Shown: in pieces, positions 1 to 49,526 of the stretch
Layout of the letters: every line of letters starts with the position of its first letter
Position numbering within the stretch: the first letter of the stretch is position 1
Origin: Bacteroidales bacterium
Lineage (GTDB): Bacteria; Bacteroidota; Bacteroidia; Bacteroidales; UBA7960
NCBI GenBank assembly: GCA_003556325.1
Contig: PWRF01000302.1
Location: 1-49,526, forward strand
Direction: 5' to 3'
DNA length: 49,526 nt
Position numbers and translations under genes: made by a program
The notes under the pieces: generated by a model
Database searches by the model: none
What the model saw: the letters and a program-made list of their open reading frames with translations, nothing else
What the model was told of the DNA's origin: nothing

Positions 1-108
1 AAGCGGGTGTATTCAGCCATCAAGCTGGACATCCGGCAGGGAGCCAGCAACTGCCTGGAAGGAAAAGTGAAGGCCGTGGAAGACCACATCGGGAGGGTGA
101 AAACCTGA
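1..108 (+). CDS. 3' end (partial) of MTH1187/YkoF-type thiamine-binding family protein
   Basis: Not in the ORF track. Frame 1 reads KRVYSAIKLDIRQGASNCLEGKVKAVEDHIGRVKT*, resembling the family C-terminus (RVxxxIKxDxR...LxxKVxxV). Stop TGA at 106-108. Confidence 0.65.
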   Translation, partial: KRVYSAIKLDIRQGASNCLEGKVKAVEDHIGRVKT

Positions 109-143
109 TATCCTTCAAGCTATTATTTATTAGGAGAAATTTA

Positions 144-223
144 ATTCCACGCAAAAACGCAAAGAGTAAAACTATGTCCTTTGCGCATTTTGCGTGAAAA
201 TCTTTGCGGCCTTTGCGTGGAAT
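144..223. repeat. REP/MITE-like imperfect palindrome built from CGCAAA/TTTGCG units
   Basis: Left arm ATTCCACGCAAAAACGCAAAGA (144-165) is complementary to TCTTTGCGGCCTTTGCGTGGAAT (201-223) and to a second copy at 179-198. It lies between convergent genes. Confidence 0.75.
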
Positions 224-264
224 AACTACCCACATAGTCGATGCACATTACACTTACTTGGCAC

Positions 265-1419
265 TCACTCCCTGATGGATGGCTCATCCACATTGTTCCT
301 GCTAAAGAGATAACCAAAAGGATTCAAGGCCGGCACGTAGCGGCAAACGACGGTAATCATGCCAAACAGGGGTATGGACAATACCATGCCAATGATGCCC
401 CACACGTGGTAACCCAGCACCACCGAGATGATGATGAACACCGGATGTACATCCAGCTTGTCGCCGAGCACGATAGGTTGCAGGATATAGGTGTCGATGA
501 ACTGGGCCATGGCAAAGGTGAGAGTGATGCCGATAAGTGTTCCCGCACCGCCTTCGGCCAGCAAGCTTACGGCCAGGGCTATGAAGTAACCGAACAGGTT
601 TCCTATGACGGGTATGATGGAAAGTGCTGCAGCCAGCAGGCTGATAAGCAGGGCACCTTCCAGTCCGGACAAAAACAAGCCAATATAATAGAGTATGGCA
701 AGAAACACCATAAGCAATAGTTTTCCGGCGAGATACTGTCTGCTTACGGCTGCCGAGAGCATGACGATATGTGCAGCCTGCGCACGTGATTCTCTTGGAA
801 ACAGGCGGAGGATGAAGTTTTTGAACTTCCTGCGAAAATGAATGAACAGAAAGACATACACCAGGACAATAAGGAAATTGGTAAGGTAACCCAGGATGGC
901 CCAGATGGCATTCATCGCCCGTCCTTCAGCATACCTCGGTGAGGGCTCATCCTGTTCTGAAAGATCCAGCTCTGAGGGTTTATCTGTTTGGTCTTCTTCC
1001 GTATCCAGGCTTCTCTGGAGGTCCAGGTTGTAGCGTTCTACCTGCTCCTGCCGCAAAGGTGTGGTTTCCACGAGGTAGTTTGTGATCACGGTCATGTTCT
1101 CCTGCAGGCGCCCCTGTATCATTTCCCAGTCGTCAGAAAAGCTTTTGGCCTGGAAAAAGAACACCGAGGCAAAGCCAATTGCCAATATAAATAAAACGAA
1201 GGTGGAAAAGGAGGTGGCAAGCACAGGATGACAGCCCCGGCGCTCAAACCTCTGCGTTACCGGGACCATTAAAAAGGCCAGCACCATCGCAGTAAGCAAG
1301 GGGGCTAAAAAAGCCTTTGCATGCACCAATCCTAAAAAAAAGAAATACAAAGATGCCAGCAGCAATGTGGCATAAATAAGGATTCTACCCCTGTTGTCTG
1401 TGTTTTCAGAAATTTTCAA
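265..1419 (-). CDS. AI-2E family (PerM/TqsA-like) transporter
   Basis: 384 aa multi-TM protein with LAPLLTAMVLAFL, IIPVIG, ILQPIVLGDKLDVHP and WGIIGMVLSIPL motifs. TTG start. Confidence 0.9.
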   Translation of the reverse strand: MKISENTDNRGRILIYATLLLASLYFFFLGLVHAKAFLAPLLTAMVLAFLMVPVTQRFERRGCHPVLATSFSTFVLFILAIGFASVFFFQAKSFSDDWEMIQGRLQENMTVITNYLVETTPLRQEQVERYNLDLQRSLDTEEDQTDKPSELDLSEQDEPSPRYAEGRAMNAIWAILGYLTNFLIVLVYVFLFIHFRRKFKNFILRLFPRESRAQAAHIVMLSAAVSRQYLAGKLLLMVFLAILYYIGLFLSGLEGALLISLLAAALSIIPVIGNLFGYFIALAVSLLAEGGAGTLIGITLTFAMAQFIDTYILQPIVLGDKLDVHPVFIIISVVLGYHVWGIIGMVLSIPLFGMITVVCRYVPALNPFGYLFSRNNVDEPSIRE

Positions 1420-1520
1420 AGCCCTCAGGTGTAATTTGTAATTAAGATTTGTAAAAATACATATATTTTTTTTCTATCTTTAGCCAGGTATTAATATTCA
1501 TTTTATCTATATAGGCACAG

Positions 1521-2402
1521 ATGATTACCGGATTAACCCTGAATGGCCTGCTTCAGTGGCTGAGCTGGAGCAGCCGGCTGCAAACCTATGTGCTGATTCC
1601 GCTGGGCATATTTTTGCTGGCAGTAGTGGTTACCAAAATTTTCAGAAGACTGATGCACCGGTATTTTGAGCAGAGCTCACATACCCTGCGGGTAGATCCC
1701 ACACGGTATAAGTTTTTCAAAAATGCGGTCAGCTTTATCATCTTCCTAATTGCTATTACTATCATTTTCTTTACGATACCGGAGCTGCAAACCCTGGGAG
1801 TATCCTTGTTTGCAGGCGCCGGAATCCTCGCAATAATCATCGGATTTGCCTCCCAGGCTGCATTTGCAAATATCATCTCAGGCATTTTCATCGTAAGTTC
1901 CAAACCCTTTCGCGTGGGAGACTATATCAAGGTAAGCGACGAATTTTTTGGCACGGTGGAAGACATAACGCTACGCCACACAGTGATACGAAACAATGAA
2001 AACCGGCGCATCATCATTCCCAATGCATTGATTAACAGTCAAACCATCATCAACAGCAATATCATTGATGAAAAGGTTTGCAGCCTGATTGAACTGGGGA
2101 TCAGTTACGATAGTGACATTGACAAGGCCATAGCCATCATACAGGAAGAAACAAAAAAGCACCCGCTCTTCCTGGATAACAGAACCGACGAGGACAAGGA
2201 GGAAGGCCGCCCCGAAGTAGTAGTGCGGGTGATGGGATTTGGAGAGTCGTCTGTCAATCTCAGGGCCTATGCCTGGGCAGCCACCTCTTTCGATGGATTT
2301 GTGCTGCGGACGGATCTGTTTAAAAGCATTAAGAAGCGCTTCGACACCGAAGGTATCGAGATCCCATTCCCATACCGCACCATTGTGATGAAAAACCAAT
2401 AA
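1521..2402 (+). CDS. mscS: small-conductance mechanosensitive channel (MscS family)
   Basis: GFASQAAFANIISG, KPFRVGDYI, IIIPN, GISYDSDI and GIEIPFP motifs. Confidence 0.92.
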   Translation: MITGLTLNGLLQWLSWSSRLQTYVLIPLGIFLLAVVVTKIFRRLMHRYFEQSSHTLRVDPTRYKFFKNAVSFIIFLIAITIIFFTIPELQTLGVSLFAGAGILAIIIGFASQAAFANIISGIFIVSSKPFRVGDYIKVSDEFFGTVEDITLRHTVIRNNENRRIIIPNALINSQTIINSNIIDEKVCSLIELGISYDSDIDKAIAIIQEETKKHPLFLDNRTDEDKEEGRPEVVVRVMGFGESSVNLRAYAWAATSFDGFVLRTDLFKSIKKRFDTEGIEIPFPYRTIVMKNQ

Positions 2403-2740
2403 GCGGTTGCAATACAACACGGGAAAAGTGTGTGTTTTCCCAGACATATAATGCAGGAAAAGAGAAGTTGCCCGTTTGACTTTTTTGAAAAGGACACTCC
2501 ATGTACATGTGCGAACAAAAATGTTCGCAAACGTACATCGGCGGCAGGACAGGCCCGGCTAACCCTGGAACCCTGGATTACCAACATGGACACAAAAAAA
2601 AGACTATCAGTCATATAAACTCTTTGGAATATTATTTGATGGATAAGAGGCGATCATGGACGTTTAGCGTTCGTGCGAGAAGTACGTAGTACCCAGTTAT
2701 ACCTTTCGACCTTTTATACACACTAAAACACATCAATTCC

Positions 2741-4438
2741 ATGAAAAACAAGACCGTCAAACATTTGCTCAGCATGTTTATGCTGTTGCTGGCAATTGGC
2801 TTTGCAACAGCAGCCAATCATGCCAACGAAACTGATCAGGACCCCGGCAAGGTGATCGAAACACTTATTTCGGATTACGACCACGATGCTTCGGCCGGGG
2901 GGGCTATACTTGTCATGCGCGACAATGAGGTGATCTACTCGCGTGGGTTTGGCATGGCTAACCTGGAGTATGCCGTTCCATTCACAGAGGATACTCCGAC
3001 CAACATTGGCTCGACTGCCAAGCAGTTTACCGCTTTTGCCATTTTACTACTGAAAGAAGAGGGAAAGCTGTCTCTTGACGACGATATCCGGAAGCACATC
3101 CCGGAAGTGCCGGCTTTTGAGGACACCGTGCGTCTCAGGCATTTGATTGCTCATACCAGCGGGTACCGGGAGTTTATAAACACCCTCGCCATGGCTGGCT
3201 GGCAGCTTGGCGACTATGTGGCCAGGGAGGAAGTGATCACTGTGCTTGAGCGTCAGCCTGAGCTGCAGAACAAACCCGGGGAGGTCTTTAATTACAACAA
3301 TTCAGGCTATGTTCTGCTGTCAATGGTGGTTGAAGCCGTCACCGAAACCTCTTTCCCTGAATGGATGGGAACCAACATCTTCGGGCCGCTGGGTATGGAG
3401 CAGTCCCTGATCCTGGAGTATCCGGGGCAAATAATTCCGCAAAGAGGGTTTGGATATTATACAAACCAAAAAGAACAAATCATTGGTGTTATGGACCTTC
3501 ATGCCTCCATGGGAGCAGGGGGGATCTATTCCACAGCAAAGGATCTCTCAAAGTGGGCTGCCAATTTCTATGATCCTGTGGTTGGAGATGAGGCAACTAT
3601 TGCACGCATGCAGGAAGGGTTCCCGCTTAACAGCGGTGTCAGCACAGGCTATGGCGCCGGCCTGATGATCACTGAACTTCATGGAATGGAAATGGTGCAT
3701 CATCCCGGCGGGGACATGGCGCACCGTTCCAATTTTATGTTATTCCCGGAAGTTAAAGGCATGGTAACCGTACAAAGCAATTATGCCGGTTTCCCGAACC
3801 AGGTGGCGCAAAGGGTAGCTGAAGCCTTTTTCCATGATATCATGGATATTGATGCCCCCCAGGAACAACCGGAGGAGAAACTGTTTATTTACGATCCGGA
3901 AAAATTTGATGAAATAGCCGGGAGATACGAACTCGAAGCTATGCCAGGTTTTGTTTTGGATTTTGAACGGGAGGGCGATACCCTCTTTACCCGGGCTACC
4001 GGACAGCCAAGGTTTGAGATCTATGCCAGCTCCGATTCCACATTTTATATGACGGTAGTGGATGCAAGCCTGACCTTTCACCGTGACGAAAATGATGAGA
4101 TATATGCCATGACGCTGCATCAGAATGGGGATCACTTTGCAAGGCGGATCACAGAACCGCTTTGGGTACCCGAAGAAGAAGACCTGGCTATGTACAAAGG
4201 CCGCTATTATAATGATGAGCTCGAAGCATTCTATACAGTCGTTGCCGACGAAGAAGGCAACCTGACCCTCAGCCACCGGCGCCTGAAAGATATCCCGCTC
4301 AAAGCCGAATCAAAAGATACATACACGGGAAGCTTCCCAATTATGTTCCTTGAATTTGTGAGAGACGAAAACGGTGATGTCACGGGGTTTTCAGCTTCCA
4401 GCGGACGGGCGGCAGGTATTATCTTTGAAAAACAATGA
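2741..4438 (+). CDS. secreted serine hydrolase (class C beta-lactamase/peptidase S12 fold) with C-terminal DUF3471-like beta domains
   Basis: Signal peptide; SxxK (GSTAK), YxN (YNNSGY) and HPGG motifs; two C-terminal GRY-type beta repeats. Confidence 0.88.
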   Translation: MKNKTVKHLLSMFMLLLAIGFATAANHANETDQDPGKVIETLISDYDHDASAGGAILVMRDNEVIYSRGFGMANLEYAVPFTEDTPTNIGSTAKQFTAFAILLLKEEGKLSLDDDIRKHIPEVPAFEDTVRLRHLIAHTSGYREFINTLAMAGWQLGDYVAREEVITVLERQPELQNKPGEVFNYNNSGYVLLSMVVEAVTETSFPEWMGTNIFGPLGMEQSLILEYPGQIIPQRGFGYYTNQKEQIIGVMDLHASMGAGGIYSTAKDLSKWAANFYDPVVGDEATIARMQEGFPLNSGVSTGYGAGLMITELHGMEMVHHPGGDMAHRSNFMLFPEVKGMVTVQSNYAGFPNQVAQRVAEAFFHDIMDIDAPQEQPEEKLFIYDPEKFDEIAGRYELEAMPGFVLDFEREGDTLFTRATGQPRFEIYASSDSTFYMTVVDASLTFHRDENDEIYAMTLHQNGDHFARRITEPLWVPEEEDLAMYKGRYYNDELEAFYTVVADEEGNLTLSHRRLKDIPLKAESKDTYTGSFPIMFLEFVRDENGDVTGFSASSGRAAGIIFEKQ

Positions 4439-4622
4439 CAGATGGCCGTCAACGGTTCATCTCACCATGATATTTTAGCTGAAGCAATTACTGTTTCAGG
4501 CACAGGCCTTTGCATAGAAATGGCTATGCAGGGGCCTCTATTTAAGAATTGACCGGGACGCACGGAAATAATAAAGAGAAGCCCCAGGCCAAAGGAGCAA
4601 AATGAATCTAAATCCGATACAG

Positions 4623-5486
4623 ATGAGCGAAAACCTGATTCGGGCAGCAATTGCCTACGACTTTGATGATACCCTTGCACCAGGAAACATGCAGGAACAT
4701 TCTTTTATACCCAAGCTGGGTATCCCTAAAGAGATGTTTTGGAAAGATGCCAACCAAATGGGATATGACCATGACATGGACGGCATCCTGGCGTACATGC
4801 AGTTTATGTTGCAAAAATCAGAGGAAAAGAATATTCCCATAAGGCGGCAGGACTTTATAGATTATGGTAAAGACATCCGGTTTTTCCCGGGCGTGGAAGA
4901 CTATTTTGACCGTATGACTGAATATGCCCGATCCATGAACATTATTCTGGACCACCATATCATTTCCTCCGGGTTGCGTGAATTTATTTCAGGCACTTCC
5001 ATAGCAAAACACTTCCGCAATATTTTTGCGTCGGGTTTCAGGTATAACGACAGAGATGAAGCAGAATGGCCAGCACTTGCTGTGAATTACACAAACAAAA
5101 CCCAATATCTCTTCCGGATCAATAAAGGCATCGACAATTCCTATGACAACAAGAGGGTAAATCAGCATATTCCTGAGCATGAACGTCCGGTCCCCTTTAA
5201 TAGAATGATCTATATCGGGGACGGCGAAACGGATGTGCCTTCCATGAAGATGCTTAACTACCAGGGTGGATATACGATTGCCGTTTTCAATGAAGAGGCA
5301 CCTGCCGGCCTTGGGAAAAAGTCTTCCCGGGAGATCTGCCGCGAAATGATAAGGCTAAAGCGGGTTGATCATATCGTACCGGCTGATTACTCCGAAGGGA
5401 GCGAGCTGGATAAACTCCTTAAATTGCTTATCAGGCGCATTCGCATCAACGAAGATCTGAAAGGTTTTACAGATGGCCAGGGGTAA
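4623..5486 (+). CDS. HAD-superfamily hydrolase
   Basis: YDFDDTL motif I, IISSG motif II, YIGDGETD motif IV. Start is ATG 4623 or ATG 4602. Confidence 0.85.
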   Translation: MSENLIRAAIAYDFDDTLAPGNMQEHSFIPKLGIPKEMFWKDANQMGYDHDMDGILAYMQFMLQKSEEKNIPIRRQDFIDYGKDIRFFPGVEDYFDRMTEYARSMNIILDHHIISSGLREFISGTSIAKHFRNIFASGFRYNDRDEAEWPALAVNYTNKTQYLFRINKGIDNSYDNKRVNQHIPEHERPVPFNRMIYIGDGETDVPSMKMLNYQGGYTIAVFNEEAPAGLGKKSSREICREMIRLKRVDHIVPADYSEGSELDKLLKLLIRRIRINEDLKGFTDGQG

Positions 5487-5549
5487 CAAGGAGGTGACCC
5501 AAAGGAAGCCGGTTTGCGTTAGCGGCATTTTCTATGCAGGCACCTGCCT

Positions 5550-6023
5550 TTAAAACCGGTAAATCACACCGCCCCTGACAATAGGGTTCTCTACCGGGCT
5601 GTCGTCGTCGAGAAGGAGGTCGTACAAGACCATTCCGTAAGCTTCGCTCCGGGATCCAAGGCCGTAACGATAACCCGCACCAACAGGAAGCCCGGTGATC
5701 CACTTTCTTTCGCCTCCGTGTTCAATGTTTGTCATCTCAAACTCAGCATGTCCGAAAACCTGCGGCACAGGGCTCACTTGTGTGAATATCCGGTTTCCGT
5801 AGGAGTAACGATTATCCCGGTCGCGGTACTCGCGATAAGAAAAGAACGGCGAGATGCCCACGTCCACGATCCCCATCCGGTACCCGATGATGGGCGACGC
5901 CTCAATATAGTACCCCCGGCTGTAATGGACTCCCACACTGCCTCCGGTGAAAACCTGTGCCTGGCTGCTGTCCGTCATGAGAAATGCAAAAGAGAAAAAT
6001 AGTAAGATTCCTGCCTTTATCAT
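5550..6023 (-). CDS. small outer-membrane beta-barrel protein (hypothetical)
   Basis: Signal peptide ending SQA|Q, amphipathic Gly/aromatic strands, C-terminal GVIYRF. Confidence 0.72.
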   Translation of the reverse strand: MIKAGILLFFSFAFLMTDSSQAQVFTGGSVGVHYSRGYYIEASPIIGYRMGIVDVGISPFFSYREYRDRDNRYSYGNRIFTQVSPVPQVFGHAEFEMTNIEHGGERKWITGLPVGAGYRYGLGSRSEAYGMVLYDLLLDDDSPVENPIVRGGVIYRF

Positions 6024-6095
6024 AAATCATTTGTTTTGATGGATGAATACTAACAAGTGTGGATTGTCTTTTGCAGTGTATGATTTCTTTACACC

Positions 6096-7346
6096 TTATT
6101 CTGCCGGGTTCATAATTCTGCCGGAAAACAGTATGTTCTGTGTTGTGTTATCCTTCACAAAGAACAAGAAAGGTCGGTTGGCTCTGAATACAGGAGGTTG
6201 ATCCGGGTCGATCGAGGTTTTCCTGATCACCACCACGGCGGTTGCAGCGGCTGCTTCGGTTCCTTCTTCAGAAACCTCGATAACGGCCTGGTGAATGACC
6301 TTGTCCAGCATGAGGTCCAGTTCACCTGTCATGCCTGAGAAATCGGCAAAGCGGTTGAAGGCGGTTTCCATTCCCATGTTTGCCAAAATGTCTTCAAGGT
6401 CGATCTGGGTTTCGGCTTTGAATGAAGGGATAAACACTTCCACCTCTCGTTCATTCATTTTCTCAACCATATCTGCAAAAGCCTCAGCATCCAGTCCGCG
6501 TTCAACTTCTTCCAGGGTTTTTCCCTGAGCAGGCAGCACGAAAAGCATCGAGAAGTCACCTCCGTTGTAAGGTATTTCCAGAAGTTGTTTTTCATCATTC
6601 TCAAAGTAAGGGAGGGTATCGCTGCGTCTCATAAAGTCTGTGGAGACCATTTCACGGTCCCGGAGGTAGAATATATCTTCCGTAGTCAGCTCCGGGTCAA
6701 ATTCCTTTAACCATGCTCCCAGAAAGTATATGGCATTCACAAGAACCAGCCGGGTGTCTTCGTTCAGGACATTGGGTGCGATCAGGTCTTCTATTTTCTC
6801 TTTGGTTTCGTCGTATACCCAATCGTTGATGTCTTTGGTGATCTGCTGGTGATGTTCTTTGAAGTTGACCTGGAATGTCTTTGAGTCATAGTATGCCTCT
6901 ACGGTCTCAAAGAAGCTGTCGAGGAAATGATAATCCTGCTGTGCCCATAAGGAATTTGCAATATTCAATTCAATATTTTCTTCGGCACGGCCTTTTAGTG
7001 CCTGCAGGTAATCCCGGTAGGCCGGGTGAAAACGCTCCTGGTCTTTGTCAAAGTGCATCACTTCGGACATTTGTTCCATGGTTATATCCCGGGCCCCCGC
7101 GTATGTCATAGCCAGCGCCGTAGAAATACTGAAAGGTGATATCACCATATTGTCATCATCAACCGGGATCTGACGCATCAGATCGAAAGCAAACTCGTTA
7201 TTATGCATGGGAATATCGGTTTTTTCTGTCTTTTCTTCATCCTGGGTTTCTACTTCTGACTCCGGTTCATGAGTGCGATGAGAGCAACTCCATAAGATTG
7301 CTGTCAAAACCAAAACCATCATGGTCTTCATCGGGATGTTTTTCAT
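6096..7346 (-). CDS. serpin (inhibitor family I4), lipoprotein
   Basis: NMVISPFSI, LVLVNAIYF, hinge EEGTEAAAAT and FRANRPFLF motifs; lipobox ILWSC. Confidence 0.95.
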   Translation of the reverse strand: MKNIPMKTMMVLVLTAILWSCSHRTHEPESEVETQDEEKTEKTDIPMHNNEFAFDLMRQIPVDDDNMVISPFSISTALAMTYAGARDITMEQMSEVMHFDKDQERFHPAYRDYLQALKGRAEENIELNIANSLWAQQDYHFLDSFFETVEAYYDSKTFQVNFKEHHQQITKDINDWVYDETKEKIEDLIAPNVLNEDTRLVLVNAIYFLGAWLKEFDPELTTEDIFYLRDREMVSTDFMRRSDTLPYFENDEKQLLEIPYNGGDFSMLFVLPAQGKTLEEVERGLDAEAFADMVEKMNEREVEVFIPSFKAETQIDLEDILANMGMETAFNRFADFSGMTGELDLMLDKVIHQAVIEVSEEGTEAAAATAVVVIRKTSIDPDQPPVFRANRPFLFFVKDNTTQNILFSGRIMNPAE

Positions 7347-7379
7347 GGGTGGATTATTTTTTCGGGTTCATTCTATCAA

Positions 7380-7447
7380 CAAACTTACAATTATTTTGCC
7401 ATAACCCCGGAATCGCGCGCTTATTTTTAATTGTTTTGCTAATTTTG
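7380..7447. promoter_or_regulatory. divergent Bacteroidota sigma-A -7 boxes for serpin (-) and trxB (+)
   Basis: TAAGTTTG on the minus strand at 7387-7380 and TAATTTTG on the plus strand at 7440-7447 both match TAnnTTTG. Confidence 0.6.
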
Positions 7448-7521
7448 TGAAAGAATCATAAGTCGCGATATATTGAGCAGAATGCAAACATTGTTACAAT
7501 GCACCTAAAATTAAATTACGA

Positions 7522-8460
7522 ATGAGCGAAAAGTCTGAAAGAGTGAAGTGTTTAATTGTAGGCAGTGGTCCTGCGGGATATACTGCTGCAATCTATGCCG
7601 CAAGGGCTGATCTGAAACCCGTTATGTACCAGGGATTACAGCCCGGGGGGCAATTAACCATTACTACAGACGTGGAGAATTATCCCGGTTACCCGGACGG
7701 TGTCCAGGGCCCGGAAATGATGGTTGACTTTCAAAAGCAGGCGGAGCGATTCGGGACGGATGTCAGGTTCGGTTTGGCAACTGCGGTTGACTTGTCGGAG
7801 AGGCCTTTTAAAGTAACTGTTGATGAAAAGCACGAAATTCTTGCAGAAACATTGATCATTTCTACGGGAGCCTCTGCAAAATGGCTGGGCCTGGAGTCAG
7901 AACAAAAGTATAATGGCTTTGGCGTGTCGGCCTGCGCCACCTGCGACGGTTTCTTTTACAGGGGACAGACCGTGGCAGTTGTCGGTGGGGGTGATACAGC
8001 CTGTGAGGAGGCTTCTTACCTTGCCAAACTGTGCAAAAAAGTCTACCTGATCCATCGCCGCGATGAGCTCAGGGCATCAAAAGCCATGCAGCACCGCGTG
8101 ATGAAGGCGGAAAACATTGAAATTATCTGGAACCACATCCCTAAGGAGATCGTAGGTGATAAAGCAGTTAACGGGGTTATCATAGAAGATGTTACCTCCG
8201 GAAAAATTACCAGATTGGATGTGGAAGGATTTTTTGTTGCTATAGGCCACAAACCAAACAGCGATATATTCAAAGGTCAGTTGGAAATGGATGACGCTGG
8301 CTATCTGATAACAAAGCCTGATTCTACTCAAACATCTGTTCCCGGCGTTTTTGCGGCCGGTGACGTTCAGGACAATGTCTTTCGCCAGGCTGTTACGGCA
8401 GCAGGAACAGGTTGTATGGCTGCCCTGGAGGCCGAAAGGTTTCTGGCAGATCAGGATTAG
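7522..8460 (+). CDS. trxB: thioredoxin-disulfide reductase
   Basis: GSGPAG, CATCDG, GGGDTACEE, HRRDELRA and FAAGDV motifs. Confidence 0.97.
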   Translation: MSEKSERVKCLIVGSGPAGYTAAIYAARADLKPVMYQGLQPGGQLTITTDVENYPGYPDGVQGPEMMVDFQKQAERFGTDVRFGLATAVDLSERPFKVTVDEKHEILAETLIISTGASAKWLGLESEQKYNGFGVSACATCDGFFYRGQTVAVVGGGDTACEEASYLAKLCKKVYLIHRRDELRASKAMQHRVMKAENIEIIWNHIPKEIVGDKAVNGVIIEDVTSGKITRLDVEGFFVAIGHKPNSDIFKGQLEMDDAGYLITKPDSTQTSVPGVFAAGDVQDNVFRQAVTAAGTGCMAALEAERFLADQD

Positions 8461-8527
8461 CAAAGCCGGCCATCCAACAGCCCCGGTTTGGGCAAAGTGA
8501 GTTTAGGAACAAACACCATTTGCAATA

Positions 8528-10408
8528 ATGGATGTATACGCCTTTTTTACTGCTTTTGCAGGGCTATTGTATGTTTTCATGGCTTTCCGTTTCCTGTCGC
8601 TGAAAAAGGAGAGTGCGGCAAAATTCCTGTTCTCTTCCCTAAATCTGCTGCTTTTCATCATAGCCTTCTCGCTTTTTTTTGCATTTTATACGACGGTTCA
8701 GCAGACACAACTTTTATTGTTTCAGGTCGCCGTTACAGGCTGGCTGGTACTTCCTTTACTGATGGTTGGCCTTGCCATTCCTTTTTCTCAAAAGTATCGC
8801 AAGCACGTATTGCGGCTATTGGCCTTCGTTTTGTTTCCTGTCGCATTGGCACTTATTGCCAGCTTTAACAGTTCCCCGTTTTCGATAATGAATATATATA
8901 TGAACTCAATAGGGTTGCCTGTATATTCATTTGATCCGCAAAGCTACTGGCATTACCTTTTGGGCTTATATTTCTTTTTGGCAGGTAGTATTACCTTATG
9001 GTTGCTGCTGCGTCTCAACAAAACAATTTTCCCATACGTCAGCCAAAAACAAAAATGGCAGGCCCGGCTGATTATTTTGCCAGTACCATTCTTTTATCTT
9101 CCGGTAATTTTCTTTGACATCGTGCTTCCGGGAATGCAAATGGCCGTACTTCCCAATGTAACACACCTTTTAGGATTGCCGGCCCTGGCAGCCCTTTTCT
9201 ATAGTGCTACCATGTTCGACAGCAATGACATGATATGGGAAGAACTTTCCGGCATTTTTATCCAAAGGATCAAGCAACTCATTTTTTTCCTTGACAGCCG
9301 GGGCGAAATTACTTACGTGAACCGGTTTGGCGCCGAATTGCTGAACTACCCCCTCCATGAAATAGCAGGTAAGCCCGCTGCCTCATTTTTCCGTCAGCCG
9401 CTGGCACTGAATAAGCTAATAAACATGGCTGGCTTTGTTCACGACAATCAAAAAGAAACCATGTACCTTCTGCCGCATAATGACAATCCTGTGCCATTAG
9501 CTGTGAATGTTGTCAAAGTACCCGGAAAGGTATATGAAAAATCTGGATATGTACTGATCGGCCTTGACATTCGCGAGAAGGTGTTTTTACAAAGCCGCGT
9601 AAACGAAAGAATCCGTGTTGAAGCGAGGCTTCAGAGCCTGAGTCAAAACCTTGAAAGGCGTGTGGCTTCACGCCAGGATGAGCTTGTTAGGGCTAAAAAA
9701 CTTTTAGACAAAGAGGTAGCTTCGCGCCAAGAGGCAGAGAAAAAACTTATCAGAGAAGTTTCTGTTAAAGAAGAAATGCTCAGGGAAATCCATCACCGGG
9801 TTAAAAACAATATTCAACTGGTGATTTCTTTGATTAACATCGTATCGGGGCAAGACAAGGTAAGTGAAGATCTGCGTAAAGTTTATCTTCATCTGGCTAA
9901 ACGGATCAGGGATGTGTCTTATATACACGATTATTTTTACGACCTGCCTTCCATGGGCAGGGTGAATTTCAATCATTTCATCCGGAAAACAACCAACGAA
10001 CTCAAAAGCAGGCGATCCAAAGGACAGCAAATCCAGTTTAAACTGGTTGTTACTGAACAGCCACTTACAGTCAAACAGGCAATACCATGCGGGATTGTCG
10101 TATATGAGCTGCTTACAAATGTCATAGATCATGCTTTTCCGGAGTCTGAAGCACAAGACAACCCTGTGTTGGCAACATCTACCGTAAATGTGGAATTCAA
10201 CTATACAGAGCCTTTATTCCAATTGAACGTTAAAGATAACGGGATAGGTCTTCCCCTGCAAAAGGGGCAGCCTGAACAAGAGGGATTGGGGTTGAATCTG
10301 GTGCATACTATTGTAAAGGAAGATCTTAAGGGTGATATAGCTATTGACAATTACAACGGTACAAACATAAAAATCTGTTTTCGTGGAGATCCTGTCAATA
10401 CAGACTGA
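8528..10408 (+). CDS. 7TM-PAS sensor histidine kinase (HisKA_2 type)
   Basis: About 7 N-terminal TM helices, a PAS domain, H-box EIHHRVKNN, N-box ELLTN, DNGIG and GLGL. Confidence 0.9.
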   Translation: MDVYAFFTAFAGLLYVFMAFRFLSLKKESAAKFLFSSLNLLLFIIAFSLFFAFYTTVQQTQLLLFQVAVTGWLVLPLLMVGLAIPFSQKYRKHVLRLLAFVLFPVALALIASFNSSPFSIMNIYMNSIGLPVYSFDPQSYWHYLLGLYFFLAGSITLWLLLRLNKTIFPYVSQKQKWQARLIILPVPFFYLPVIFFDIVLPGMQMAVLPNVTHLLGLPALAALFYSATMFDSNDMIWEELSGIFIQRIKQLIFFLDSRGEITYVNRFGAELLNYPLHEIAGKPAASFFRQPLALNKLINMAGFVHDNQKETMYLLPHNDNPVPLAVNVVKVPGKVYEKSGYVLIGLDIREKVFLQSRVNERIRVEARLQSLSQNLERRVASRQDELVRAKKLLDKEVASRQEAEKKLIREVSVKEEMLREIHHRVKNNIQLVISLINIVSGQDKVSEDLRKVYLHLAKRIRDVSYIHDYFYDLPSMGRVNFNHFIRKTTNELKSRRSKGQQIQFKLVVTEQPLTVKQAIPCGIVVYELLTNVIDHAFPESEAQDNPVLATSTVNVEFNYTEPLFQLNVKDNGIGLPLQKGQPEQEGLGLNLVHTIVKEDLKGDIAIDNYNGTNIKICFRGDPVNTD

Positions 10409-11669
10409 TGCATTTTTCATCGTTTTGATTGCATTTGCCTTTGCTGTGGCCGCTGCGGTCGTGTATTATGTGCTTTGGCATAATGCAGTTGTCCGTACCG
10501 GACCCTCAGATGTAACCATGAAGGTATTTGACCTGTTGCCCCAACCTGTTTTTTTCTTTGACGACAAGGGGTTGATCCGTTATTTCAATACTTACAGCCA
10601 GGAAGTGCTTGGCATTAAACAGGAATACTTTGCGGATCTGCCCATGGAAACTCTTTTCCGGAATGAAGCTGCTATCCGGGCCCTAAAAAAACAAGTTGCC
10701 CTGGCCGGAACAGCAGGCCCGGAAAAACTCTCCCTCAGATCGGCATATGGCGGCAGCATAGTATTCAATCTTTCTTTTTCTGAATTAAAAGGTACCCTGG
10801 GAGATTACTACGGAATTGTTGCATATGGCGAAGACGCCCGTGAGGCCCAAAAGCTCAGAGCTGAAATAGAACGACGTGAAAAAACGGAAAAGAATCTCCT
10901 GGCATTGAGTGATTCACTTGAAGATATGGTTGACCAAAGAACAAAAGAGTTGACAGAGAGCATTGGGGAGGCACAGCGCGAAATGAATGAGAGATTAAAG
11001 AAAGAGGATTTATTACGATCTGCCATTGCAGACATGGAGCATATGCTTGGTGAAGTTCATAACCGGCAAACTAAAAACATGAAATTGATCATTAACATGC
11101 TTAAGGCGGAGCAATGGAAAGGCATAAACCAGGTGGAAAGAAAAAAGATGAAGATACTCTACCACCGGGTTAAAGCCATGCAGAGGGTGTATGAGTATGT
11201 TTTTCTTGAGGGAAAAATGGAACTTGTTGATTTTCAAAGCTTTTTGACTGATATGACAGACAGGTACCAGTCAATCTATTTTGAAGACAAGCCGGTTGCT
11301 ATTACTCTGAATATTGATGACGAAAACCTGCAGATAGACCAGGCTTTTCCTTTTGGTCTTGCTTGCAACGAAATATTCCGGCAAGCCTTTGATATAATTA
11401 AAAGCATCCCCGATCATCATAAACCCGAAGTATTCCTATCATTCAGATATAACAGGTTGTTTAACACGTACCTGTTCAAAGCTATAATTTCCCCGCTCCC
11501 AGATTCTGCCGCTAAGCTCATTAATGAAGACAACTATGACCTGTATCTGGCAAAAATGCTGGTAGAAGATCAGTTAAATGGCAAAATACGCATCAGCTCA
11601 GAAAAAGAGTTTTATTTGAAGATCACCTTTGACAGGCCCAAACAAGTATTGCCCTGGAGGTTGAATTAG
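10383..11669 (+). CDS. PAS-containing histidine-kinase-like protein with degenerate catalytic motifs
   Basis: One TM, PAS, coiled coil and HisKA_2/HATPase-like architecture colinear with the upstream kinase. H-box reads EVHNRQTKN and there is no DxGxG. The GTG start overlaps the upstream gene. Confidence 0.78.
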   Translation: MEILSIQTDAFFIVLIAFAFAVAAAVVYYVLWHNAVVRTGPSDVTMKVFDLLPQPVFFFDDKGLIRYFNTYSQEVLGIKQEYFADLPMETLFRNEAAIRALKKQVALAGTAGPEKLSLRSAYGGSIVFNLSFSELKGTLGDYYGIVAYGEDAREAQKLRAEIERREKTEKNLLALSDSLEDMVDQRTKELTESIGEAQREMNERLKKEDLLRSAIADMEHMLGEVHNRQTKNMKLIINMLKAEQWKGINQVERKKMKILYHRVKAMQRVYEYVFLEGKMELVDFQSFLTDMTDRYQSIYFEDKPVAITLNIDDENLQIDQAFPFGLACNEIFRQAFDIIKSIPDHHKPEVFLSFRYNRLFNTYLFKAIISPLPDSAAKLINEDNYDLYLAKMLVEDQLNGKIRISSEKEFYLKITFDRPKQVLPWRLN

Positions 11670-11718
11670 TGTCATGTCAATGCGACTAAACCGAAGCAGT
11701 AGCAATGACACGACACTA
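11667..11718. repeat. 52-bp imperfect inverted repeat (MITE-like remnant or bidirectional hairpin)
   Basis: Arms TAGTGTCATGTCAATGCGACT and AGTAGCAATGACACGACACTA are 21 bp with 3 mismatches and a 10-nt loop, between convergent genes. Confidence 0.7.
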
Positions 11719-11746
11719 GCCTGAATTACTGGTATGAAAAATAGTG

Positions 11747-13039
11747 TCAGGAGAGGGCGGGGCCTCTTTTTAGTACCTGGTGTCCCACACTGCATTTCAG
11801 GCATTTACGGGGCATGCAGTATTGAATATAAAGTTCTGTCATGCCCTGCGATTCACTTGCGTTGTCAGGAATCCTGCCCAGTTGTTTCCAGATTTTTATT
11901 ACACGGTTTTTTTCCGCTTTTATTTCTGAAAGAAGGTCAAGCCCATGATCCAGGATGTATTGCCTGTGGCGTTCCTTGCCGTAGACAAAAAACAGGGGAG
12001 CCACTGCATTGATCATGATGTTGTCCGCAGCAGCCGCACCCATTTTTTTCCCGGTTTTCTTTGATACGGTATCCAGGCGATAATGAGTATCCCAATAGGA
12101 GTTAACTTTTGCGCGCATTATTTCATACAGCGTTTTTATTTCTTTCATGCCAAGCAATTGTTGAAATAATTTGCCCTGGCTGGCTCGAATCATGGCAGCA
12201 AGTTGTGATATGCGCACATCAGGGAAATTTGCAGGCCTCATCCTGGAATATTTCCAGAGGCGTTCTTCTAATCTTTCCGGCAGCTCATATTTTTTGCATA
12301 AATACTTATATTCGTTTTTCAGTTGCACCGGATACGATTCATGAAAGTCTTTTTCGAGGAGTCCTGCCTGTCCGAACAGCAATGCTTCAAGTGCCATACT
12401 GTTATCGTGGTTTTTTATCAGCAGCCTGTGCGGAGTTCGCTGAATGAGGAGTCCAAAGGTGCTGGCATTTGGTTTCCCGCCAAGATACCTGGCAATAAGA
12501 TACAGACAAAGATGTTCCCAGTCGTTTTCAAAATAATTCAGAAAACGGGCTGCATCGATTGCTTTTCTTTCCAGGCGGCATATCAGCAAACGGTATATCC
12601 AGAGCTTAAAGGTTGAATTATTAACAGTACCCAGAAGTTTTTCACATGGTATAAGGTGTTTATTCTGCATCAGCATCTGGTATCTTGTCTCAAGTTGAGG
12701 GTCTGTATAGTTTTTGAGCACCAGGTGCGGGATAGTACCTCCATTCATTCTTGCTGCTTCCTTATCACATTCATAAACCACATGAAGGATAATGTTGTCA
12801 TACGATTTGTCTGCATGATGTTTATGTATATACCAGTAAGATGACATCACGTGTATTTCAACATTTCCCGCCCATAAGGTCCCGTCTATTCTTATCTGTG
12901 CTGCCAGAAAATCCGGGCCGGCATTGGTGTTCTCATATCCCGGGAAGAGAATTTCCAGCGACTTGCCATCGCTGGTTGCCAGTTTTTTCCTTTGAAGCAG
13001 GCGATGCTTCCAGATGTAAACAAGGAAGTCTTCTTTCAT
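11747..13039 (-). CDS. DUF2851 family protein
   Basis: MKEDFLVYIW start, GPDF, WAGNVEIH, ILHVV, RPANFP and C-terminal CxxxxCLxCxVG. The ATG at 13039 is preferred over the TTG at 13057. Confidence 0.9.
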   Translation of the reverse strand: MKEDFLVYIWKHRLLQRKKLATSDGKSLEILFPGYENTNAGPDFLAAQIRIDGTLWAGNVEIHVMSSYWYIHKHHADKSYDNIILHVVYECDKEAARMNGGTIPHLVLKNYTDPQLETRYQMLMQNKHLIPCEKLLGTVNNSTFKLWIYRLLICRLERKAIDAARFLNYFENDWEHLCLYLIARYLGGKPNASTFGLLIQRTPHRLLIKNHDNSMALEALLFGQAGLLEKDFHESYPVQLKNEYKYLCKKYELPERLEERLWKYSRMRPANFPDVRISQLAAMIRASQGKLFQQLLGMKEIKTLYEIMRAKVNSYWDTHYRLDTVSKKTGKKMGAAAADNIMINAVAPLFFVYGKERHRQYILDHGLDLLSEIKAEKNRVIKIWKQLGRIPDNASESQGMTELYIQYCMPRKCLKCSVGHQVLKRGPALS

Positions 13040-13166
13040 ATAATGTATACTAAACAATTATTTATAAAAATAAAAAATATTATTTTATATACAAAATGTT
13101 TTTTATCCGGTGGTAATTATATAGTATTCTTTTTACAAAAAAACTGGTTTTAGATAATAAAAGTTG

Positions 13167-13174
13167 TATATTTG
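13167..13174 (+). promoter_or_regulatory. -7 promoter box of the zapB-like/zapA operon
   Basis: TATATTTG lies 24 bp before ATG 13198. Confidence 0.6.
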
Positions 13175-13197
13175 TGTTAGTAAAAAATTGTGAATTC

Positions 13198-13482
13198 ATG
13201 GATGAAATCACACTTGCTCTTGAAAACATTGAATACAAGCTGAGGAAGCTGATTGAGCGGAACAGGCATTTACTGCATCGTATCGCGGAGTTGGAAAAGC
13301 TGAATGAACAACTTCATGATGAAATCCGTTTAAAAACAGATGGAAATGCCCGTTTGCGGGAAGAGCTTATAGCGGTGAAATCAGCGAAGTCACTGGAGGG
13401 CATGGATAAATCCATGGCGAAGCAAAAGATCAATGAACTTTTGCGGGAAATCGAAAAATCGACTGTGCTATTAAACAGGTAA
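13198..13482 (+). CDS. coiled-coil protein upstream of zapA (ZapB-like)
   Basis: All-helical heptad pattern with C-terminal KINELLREIEK, in its usual position before zapA. Confidence 0.75.
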   Translation: MDEITLALENIEYKLRKLIERNRHLLHRIAELEKLNEQLHDEIRLKTDGNARLREELIAVKSAKSLEGMDKSMAKQKINELLREIEKSTVLLNR

Positions 13483-13494
13483 GCACTATCGTTT

Positions 13495-13791
13495 ATGAGA
13501 GATCAACTAATATCAGTTATAATTGCAGAGCGTCCTTACAGGCTTACAATACGAAGCGAAGGAGAAGAAGCAATATTCCGGAAGGCCGCCGGTCTTGTAT
13601 CAGAGAAAATGCAGGAGTATGCAAGCAACTTTGCATACAGGGATAAACAAGATCTGTTGGCTATGGTTAACCTGCAATTTGCAGTGGAATATTTACGTTT
13701 AGATAATACAGCCAGGGAGCATCAAAGGATTCTCGAGCGCTTGCAGAAGCTGGAAACGATATTAGATGAAGGTCTTACAGCGATAGGCTGA
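13495..13791 (+). CDS. zapA: cell division protein ZapA
   Basis: ISVIIAERPYRL, EEAIFRKAA and DKQDLLAM motifs; synteny with 6S and rny. Confidence 0.9.
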   Translation: MRDQLISVIIAERPYRLTIRSEGEEAIFRKAAGLVSEKMQEYASNFAYRDKQDLLAMVNLQFAVEYLRLDNTAREHQRILERLQKLETILDEGLTAIG

Positions 13792-13817
13792 TCGTTCTTT
13801 GAAAGATATTTCGATAT

Positions 13818-14023
13818 AACCCGCATTAATTCAAATGCACGTTTTTGAAACTCAACACTATTAACCGAACAGGGTAACGTTTGGGATTTCAAGAACAGGC
13901 CTCAATACTGCCGGTTTTTCCGGCAGTATCCCCGAAAGGGGCAGTGGACGTTCGAGCAATCCCAACTCCCTTAATCATGTATAGCAGGGGTTTCATAAAA
14001 CCTCGTTGAATTAAATGCGGGTT
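13818..14023 (+). ncRNA. ssrS: 6S RNA
   Basis: Rod-like fold: closing stem AACCCGCATTAATTCAA/TTGAATTAAATGCGGGTT, stem TGAAACTC/GGGTTTCA, an unpaired central bubble, then TTGGGATT/AATCCCAA. Typical zapA-6S-rny location, followed by a T-run. Confidence 0.85.
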
Positions 14024-14056
14024 TTTTTTATATATAACCACTAAACCATCTTTGAT

Positions 14057-15616
14057 ATGATCATATTATCCACACCATCTGTTGCCCTGATAGTTATAAT
14101 CGCAGCCATATCCCTTGGCCTTGGCGTACTTATAGCAGGTACCGTCATGCGTAAAACTATCATCCGCAAGAGTCAGCATATCCTGAAGGAAGCTATGACA
14201 GAGTCTGAGGTCCTCAAAAAAGAGAAGATGCTTCAGGCGAAAGAAAAGTTTTTGCAGCTAAAAGCAGAGCATGAAAAGCAAGTATCAGAAAAGAACCAAA
14301 AGCTTGCGGCTGCAGAGAACAAGATCAAGCAACGCGAATCCACATTTTCTCAGAAAATGGAAGATTTGCAGAGGAAACAGAACGAGGTTCAAACGATTAG
14401 GGAAAATCTCAACAGCCAGTTGGAGATCCTGAATAAGAAGCAGACAGAGCTTGACAAAAGCCATAAACAACAGTTGGAGCAGCTCGAGGCGATAAGTGGC
14501 ATGTCAGCCCAGGAAGCAAAAGATCAGCTGGTTGAAGCCCTGAAACAAGAGGCACATATTGATGCCCAGTCTTACATAAAGGAAGTGATGGAAGAAGCCA
14601 AACTTTCTGCGAACATGGAGGCTAAAAAGCTTGTGATCCAGTCGCTGCAACGAACGGCAACCGAGGCGGCCATCGAAAACAGTGTTTCCGTATTCCCTAT
14701 CGAAAGCGATGAGATCAAAGGCAGGATCATCGGTAGAGAAGGAAGGAACATCAGAGCCCTTGAAGCTGCTACCGGAGTTGAGATCATTGTTGACGACACA
14801 CCCGAAGCGATCATTCTCAGCGGATTTGATCCGGTGCGCCGTGAAATTGCCCGCCTGTCGTTGCATAAGCTTGTTACAGACGGCAGGATTCACCCCGCAC
14901 GCATTGAAGAGGTGGTAGCCAAAACGCAGAAACAAATTGACCAGGAGATCATGGACCTCGGCAAACGTACCGCTATCGACCTGGGTATCCATGGTATGCA
15001 TCACGAACTGCTCAGGCTGGTAGGCAAAATGAAATATCGCTCATCGTACGGCCAAAACCTGCTGCAACACTCCAAAGAGGTTGCTAACCTGGCTGCCACT
15101 ATGGCTTCAGAACTTGGGCTTAACCCCAAAATTGCCAAAAGGGCGGCCCTCCTGCACGATATCGGAAAGGTGCCTGACAATGAACCCGAACTGCCACACG
15201 CCGTACTGGGAATGAAACTGGCCGAAAAATACAAGGAGAAACCGGAGGTCTGCAACGCTATCGGATCACACCACGATGAGGTAGAAATGAATAGCCTTAT
15301 ATCTCCTATCATCCAGGTATGCGATGCCATTTCCGGTGCCCGTCCGGGTGCAAGACGCGAAGTGGTTGAATCGTATATCAAACGGTTGAATGATCTTGAA
15401 GAGCTGGCATTGTCCTACCCGGGGGTGGTAAAAACATACGCTATCCAGGCCGGACGCGAACTGCGGGTGATCGTCGGTAGTGAAAAGATCACGGATGCAG
15501 AAGCAGAACAAATATCGCACGACCTGAGCAAAAAGATCCAGACCGAAATGACCTATCCGGGGCAGATAAAGATCACAGTGATCCGGGAAACTAGAGCTGT
15601 GGCTTACGCAAAATAA
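14057..15616 (+). CDS. rny: ribonuclease Y
   Basis: N-terminal TM, coiled coil, KH domain ([13 protein letters not shown]), HD domain (LLHDIGK), AIQAGRE. Confidence 0.97.
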
Positions 15617-15643
15617 ATAACAGCCCTGAGGGGAGAATATTCC

Positions 15644-15680
15644 AAAAAGCGCCATGTTTAAGCCATGGCGTTTTTTTTTT
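15644..15680 (+). terminator. Rho-independent terminator after rny (possibly bidirectional)
   Basis: AAAAA-GCGCCATG-loop-CATGGCGT followed by a T-run. Confidence 0.85.
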
Positions 15681-15734
15681 CAGAGCCACCAGCAATAGGG
15701 CGGGCCCGCGAAAAAACAAAAGCGGTACTTGAGA

Positions 15735-17942
15735 TCAATCAGTATAATCACCTGATTGATCGCGAAATGTAAAACAAAACCGACTGCCTTTGTTTTTCTC
15801 GCTGGTAACCTCAATCCGGCCATCCAGCAATGATACAAATTCCTTTGTGGTCAGCAGACCTATACCTGTACCCGGTTCACCATCTGTTCCTTCTTGCCGG
15901 TAATTCGATCCCAGATCAAACAAAGCAGCTTGCTTATCCGGCTCGATGCCTATGCCGTTGTCCGCAACGCACACTTCTATAAATTCATTACCCGCTTTTT
16001 TTGCCTCAATGACAATCCGGCCACCCTGAGGCGTAAATTTGACCGCATTGTTGATCAGGTTGGTAAGTATGGAGTTGATGATATTGATATCCGTTCTGAT
16101 CTCCATGGAAGGTACTTTATTGATCACATCGAGATTTTTCTTTCGGATGCTGAAATCAAGCGAAGAAATAACAACTTCAACCTGCCTGTCAAGTGAAAAT
16201 GTGCGGGGAACAACCTGAATGCGGTTTCTTTGCAGGTTTGCCCACTCCAGAAGGTTCACCGTGAAATTATAAGCGTTGTTGCTGGTTTTATTCAGAGAGT
16301 GCAGCATTTCCTTTTTTTCATCCTCACTCATCGTATGAAAATCCTCCTGCAGGATGTTGAGATAACCCATTAAGGCCGTAAACGGCCCTCTCAGATCATG
16401 CGCAACGATGGAAAAGAATTTGTCCTTTGTCCGGTTCAGTTCTTCGAGGTCGTGCTTTTGTTTATCCAACTCCTGGTTTTGTTCTGTAATCCTTAACTGA
16501 TTTTCAATCAGTTGTTGGTGCATAGCTTCCAGTTGATCGTTTTTCTTTTTCAGATTTCGGCGCGACCATAATATGGTAAACAGCAACAAAACAATCAGGA
16601 AAATGGCCACAGTGCTCGCCAGCAGAAAACGTCTTTGGTTTTCAATTACGGCTTCTTTAAGCAGGTTCGATTCAATTAGCATCTTATTTTCGGCCTCAAT
16701 TCTTGAGGTTTCATGTATTATTTTCAGTTCAGATATGCGATTGGTACGCTCTTCTTCCCAGATCTCATTATGAATACTATGCACTTTCTGAAGATGTTCT
16801 AGGGCTTGTAAATAATTACCCTCAATGCTGTCAAGTTTGAACAGGCTATGGTATGCCTCCTTCTTCCGGACAGATGCCTTTCCTTTGGTTGCTAGTTGTA
16901 TGGCCTCCTGAAACAACCTGCGTGCTTCTATGTGGTTTCCGAGTCCCATATATGCATCGCCCCTGGAGGTAAGAACGCCTGCGGCGATTTCATCAATAAT
17001 ATCCTCCGGATAATATTCCTTGGCTTTCTGATGATAATCCAGCGCTTGCTGATAGTTGCCCATAGATGAAAGTATCTTGCCATGATTGTTGTAGTAGACG
17101 TATAAATTGCCCAAATTCTCATTCTTCCTGGCCAGATCAATGGCTGACTGGCTGTACCGCAATGCTTCCTCAAAATCACCAATACGCCAAGCCATAAATG
17201 ATGACAGGTTGTTGTACACAGAAGACCGTACCGGATGATTGGGATGATACCCGATCAGGTAAAGGCTTTTCTCGTAATGATGCAGGGTGCGTTCATTATC
17301 TTTAAGGTTATTGTATATACTGCCAAGAAGATTATGGACGTAAATCAAATCAAAAGTATCCAGCCTGGAATGGCGATATTCGTAAGCTCTTAGCGCATAG
17401 TCAAGGGCGATATGATAATTGTTTTGCCGGTAATAATTGGATGCCAGGGAGTAGTCTGTGTGAGCAATGCCGGCGCTGTCTCCCGCTTCAGCAAATAATA
17501 TCCGGGCCATTGAAAAATAATAGAGGGTGCTGTCTTCCTCCATTCGCATACGAAACAGCGATGCAAGATTCACTGCTGCAGAAGCACGCCTGTTAACAAT
17601 ATCCGGATGATCCAATTGATAAAGGTTGCGGTAATTTACCATAGCGCTGTCGCGATTGCCCCTGTACCAATTGTAGGCGGCACTAATATTAAGCCAGTCG
17701 GCACGCTCAACCGGGTGATCATGCATATCTGCAAGTGCATTGCTTTCACGCAAAAGAATACCCGTAGTATCCAGGTTGTAGAGTAAAAAATCATTTGCAA
17801 GCATGGTTTTGGCATGCAAATGACGTACATCATCTGACGGAAACTGATCTATCTGTTGAAGCAGGCTGTCTTTTTCATTTCCATATGCATTTGCAGACAC
17901 ATAGGTTACAATGCAGAAACAAAACAAGAAATATTTTTTCAT
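15735..17942 (-). CDS. TPR-containing sensor histidine kinase
   Basis: Signal peptide, periplasmic TPR repeats, TM, H-box AHDLRGP, NLINNAVKF, DNGIG and GTGIGL. Confidence 0.92.
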   Translation of the reverse strand: MKKYFLFCFCIVTYVSANAYGNEKDSLLQQIDQFPSDDVRHLHAKTMLANDFLLYNLDTTGILLRESNALADMHDHPVERADWLNISAAYNWYRGNRDSAMVNYRNLYQLDHPDIVNRRASAAVNLASLFRMRMEEDSTLYYFSMARILFAEAGDSAGIAHTDYSLASNYYRQNNYHIALDYALRAYEYRHSRLDTFDLIYVHNLLGSIYNNLKDNERTLHHYEKSLYLIGYHPNHPVRSSVYNNLSSFMAWRIGDFEEALRYSQSAIDLARKNENLGNLYVYYNNHGKILSSMGNYQQALDYHQKAKEYYPEDIIDEIAAGVLTSRGDAYMGLGNHIEARRLFQEAIQLATKGKASVRKKEAYHSLFKLDSIEGNYLQALEHLQKVHSIHNEIWEEERTNRISELKIIHETSRIEAENKMLIESNLLKEAVIENQRRFLLASTVAIFLIVLLLFTILWSRRNLKKKNDQLEAMHQQLIENQLRITEQNQELDKQKHDLEELNRTKDKFFSIVAHDLRGPFTALMGYLNILQEDFHTMSEDEKKEMLHSLNKTSNNAYNFTVNLLEWANLQRNRIQVVPRTFSLDRQVEVVISSLDFSIRKKNLDVINKVPSMEIRTDINIINSILTNLINNAVKFTPQGGRIVIEAKKAGNEFIEVCVADNGIGIEPDKQAALFDLGSNYRQEGTDGEPGTGIGLLTTKEFVSLLDGRIEVTSEKNKGSRFCFTFRDQSGDYTD

Positions 17943-18201
17943 TACAACGTGTTAAAGTGCCGGTTATCTTAATTGATAAAGGTATCTCCAGTTAACACAG
18001 GTCACTTGAACCTTACTGATCCATAAAACTAATATTTTTTTGAACAATGTATTACTTTTTCTGTTTTTTTGATACAAACACGAGCCCTGCTTTGAATAAA
18101 ATGGGCTAAAATTTAGTAACTTAATATCCCGGAGAATCAGTTTTTTTTTGATGCGGATATCAACAAATAACCATTATATTTAAACCTGTTAACCCCTTGC
18201 G

Positions 18202-18687
18202 ATGAAAATCCTGATTTATATCCTGGCTTTCGTTTTAACAACACCCGCTCTTGCGGCAAACAAAATGCATGATGAGGTGGCAGTTATGGATTTTGACACG
18301 TTTGCCCCCATGCTTGAAAAGGAAGATGAACATACCTATGTTGTGAATTTCTGGGCTACCTGGTGTGCTCCCTGTGTGCGTGAGATCCCTTATTTTGAAA
18401 AATTACGCAAGAATTACCAGGATCAAAACCTTCGTGTCATCCTGGTGAGCCTGGATAATCCGGATCATATGGAAAGCCGTGTCATCCCATTTATTGAAAA
18501 CCATAACATAGGAAGCGAGGTCATCCTTTTGGACGACGTAAATGCAAACCGCTGGATCCCCCTTGTAAGCGAAGAATGGAGCGGTGCTATACCGGCAACG
18601 GTCATTTACAATAACTCCTTTCGTGGATTCTATGAGAAAGAGTTTAAATATGACGAACTGGAAGAAATTGTTTTACCTTTATTATAG
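18202..18687 (+). CDS. TlpA/ResA-like thiol-disulfide oxidoreductase
   Basis: Signal peptide; NFWATWCAPC and GAIPAT motifs. Confidence 0.9.
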   Translation: MKILIYILAFVLTTPALAANKMHDEVAVMDFDTFAPMLEKEDEHTYVVNFWATWCAPCVREIPYFEKLRKNYQDQNLRVILVSLDNPDHMESRVIPFIENHNIGSEVILLDDVNANRWIPLVSEEWSGAIPATVIYNNSFRGFYEKEFKYDELEEIVLPLL

Positions 18688-18715
18688 TTTTTTTACAAAC
18701 CAAAACTGAAATGCG

Positions 18716-19318
18716 ATGAAAAAAATGTTCATGTTCTTAATGCTCGCTGCTTTTGGCACAGGAGTATTTGCTGATGGTGTAGGTGTCGGAGACCAGGCCC
18801 CTGGGTTTAACCTGCTTAATGTAGATGGAAACTATGTTTCCCTATCGGATTTTGAAAACGAAAGGGGAGTGGTTGTGATCTTTTCCTGTAATCATTGCCC
18901 ATATGTTGTGGCTTATGAAGACAGGATGATAGAACTGCATAACGAATTTGCACCCCAGGGATTCCCTGTGGTAGCCATCAACCCTAATGACTCCATTGTG
19001 GTGCCTGCCGATTCGTATACAAAGATGATAGAGCGGGCGGAAGAAAAGAACTTCCCTTTTGCCTATCTTCTGGACGCAGATCAGACGGTTTTCCCTCAGT
19101 ACGGAGCTACACGCACACCACATGTTTATCTGCTCGAGAACAAAGGGGAATACTTCGAGGTGGCTTACATTGGTGCAATTGATGACAATTATCGTGATGC
19201 AGCTGCCGTCGAGGAAAAGTATCTCGCCAATGCCATCCAAGCCCTTATGGCAGGAGAACGTCCGGATCCCGAATTTACGCGTGCAATAGGCTGTACCATC
19301 AAAGTACAGGAAAATTAA
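18716..19318 (+). CDS. periplasmic thioredoxin-fold (AhpC/TSA-like) protein
   Basis: APGFNL, CNHCPYV, YGATRTP, YIGAIDD and AIGCTIK motifs. Confidence 0.88.
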   Translation: MKKMFMFLMLAAFGTGVFADGVGVGDQAPGFNLLNVDGNYVSLSDFENERGVVVIFSCNHCPYVVAYEDRMIELHNEFAPQGFPVVAINPNDSIVVPADSYTKMIERAEEKNFPFAYLLDADQTVFPQYGATRTPHVYLLENKGEYFEVAYIGAIDDNYRDAAAVEEKYLANAIQALMAGERPDPEFTRAIGCTIKVQEN

Positions 19319-19390
19319 AAGGATGAGTCCGGGGTTTTTGTTTTTCATTTACCTTTGTGAGCAGCAACAGGTTTTGAAATATATCTATCC

Positions 19391-20122
19391 ATGACAAAGG
19401 AAACCATCCGGATCGAATCCATTGAAAAAAACTACAAGGTAGGACTTGAAATTGTCCGTGCCCTTCGCGGTGTCTCCCTCACGGTTATGCGCAACGAATA
19501 TGTTGCTCTCATGGGGCCATCGGGATCAGGTAAGTCTACCCTGATGAACATACTGGGTTGTTTAGATACCCCAACCACGGGCAGTTACTACCTTAACGAT
19601 AAAGATGTCAGTCAGCTCCGCGATAACGAGCTGGCTGACATTCGCAATAAAGAAATAGGGTTTGTCTTTCAAACCTTTAACCTGTTACCCCGCAGCACCG
19701 CGCTCGACAATGTTGCCCTGCCCCTGATATATGCCGGCCAGACAAAAAATGCACGCAGGGAAAGAGCCTATGAAGTGCTTGACCAGGTTGGCCTGTCGGA
19801 CCGCACTCACCATAAGCCCAATGAGCTTTCGGGCGGTCAGAGACAACGTGTAGCGATGGCCAGGGCCCTCGTAAACAACCCCTCGATAATTCTCGCAGAC
19901 GAACCTACAGGAAACCTCGACACGAAAACGTCTATCGAGATCATGTCCCTGCTTGAAGATATCCATAAAGCCGGCAATACCATCATTCTGGTTACCCACG
20001 AAGAAGATATTGCCAAACATGCCCACAGAATTATTCGCCTGCGCGACGGGCTGGTAGAATCTGATGAAGTGAATGACAATATCAGCACACTCGAACAGGT
20101 GCTGGCAGAAAGAAAGAGCTAG
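19391..20122 (+). CDS. ABC transporter ATP-binding protein (MacB/LolD-like)
   Basis: [27 protein letters not shown] and VTHE motifs; TACCTTTG box at 19350-19357. Confidence 0.93.
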
Positions 20123-20319
20123 GTAATCCTGTCAATAATTCTTAGCCCTTAGGCTTACACGAAATTATTTTGTTTTCGTTTTCCTTTTCGCAGGAAGACC
20201 TCCGAAGCACATCCATCTTCTTACCTGGTAGTTAGTTGTGAGCATGCACCATGCAGCAATTGGCCAGGTAACATAACCCGTATAGTCAAAGTCATTTGTT
20301 GATAAAATCTTTACTTCTT

Positions 20320-20877
20320 ATGAAAGAATGGAAAATATACACCAAAACCGGGGATAAGGGAGAAACTTCCCTGCTCGGGGGAAGGCGTGTGCCAAAACAT
20401 CACCTGAAGATCGAAGCATATGGAACGGCCGATGAATTGAATTCATTCATTGGGCTGCTTCGTGACCAGGACATTTCAGCGCATCATAAGGACCTTCTTC
20501 TCGAGATCCAGGACAGGGTGTTCACCGCAGAATCCCTTTTGGCCTGCGACGACGGTTGCCAGCCAGAGTTCCTTCCCGGCATGCATGATGATGACATCAC
20601 ACTGCTGGAAAAAGAAATAGATAAGATGAATGAAGCACTCCCCGAATTGAAGCATTTTATTCTTCCGGGAGGGCACCCCGCCGTATCCCATGCCCATATA
20701 TGCCGTTGCGTATGCCGGCGTGCCGAACGGATCATTACCCAGCTTGCCGAACACGACAAAGTCGATGAACTGGTGATCCAGTATTTTAACCGCCTGTCGG
20801 ATTTCTTTTTTGTGCTGGCCCGGAAAATTGCCCATGAGAAAGGAGTGCCGGATATTGAGTGGAAAGCCAGAGTATAG
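20320..20877 (+). CDS. ATP:cob(I)alamin adenosyltransferase (PduO type)
   Basis: KIYTKTGDKGET, YGTADELNS, FILPGG, CRRAER and NRLSD motifs. ATG at 20320. Confidence 0.93.
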   Translation: MKEWKIYTKTGDKGETSLLGGRRVPKHHLKIEAYGTADELNSFIGLLRDQDISAHHKDLLLEIQDRVFTAESLLACDDGCQPEFLPGMHDDDITLLEKEIDKMNEALPELKHFILPGGHPAVSHAHICRCVCRRAERIITQLAEHDKVDELVIQYFNRLSDFFFVLARKIAHEKGVPDIEWKARV

Positions 20878-20941
20878 GTTGAGGTTAAGGTTAAGTTTAA
20901 GTTTATGGCTAAGGTTACGGATATGTTTTAGGTTGGGGTTG
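20876..20941 (+). repeat. degenerate hexamer tandem repeat (AGGTTA/AGGTTG), 11 units
   Basis: aggttg aggtta aggtta agttta agttta tggcta aggtta cggata tgtttt aggttg gggttg, directly after the stop codon. Confidence 0.75.
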
Positions 20942-21087
20942 GGAAGCAGGTATTTGCAAAGTTTGAAAGCCCCGTAGCCGAGGCATTTGGACTGCGGTGG
21001 AGAAGTGCGGAGTAGCAAACAATAGCTGCAGCAGGCGAATAAAATTTTGCTATATTGATTTGATGTATTATTTTTGCAACACAAAAT

Positions 21088-21161
21088 CGGGGTGTGGCGC
21101 AGTTGGCTAGCGCACTTGCATGGGGTGCAAGGGGTCGGAAGTTCGAGTCTTCTCACCCCGA
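21088..21161 (+). tRNA. tRNA-Pro (GGG)
   Basis: Acceptor stem CGGGGTG/CACCCCG, anticodon stem CTTGC/GCAAG with loop ATGGGGT, T-loop GTTCGAGTC; CCA not encoded. TATTTTTG promoter box at 21069-21076. Confidence 0.96.
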
Positions 21162-21171
21162 CTTGTAAATC

Positions 21172-21208
21172 AAAGAGTTACGGAAATAACAATCTGTAAC
21201 TCTTTTTT
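21172..21208 (+). terminator. terminator after tRNA-Pro
   Basis: AAAGAGTTACGGA / TCTGTAACTCTTT stem followed by a T-run. Confidence 0.8.
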
Positions 21209-21345
21209 ATTTGCATACAAACTGTTTTTTTAGCCAGCTGCAACATACTTACTCAAATGCATAGAGTAATATTTGCCCCAATGTTTGCACAATGCACCCA
21301 GAAACGCAAATCTTCAATCACACCTCTTATTACTGATGCCCCTGG

Positions 21346-21753
21346 CTATTTTAGCCTGTTTGTTATTTCCATTAATTTATTGATATCAGAATCATATTCC
21401 TCTGCATAATTCTTTGGAAATGCACCGTAACGTTTCATTTTTCCCGATAACGCATCAGTTAAGGTTGACCATATTTTGGCTCTTTTCGATTTTGTGACCC
21501 TCTGCAGGCTTAATTTATCCTTTGATGTACCATATTTCTCTGCCAGTTCACAGATGTGTTTTTTAGCTTCTTGAATTGTAGAAATGTTGGCTTCAATGGT
21601 CTTGTCATCAACGTCTTTTACCAGCACATTGCAACATGAACTGTGTTGCACTTGCAGCATGGTTTCAAGCTCCATCAGTGATTTTTCAACAATAATCAAA
21701 CTTGATGAAAGTGACCGTGTATGGTTTTTCGATAACTGTATCTTCTTGCCCAT
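21346..21753 (-). CDS. hypothetical helical protein in an AT-rich islet
   Basis: 135-aa ORF with ATG start and a TAACTTTG -7 box at 21788-21781. Confidence 0.72.
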   Translation of the reverse strand: MGKKIQLSKNHTRSLSSSLIIVEKSLMELETMLQVQHSSCCNVLVKDVDDKTIEANISTIQEAKKHICELAEKYGTSKDKLSLQRVTKSKRAKIWSTLTDALSGKMKRYGAFPKNYAEEYDSDINKLMEITNRLK

Positions 21754-21971
21754 TTCTTTTACAAAATCATCCTAAGCACACAAAGTTATTAAAATCCAAG
21801 TACTTATTAACTACCCATTGTTTTATTTGGCAATCGGTCACAATTATATTTTTTTGATTGATTTTTTGATTGAAAAGTTTCGCCACCGTGTCCCCACAGT
21901 TTCCACACATTATGATGGATAGGAGAAGCGCCGGTAAGAACCGGTGCGCTTTAATACCTTTAGTGTGTGAG

Positions 21972-23564
21972 TTACTCTTCTTCTTCCTCGGCGGCTATTA
22001 CAGGATGTGCCGTGTAAACATCTCTGGGTTCTTTAACGAAGAACCAAAGCAGGGCGGAAATACCCACAGTAAGGGCACTTACAATAAATATTACACCCTT
22101 ATTTTCAGCTTCCTGAACAAGTTCACCTACACCAAAGCTTGATACAAATTGCGGCAATACCACCGCAAGATTGAACAAGCCCATGTAAAGGCCCATGCGC
22201 GATTGGGATATTTTCTGAGACATAATGGCAAAAGGCAGACTAATGGTTGCCGCCCAGCCGATTCCGACAATAGCCATGAGTGCATAGATCATTGCCGGAG
22301 CGTATCCAAACTGTAAAATGCTTAAATAGCCCAGCGTCATGATGGTGATACTTACCGCATGTGTTCGGACCCTTCCAAATCGCGCAGCAAGGGGTTCAAG
22401 TATCAATACGGGGATGATGGCAGCCACCAGGTTGAGCGAGAAAAAGCTCCAGTTGACAATGCGGCCGATGGTAGCGTTGATCTCTTGTATGCGTTCTGCT
22501 TCCATTAATTCGTTTGCCCCATTTTCAAGTATGCCGGGATCGATATCCACATCGGCAAGTTCCGGGACCCTGAAACGCACGAAAGCGAAAAGGTAAATAA
22601 ACATTGTTTGCACACCGATCCATGTGAAGGAGTGAGCGGCAAGCACCTTTCTGAAACCAATCAGGCCGTCTTTTTCGCGGGAAATGCCCATTTCTTTTTG
22701 TGTCATGGTGATCACCACCACCACAACCGTCATAAGGCCGCAAAAGATCTCCAGGCCATAGTAGGGAATGTCCGGAAACAATCCCAGCCTTCTGAATATC
22801 CCATAGAATGCATAAATAAGAAATCCCCAGAGAGGCAAAATGGTTTTCATTATTTCGTACAGGGAAGCTTCATTTACGCTGTCCTTTTTGTTGTCAGCAT
22901 CTGCTTTGCTGGCAGCGGCAGCGGCTTCGTCGTCTTTGCCATACTGACCAAGGTACCTGGGTTCTTTTATAAAAAAGGGCGGGATCACAGAAAACAGGAA
23001 TACGAGTACAACCCCGAAATAGATCAGCACATAGTTGCCCCAGATGGCGCCAATCAGGTAGGCCAGGACACCAAATGTACCCGAAACGGTTTGCATCCAT
23101 GTGTATCCTTTTGTTCTGGGGCGCCCTTCCGGTGTGACGTCGGCTATAATGGCCCGGGTAGGGTTGAAGCTGATATTTATGGCCAGGTCTATGCTAAGAG
23201 AAACAACAATGGCAATCCCAAGAACGCCTTCAAGGCCCATTCCGGCCTGTATGATCCCAATATTTGGCAAGGCCAGCAGGCCCAGGGCTGCAAGCACACC
23301 TCCCACCAGGATAAAGGCACGGCGCCGCCCGTTCATAACCCAGACATTATCACTGATGATGCCCACCACAACCTGCCCGATAATGCCAGCCAGCGGTCCG
23401 GTAGCCCACACCAGGCCAATGTCGCTGATCTCTAACCCGTACTTTGTGCTTAAAAGCCAGCTTAAAGCGGCGATCTGAACAGCCAGGCCAAAGCCCATCG
23501 CCGTGGCAGGCAGGCTAAGCATGGCATAGAACGAATTCGTAAGTTTCCTTTGAAATGGTAACAT
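21972..23564 (-). CDS. MFS sugar:cation symporter (SLC45/SUC/MalT-like)
   Basis: WATGPLAGIIGQ, SD..GRRRAFI, DLAINISFNPTRAIIAD and GLYMGLFNLAVVLPQ motifs. Confidence 0.88.
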   Translation of the reverse strand: MLPFQRKLTNSFYAMLSLPATAMGFGLAVQIAALSWLLSTKYGLEISDIGLVWATGPLAGIIGQVVVGIISDNVWVMNGRRRAFILVGGVLAALGLLALPNIGIIQAGMGLEGVLGIAIVVSLSIDLAINISFNPTRAIIADVTPEGRPRTKGYTWMQTVSGTFGVLAYLIGAIWGNYVLIYFGVVLVFLFSVIPPFFIKEPRYLGQYGKDDEAAAAASKADADNKKDSVNEASLYEIMKTILPLWGFLIYAFYGIFRRLGLFPDIPYYGLEIFCGLMTVVVVVITMTQKEMGISREKDGLIGFRKVLAAHSFTWIGVQTMFIYLFAFVRFRVPELADVDIDPGILENGANELMEAERIQEINATIGRIVNWSFFSLNLVAAIIPVLILEPLAARFGRVRTHAVSITIMTLGYLSILQFGYAPAMIYALMAIVGIGWAATISLPFAIMSQKISQSRMGLYMGLFNLAVVLPQFVSSFGVGELVQEAENKGVIFIVSALTVGISALLWFFVKEPRDVYTAHPVIAAEEEEE

Positions 23565-23749
23565 AATGTTTCTGATTTGTTGTCAGTAAAAGTACAAATT
23601 TTGAACTTTCTGCGGACAAATAATTTGCGGGGTTTGGAGTGTGGTTCTTAGCTCAGCAAAGGATCACACGGTCTGACCTTAACATACACTTGCCCGGGGT
23701 TATGTATTTACAGGGGAAACCATTATTTTTGTGGTGAAAAAAAAAGCGT

Positions 23750-24175
23750 ATGGCTGCACCGGGCATTTTACTTTTTGGGATCAGCGGAGGTGAGATACTT
23801 ATGCTCATCCTTCTGGTTCTGCTGTTGTTCGGCCCCAAAAAGATCCCGGAAATAGCACGCATGCTCGGGAAGGGCCTCGGAGAAGTGCGTAAAGTGCAAC
23901 GTGAGATCAATTCGGAAATTCACAGGTATTCATCGGAGGTCGAAAGCGAAAACCGAAAGATGGAATCTGAAATGAAAAAAGAGGTTGAAGCCTTCAAAAA
24001 CACCCCGGATTCCGGTTCTGCAGATGCTTCTGATAATGATAAGAAACCTGTTGAAAAAAAGGAATCCAGCCAGGACCATACGGGGCCGGAATCATCTTAC
24101 AGCAAGAAAGACGATCAGGATTTGCCGTATCCATACAAAAGGGATGAAGAGCAAGAAAAATCATCAGACCAGTAG
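23750..24175 (+). CDS. twin-arginine translocase TatA/TatB family subunit
   Basis: GGEILMLILLVLLLFGPKKIPEIARMLGKG followed by a charged tail. Confidence 0.88.
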   Translation: MAAPGILLFGISGGEILMLILLVLLLFGPKKIPEIARMLGKGLGEVRKVQREINSEIHRYSSEVESENRKMESEMKKEVEAFKNTPDSGSADASDNDKKPVEKKESSQDHTGPESSYSKKDDQDLPYPYKRDEEQEKSSDQ

Positions 24176-24256
24176 CTTCTTTCCTGCAATTATTTTTCTC
24201 CTGCTGCGTTTTTTATCATGGCAGTCTAATAGTAATGAAGTTAATGTTCCTTACCT

Positions 24257-26338
24257 ATGCATAAATTGATCAAATTCGCTCTTTTGGCCTTTGGGGTGAT
24301 CCTGTTCTCTTCACCTGACCTATACGGCCAAAGCCGTCGCCTGGAGCGTGCAGAAAGGGCTTTCGAGCTTCAGCAATACCATGAGGCAATCGATTTATAC
24401 CGGCGTGTTATTGACCGGTTAGACCGGGGAGAAAGAGAGAAGTCGGCGGAGCTTTCGTTTAAGGTAGCCCTGTGCTACAGGTATACAAATAATCACCGGA
24501 TGGCGGAGTCCTGGTTCAGAAGGGCTATACGGGCTGATTACCCCGATCCGGTAGCTTTGCTTTACATGGCTCAGGCAAAAATGCAGAATGAAAAGTACGA
24601 TGAGGCCAGGGAAACTTTTAAATCCTATATTGAATTAGAGCCGGACGATTGGCGGGGACACCAGGGGCTGGCATCCATTGAGCTGGCTATGAAGCTTAAA
24701 GAACAACCTCTCGATTATGAGGTGGAAGCCGTGAGGCTTTTTAATTCCCCGGCCGATGATATGACCCCTGCGTTTGGTGACCACCGGGGGACCACCCTAA
24801 TATATGCATCTTCCCGGGACGATGCTATGGGCCGGGAAGAAGATCCCTGGACCGGTAACAAACACAGTTCTTTCTTTGTTTCTTACCAGGACCGTGCAGG
24901 AAACTGGGACCGCCCCAATTTGCTGGACGAAGGTCCTGTTAATACCGAATACAACGAAGGCGCACCGTCAATAAATGCCTCGGCCACAGTTATGTACTTT
25001 ACCCGGTGTACCCGCGCTGAGGGTGTCAGCATGGGGTGCCGGATCTTCAGAGCCACACGCGAAGGCCCCGACTGGGCAAACCCCCAGGAAGTGTCCCTTA
25101 CCGAAGACAGCCTCATCACCGTTGGGCACCCCGCCATAAGCCCCGATGAGCTCGAACTCTACTTTGTTTCAGACAGACCGGGAGGTGTAGGGGAAAAGGA
25201 TATCTGGGTGGCACGACGGCAAACCACAAACGACGAATTTGGAAGGCCTGAAAACCTTGGCGAGACTATCAACACAAAAGGGAACGAAATGTTTCCCTAT
25301 GTGCATGAGGACGGTACACTCTATTTTGCATCCGACGGACATCCGGGAATGGGCGGATTGGACATTTTCAGATCAGTATATACCTCTGATGGCTGGTCCG
25401 AGCCTGAGAACTTAGGCCCACCCTTTAACAGCGCCGCCGACGATTTTGGGATTGTTTTCAAGCCTGGCAGGGAAGAAGGCTTTTTTACCTCCAACAGGGG
25501 CAGAAGGGGAATTTATGACATTTACTCATTCTATCAGGCTCCCGTTGAGTTTATTATAAGTGGGGTAGTGCTCGACGACAGCACGCAGACCACAGTGCCG
25601 CGCGCAAATGTTCAGCTGGTAGGTTCCGACGGGACCCTGCTTCAGATAGAATCCGAAGCCGACGGGAGCTTTGTCTTCGATGAGACCGTACTTCGTGAAA
25701 ACACCGATTATGAAATACTTGTCAACAAAACGGGATATTTTTCCGGAAGAGCCACGGAATCGACCAGGGGATATGAAAGAAGCCATGAGTTTGAAGTTGA
25801 AATATCCATTGCACCCATTCCTGTAACAGCGATCGAACTGCCTGAGATCCTCTATGAATTTGACAGCTGGGAGCTTCAGACACAATTTAAGGATTCTCTC
25901 AACGGCCTCGTTCAAACCTTGCAGGACAATCCGCATATTGTGATTGAACTTGCCTCCCATACCGACAGCAGGGGTACCCATGAGTATAACGATACACTCT
26001 CTTTGCGGCGTGCACAGGAAGTGGTGGAATATCTTGTCGAACAAGGCATTGAACCCGAACGCATTGAAGCCGCGGGTTATGGCAAGCGTGAGCCACGGGT
26101 TCTCGACCGCGACCTGGAAAGGAACGGGTATTTCTTCGAAGAAGGGACTGAACTTACAGAGGAGTTTATTGAAAGCCTGGAAACGGAAGAAAAACAAGAA
26201 GTGGCACACGAGATGAACCGACGTACAGAATTCAGGGTGCTTAGGGAAGATTATCAACCACCTCCCGGAGAAGATGAAGAGGACATGCAGGAGGACGAGG
26301 AGCAGGAAGCGGAAGACATACCAGAACCTGACAGATAA
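24257..26338 (+). CDS. PorE-like TPR-PD40-CRD-OmpA peptidoglycan-binding protein
   Basis: TPRs, PD40 repeats (LYFVSDRPGG, LYFASDGHPGMGGLD), OmpA domain (SHTDSRG, LSLRRA, NRRTEF). The signal peptide has no lipobox Cys. Confidence 0.88.
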   Translation: MHKLIKFALLAFGVILFSSPDLYGQSRRLERAERAFELQQYHEAIDLYRRVIDRLDRGEREKSAELSFKVALCYRYTNNHRMAESWFRRAIRADYPDPVALLYMAQAKMQNEKYDEARETFKSYIELEPDDWRGHQGLASIELAMKLKEQPLDYEVEAVRLFNSPADDMTPAFGDHRGTTLIYASSRDDAMGREEDPWTGNKHSSFFVSYQDRAGNWDRPNLLDEGPVNTEYNEGAPSINASATVMYFTRCTRAEGVSMGCRIFRATREGPDWANPQEVSLTEDSLITVGHPAISPDELELYFVSDRPGGVGEKDIWVARRQTTNDEFGRPENLGETINTKGNEMFPYVHEDGTLYFASDGHPGMGGLDIFRSVYTSDGWSEPENLGPPFNSAADDFGIVFKPGREEGFFTSNRGRRGIYDIYSFYQAPVEFIISGVVLDDSTQTTVPRANVQLVGSDGTLLQIESEADGSFVFDETVLRENTDYEILVNKTGYFSGRATESTRGYERSHEFEVEISIAPIPVTAIELPEILYEFDSWELQTQFKDSLNGLVQTLQDNPHIVIELASHTDSRGTHEYNDTLSLRRAQEVVEYLVEQGIEPERIEAAGYGKREPRVLDRDLERNGYFFEEGTELTEEFIESLETEEKQEVAHEMNRRTEFRVLREDYQPPPGEDEEDMQEDEEQEAEDIPEPDR

Positions 26339-27504
26339 TGGGAACTTATCAGCAAAGGGGAGTTTCCTCCGACAAAGAAGATGTGCATAAGGCCATTGGC
26401 AAACTGGACAAGGGATTGTACCCTAAAGCGTTTTGCAAAATTTTGCCGGACCATCTTACCGGCTCGCGGGAGCATTGCCTGGTGATGCATGCCGACGGCG
26501 CCGGAACCAAGTCTTCGCTTGCATGGATGTACTGGAAAGAAACCGGCGACTTGTCGGTATGGGCCGGTATCGCCCAGGATGCAATCGTTATGAACCTGGA
26601 CGACCTGCTATGCGTGGGGGTAACAGATAACATTCTTTTGTCATCAACCATTGGCCGTAACAAAAAGCAAATCCCAGGAGAAGTCGTGAAGGCAATTATC
26701 GAAGGTACAGATGCCTTCCTGGAAAACCTTCGCGATCTCGGAATCCGGGTTTATCTGACAGGAGGAGAAACGGCAGATGTCGGGGACCTGGTGCGTACCG
26801 TTATTGTGGACTCCACCGTTACGGCACGAATACCGCGCAGGCAGGTTGTTGACAACAGCAGGATCCGCGAAAACGATGTCATCGTCGGATTAGCCTCTTT
26901 CGGTCAAACCACTTACGAGGATCATTACAACAGCGGGATCGGAAGCAACGGCCTGACCTCTGCCAGGCACGATATTTTTCATCACAGCTATGCTGAGAGG
27001 TATCCGGAAAGCTATGACCCGGATCTTGACAGGCGTGTTGTATACACCGGTACATGCAGCCTCACGGAAAATATCCCGGGCATGCCACTGAATATGGGCA
27101 AAATGGTGCTAAGCCCAACCCGGACATATGCCCCGGTTGTCAAAGAGATCCTCAACAATTTTTACGGCCAGATCCATGGCATGGTCCATTGCAGTGGGGG
27201 AGGCCAGACCAAGATCCTGCATTTCATCGGGCAGCTGCATGTTATCAAAGAAAGCCCGTTTGATCCGCCACCCCTTTTTGGCTATATCCAGCAAAGCACG
27301 TCGACGCCGTGGCGAGAGATGTATAAAGTGTTCAACATGGGACACCGCTTCGAACTTTACCTGCCGGATGAAAGGGTGGCAGAGGAAATTATAGAACTCT
27401 GCAAAGGCTTTGGATTGGAAGCCAAAATCATAGGCCGGGTCACAGGATCCGATCAAAAACGACTTACGATCAAAGGGCCCGGAGGCTATATTCACTATCC
27501 CTGA
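26338..27504 (+). CDS. purM: phosphoribosylformylglycinamidine cyclo-ligase (AIR synthase)
   Basis: [26 protein letters not shown] and VFNMG motifs. Confidence 0.93.
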
Positions 27505-27553
27505 TCTTACTTCAGCCCATTTTTGTACCTTTGCAGTTCTAAAACCATTCGCC

Positions 27554-28627
27554 ATGTTACTGGAGAAATTAGAGGCTATTAAAGAACGCCATGAAGAGGT
27601 GGCCAGACTTATTGCTGACCCTGATGTGATCTCGGATATGAAGAGGTATATCAAACTCAGCAAAGAGTATAAAGACCTTGAACCCATCATAGACGCACAT
27701 AAGACGTACAAAAATGTGCTGGATAACATTGCATCTGCCAGGGAGCTCCTCAATAAGGAAAAAGACGCTGAGTTCAGGGAGATGGCACGCGCCGAGCTTG
27801 ATGAACTGCAGGAAAGAAAGGAAGCGCTGGAAGAAAAGATCCGTCTGCTCCTGATCCCTAAAGATCCGCAGGATGACAAAAATGCCATTGTGGAGATCCG
27901 TGCCGGCACCGGTGGGGATGAGGCCGCCATCTTTGCCGGAGACCTCTACCGGATGTACAGCAAGTTCTGCGAATCCAGAAACTGGAAAACAGAGCTGGTG
28001 GATATGAACGAAGGGACCTCCGGAGGGTTTAAAGAAGTAATATTCAACGTCTCGGGAGACGGTGTTTACGGAGTGCTGAAATACGAATCCGGGGTACACC
28101 GGGTACAAAGGGTCCCGCAAACCGAAACACAGGGAAGGGTACATACTTCTGCCGCCACCGTTGCCGTCCTGCCTGAAGCGGACGAGTTTGATGTGGATCT
28201 TAAACCGGCCGACATAAAGAAAGAGACCTTCTGCTCTTCAGGGCCCGGAGGACAATCTGTGAACACTACCTATTCGGCCGTGAGGCTTACACACGAGCCC
28301 TCGGGTATCGTTGTGTCGTGCCAGGATCAAAAGTCGCAGATCAAAAACCTGGAAAAAGCCATGAAAGTTCTGCGGACACGGCTTTTTGACATGGAATACA
28401 AGAAATACCTCGACGAGATCGCCTCCAAGCGCAAGACCATGGTGTCTTCGGGCGACAGGTCGGCAAAGATCAGGACCTATAATTTCCCCCAGGGACGGGT
28501 GACAGACCACCGGATAGGCCTTACGCTATACAACCTGTCGGCCATAATGGACGGCGACATCCAGGAGATCATCGACGCCCTGCAGGTAGCTGAAAATGCT
28601 GAAAAACTCAGGGAAGGCGTTTCCTGA
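27554..28627 (+). CDS. prfA: peptide chain release factor 1
   Basis: GGQ motif and PxT (PQT) recognition loop; TACCTTTG box at 27526-27533. Confidence 0.97.
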
Positions 28628-28643
28628 GAGAATTCGTGAAAGG

Positions 28644-29531
28644 ATGAACAGACAAGAGATCATTGATACCATCAGGAAGAAGCGCTCCTTTTTATGTGTC
28701 GGTTTGGATCCCGACATGGACTTAATGCCGCCTGTGGTCAGAAACAGCTCTGATAATCCGCTTTTCGAGTTCAACCGGATCATTATCGATGCAACTATCG
28801 ACCTGGCTGTAGCATATAAGCCCAACATTGCCTTTTATGAGAGTCATGGCAGCCTTGGTTGGAAAAGCCTGGAAAAGACAGCGGAATATCTTGCATCCCA
28901 CCCCCGGGGCCCTGTGTTCACCATCGCCGATGCAAAACGCGCTGATATCGGCAATTCATCCTGTCAATACGCAAAAACCTTCCTGGAAAACCTGCCTTTT
29001 GATGCTGTGACCGTAAATCCATACATGGGGTACGATTCTGTAAAGCCTTTTCTTGATATGCCGGCTAAATGGACCGTGATCCTGGCCCTGACATCCAATC
29101 CCGGTGCCGGTGACTTTCAGACCAGGGAGTTCGTAACAGTCGTCAGAGAAGAAAAGCCAGGCATAGGCACTCCGTTGCAGTTGCACCAGGCTGTCCTGGA
29201 AACGTGCCTTTCGTGGGGTAGTCCTGAAAACATGATGTTTGTGGTGGGAGCCACCCGGCCGTCGTACCTTGCAGATATGCGGAAAAGGGCGCCTGATCAT
29301 TTCTTCCTTGTACCCGGTGTAGGGGCACAGGGCGGAAAGCTGGCAGAAGTGGCTGCCCATGGCATGAATCAGGATACCGGAATCCTTGTAAACAGCTCAC
29401 GTGGCATAATCCATGCCTCACGGGACGAAGACTTCGATGTAAAAGCACGTGAAGCGGCCTTAGCTCTTCAGAAGCAGATGGAAATTATTCTTGGTGCATC
29501 ACCCCATAAACACTCTCAGGATGGTGTATAA
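28644..29531 (+). CDS. pyrF: orotidine-5'-phosphate decarboxylase
   Basis: LCVGLDP, YKPN, DAKRADIGNS, TSNPG, VVGAT and PGVGAQGG motifs. ATG 28644 avoids overlap with prfA. Confidence 0.94.
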   Translation: MNRQEIIDTIRKKRSFLCVGLDPDMDLMPPVVRNSSDNPLFEFNRIIIDATIDLAVAYKPNIAFYESHGSLGWKSLEKTAEYLASHPRGPVFTIADAKRADIGNSSCQYAKTFLENLPFDAVTVNPYMGYDSVKPFLDMPAKWTVILALTSNPGAGDFQTREFVTVVREEKPGIGTPLQLHQAVLETCLSWGSPENMMFVVGATRPSYLADMRKRAPDHFFLVPGVGAQGGKLAEVAAHGMNQDTGILVNSSRGIIHASRDEDFDVKAREAALALQKQMEIILGASPHKHSQDGV

Positions 29532-29647
29532 ATCAAACGGTAACAGGCTTTGCTTACAACAAAGGTCATAGATGGCGAAAATGCCGTTCCTGATCGCTGT
29601 TTTGCCATTCAAGTGCGTTAGTTATAAATGTAAAAACTTTTAGGATA

Positions 29648-30898
29648 GTGAATTTTTCTGATTTTCAATTCGACAGTCGTTTGATGGATGGGATCGAGGC
29701 GATGCAATATAAGGAAGCAACCCCGGTCCAGGAACAGGTGATCCCGCAAATACTTGATGGCAGGGATGTGATTGCCTGCGCACAAACAGGTACCGGGAAA
29801 ACAGCAGCATTTTTGCTTCCCGTTATTCACCGGATAATCACAAACAGGAATAACGAGGATCGTATCAAAGCAATGGTTATTGTACCTACCAGGGAGTTAG
29901 CCGTACAAATATCGCAGCAAATGGAAGGTTTCGGGTATTTTACACCGGTAAGTTCCCTTGCAATTTATGGTGGTGGCACCGGCGAGGTGTATGCGGCAGA
30001 GAAGAAAGCGCTAAAGAGCGGCGTGGACCTTTTAGTATGCACGCCCGGACGGATGATCAGCCACCTCAACCTGGGGTATGCAGATTTCAGCGGCCTTGAT
30101 TTTCTCATTCTTGACGAAGCCGACAGGATGCTGGATATGGGCTTCCATGACGACATCATGAAAATCATCTCCTTCCTCCCAAAGAACAGGCAAAGCTTGC
30201 TGTTTTCCGCAACGATGCCTCCAAAGATCAGGGAATTAAGCAGAAAGATCCTCAGGAAACCTGTGGAAATAAATATTGGACTGTCAACACCACCCGAACA
30301 GATCGGCCAGGAAGCTTATATGGTTTACCAGGACCAGAAGTTGCCGGTAATACAATGGCTTGTTCAGGATAGCAGGATGAGAAGCATCCTTATCTTCAGC
30401 GACACGAAATCCGGGGTTAAGCAACTGGCCAAAGAGCTGAAAAGGAGTCAGCAATCTGTGGAGGAGATCCATTCAGACCTCGCCCAGCCTGTGAGAGAGG
30501 AAGTGATGAATCGTTTCAAAGCCAGGAAAACCCGCATCCTGGTGGCTACAGACGTCATCTCGAGGGGTATCGATGTTGAGGACATCGACATGGTGATCAA
30601 CTACGATGTACCGCATGATGCCGAGGATTATGTGCACCGGATAGGCCGGACGGCAAGAGCCGGTGCCCATGGAAAAGCCTGCACGCTTATTACGCCTTCC
30701 GATCAGGATAAATTTGCTTCCATTGAAAACCTCCTGGGGAACCCTGTTGAAAAAAAGCTATTGCCGGGGGAAATGGGGAAAACCCCGGACTATCAACCGC
30801 GACAGCAAAAGAGCACCAGGCCCGCGAAGAAAAGATACCACCGGCAAAGCAATAAGAGACGAGCTGGCAGGAGCTACGGACAAGGAAAACACAGGTAG
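29648..30898 (+). CDS. DEAD-box RNA helicase (RhlE-like)
   Basis: AQTGTGKT, PTRELA, TPGR, DEAD, SAT and HRIGRTAR motifs; basic C-terminal tail. Confidence 0.95.
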   Translation: MNFSDFQFDSRLMDGIEAMQYKEATPVQEQVIPQILDGRDVIACAQTGTGKTAAFLLPVIHRIITNRNNEDRIKAMVIVPTRELAVQISQQMEGFGYFTPVSSLAIYGGGTGEVYAAEKKALKSGVDLLVCTPGRMISHLNLGYADFSGLDFLILDEADRMLDMGFHDDIMKIISFLPKNRQSLLFSATMPPKIRELSRKILRKPVEINIGLSTPPEQIGQEAYMVYQDQKLPVIQWLVQDSRMRSILIFSDTKSGVKQLAKELKRSQQSVEEIHSDLAQPVREEVMNRFKARKTRILVATDVISRGIDVEDIDMVINYDVPHDAEDYVHRIGRTARAGAHGKACTLITPSDQDKFASIENLLGNPVEKKLLPGEMGKTPDYQPRQQKSTRPAKKRYHRQSNKRRAGRSYGQGKHR

Positions 30899-30906
30899 CC
30901 CTTCAG

Positions 30907-31350
30907 CTACTCTTCCTTGGTCTCTTCAGAAGACTCATCATCCGTGGAAGAACTATCTTTTTCTTCCTCCTTTTTATCTTCCTCCTTTTGATCACCCAGG
31001 TCCTCGAAGGAGATGTCTCCGGCTTTCTTTTCCGACTCATCCTTTGGCTCTGACTCAGCCGGGGGCTTCTCTTTTAAAATTTCGCCCTGCAATCTTTCTA
31101 TGGCGGAAAAAGAATCGCTGAGAGCCTCCCTGAACTTGTCAAAATCCTCCTGGTACAAGAAAAGCTTGTGTTTTTCGTAAAAAAACTTGCCTGTTTGCTG
31201 ATTAAAGCGCCTCTTACTCTCCGTTATTGTAAGATAAAGTTCGTTCGAACGGGTAGATTTTACATCAAAAAAATAAGTACGCTTCCCTGCTCTGACAACC
31301 TTGGAATAAATATCATCCCTTGGTGCATCTGTGCCAAATTCATCCATCAT
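30907..31350 (-). CDS. DUF3276 / PUR-like nucleic-acid-binding protein
   Basis: AGKRTYFFDVK, YLTITESK and KHKLFLYQEDF motifs; acidic tail; -7 box TAAATTTG at 31461-31454. Confidence 0.88.
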   Translation of the reverse strand: MMDEFGTDAPRDDIYSKVVRAGKRTYFFDVKSTRSNELYLTITESKRRFNQQTGKFFYEKHKLFLYQEDFDKFREALSDSFSAIERLQGEILKEKPPAESEPKDESEKKAGDISFEDLGDQKEEDKKEEEKDSSSTDDESSEETKEE

Positions 31351-31576
31351 AATTCTCCTGTTTTCTTTCTTTTCTAAAATAAACGTCTTGCCTTGTTAAA
31401 CAGATTCCACTTTTTGGCATAAATAAGAACGTTAGTGTCTGTTTGACCAATCACAAATTTACGAAACAGGATCAAATATAGAAAAAAAATAACTTACTTT
31501 TGCAGTGAATTAACCGGCCTGCCGTACTGATCAAACCTCCGGGGACACCAGAAATCAATGTTTTGAAGGATACACT

Positions 31577-32500
31577 ATGATTAACAGGAGACATTTGCGT
31601 GTTAAGGTGTTGCAAACCTTGTATGCGTTCTACCAATCGCACAATCCGGACCTTGATTCCGGGATTCGCGAACTGAAAAAGAACATAGAGAAAGTACACG
31701 ATCTTTTTGTGTATCAGCTTATGTTGCTGGCAGAATTGAGGCACCAGGAAGAGCGCATACTGGAAGAGCGCCAGCAAAAGCATCTTCCTACTGAGGAAGA
31801 CCTGCACCCGAACAGGCGCTTTGCAGAGAACAGGGTCCTGGTGATGGTATCAGAAGATGAGAATCTGCAAAAACTTGCCTCAGAAAAAAAGATCAGCTGG
31901 GCTGAAGAAAGGGATCTTGTCAGGAAATTGCTCCGGCAAATACAAAATTCAAACTATTACAAGACCTATATTGAGACTGAATCCATTGATGAGTCTGCAG
32001 ACCTGCGTTTTGTCATTAAGATGCTTGAGAAAGATATTGTTGACTTTGAGCCGTTGCACTCTTTCTATGAGGAAAAAAGTATCTACTGGATCGATGACTG
32101 GGAGCTCGTGCATAAGAAACTGATCAAAACCATTAAACTTTCTGTGGAGAACGGCTGCCGCTTACTCCTGCCTGACCTCTTCAGAGACATCTCAGACAGA
32201 GAATTTGCCTTTGAGCTGTTTAAAAGAGCAATTTTAAACCACCAGGAGTTTTTCCAGATGATCTCAGCGAAAACACAAAACTGGGATGCAGACCGGATCG
32301 CGCTGATGGATATGATCATTATGGAACTTGCCATTACTGAGGTACTGAAATTTCCGGATATTCCCGTGAAAGTGAGTCTGAACGAATACATTGAGCTGTC
32401 GAAGATGTACAGTACACCGAAGAGCAAGGTGTTTGTTAACGGTGTTTTGGATAAACTGCTTGAGGAGTTTGTTAAAGAAAGAAAAATTGCACCTTACTAA
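31577..32500 (+). CDS. nusB: transcription antitermination factor NusB (long Bacteroidota form)
   Basis: NRRHLRVKVLQTLY, NWDADRIA, VSLNEYIELSK and FVNGVLD motifs; TACTTTTG box at 31495-31502. Confidence 0.93.
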   Translation: MINRRHLRVKVLQTLYAFYQSHNPDLDSGIRELKKNIEKVHDLFVYQLMLLAELRHQEERILEERQQKHLPTEEDLHPNRRFAENRVLVMVSEDENLQKLASEKKISWAEERDLVRKLLRQIQNSNYYKTYIETESIDESADLRFVIKMLEKDIVDFEPLHSFYEEKSIYWIDDWELVHKKLIKTIKLSVENGCRLLLPDLFRDISDREFAFELFKRAILNHQEFFQMISAKTQNWDADRIALMDMIIMELAITEVLKFPDIPVKVSLNEYIELSKMYSTPKSKVFVNGVLDKLLEEFVKERKIAPY

Positions 32501-32579
32501 TCCGGAGTCTATGATGACGCTTTCAGATGAATTATTACCTTTGCGGTAAGGAATTTATATTTAATCAAAGAAGAGACTG

Positions 32580-32933
32580 ATGAACAAGTTATTTATTATT
32601 TTAACAAGTGAGCTGGGAGTACATGATGTTTTACATGCAGAGGCTGGTGATCCGGGAAATTACAGCGGTTTGATATTTCTGCTTTTGATCATACTGGTCT
32701 TTTATTTCTTTTTCATCCGTCCCCAAATGAAAAAGCAGAAACAACTTCGCCAGTTTCGCGAACAACTGAAGAAAGGTGACAAAGTGGTAACCATTGGCGG
32801 GATTCATGGAAAAATTGTCGAAGAACAGGAGCAAAGCTTTACTCTTGAGGTCGAAGACGGCACCCGTTTCCGCATCCAAAAGTCCGCTATCGCCATGGAA
32901 GGTGCATCAGAGCAGCTCGGTGAAAGACGCTGA
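32580..32933 (+). CDS. yajC: preprotein translocase subunit YajC
   Basis: FYFFFIRPQMKKQK and LKKGDKVVTIGGIHG motifs. Confidence 0.95.
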   Translation: MNKLFIILTSELGVHDVLHAEAGDPGNYSGLIFLLLIILVFYFFFIRPQMKKQKQLRQFREQLKKGDKVVTIGGIHGKIVEEQEQSFTLEVEDGTRFRIQKSAIAMEGASEQLGERR

Positions 32934-33934
32934 TGAACTGGAAGGTTTTACTAAGGAGCAAGAAAAGTTTAACACCCCGTGAGGCAGCAAGTAAGCGCAG
33001 ACTTTATGTCTTTGTGCTCTGTTTGCTAGGCAGCGCGGTTTTCTGGTTGTTTATAAAACTGTCCCAGGAGAATCAGGCGTCATATCATAAAAACATATTG
33101 TTCCAAAACTTCCCGGAAGGGATGACAGGGATCAATCAAAGCGACAGCGTAGTTAATTTTACGCTGGAAACCTCCGGGATCCGCCTGATCACAGAAAGTT
33201 ATTTCTCGCCTGTGGATACTTTTTTTGTCGATGTAAATCAGCTTCAGCGGCTTCGGCAGAATGAGCGCGACGTGTATTACATCTCCAGGGAAGACCTTCA
33301 TAATGAATTAAACGCTGCCTACGGAGACTGGGCCAATGTGACTATGGTGTCGCCTGATACCGTAAAAATTGAAGCGGTGCCGGCGATCACAAAAAAACTC
33401 CCCGTAGAGTTACATGCTGATATCACCTTTGAAAGGCGCTTTAACCTGTATGGTCAAAAAACAGTTCAGCCTGACAGCCTTCTTGTCACGGGACCTAAAA
33501 CTATACTGGATACTATCCAATCCATCCGGACAGAATATTTGCGCCTGGAAAACATAAGGTCGACCGTGCGCAAAGACCTGGCCGTTGATATCCCATCCGC
33601 CCTTTTGTCATCCGGGGTAAGCAATGTCACCTTACACATCCCCGTTGAAGAGTTTACCGAGGCCGCCATCACGCTTCCCCTCGTTATCAAGTGCCCGGAT
33701 CCTCAGCTCAGGGAACAGATCAGGCTTTTTCCGTCAAGCGTGACCCTTTCCTATGTGGTCGCAGTGAGGGATTACAGAATGGTCAATGAAAACATGTTCG
33801 AGGTGAGCGTCACCTGCCCTCAAATCGACCTGTATTCCACCGACAGGTTAAGGATACAACTCGACAAACATCCTGCTTTTGTTGAAGTGCTGAACATACG
33901 ACCCTCAAGTGTAGATTATGTTATCATGGAGTAA
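32933..33934 (+). CDS. YbbR/CdaR-like domain protein
   Basis: N-terminal TM (FWLFIKLS), KKLPV, PDSLLVTGP, VEEFTE and FPSSV; located between yajC and coaE. Confidence 0.82.
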   Translation: MNWKVLLRSKKSLTPREAASKRRLYVFVLCLLGSAVFWLFIKLSQENQASYHKNILFQNFPEGMTGINQSDSVVNFTLETSGIRLITESYFSPVDTFFVDVNQLQRLRQNERDVYYISREDLHNELNAAYGDWANVTMVSPDTVKIEAVPAITKKLPVELHADITFERRFNLYGQKTVQPDSLLVTGPKTILDTIQSIRTEYLRLENIRSTVRKDLAVDIPSALLSSGVSNVTLHIPVEEFTEAAITLPLVIKCPDPQLREQIRLFPSSVTLSYVVAVRDYRMVNENMFEVSVTCPQIDLYSTDRLRIQLDKHPAFVEVLNIRPSSVDYVIME

Positions 33935-33945
33935 AGTATTTTTAT

Positions 33946-34545
33946 ATGCTACTGGTAGGACTTACCGGAAATATCGGAAGTGGTAAAACGACTGTTGGCA
34001 GGCTCTTCAACGGGCTTGGCGTACCCGTATACAATGCCGACGAAAGGGGGCGGTACTTCCTTACCATCCCGGAAGTGAAGCAACAGGTTTTGAAGCTCTT
34101 TGGAGACGTAATCGAAGGTAATGCAGGAGACATAGATCGAAAAAAGCTTGCCGGGATCGTATTTGCTGATGAGAACAAGCTTGAACAGCTGAACAGCATC
34201 ATTCACCCGCTGGTCAGAAAGGAGTTCAGGCAGTGGGCAAATGAACAAAGCAGACAACCCTATGTTGTTCAGGAGGCGGCAATACTTGTCGAAACCGGCT
34301 TTAACAAGGAGCTGGACAGGCTCATCCTGGTAACAGCACCTGAAAAGCTCAGAATCCAAAGGGTGTGTGAACGCGACGGTGTAACCGAAGAAGAAGTCAA
34401 ACAGCGAGCCCGGCACCAAATGGCAGAAAAAGACAAACTGGCGTATGCACACTTTATCATAAATAACGACGAAACGCAAGAACTCGAAAGCCAGGTAAAA
34501 GTTATTCATAACCAATTATTGCGTATAAGCCGGTCAAAGCACTGA
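33946..34545 (+). CDS. coaE: dephospho-CoA kinase
   Basis: GLTGNIGSGKT, IDRKKL, IIHPLV and EAAIL motifs. Confidence 0.95.
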   Translation: MLLVGLTGNIGSGKTTVGRLFNGLGVPVYNADERGRYFLTIPEVKQQVLKLFGDVIEGNAGDIDRKKLAGIVFADENKLEQLNSIIHPLVRKEFRQWANEQSRQPYVVQEAAILVETGFNKELDRLILVTAPEKLRIQRVCERDGVTEEEVKQRARHQMAEKDKLAYAHFIINNDETQELESQVKVIHNQLLRISRSKH

Positions 34546-34619
34546 ATATCTTTTTCCTGACAAAATAACAAGCAGCTTCCCGGCGTTTCTGATATCAAAA
34601 ACACTTAAAATTTGTTTGC

Positions 34620-35699
34620 GTGGTCCTTAAAAAAAGCCTGTTTCTGATCGTCATCCTGCAGTTCCTTGTTGCCCAGCATGCTTTTTCACAGCGACAGAGC
34701 GGCCGTGTGTATGAATTCCTTAACTTGTCACAGACAGCACGTATTACAGCCATGGGAGGATACGCCTACCCTGTGTTTACACCGGATCTTGGTATGTCGC
34801 TCGTGATCCCCTCCATGCTGAGCCAGGACCACAACAACCACCTGTCGCTGAACATAGTTGACTACTTTGATGACATCAACTACGGCACCGTTGCATTTAC
34901 GCATTATTTTGACCGGCTTGGTCATTTCAGCGGCGCGCTGCAATATATTGATTATGGCAGCTTCACCGAAGCCAACGAGTTTGGCCAGATCACCGGCTAC
35001 TTCTCAGCGGGAGAGTATAGTTTCCAGATCGGGTGGGGGAGAGCCCTTAGCGACCAGCTTGCGATAGGAAGCAACCTCAAGTTTATCTATTCGTCGTTTC
35101 ATGATCACAGCTCTTTTGGCCTTGCAACCGATGTGGCATTGTCTTATCATAACGAGGAAAGGCTTCTTGCTGCCTCACTTGTTGCACGCAATATGGGAAC
35201 CCAGATCACCCAATACTATGACGGCAACCGGGAGCCTTTGCCATTTGACCTGATGCTGGCCGTAACTAAGAAACTGGAAAACGCACCCTTCCAGTTTTCG
35301 TTCGTCGCAAACAATCTGCATAACTACGACCTTACATATGATACTCCGGGTTTGCTGCCCGATCATTTTGAGGATCCCGACGACGATGAACAGGACTTCC
35401 AGGAAAGAGTTGGTGACATTGCTGATAACCTGATGCGTCACCTTGTAGCCGGGGTGGAGTTTACGCCCCTGGAGAGTTTTAGCTTCCGTGTCGGGTATAA
35501 CTACAGAAGAAGGCAGGAGATGAAGGTGGAGAGCCGTTTGTCTACGGTGGGTTTTTCCTGGGGATTCGGTATCAGGATCTCTCGCTTTGAGCTGAGCTAC
35601 GGAAGATCCAACTATCATCTCGCCGGTGCACCCAATCACATATCTCTTAACACGAGTATCCAGGAGTTGTTCCAAAGTTCAGGAAACGACAACCGCTGA
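34620..35699 (+). CDS. porQ: type IX secretion system protein PorQ
   Basis: YEFLNL..AR.TAMGG, IDYGSF, RNMGTQ, GYNYRRRQEM and GFSWGFG; PorV/PorQ-family barrel. Confidence 0.85.
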   Translation: MVLKKSLFLIVILQFLVAQHAFSQRQSGRVYEFLNLSQTARITAMGGYAYPVFTPDLGMSLVIPSMLSQDHNNHLSLNIVDYFDDINYGTVAFTHYFDRLGHFSGALQYIDYGSFTEANEFGQITGYFSAGEYSFQIGWGRALSDQLAIGSNLKFIYSSFHDHSSFGLATDVALSYHNEERLLAASLVARNMGTQITQYYDGNREPLPFDLMLAVTKKLENAPFQFSFVANNLHNYDLTYDTPGLLPDHFEDPDDDEQDFQERVGDIADNLMRHLVAGVEFTPLESFSFRVGYNYRRRQEMKVESRLSTVGFSWGFGIRISRFELSYGRSNYHLAGAPNHISLNTSIQELFQSSGNDNR

Positions 35700-35850
35700 C
35701 CCCAATTCCGAGGAAACCACACCTTTCGGATATTCCGGAGTTGTTTCAGGGTCCAGGAAACAACAGCTGCTAAGCCCGATTTACAGTGATCAACAACTTG
35801 CGTGTATCCCTGGAGTTGTTTCGGGATCCAGGAAATAACAGCCGTTAAGA
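35657..35850. repeat. three-copy degenerate tandem repeat (~74-75 bp period) with a hairpin core
   Basis: Copies start at 35657, 35731 and 35805; core GGAGTTGTTYC-N9-GAAAYRACA. Confidence 0.85.
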
Positions 35851-36495
35851 ATTTTCTGTTTTTTCCACGAGCATGATGCCGTCGCGCAGGGGCAACAACA
35901 AATGCCTGATGCCGGAATGCGTTTTCATGTGCCTGTTGAAACGAATTATCCCTTCTGTCTCCTCATCCGGGTTCTCTTCTGCATCCAGCACCTTTCCACT
36001 CCACAAAACATTATCTGCAATTAATACGGCACCTTTGCGCATTTTCAGGTAAATCATATCAAAATACTGAACATAATTGACCTTGTCTGCATCCATAAAC
36101 ACGAGGTCGAAGGTCTCAGCCAGGGTTGGAATAACATCAAGGGCTTCGCCAGTATGCTGAATGATCTGTTCCTGGTATCCAGCTTTTGCAATATATTTGG
36201 CGGCAAAACTTTCCAGTTCGGCGTTGTGATCTATCGTATGAAGTTTCCCGCCGGGTGCAAGGCCTTCGGCAAGACAGATGGCTGAATACCCGGTATATGT
36301 ACCCAGTTCCAGAATTCGTTCCGGCCGCATCATCCGGCTTACAAAAGAGAGAAGACGTCCCTGCAGGTGGCCTGACAGCATGCGCGGACGCAGCACGTTG
36401 GCATGTGTGTCCCGGTTCAGTTGTGCCAGCACCTTGTCTTCATCACTGGTGTGTTCAACGGCATACGCTTCCAATTCCTCAGGCAAAAAATCCAT
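35845..36495 (-). CDS. class I SAM-dependent O-methyltransferase (CCoAOMT/TrmR-like)
   Basis: MLSGHLQG, ILELGTYTGYS, FDLVFMDADK, ADNVLWSG and PLRDG motifs. Confidence 0.92.
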   Translation of the reverse strand: MDFLPEELEAYAVEHTSDEDKVLAQLNRDTHANVLRPRMLSGHLQGRLLSFVSRMMRPERILELGTYTGYSAICLAEGLAPGGKLHTIDHNAELESFAAKYIAKAGYQEQIIQHTGEALDVIPTLAETFDLVFMDADKVNYVQYFDMIYLKMRKGAVLIADNVLWSGKVLDAEENPDEETEGIIRFNRHMKTHSGIRHLLLPLRDGIMLVEKTENS

Positions 36496-36595
36496 TATCA
36501 GCAGTGTTTTGTAGGTAAACCCATTTTGTCAAAAATAACATCTTTCCCCGTTCTTTTGTTTGGCAGTGCCAATAGAATTGTGTATTTTTGCAACC

Positions 36596-36689
36596 GGTGA
36601 GTCTGGTACGACCAGCTCCCGCTGAATTCCCCCAGGACCGGAAGGTAGCAAGGGTAGGCGGTCGTAGCGGTGCGATACCAAGGCTCACC
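36596..36689 (+). ncRNA. ffs: signal recognition particle RNA (4.5S)
   Basis: Terminal stem GGTGAGTCT/AGGCTCACC, domain IV CAGGACCGGAAGGTAGCA with GGAA tetraloop, TATTTTTG box at 36583-36590, 3' T-run. Confidence 0.95.
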
Positions 36690-36796
36690 TTTTTTATAGT
36701 TCATTTGATCTGCCTGGTGTTAAAGCTTTACTGTTGTATCTGAAATACGTACCTCAACAAGCGAAACCTTTTGTTTAACCCAAAAATCCAACGAAT

Positions 36797-37444
36797 ATGA
36801 AATTCTTTATTGATACGGCAAACCTGGATGAGATCCGTGAAGCCATGGATCTTGGGATCCTTGACGGTGTTACCACAAATCCCTCACTTATGGCCAAAGA
36901 GGGCATCAAGGGAGAGGAAAATATCAGGAAACACTACACAGACATTTGCGAGATTGTTGACGGTGATGTGAGTGCAGAGGTTATCGCCACAGATTTCGAA
37001 GGGATCATCAGGGAGGCAGAGGAACTTGCAGCCCTTCACCCACAGATCGTGGTGAAGGTCCCTATGATCAAAGATGGCGTAAAGGCAATAAAATACCTCT
37101 CCTCAAAAGGCATCAAAACCAACTGCACCCTCGTGTTTTCAACGGGTCAGGCCATATTGGCTGCAAAAGCAGGTGCCACCTATGTATCTCCTTTTATTGG
37201 CCGCCTTGACGATATTTCCACAGACGGAGTGGAACTGGTGGCCCAGATCGTTGACATCTACCGCTATTACGATTTTGACACCCAGGTGCTCGCTGCCAGT
37301 ATCCGGCATACCATGCACATTCCGCAGTGCGCAGAGGCCGGTGCCGATGTGGTGACATGCCCCCTTAAACCCATCATGGGCTTGCTCAAGCATCCCCTGA
37401 CAGATATCGGACTGGAAAAATTTCTTGCTGATCACGGGAAATAA
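36797..37444 (+). CDS. tal: transaldolase, TalC/MipB family (often annotated fructose-6-phosphate aldolase, fsa)
   Basis: [19 protein letters not shown] (Schiff-base Lys). SAEV (Glu) and YVSPFIGR (Phe) are the transaldolase-type residues. Confidence 0.9.
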
Positions 37445-37477
37445 TCGCCGGGGATCATCTTCATCAACTGCCGGAGG

Positions 37478-37849
37478 TTTCCTCCTTCCCCTCCCAGGAT
37501 TCTGTCTTCGTAATACAAAGACCATCAATCCATGCCAGGCTTTCCGCTTACCCGGACTTTTCGACCTTTCGGTTTTTCTGCCTTCCGACTTTTCGACTTT
37601 TTGACATTTCGCCCTTTTGTCTTTTTGTCTTTTTGTCTTTTCGTCCTTTTGTCTTTTCCTCCTTCCCCTCCCAGGGTTCTGTCTTCGTAATACAAAGACC
37701 ATCAATCCATGCCAGGCTTTCCGCTTACCCGGACTTTTCGACCTTTCGACTTTTTGACATTTCGTCCTTTTGTCCTTTTGTCCTTTTGTCTTTTTGTCTT
37801 TTTGTCTTTTTGTCTTTTTGTCTTTTTGTCTTTTTGTCTTTTTGTCTTT
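37478..37849 (+). repeat. composite repeat array, locus A: two 64-bp cores plus octamer arrays
   Basis: Cores at 37493-37556 and 37670-37733 differ at 1 position. Each is followed by about 14 octamers of type CTTTTCGA/CTTTTTGT. Confidence 0.95.
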
Positions 37850-37920
37850 AGTTCCCTGACAAAACATATATGGTTTTTTTGTGTTATTTTCGTAGGAGAT
37901 ATACTGTTAACACTGCACAC

Positions 37921-39303
37921 ATGAAAACCATAGCTTTTCTCTTTCTGCTGATTTTTGTGCCCGGTTTGGCGGCAGCATCCGACGGGCCCCGCAGAGACCG
38001 CGTGTCTGAGACACTGGAAGCCCATCCCGACAGGACTTTTCTGGTCTATGTCTACGAGATAAAGGAAAACATTGGCCCTCCAGCACGGCATCGGACGCAA
38101 AGAGCTTTTGAGGAAGCCGACAGTTTGCGTGCTGATTTTGTTCTTTTGCATATGAACACCTATGGAGGTACAGTAATCGATGCTGACTCCATCCGCACGC
38201 GCATCATGCAAAGCCCTATCCCGGTTATTGTATTCATTGACAACAATGCGGCTTCGGCCGGAGCGCTTATTTCCATTGCTGCAGACAGGATCTATATGCG
38301 ACCCGGTGGCAATATAGGTGCTGCCACGGTGGTGGACGCCACGGGAGCTGAAGTGCCTGACAAGTTTCAGTCCTACATGCGCTCTACCATGCGTTCCACA
38401 GCAGAGGCCAAAGGCAGGGATCCCGACATTGCCGAAGCGATGGTAGATGCTGCCATTGAAGTGGAAGGCGTTTCAGAAGCCGGCAAAGTCCTTACTTTCA
38501 CAGCCTCAGAAGCTATGCGCTGGGGTTTTTCGGAAGGAATGGCCGAAACCATCCCGCAGGTATTGGAAATCGCCGGCATAGAAAATTATGAGATCGTAGA
38601 ACAACGCCTCACCTTCACGGACAGGGTTATTCAGTTCCTCATAAGCCCTATTGTCAGCGGTATTCTTATCATGCTCATCCTGGGAGGCATTTATTTTGAG
38701 CTGCAAACCCCTGGCGTGGGATTTCCTATTCTTGCAGCCGCTACGGCCGCTTTGCTCTATTTCGCACCGCTTTATATCGAGGGGCTGGCCAGCCATTATG
38801 AGATCATCCTTTTCATCCTGGGAATTGTACTTATTGCCATTGAGCTTTTTGCCATACCGGGATTCGGTGTTACCGGTATTCTTGGTGTGATATCTGTTAT
38901 CACCGGCCTTGCCCTGGCTATGGTGGGCAACGAAGGGTTTGACTTTACCGGTGTGAGTCTTTCAGAAGTACTTACGGCCTTCCTCATCGTGATCATAGCC
39001 TTCTTTGTTTCCCTGTCCGGCTCTTTCTACATCGGCGACAGACTCTTTACCACCACCCGGTTTGGTGAGCTGGCCCTCGACACTGTGCAGGAAAAAAGCT
39101 CCGGCTACACCTCCGCAGATGCGACCATGTCAACGCTGCTTGGAAAAACAGGCGTTGCCTTTACCATGCTGCGCCCCAGTGGAAAAGTAGAAATCGACGA
39201 CGATATATACGACGCTACCGCCCTGACCGGATTCGTCGATAAAGGAGAAGCCGTTAAAGTAGTGAAATACGAAACTTCCCAGGTTTTTGTGGTAAAGGCC
39301 TGA
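37921..39303 (+). CDS. nfeD: NfeD-family membrane-bound serine protease (ClpP-like + TM + OB fold)
   Basis: MNTYGG, AASAGALI, GNIGAA, ELQTPG, ELFAIPGFG and LRPSGK motifs. ATG 37921 gives a signal peptide. Confidence 0.9.
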   Translation: MKTIAFLFLLIFVPGLAAASDGPRRDRVSETLEAHPDRTFLVYVYEIKENIGPPARHRTQRAFEEADSLRADFVLLHMNTYGGTVIDADSIRTRIMQSPIPVIVFIDNNAASAGALISIAADRIYMRPGGNIGAATVVDATGAEVPDKFQSYMRSTMRSTAEAKGRDPDIAEAMVDAAIEVEGVSEAGKVLTFTASEAMRWGFSEGMAETIPQVLEIAGIENYEIVEQRLTFTDRVIQFLISPIVSGILIMLILGGIYFELQTPGVGFPILAAATAALLYFAPLYIEGLASHYEIILFILGIVLIAIELFAIPGFGVTGILGVISVITGLALAMVGNEGFDFTGVSLSEVLTAFLIVIIAFFVSLSGSFYIGDRLFTTTRFGELALDTVQEKSSGYTSADATMSTLLGKTGVAFTMLRPSGKVEIDDDIYDATALTGFVDKGEAVKVVKYETSQVFVVKA

Positions 39304-39329
39304 TTAAGAAACGCACAAAACGATATTGC

Positions 39330-40751
39330 ATGATCCATACTTTCCGAACAATATCCCCCCTGTATACAGACATGTATCAGCTCACTATGGGACAAGCCTA
39401 TTTTCTCGATAACCGGCATAAACAGCCTGCTTCCTTTGATTATTTCTTCAGAAAAAACCCTTTTAAAGGTGGATATGTGATCTTTGCAGGTTTGAATGAA
39501 TTGCTCGAACTGATCCAGGCGCTGCGTTTCGAAGAAGATGATATTGATTACCTGCACAAACAGGGGTTTCATGCCGATTACCTTGAATACCTGAAAACCT
39601 TCTCTTTCGGGGGAGACATTACCGGAATGAGAGAAGGTGAAATAGTATTTCCGGTGGCCCCTATCATACGTGTGGATGGCGGATTGCATGAAGTGCAGCT
39701 TGTGGAGACCCTTTTGCTGAATATTTTAAACTTCCAGTCGCTGATTGCTACCAAAGCGAGCCGCATCAGGTATTCTGCCGGCACCAGGAAGCTAACCGAT
39801 TTTGGATTGCGCCGCGCACAGGGCTATGGGGGGCTCCAGGCATCAAGGGCCGCGATAATTGGCGGTTTTAACAGTACTTCCAATGTAATGGCTGCCAGAG
39901 AACATGACATCGTACCGTCGGGCACCATGGCCCACTCCTTTATCGAAAGCTATGATAACGAACTGGAAGCCTTCCGGGCCTATGCAGGAATTTTCCCGGA
40001 CAACTGCGTGCTTCTTGTCGACACGTATAATACGCTGAGAAGCGGTTTGCCCAACGCCATAAAAGTCGCAAAAGAGCTCTCGGAGAAAGGCCATAAGCTG
40101 AAAGGCATCAGACTCGACAGCGGCGACCTTGCTTACCTGTCAAAAAAAGCCAGGGAAATGCTCGATGACGAGGGGTTTGCCGACGTACAGATAGTTGTTT
40201 CAAATCAGCTGGACGAACACGTCATAAAAAGCCTGATCGAACAGAAAGCGCCTATCGACATATTCGGTGTGGGTACCAGCATGGTTATAGGGCGTCCCGA
40301 CGGAGCTATTGACGGCGTTTTTAAGCTGGCATCAGCCAGCAGGATACCCCGGCTCAAGATTTCCGAAAACGTCCAAAAAACCACTCTTCCCGGCAGAAAA
40401 AAGGTATACCGGTTCCTCGACAAAAAAAACAGCTTCTATGCCGACTGTGTTGCCCTGGAAGACGAAAATACCCCGGTTCGCATGACACACCCTTTTCATA
40501 AGGAGAAATGCCTTAGCCTTGAAGGCAGAATCCATGAAGATGTTTTTATTGAACACATGACAGGGGGAAAAAGTACAGAGAACGGAGAAAAGAATCCTGT
40601 TATACTGAGGGAAAAGGTCGCAGAACGCCTGAAACAACTGCCGGAAGAGCACAAAAGGTTCGACTTCCCCCATATCTATAAGGTGGGTATTTCAGATAAG
40701 TTGCTCGAAACCAGGGATGCTATGGTACAAAAGTTGCAGGATTATATCTAA
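39330..40751 (+). CDS. pncB: nicotinate phosphoribosyltransferase
   Basis: TDMYQLTM, DFGLRRAQ, GTMAHS, LVDTY and GIRLDSGDL motifs. Confidence 0.95.
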   Translation: MIHTFRTISPLYTDMYQLTMGQAYFLDNRHKQPASFDYFFRKNPFKGGYVIFAGLNELLELIQALRFEEDDIDYLHKQGFHADYLEYLKTFSFGGDITGMREGEIVFPVAPIIRVDGGLHEVQLVETLLLNILNFQSLIATKASRIRYSAGTRKLTDFGLRRAQGYGGLQASRAAIIGGFNSTSNVMAAREHDIVPSGTMAHSFIESYDNELEAFRAYAGIFPDNCVLLVDTYNTLRSGLPNAIKVAKELSEKGHKLKGIRLDSGDLAYLSKKAREMLDDEGFADVQIVVSNQLDEHVIKSLIEQKAPIDIFGVGTSMVIGRPDGAIDGVFKLASASRIPRLKISENVQKTTLPGRKKVYRFLDKKNSFYADCVALEDENTPVRMTHPFHKEKCLSLEGRIHEDVFIEHMTGGKSTENGEKNPVILREKVAERLKQLPEEHKRFDFPHIYKVGISDKLLETRDAMVQKLQDYI

Positions 40752-40827
40752 GATTGCAGCACAACCCCTAAACTTTTGACAAGAACATAAACATTTCAAT
40801 AACAATTAGTTGAAAAAACATAAAGAG

Positions 40828-41433
40828 ATGAAAGCGTTGCTTATTGTAGATGTACAGTACGATTTCCTTCCCGGGGGCGCATTAGCTGTTCCGAACGGTG
40901 ATAAGGTCATACCTGTGATCAACAAACTTCAGGGTATTTTTCCGCTTGTTGTAGCTACACAGGACTGGCACCCCCCGGATCACGGCAGTTTTGCATCAGC
41001 GCACAAGGGCAGGGAACCCTTTGAGACCACCACCCTTGGCGGCCTGGAACAGATCCTGTGGCCCGATCATTGTGTGCAGGGAACCAGGGGGGCTGCTTTT
41101 TCCGAAGATCTGGATATGAATGCGGTGGAAGCCATCTTCCGCAAAGGGCTGGATCCTGCCATTGATAGTTACAGCGGTTTTTTTGACAACGGGAAAAAGA
41201 AAACTACCGGATTGTCGGACTACCTTCAGGGAAAGGGAGTAAAAACCGTTTATGTTACAGGACTTGCCGCTGATTTTTGCGTAGCTTTTACTGCGCTTGA
41301 TTCTATCGGTGAAAGGTTTGAAACGGTTCTTGTTGAAGATGCAACCCGTCCCATTGATCCGGAAGGTTTCGGTAAGATGAAGTCATCTATCAGGCAGAAA
41401 GGGGGTAAAATCGTTCAATCCGCCGCCATCTGA
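40828..41433 (+). CDS. pncA: nicotinamidase/pyrazinamidase
   Basis: DVQYDFLPGGAL, QDWHP, WPDHCVQ, DSYSGF and GLAADFCV motifs. ATG at 40828. Confidence 0.94.
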   Translation: MKALLIVDVQYDFLPGGALAVPNGDKVIPVINKLQGIFPLVVATQDWHPPDHGSFASAHKGREPFETTTLGGLEQILWPDHCVQGTRGAAFSEDLDMNAVEAIFRKGLDPAIDSYSGFFDNGKKKTTGLSDYLQGKGVKTVYVTGLAADFCVAFTALDSIGERFETVLVEDATRPIDPEGFGKMKSSIRQKGGKIVQSAAI

Positions 41434-41438
41434 TCCCC

Positions 41439-42392
41439 ATGGAAATAAAAAAAGTACATATCCCAAACGCGCGACTGGTTGAGGGGCGCAGCTATCCTTT
41501 CCGCATCCTTAAGATCGTGTCTTTGGGGCCCGGAGAGGATTGGTTTGTGATGCAGGACCCCAACGGGTATAAAATTCTTGTGCCCGAAAATTTCTACAGG
41601 CAGTACGGTTTTAAGCCCGGTCAGACCCTTATGTGCAGGGTGGATAAGATCAACTGCAACGGCCGGATGTTTCTTGAACCCGAACATCCTCATTATAAAG
41701 AGGGTGAAACGTATGATTTTGAGCTGGTTTCCAAGGGTCGTCGGAAAAACATCATTAACCAGGATGAACGCTATTTTATTGTACGGGATGTATTCAGCAA
41801 CGAATGGAAAGTACGAACCTATGACCGGATGCTTTGGGAAGATCCCCCGTTTCGTATTCCTTGCAAAGTAAGGCGAATTAAAAAGGGTAAGCTGTTTCTG
41901 ATCATTGCCGGGGAAGAGGTCAGGCACCCCGATCTTAAGCCCGGGCAGATTTATCCTTTTACTATTGTTGATGAAACCATAAATCCTGACGACGGCCATA
42001 GCTATTATATTCTTGAAGATGTAACCGGCAGCAAGCACCTGTTGCGGAAAAAGTATTATATGCATTACGGGTTCAGGAAAGGACAGCGCATAGACTGCAG
42101 GGTAGATAAATTTGCCTCTGAAGGATTTTATTTGCTTGAGCCGATGCATCCCTGCTACGAAACCGGCAACATATACCGCCTCCCTGTCGAAAGGGTAGAG
42201 GAGTTGGTTTTTACTGACGGGTTTACACAGAAAGTCCTGGTCTTGACGGATTGTTTCGGAGAAGAAGTTAAGGTCTTTTCAGACGATAAGGTAGCAGCTT
42301 ACCTTTTGAATAAAGGCTCTGTCGAAGCCCGGGTGTCGCGCATCCGGAAAAGCAGGCTCGAGCTGGAGATAGATGTCTCCGGTTTTGAATAA
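41439..42392 (+). CDS. hypothetical protein with internally duplicated S1/OB-like beta modules
   Basis: 317 aa. The two halves share YPF, YGFxxGQxxxCRVDK and LEPxHPxY. Confidence 0.78.
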   Translation: MEIKKVHIPNARLVEGRSYPFRILKIVSLGPGEDWFVMQDPNGYKILVPENFYRQYGFKPGQTLMCRVDKINCNGRMFLEPEHPHYKEGETYDFELVSKGRRKNIINQDERYFIVRDVFSNEWKVRTYDRMLWEDPPFRIPCKVRRIKKGKLFLIIAGEEVRHPDLKPGQIYPFTIVDETINPDDGHSYYILEDVTGSKHLLRKKYYMHYGFRKGQRIDCRVDKFASEGFYLLEPMHPCYETGNIYRLPVERVEELVFTDGFTQKVLVLTDCFGEEVKVFSDDKVAAYLLNKGSVEARVSRIRKSRLELEIDVSGFE

Positions 42393-42405
42393 AGCAGGCT
42401 TCGTG

Positions 42406-42696
42406 CTATCTGAAGGTCACTTCCTTAATGACCTCTTCGCCGAGTTCTTTGTTGATCATAAGGATGATTTTACTCCTGGCGTATTCCAGCTCGTTGCGCA
42501 TTACTGATGAACGAAGATGAACCGTTAATATGTTCCTTTTTACGGAAACAGACTCGGTATACCGTGCAATGTGCACTCCCATAACCTTTTCCCAGGCCGC
42601 CATGATGCGTGTCCCGGTTATTTTATCCTCCAGGCGGTTGCTTTTGAGGACATCCTTAATTAGTTCTCCGATATGTCGCGAATTGGATCGTGTCAT
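42406..42696 (-). CDS. DciA/DUF721 family protein
   Basis: AWEKVMGVHIARYT, SSVMRNEL and INKELG motifs; directly downstream of recF. Confidence 0.87.
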   Translation of the reverse strand: MTRSNSRHIGELIKDVLKSNRLEDKITGTRIMAAWEKVMGVHIARYTESVSVKRNILTVHLRSSVMRNELEYARSKIILMINKELGEEVIKEVTFR

Positions 42697-42710
42697 GATG
42701 AAGGCTTTTA

Positions 42711-43838
42711 TCAGGATGACTGATTAAGTATTTTCGTGCGGGCAACTTTTCCCTGGTCTATTTCAAAAAGCTTGCATTCCGAAGGGATGCTTTCAAACAG
42801 CTCTTCAAGCCTTCGGGGATGCGTGTCGGTCACAAATACCTGTCCGAAATCTTCCCGGCTTACCATTTGCATGAGTTGTCTTACTCTTGTTTCGTCGAGT
42901 TTGTCAAAAATATCATCAAAAAGAAGGATGGGGTTAAGTCCTTTTACCTTTTTGGTAAAGACGAACTGGGCCAGTCGAAGTGCTATGATAAAAGACTTTT
43001 GCTGTCCCTGGCTTCCGAATTTTTTTACGGGTTCTTTGTGGATAAGGAAAGAAAGATCGTCTTTATGGACCCCCACGGTGGTATACTGTGCAATACGGTC
43101 TTTATCAAGTGCATCTTCCAGCAAGTGCCGCATATCTTTATCGTGCTGGTTTGCCTCATAGGTGATGTCTGTCAGCTCGTTCTGCTGGCTAAGGAATGCG
43201 TAATACTCCCTGAAAACCGGCAGGAAAGAAGTAAAGAACTGCAGCCGTTCGCCGTATATGTAGTTGCCGTTTTCCACCAGCTGTTCATCCCATATGGCCA
43301 GCGCTTCCCTGTCGAAACGCCGTTTTTCCGCAAAGATCTTCAGCAGGGCATTTCGCTGCTGCAATGCCCTGTTGTAGGCAATGAGTTTATGCAGGTATTC
43401 TTTGTTGTATTGCGAGATAACGCCATCCACAAACTTGCGACGCTCCTCACTGCCGCCAAGTATCAGCCGGCTGTCGGAGGGGCTTAGCAAAACAAGAGGG
43501 TAGGAGCCGATGTGATCAGACAGCCGGTCATACTCTTTTTTGTTTCTTTTGAATATTTTCCTTTGTCCGCGTTTGAGGCCGCAATACACGCTGTCGGTCT
43601 TTCCGTTTATGCGGTAGTCTCCTTGTATAACAAAGAAGTCTTTGTCGAATGCGATGTTTTGAACATCAACTGGGTTGGTGAAGCTTTTGCAGAAGGAGAG
43701 GTAATATATGGCATCCAGCAGGTTTGTTTTGCCGGCCCCGTTATGACCGGCAAAACAATTGAACTTTGGCGACAGGTCCACCACCAGGTCCTGGAGGTTT
43801 TTGAACTGCACCACGCTAAGCTGCTGGCAATACATCAT
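42711..43838 (-). CDS. recF: DNA replication/repair protein RecF
   Basis: GHNGAGKTNLLDAI, RRKFVD, QRNALLK, GSQGQQKS and LLFDD motifs. Confidence 0.95.
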   Translation of the reverse strand: MMYCQQLSVVQFKNLQDLVVDLSPKFNCFAGHNGAGKTNLLDAIYYLSFCKSFTNPVDVQNIAFDKDFFVIQGDYRINGKTDSVYCGLKRGQRKIFKRNKKEYDRLSDHIGSYPLVLLSPSDSRLILGGSEERRKFVDGVISQYNKEYLHKLIAYNRALQQRNALLKIFAEKRRFDREALAIWDEQLVENGNYIYGERLQFFTSFLPVFREYYAFLSQQNELTDITYEANQHDKDMRHLLEDALDKDRIAQYTTVGVHKDDLSFLIHKEPVKKFGSQGQQKSFIIALRLAQFVFTKKVKGLNPILLFDDIFDKLDETRVRQLMQMVSREDFGQVFVTDTHPRRLEELFESIPSECKLFEIDQGKVARTKILNQSS

Positions 43839-43864
43839 GATGATATCGTTGTTTGCCCGGAGGC

Positions 43865-44611
43865 TTATTTATTCATACCGCCGCAGACGGTAAATACCTG
43901 CCCGGTGACATAGGAGGACATGTCTGAAGCCAGGAATATGGCCATGTTGGCAACGTCTTCCGGCTGGCCGGCACGTTTTAGCGGTATCTGTTCGGCCCAC
44001 TGCTTCTTCACATCTTCCGGCAACCTTGCGGTCATCTCTGTTTCGATGAAACCCGGTGCAATGGCGTTCACGCGCACGTTGCGTGCGCCTATTTCCTGTG
44101 CGACAGACTTGGTAAATCCGATCATACCTGCCTTTGAAGCAGCGTAATTGGCCTGACCCGCATTCCCGCCAATACCTACCACCGAGCTCATGTTGATGAT
44201 GCTTCCCTGGCGCTGTTTCAGCATGTAGCGCTGGGCAGCCTTGGTGAGGTTGAAAGCGGATTTGAGATTGATGCGGAGCACATCATCCCACATCTCTTCC
44301 GTCATGCGCATGATCAGCGTATCGCGGGTTATCCCGGCGTTGTTAACCAGGATGTCGATGCTGCCGAATTCATTTACCACCTCTTTAACCAGGTGCTCGC
44401 TATCGGCAAAACTACTGGCATCAGAAGCATATCCTTTGGCCTTTACGCCATAGGAAGCAAGTTCCTTTTCCAGGTCTTTAGTCTGGTCATCGTATGCCAG
44501 GTCAGAAAACGCCACATTCGCACCGGTTTCGGCAAATGCAATGGCGATAGCTTTACCTATCCCGCGGGATCCGCCCGTAACAAGGGCTGTTTTTCCTTCA
44601 AGAATTTTCAT
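43865..44611 (-). CDS. fabG: 3-oxoacyl-ACP reductase
   Basis: TGGSRGIG, NNAGITRD, GNAGQANYAASK and APGFIETEMT motifs. Confidence 0.93.
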   Translation of the reverse strand: MKILEGKTALVTGGSRGIGKAIAIAFAETGANVAFSDLAYDDQTKDLEKELASYGVKAKGYASDASSFADSEHLVKEVVNEFGSIDILVNNAGITRDTLIMRMTEEMWDDVLRINLKSAFNLTKAAQRYMLKQRQGSIINMSSVVGIGGNAGQANYAASKAGMIGFTKSVAQEIGARNVRVNAIAPGFIETEMTARLPEDVKKQWAEQIPLKRAGQPEDVANMAIFLASDMSSYVTGQVFTVCGGMNK

Positions 44612-44803
44612 TTCATTTGTTTTGGTGATACAATATTATCTTGCAATTTAATATAGATTTTGACAAAGGACCCGGGCAATCTCAATCAGTCCAGGTCTGT
44701 CCGGACAGCCCAAGTGCTGTAAACTGAGGTGGAATACCGAATTGTTTCGCTTTCGGGACTTCGCTGCTGACAGCCTCAAACTCCAAACACCTGTCCGTAT
44801 GGA

Positions 44804-44841
44804 TAAAACCATTGCCCGGCCTGTAAACAGACTGGGCAATG
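44804..44841 (-). terminator. hairpin after the glycogen synthase-phosphorylase gene (probable terminator)
   Basis: Minus strand reads CATTGCCCAGTCTGT-TT-ACAGGCCGGGCAATG then GTTTT, 30 bp after the stop codon. Confidence 0.6.
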
Positions 44842-44870
44842 AAGTTACAAACTTATCAGCAAAAACCCAA

Positions 44871-47800
44871 TTAAATCCATTTGATCAGGTTAAAGTCCTG
44901 GCGGTGGGCAAGTTCAGAGTGCTTGGGAAACACACGGAATGCGTAATTGAAGTCACCGGTGCGTTGTGCCGGGACCTCGGATTTAAACGTAACCTGTCCC
45001 TTTTCGCTTTTTACCTTTTCCATCTCGTAAACAGATACCATCTCGCGGTCGCCTCCTGGCCATTTTTGGGCAAAGACGACTTCGACACCAAAATCGGAAT
45101 CCTTTATGTCCTGCACCTCCAGTGTTAACTCAGCCAGGAAGAGGTCGCCCAGCTTCAGTTTCTTGCCAGAGTTGCTCAGCAGTTTTTTATCCACGACCTG
45201 GATGCTATCCCAGGCACGCAGCACCTTGTTTTTCCAGTGGACCATCGCCCGGGCCGTTTTGAAATCGTCGCGGTGGAATTTCTCTGAGGAGCCAAATAAT
45301 GCATTATAGTATTGATTGAAGTAGTCGTCCATCATTCGCTTGTTGGTATAATGCGGTGCTATGCGGGCGATGTTGTTCTTTATCCATCTGACCCATTCTT
45401 CCGGCAGGCCTTTCTCATTACGATCATAAAACATCGGGGCGATCTCGGTTTCCAGGGTGCTGTAAAGCATTTCAGCATCCAGCTCGTTCTGGAACTCCTG
45501 GTTTTCGAAAGTCTTCTCTTCTTTAAGCTGCCAGCCGGCTTCTTCCACATAGCCTTCAGCCCACCATCCATCGAGAACACTGAAATTCATCACACCATTC
45601 AACACTGCTTTTTGCCCGCTTGTACCCGATGCTTCCTGCGGCCTGGTGGGTGTATTCAGCCAGATGTCGACACCTTTGACCAGTTCCCGGCCCAGTTCCA
45701 TGTCGTAATCTTCCAGGAAGATGATCTTTCCCAGGAATTCTTTCCTGCGGCTTATCTCCAGGATATGTTTGATCAGTTCCTGTCCGGCTTTATCGGCAGG
45801 GTGTGCTTTCCCGGCATATATGAACTGCACCGGCCTCTCGGGGTCGTTCACAATGCGTGAAAGACGCTCCAGGTCGTTAAAAAGCAGATGGGCCCGCTTG
45901 TACGTAGCAAAGCGGCGGGCAAAGCCTATGGTCAGCGCTTTGTCGTCTACCGCATCCATCAGCTGATAGATCTTGCGCGGGGTTTCCTGGCGGCGCGAGA
46001 GGTTTTGCAGCATCCTGCGTTCGATGTACTGCAGGAGGTTCTTCCTGTTTTTGTTTCGCAGATCCCAGATCTGTTTGTCCGGTAAGTCATATATCTTCTC
46101 CCATATACGGGGGCTGCTGATGTCTTTCAGGAAATCGTTGCCAAAGGTTTTGCGGTACAATTCCTGCCAGTCTCCGGCTGTCCAGCTTCCGTAATGCACC
46201 CCGTTGGTTACATGGCCAATATGGATTTCCTGCGGGAAATAGCCCGGATAGAGGTCTTTGAACATGTCCCGGGACACTTTGCCATGAATGAGGCTCACGC
46301 CGTTTACATGGCGCGCCAGTTTGGCTGCAAGGACGCTCATGGAATAATCTTCGTCGGGATTTTGCGGGTTCATTTTTCCGAGTCCCATAAAAGACTCCCA
46401 GCTTATACCCAACCGGTCGGCATAATGCGGCATGTAGGTACGCAGCATGTCTTCGCTGAAAAAGTCGTGTCCTGCCGGAACAGGGGTGTGTGTAGTAAAC
46501 AGGCTGCTGGCACGAACAACCTCCACGGCTTCGTGGAAACTGAGCTTGTCATCCTGCACGTACTTGCGCAGACGTTCGAGGCCGGTAAAAGCTGCGTGTC
46601 CCTCATTGCAATGATAGACATCCGGCTTAAGGCCAAGAGCATCAAGGAGCCTGATCCCCCCGATACCCAGCAAAAACTCCTGCTTGAAACGGTTTTCCCA
46701 GTCGCCGCCATAGAGCTGATGGGTTACAAACCTGTCTACAGATTGGTTTTCGGAGATGTCGGTGTCCAGCAGGTAAAGAGGTACCCTTCCTACATCTATG
46801 CGCCATACGCGGGCATGCAGGGTGCGGCCGGGGAATCCAATGCTGATCTTCACGCGGTTGCCATCTTTGTCGCGGACGGGTTTAGCAAACATTTTTGCAA
46901 AATCATGAGGGTGATAGGTGTCCAGCTGCTCGCCGTGCACAGAGAGGCTTTGTGTAAAGTAGCCGTAACGGTAAAGCAAACCGATGCCCACCATATCTGC
47001 ATTATCGTCACTCGCTTGCTTCAGAAAGTCTCCGGCCAGTACGCCAAGGCCTCCGGAGTAGATCTTGATGTTTTCATTTAAGCCATATTCCATGGAGAAA
47101 TAGGCAATCTGCCTGGTTTTCTTTTGCCTGCCTTCTTGCATGTATGTGTTGAATTTCTTCTCCACTTCGGCATATTTCTTCATGAAGGCCTGATCTTCTG
47201 TCAGGCGGTCATATTCCTCCATTGACAATGCATCCAGCAGCTCTACCGGGTTTTTATTGCTTGTCTCCCATAGTTCCGGATTGATACCCTGGAAGAGCCT
47301 TCGGGCATCGTCGTTCCAGGTCCACCATATGTTTTTTGCCATCTCAGGCAGAGCTTTCAGGGATTCCGGGACACTGATCCCGACACTTATCTTTTTCCAT
47401 TTTGGTCTCATACTTTCAACTGGCGGCATAGTTACACTTCTTATGGGTTGTTTCTTGTCTTTGTACTGATGATATCGTTCTCCGGCCGATTTCAGGGCTG
47501 TATTAAAGGATTCCCTGTAAAAACCGAATTGCTGATCCCATACCACGGTTTGTGCGATCTCTTTTGTCTGGGCACGGGCCGGGATCATATTTTTATGGCA
47601 GTGCGGGGCAGCATGTTCTTCCTCCCCGGTGTAGCCGTCTTTTGCGGCATGATCTATCCATTTAGCAATAATATCTGTCATTTCAGCAACAGGCGCTTCG
47701 CCTTCCTCATCGCTGCGCCTGATCAGTTTCAGTGCTTCTTCGCTTTTCAGATCCTGTTCACCGACCCACTTGCCAAAGCCTGAAAGGCTGGTGGAAACAC

Positions 47801-49160
47801 TGGGCACTTGCATCACAATGCTTTCCATCGGGGTATATCCCCAAGGTTCATAATAGGAAGGAAATACCGTGGCGTCAAAGCCGGTAAGCAGGTCAAAATA
47901 GTTCATCTGGTAAATGCCGTCATCGCCGTTCAGGTAGGCCGGCGTAAAGATTACCTTTACCTTGTCTTCAGGTTTGTTGTGCAGGCCGGCCTGGTGAAGG
48001 CGCTGCATAACAGCGTCATTCGAGGGATCCGCAAGAACGTGTGTAAGGTGTTCGTTACTTATGGGTTTTTTAAAACCGGGGTTTTGTATCCTGGCCGGCA
48101 ATTCCTTTCTGAATCCGGTCTGATGGCCTGGCACCATGATAAATGCCAACAAGGGCTTTTTCAGATCCTTTTGGTTCAGTCTTCCCAATGCGTCGATGAA
48201 GATGTCGATGCCTTTGTTACGAAATTCATAACGGCCGCTGTGGCCGACCAGGAAACTTTCTTCCGGAAATTTCTGCTGCAGCAGGCCCCGCGCTACGTCC
48301 AGGAGGCGTTTCTTCGCAGCCTTCCTTTTTTGGCCCAGTTCTTCATCGGCAATCAGCATCTCGCGACTGATGCCATTAGGTGTGACCACCTGCGGTTTCT
48401 TACCGATCGCTTTTTCACATTCGTCGGCGGTACCTTGCGAGACCGTGGTAAACACGTCGGCATTCCCTGCAGCTACCTTTTCCAGGCTGTATTTGGACAA
48501 TACACCCAGTTCGTTGGCTTTTGACTCTGCATCAAGGGTATCAAGCTGCTGATAAAGATTCTGGCCGTTTCCGGCTATGGCGCGACCCACAACGGTTGCG
48601 TGGGTGGTGAATATCGTCCCGGCCTGGGGTACGCGGTCTTTCAGGTACAATACACCCGTGCCTGTCATCCACTCATGAAAATGGGCAACCAGCTTGTCGT
48701 GAGCTGTCAGATGAAAATCGTAAAAGTTTTCGATTACCTGTCCGGCAGCATAGCCAAACATGGCAGGTTCGGTATAGTCCCACTGGCCGCTTAAGGAGTT
48801 CAAACCAAACTTCAGCCAGTAATCGGAAAAGATATCGTCTTTTTTGCCAAACAGCGGGGTGAAGTCTACCAGGATGGCGATTGGATTGCCGGGAACCTGC
48901 CAGCGCCCCAGGCGAACATGGATATTCTTTTGGGCGGCGTGTTCCCGCCAGGCCCTGAAGAGTTCAGGGTCTTCCTCAAATTCCGGGTTTTGATGTGTTT
49001 CCTTCCACACGTCCGGCCCGATACAGATGTAATTGTCTTTCTGCTCCGCTGCCAGGATGGGTGCCTTAGTGCTGATCACGGTATGGATACCTCCGATCTT
49101 GTTGGCTACCTCCCAGCTTACCTCAAAAATATAATCCGGGTTCAAATGCTCTTCTTTCAT
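44871..49160 (-). CDS. glgP: fused glycogen synthase (GT3) / alpha-glucan phosphorylase (GT35)
   Basis: N-half: EVANKIGGI, GRYEFRNKG, FPSYYEPWGYTPMES. C-half: YFSMEYG, YSGGLG, NEGH, ARRFATYKR, EASGTSGQK (PLP Lys). One continuous 1429-aa frame. Confidence 0.93.
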   Translation of the reverse strand: MKEEHLNPDYIFEVSWEVANKIGGIHTVISTKAPILAAEQKDNYICIGPDVWKETHQNPEFEEDPELFRAWREHAAQKNIHVRLGRWQVPGNPIAILVDFTPLFGKKDDIFSDYWLKFGLNSLSGQWDYTEPAMFGYAAGQVIENFYDFHLTAHDKLVAHFHEWMTGTGVLYLKDRVPQAGTIFTTHATVVGRAIAGNGQNLYQQLDTLDAESKANELGVLSKYSLEKVAAGNADVFTTVSQGTADECEKAIGKKPQVVTPNGISREMLIADEELGQKRKAAKKRLLDVARGLLQQKFPEESFLVGHSGRYEFRNKGIDIFIDALGRLNQKDLKKPLLAFIMVPGHQTGFRKELPARIQNPGFKKPISNEHLTHVLADPSNDAVMQRLHQAGLHNKPEDKVKVIFTPAYLNGDDGIYQMNYFDLLTGFDATVFPSYYEPWGYTPMESIVMQVPSVSTSLSGFGKWVGEQDLKSEEALKLIRRSDEEGEAPVAEMTDIIAKWIDHAAKDGYTGEEEHAAPHCHKNMIPARAQTKEIAQTVVWDQQFGFYRESFNTALKSAGERYHQYKDKKQPIRSVTMPPVESMRPKWKKISVGISVPESLKALPEMAKNIWWTWNDDARRLFQGINPELWETSNKNPVELLDALSMEEYDRLTEDQAFMKKYAEVEKKFNTYMQEGRQKKTRQIAYFSMEYGLNENIKIYSGGLGVLAGDFLKQASDDNADMVGIGLLYRYGYFTQSLSVHGEQLDTYHPHDFAKMFAKPVRDKDGNRVKISIGFPGRTLHARVWRIDVGRVPLYLLDTDISENQSVDRFVTHQLYGGDWENRFKQEFLLGIGGIRLLDALGLKPDVYHCNEGHAAFTGLERLRKYVQDDKLSFHEAVEVVRASSLFTTHTPVPAGHDFFSEDMLRTYMPHYADRLGISWESFMGLGKMNPQNPDEDYSMSVLAAKLARHVNGVSLIHGKVSRDMFKDLYPGYFPQEIHIGHVTNGVHYGSWTAGDWQELYRKTFGNDFLKDISSPRIWEKIYDLPDKQIWDLRNKNRKNLLQYIERRMLQNLSRRQETPRKIYQLMDAVDDKALTIGFARRFATYKRAHLLFNDLERLSRIVNDPERPVQFIYAGKAHPADKAGQELIKHILEISRRKEFLGKIIFLEDYDMELGRELVKGVDIWLNTPTRPQEASGTSGQKAVLNGVMNFSVLDGWWAEGYVEEAGWQLKEEKTFENQEFQNELDAEMLYSTLETEIAPMFYDRNEKGLPEEWVRWIKNNIARIAPHYTNKRMMDDYFNQYYNALFGSSEKFHRDDFKTARAMVHWKNKVLRAWDSIQVVDKKLLSNSGKKLKLGDLFLAELTLEVQDIKDSDFGVEVVFAQKWPGGDREMVSVYEMEKVKSEKGQVTFKSEVPAQRTGDFNYAFRVFPKHSELAHRQDFNLIKWI

Positions 49161-49265
49161 AAATCGTTATTATTTTTTAGTCAAAAATGAACGTGAAATT
49201 ACAAAAAAAAATCAATGTGATGACTATAAATCGGATTGTGTTGGTTTTGTGATGTTTAGGTTATG

Positions 49266-49526
49266 TCAAAAGGAGGAAAAGACGAAAAGACAAAAAGACG
49301 AAAAGACAAAAGGACAAAAGGAGGAAATGTTGAAAAGTCGAAAAGTCCGGGTATGCGGAAAGCTTGGCATGGATTGATGGTCTTTGTATTGGGAAGATAG
49401 AATCATGGGAGGGGAAGGAGGAAAAGACAAAAAGACAAAAAGACGAAATGTCAAAAAGTCGAAAAGTCCGGGTATGCGGAAAGCTTGGCATGGATTGATG
49501 GTCTTTGTATTGGGAAGATAGAATCC
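49266..49526 (-). repeat. composite repeat array, locus B (inverted relative to locus A; runs off the window end)
   Basis: 10 octamers (49266-49345), core 49346-49409, 57 bp of octamer-type units, and a second core from 49467 to the window end. Confidence 0.95.

What the first reader, a model, noticed from the sequence alone, without database searches (positions are those of the whole stretch)
37478..37849. Dispersed composite repeat family: a 64-bp core alternating with ordered octamer arrays (locus A)
Seen: a non-repetitive 64-bp core (CCCAGGATTCTGTCTTCGTAATACAAAGACCATCAATCCATGCCAGGCTTTCCGCTTACCCGGA) occurs twice here at a 177-bp period and twice more, inverted, at 49346-49526. The spacers are exact-register octamer arrays of variable length. 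Their variants keep the same order (CTTTTCGA > CTTTTTGA > CATTTCGN > C[C/T]TTTTGT > CTTTTCCT > CCTTCCCCT), and one strand is strongly pyrimidine-rich. On the purine strand the core can form CCGGG/CCTGG and GTCTTTGT/ACGAAGAC stems. The locus B changes keep the first stem as G-U pairs but weaken the second. There are no terminal inverted repeats and no transposase or cas gene nearby. Inference: an unnamed non-autonomous mobile unit, a structured RNA array, or a protein-binding/VNTR module. This is the best candidate for an undescribed system in the window.
Basis: partly seen in the sequence, partly recalled or inferred. Interest (0 to 1): 0.75.

Follow-up and report, generated by a model that had tools for sequence, protein, structure and literature searches.

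The report
Composite octamer-and-core intergenic repeat family
Two intergenic sites in an uncultured Bacteroidales genome carry a real, non-coding repeat that alternates a 64-base core with octamer runs of variable length; it is a new but fairly ordinary species-restricted repeat family whose function is unknown.

Summary
Locus A (37478-37849, +) holds two 177-nt units. Locus B (49267-49526, inverted, cut by the window end) holds two 121-nt units. Each unit is a 15-nt CT tail, a 64-nt core, an ordered "head" of octamers and a (CYTTTTGT)n tract. A 26-nt core piece is exact in 4 of 4 copies, with 0 expected by chance.

- **Position:** both loci have the same orientation, 71 and 106 nt upstream of the first gene of two convergent gene blocks.
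- **Variable number of repeats:** an independently predicted protein (P0001) reads the same locus with exactly three fewer octamers, so the tract varies in length and the structure is not a one-assembly artefact.
- **What it is not:** no Rfam match, no compensatory base-pair changes, no terminal inverted repeats, no coding signal. No transposase, cas, reverse-transcriptase or recombinase domain was found among 39 window ORFs.
- **Spread:** an exact 20-mer scan of 185,579 species genomes gave one chance hit. Plasmids, phages and papers gave nothing.

Best reading: a lineage-restricted composite repeat bearing a microsatellite, loosely like BrickBuilt or BOX elements. It changes by slippage and unequal recombination. 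How it disperses and what it does remain untested.

The parts
37478..37849 (+). Locus A: two tandem composite units, pyrimidine-rich on the + strand. It lies 33 nt after the tal stop codon and 71 nt before the nfeD ATG.
   Evidence: (D2)
37478..37492 (+). CT-rich tail TTTCCTCCTTCCCCT. It is the left edge of the element and is identical in all three complete modules.
37493..37556 (+). Core A1 (64 nt)
37557..37669 (+). Octamer array A1 (113 nt: 14 octamers plus 1 nt). It consists of an ordered head, an extra block CCTTTCGG TTTTTCTG CCTTCCGA, five CYTTTYGT units and the tail.
37670..37733 (+). Core A2 (64 nt, 1 difference from A1)
37734..37849 (+). Gene-proximal octamer array A2: a head of 4 octamers, CCTTTTGT x3, then CTTTTTGT x7 plus CTTT (37790-37849). 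The last tract is the length-variable one; P0001 has three fewer units.
49267..49526 (-). Locus B: two units at a 121-nt period, pyrimidine-rich on the - strand, 106 nt upstream of the ATG (49160) of the 1429-aa gene. It is cut by the window end, so its full extent is unknown.
   Evidence: (D3)
49346..49409 (-). Core B, gene-proximal copy (64 nt; 58 of 64 identical to A1)
49467..49526 (-). Core B, distal copy, truncated by the window end (60 of 64 nt)
49410..49466 (-). Octamer array between the two B cores (57 nt: 7 octamers plus 1 nt)
49267..49345 (-). Gene-proximal octamer array of locus B
36797..37444 (+). Upstream neighbour of locus A: transaldolase / fructose-6-phosphate aldolase (context only)
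   Evidence: PF00923, E 8.7e-61
37921..39303 (+). Downstream neighbour of locus A: NfeD-family membrane protease, 460 aa. The start at 37921 fits the usual 460-aa length of its relatives.
44871..49160 (-). Downstream neighbour of locus B: a 1429-aa fusion of glycogen synthase, DUF3417 and alpha-glucan phosphorylase (context only)

Best explanation
This is a lineage-restricted, non-coding composite repeat of an uncultured Bacteroidales bacterium.

**Anatomy.** The building block is a complex module of about 103 nt: a 15-nt CT tail, a 64-nt core, and a head of about 24 nt of ordered octamers in GAC phase. An expandable octanucleotide microsatellite, (CYTTTTGT)n, follows it.

**Shown.**
- The module plus microsatellite is duplicated in tandem, two per locus, at two or more intergenic sites.
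- The microsatellite changes length in steps of whole octamers.
- Copies within a locus are more alike than copies between loci.

**Inferred.**
- Replication slippage and unequal recombination in the octamer tract change tract length and created the tandem units.
- Dispersal to the second site was a rare recombination or trans-mobilised event.
- The element is selfish or neutral DNA. Its main consequence is to vary the length and composition of the region upstream of the first gene of a transcription unit. That region is pyrimidine-rich and predicted to be unstructured as RNA.

It is not a gene, a conserved structured RNA, a CRISPR array, a REP element or a classical MITE.
For: - **Repeat anatomy and significance:**
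- **Length polymorphism.** P0001 (126 aa) is identical to the window's purine-strand reading at 122 of 122 aligned residues, apart from one 8-residue gap in the perfect CTTTTTGT tract. The spacer lengths inside the window also differ (113 and 57 nt), all in octamer register.
- **Homogenisation within loci.** A1 differs from A2 at 1 of 64 positions and B1 from B2 at 1 of 60. A1 differs from B1 at 6 of 64.
- **Non-coding.**
  - The 8-nt period is not a multiple of 3.
  - The 121-nt period at B shifts the frame between cores.
  - 0 of 4 repeat ORFs tested have a Pfam hit.
  - 0 of 7 ORFs tested are in the protein collection.
- **No known RNA family**.
- **No mobility or cas domain** in 39 of 39 ORFs scanned against Pfam. 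Three of those ORFs had no Pfam hit; an NCBIfam scan identified one of them as PorQ.
- **Narrow range.** An exact 20-mer of the core found 1 locus among the representative genomes of 185,579 species. Its flanks are unrelated, so it is a chance hit. NfeD relatives at 78-90% identity are nevertheless plentiful.
- **Precedent for the kind:** BrickBuilt in Porphyromonas gingivalis, built as leader, a 23-nt unit repeated n times, and tail, and always intergenic (PMC4596501, abstract and section 5 read).
Against: - Only two loci and one allele are in hand, so "family" and "dispersed" rest on thin data.
- Both loci have the same orientation just upstream of the first gene of a gene block. That hints at function, but 2 of 2 has a 50% chance.
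- The central 26 nt of the core are invariant while its flanks differ. This could reflect constraint rather than youth.
- P0004 and P0008 carry octamer arrays with the same ordered head next to different or only partly similar sequence. That suggests a wider and perhaps older modular family than a young selfish repeat would give.
- No dispersal mechanism is shown.
Confidence: 0.6

Rival explanations
1. The element is a cis-regulatory module. The octamer tract acts as a heritable, slippage-driven "volume knob" for the downstream gene, as the (ATCTTTC)n tract does upstream of hmw1A in Haemophilus influenzae. It would work either as promoter-upstream spacing or as a transcribed 5' leader. The core and ordered head might be a docking site for a DNA- or RNA-binding protein.
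For: - Both loci lie in the same orientation, 71 and 106 nt upstream of the first gene of two convergent gene blocks.
- The gene-proximal perfect tract is the part that varies between near-identical sequences.
- The hmw precedent is a pyrimidine-rich heptamer tract in a 5' UTR that sets expression level (PMC12721329, abstract seen).
Against: - The downstream genes are housekeeping genes (NfeD, glycogen synthase/phosphorylase), not typical contingency genes.
- The element holds no sigma-70-type promoter.
- It holds no match to the Bacteroidetes-type promoter pattern TTTG-N17-23-TANNTTTG. That motif is recalled, not read in a paper. Its only 2 matches in the window lie upstream of tRNA-Pro and the SRP RNA.
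- Orientation agreement of 2 of 2 is not significant.
- No binding protein is known.
Confidence: 0.15
2. The element is a non-autonomous mobile element of the MITE or BrickBuilt type. A transposase or recombinase encoded elsewhere in the genome moves it, and it carries an internal satellite.
For: - The same complex module, with sharp edges, sits at two unrelated intergenic sites.
- A Bacteroidales precedent exists for a MITE with an internal minisatellite (PMC4596501).
- P0004 and P0008 suggest related modules in other contigs.
Against: - There are no terminal inverted repeats at either locus.
- No target-site duplication is visible by eye at locus A.
- No transposase lies in the 49.5 kb.
- The outer edge of locus B is beyond the window.
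Confidence: 0.12
3. The pyrimidine-rich, G-poor, unstructured transcript of the element acts as a Rho-utilisation or insulator module. It would separate tal from nfeD, and the unknown upstream gene from the glycogen gene.
For: - On the sense strand C exceeds G about 2:1 at A (105 to 50) and 3:1 at B (80 to 27).
- The + strand RNA of locus A folds no better than shuffles (z -0.55).
- There is no intrinsic terminator after tal.
- That Rho prefers C-rich, G-poor, unstructured RNA is from my own knowledge.
Against: - The tracts are T-rich rather than C-rich.
- There are no transcript data.
- The composition could be a mere by-product of the repeat.
Confidence: 0.08
4. The element is an array of structured small RNAs transcribed from the purine strand, one per core.
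For: - Copy A1 on the purine strand folds at -21.3 kcal/mol, z -2.6.
- Three A-to-B substitutions keep pairing as G-U on that strand only.
- The whole - strand of locus A gives z -3.05.
Against: - A2 (z -0.82) and B (z -0.50) do not stand out.
- 0 of 19 pairs have compensatory changes, and 3 pairs are broken in some copy.
- The whole-locus z-score comes from pairing between the two identical hairpin arms.
- There is no Rfam match and no promoter or terminator.
Confidence: 0.06
5. The structure is an assembly artefact: collapsed or chimeric repeats.
For: - The window ends inside locus B.
- P0001 stops 4 residues past the left edge of locus A, which may be a contig end.
Against: - P0001 is a separately predicted sequence that reproduces both cores, the ordered arrays and both flanks of locus A, and differs only by three octamers.
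- The two loci differ from each other at fixed positions.
Confidence: 0.03

Closest known systems
BrickBuilt MITE and minisatellite of Porphyromonas gingivalis (PMC4596501)
   Same: It occurs in a Bacteroidales host and is strictly intergenic. It is composite, with complex flanking modules around a short tandem unit of variable copy number. It is species-restricted, and gene callers predict spurious ORFs across it.
   Different: - BrickBuilt has a 23-nt unit, separate leader and tail of up to about 300 nt, and small terminal inverted repeats.
- Here the unit is 8 nt with ordered variants, there are no terminal inverted repeats, and the core alternates with the arrays as a higher-order tandem.
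- Sequence similarity was not tested directly. The exact 20-mer scan of species genomes found nothing.
BOX elements of Streptococcus pneumoniae (boxA, boxB repeated n times, boxC). The architecture is recalled; the element is mentioned in PMC10969869, passages seen.
   Same: It is a modular intergenic repeat in which a middle module varies in copy number.
   Different: BOX occurs in Firmicutes, has modules of 45-59 nt, and its RNA is predicted to fold stably. Here the variable module is an octamer, and the sense RNA is predicted to be unstructured.
Dispersed 7-nt simple-sequence-repeat families: cyanobacterial heptanucleotide repeats, and the GGGAATC and GGGGAYT repeats of Xanthomonas and Nostoc (PMC4692102, abstract and passages seen)
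   Same: One short unit of 6-9 nt is repeated in tandem at many intergenic sites, with length variation between close relatives. That paper says reports of repeats with 6-9-nt units are rare.
   Different: Those are plain arrays without a conserved complex core or ordered variants. They are G-rich and can form quadruplexes. Here the arrays are T/C-rich and tied to a 64-nt core.
The hmw1A/hmw2A (ATCTTTC)n tract of Haemophilus influenzae (PMC12721329, abstract seen)
   Same: A pyrimidine-rich short tandem repeat lies just upstream of a gene, with copy-number variation.
   Different: In hmw the tract is a proven 5' UTR hairpin arm processed by RNase III, upstream of an adhesin gene. Here no complementary purine-rich arm or expression effect is shown, and the genes are housekeeping genes.
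CRISPR arrays
   Same: A conserved repeat alternates with intervening sequence at a regular spacing.
   Different: The "spacers" are low-complexity octamer runs that share sequence and order and vary from 57 to 113 nt. The "repeat" is 64 nt. No cas gene lies in the window.

Membership tests
MITE | Terminal inverted repeats at the element's ends | tested here: not met
   An inverted-repeat search with a 6-nt seed over 37400-37930 and 49150-49526 found no pair joining the element's ends. The outer end of locus B lies beyond the window.
MITE | Target-site duplication flanking the insertion | tested here: inconclusive
   By eye, the flanks of locus A (GCCGGAGG on the left, AGTTCCCT on the right) share no direct repeat. 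The right edge is blurred by the microsatellite, and locus B is incomplete.
MITE | Small, non-coding, multiple dispersed copies | tested here: inconclusive
   The element is small and non-coding. Only 2 loci are seen in 49.5 kb, and the genome-wide count is unknown.
MITE | A parent insertion sequence or transposase with matching ends in the genome | not testable with these tools
   No transposase domain in 39 of 39 window ORFs scanned against Pfam. The rest of the genome is not available.
REP / BIME | A 20-40-nt GC-rich palindromic unit, often in alternating orientation | tested here: not met
   The units are direct repeats. The core hairpin is imperfect and is weakened at locus B.
REP / BIME | An associated RAYT (IS200/IS605-like TnpA) gene | tested here: inconclusive
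   None in the window. The rest of the genome is unseen.
CRISPR | Short conserved repeats separated by unique spacers of similar length, usually with cas genes | tested here: not met
   The spacers are related octamer arrays of 57 and 113 nt. There are no cas domains.
Any Rfam RNA family | A covariance-model match | tested here: not met
   There were no gathering-score hits on the repeat. Scans up to E <= 10 gave no hit within the repeat at locus A (its two weak hits lie at 37888-37976, outside the repeat) and none at locus B.
Variable-number tandem repeat (simple sequence repeat) | Head-to-tail short units with copy-number differences between near-identical sequences | tested here: met
   TRF reports period 8, 12.5 copies, 93% matches at 37750-37849. 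P0001 differs by exactly three octamers.
Phase-variable contingency locus | Repeat number changes the expression of the adjacent gene | not testable with these tools
   This needs reporter or transcript data.
BrickBuilt | A 23-nt repeat with homologous leader and tail carrying terminal inverted repeats | tested here: not met
   The unit is 8 nt and there are no terminal inverted repeats. Features are taken from PMC4596501. No direct sequence comparison was made.
Protein-coding repeat | A frame kept across copies, and homologues or domains | tested here: not met
   The 121-nt period at B breaks the frame. 0 of 4 repeat ORFs tested have Pfam hits. The pyrimidine-strand searches found no relative.

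The most novel reading that the evidence does not exclude
The core plus ordered octamer head would be the docking site of a dedicated, still unknown DNA- or RNA-binding factor. The adjoining octamer microsatellite would be a heritable ruler that sets how strongly the first gene of a housekeeping operon is expressed or insulated. Together they would form a modular cis-element class shared, with swapped cores, by other uncultured bacteria, as the arrays read in P0004 and P0008 hint.
Probability: 0.08. Interest if true: 0.65.

Novelty: new variant of a known kind. Interest (0 to 1): 0.35.

Why it matters
If the family proves to be multi-copy, it offers three things.
- A strain-typing marker, because the octamer number varies.
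- A likely cause of contig breaks in assemblies of this Bacteroidales lineage.
- A second Bacteroidales example, after BrickBuilt, of a complex module coupled to a short tandem repeat, here without inverted termini. That raises the question of how such modules spread.

If the octamer tract tunes nfeD or the glycogen gene, slippage-based expression tuning would extend from surface and virulence genes to housekeeping operons. As the evidence stands, it is a well-defined but functionally uncharacterised species-restricted repeat.

Tried and rejected
- **Species genomes.** An exact 20-mer of the core gave only 1 locus among the representative genomes of 185,579 species, a Bdellovibrionales MAG with unrelated flanks, so a chance hit. 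One mismatch in the 20-mer would be missed.
- **Plasmids and phages.** blastn with 11-nt words found no match.
- **Exact look-up of repeat ORFs.** 0 of 7 were found in the protein collection.
- **Second look-up, for taxonomy.** It did not complete because the shared database was off.
- **Purine-strand translation search.** It returned 19 hits. One is the same locus (P0001) and two have the ordered head (P0004, P0008). The other 16 have only KDKKTKRQ-type low-complexity runs and were set aside as uninformative.
- **Pyrimidine-strand translations.** There were 0 hits, and 2 irrelevant long repeat proteins in the representative library.
- **Rfam, promoters and terminators.** Nothing at gathering score or up to E <= 10. 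The sigma-70 promoter and intrinsic terminator scan found 0 sites.
- **Coding, CRISPR, REP and classical MITE readings.** All were rejected; see the membership tests.
- **Literature.** Four strings from the repeat occur in 0 papers. Word searches found no description of this element.
- **Not used.** Structure prediction, complex prediction and the protein atlas were not used, because nothing here is a credible protein.

Full report
**What is there.**
- Locus A (37478-37849, + strand) holds two tandem units of 177 nt at 89% identity (D2; TRF period 177).
- Locus B (49267-49526) is the same thing inverted. It holds two units at a 121-nt period, 94-95% identical (D3). It runs into the end of the window, so its outer edge is unknown.
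- Parsing in octamer register gives each unit four parts:
  - a 15-nt CT-rich tail, TTTCCTCCTTCCCCT;
  - a 64-nt core of normal complexity;
  - an ordered head, CTTTTCGA / CTTTTTGA / CATTTCGN;
  - a run of CYTTTTGT units, closed again by CTTTTCCT CCTTCCCCT.
- The internal spacers are 113 nt (14x8+1) and 57 nt (7x8+1). Unit A1 carries an extra three-octamer block.
- The gene-proximal array of locus A ends in a perfect tract, CTTTTTGT x7 plus CTTT (37790-37849).

**Is it more than chance?**
- A 26-nt piece of the core is exact in 4 of 4 copies, and 0 of 100 shuffles gave any match.
- A two-octamer probe gave 31 matches against 1.23 expected, 28 of them inside the two loci.
- A profile of tail, core and head finds only these four copies in the window (E <= 6e-25). 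The next hit, E = 0.12, lies inside locus A itself.
- The loci are the two most strand-skewed 200-nt stretches of the window, with pyrimidine fractions of 0.775 and 0.225 against a mean of 0.493 and sd of 0.061.

**Context.**
- The window is from a Bacteroidales bacterium:
  - a Bacteroidales small SRP RNA lies at 36588-36694 (89 bits);
  - the window encodes a type IX secretion protein, PorQ;
  - the only named relatives of its NfeD are MAGs labelled Bacteroidales, Bacteroidia, Bacteroidetes or Bacteroides sp., and the best identity is 90%.
- Locus A begins 33 nt after the tal stop codon and ends 71 nt before the nfeD ATG at 37921. A 460-aa NfeD matches the usual length of its relatives.
- Locus B ends 106 nt upstream of the ATG of a 1429-aa fusion of glycogen synthase, DUF3417 and phosphorylase on the - strand.
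- The pyrimidine-rich strand is therefore the sense strand of the downstream gene at both loci. The two loci head two convergent gene blocks and form inverted repeats 11.4 kb apart (I1-I4).
- Agreement of orientation at 2 of 2 loci has a 50% chance.
- All 39 ORFs scanned against Pfam look like housekeeping genes or have no hit. None carries a transposase, cas, reverse-transcriptase or recombinase domain.

**It is real, and its length varies.**
- A search with the purine-strand translation of locus A returned P0001, a 126-aa predicted protein.
- P0001 is identical to the window at 122 of 122 aligned residues, apart from one 8-residue gap in the perfect tract.
- That gap is 24 nt, or three octamers. 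A separately predicted sequence thus reproduces both cores, the ordered arrays and both flanks, and differs only in octamer number.
- This argues against an artefact of one assembly and shows variable-number behaviour.
- Within loci the cores differ at 1 of 64 (A1/A2) and 1 of 60 (B1/B2) positions. Between loci, A1 and B1 differ at 6 of 64. This fits local tandem duplication or homogenisation after dispersal.

**Hints of a wider family.**
- Among the 19 hits, two besides P0001 (P0004 and P0008) read octamer arrays that end in the same ordered head.
- P0004 has KCQKVKKSKSPG against the window's KCQKVERSKSPG, followed by unrelated sequence.
- P0008 continues KVWVCG against KVRVCG at locus B, which matches the first bases of the core, and then diverges.
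- These are translations of low-complexity DNA with no genomic context, so they are suggestive only.
- The other 16 hits carry only KDKKTKRQ-type runs and were set aside.

**What it is not.**
- *Not coding.*
  - The 8-nt period and the 121-nt unit break any reading frame.
  - 0 of 4 repeat ORFs tested have a Pfam hit.
  - 0 of 7 repeat ORFs are in the protein collection.
  - The pyrimidine-strand translations have no relatives.
- *Not a known RNA.* Rfam has no hit at gathering score or up to E <= 10.
- *Not a supported structured RNA.*
  - On the purine strand only copy A1 beats shuffles (z -2.6). A2 gives -0.82 and B -0.50, and the pyrimidine strand gives about 0.
  - 0 of 19 pairs have compensatory changes, 3 keep pairing through G-U, and 3 are broken in some copy. 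Four sequences give no statistical power.
  - The - strand of the whole locus reaches z -3.05 only because the two identical hairpin arms pair with each other.
  - The + strand is unstructured (z -0.55).
- *Not a classical MITE or REP element.* There are no terminal inverted repeats, the units are direct, and I saw no target duplication by eye.
- *Not CRISPR.* The "spacers" are related octamer runs of unequal length, and there is no cas gene.
- *No sigma-70 promoter or intrinsic terminator*.
- *No Bacteroidetes-type promoter.* The pattern TTTG-N17-23-TANNTTTG, a motif I recalled rather than read, occurs twice in the window. Both matches lie directly upstream of RNA genes, tRNA-Pro and the SRP RNA, and none lies in the element.

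**Distribution.**
- An exact 20-mer of the invariant core found one locus among the representative genomes of 185,579 species. Its flanks are unrelated, so it is a chance hit.
- The search needs an exact match, and the window's own species may be absent from that collection. The result shows only that the core is not widespread in this exact form.
- Plasmids and phages gave nothing.
Empty sites in relatives and genome-wide copy number therefore stay unchecked.

**Most likely explanation (confidence 0.6).**
- It is a lineage-restricted composite repeat: a complex module of about 103 nt coupled to an expandable octanucleotide microsatellite.
- Slippage and unequal recombination in the octamer tract change tract length. 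The changed tract length is shown. The mechanism is inferred, as is its role in making the tandem units.
- Spread to a second site happened by an unknown route.
- The likely consequence is variation in the length and composition of the region upstream of the first gene of a transcription unit.
- Rivals, not mutually exclusive with this: a regulatory "volume knob" or protein-docking array (0.15), a trans-mobilised MITE-like element (0.12), a Rho-utilisation or insulator module (0.08), a structured RNA array (0.06), and an assembly artefact (0.03).

**Comparison with known elements.**
- The closest is BrickBuilt of Porphyromonas gingivalis. It is built as leader, a 23-nt unit repeated n times, and tail, has small inverted ends, occurs at 19 intergenic sites, and has promoter activity (PMC4596501, abstract and section 5 read).
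- This element shares the host order, the intergenic position and the composite plan. It fails the unit-size and inverted-terminus criteria.
- It also resembles BOX elements in its modular layout (architecture recalled; mentioned in PMC10969869, passages seen).
- It resembles the dispersed 7-nt repeat families of Xanthomonas and Nostoc (PMC4692102, abstract and passages seen). That paper says repeats with 6-9-nt units are rarely reported.
- Species-specific repeats as such are common: 97% of 613 species have them (PMC3372372, abstract seen).
- No paper in the searchable library contains strings from this element. Word searches found no description of it.

**Verdict.** It is a new family with an unusual architecture within a known general kind. 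Its function and dispersal mechanism are open. Interest is moderate to low (0.35).

Noticed in passing
window 37478-37849 and 49267-49526: The two loci are inverted repeats (82-85% complementary) flanking an 11.4-kb segment whose two gene blocks converge. Recombination between them would invert the segment while keeping the element upstream of each gene. No recombinase lies in the window.
   Followed up: partly
window 36559-36694: A Bacteroidales small SRP RNA (89 bits) lies at 36588-36694. A match to the Bacteroidetes-type promoter pattern TTTG-N-TANNTTTG ends at its first bases. The only other match in the window lies just upstream of tRNA-Pro(GGG), at 21046-21076.
   Followed up: partly
window 20876-20945: A decaying hexamer array (AGGTTA-like, TRF 7 copies) lies between the cobalamin adenosyltransferase gene and tRNA-Pro. 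It is a second kind of short-unit intergenic repeat in this genome. P0008 also reads a hexamer run (NLNLNL) next to its octamer array; this may be coincidence.
   Followed up: no
window 44871-49160 (-): A single 1429-aa ORF fuses a glycogen synthase domain, DUF3417 and an alpha-glucan phosphorylase domain.
   Followed up: no
P0001 against window 37466-37477: P0001 ends at PPAV, 4 residues past the left edge of locus A, whereas the window's frame stays open. The other contig may end, or diverge, within about 12 nt of the element's boundary. This may be an assembly break caused by the repeat or by strain variation.
   Followed up: no
window 41439-42392 (+) and 5550-6023 (-): Two ORFs (317 aa and 157 aa) have no Pfam or NCBIfam match. 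The first lies between the two repeat loci.
   Followed up: partly
window 6096-7346 (-) and 34620-35699 (+): A full-length serpin (PF00079, E 1.5e-118) and the type IX secretion protein PorQ (NF033711, 330 bits).
   Followed up: no
window 37473-37487: A small GGAGG-TTT-CCTCC hairpin is formed by the unique left flank and the first bases of the element's CT tail. It is not followed by a T run, and the terminator scan did not call it.
   Followed up: no
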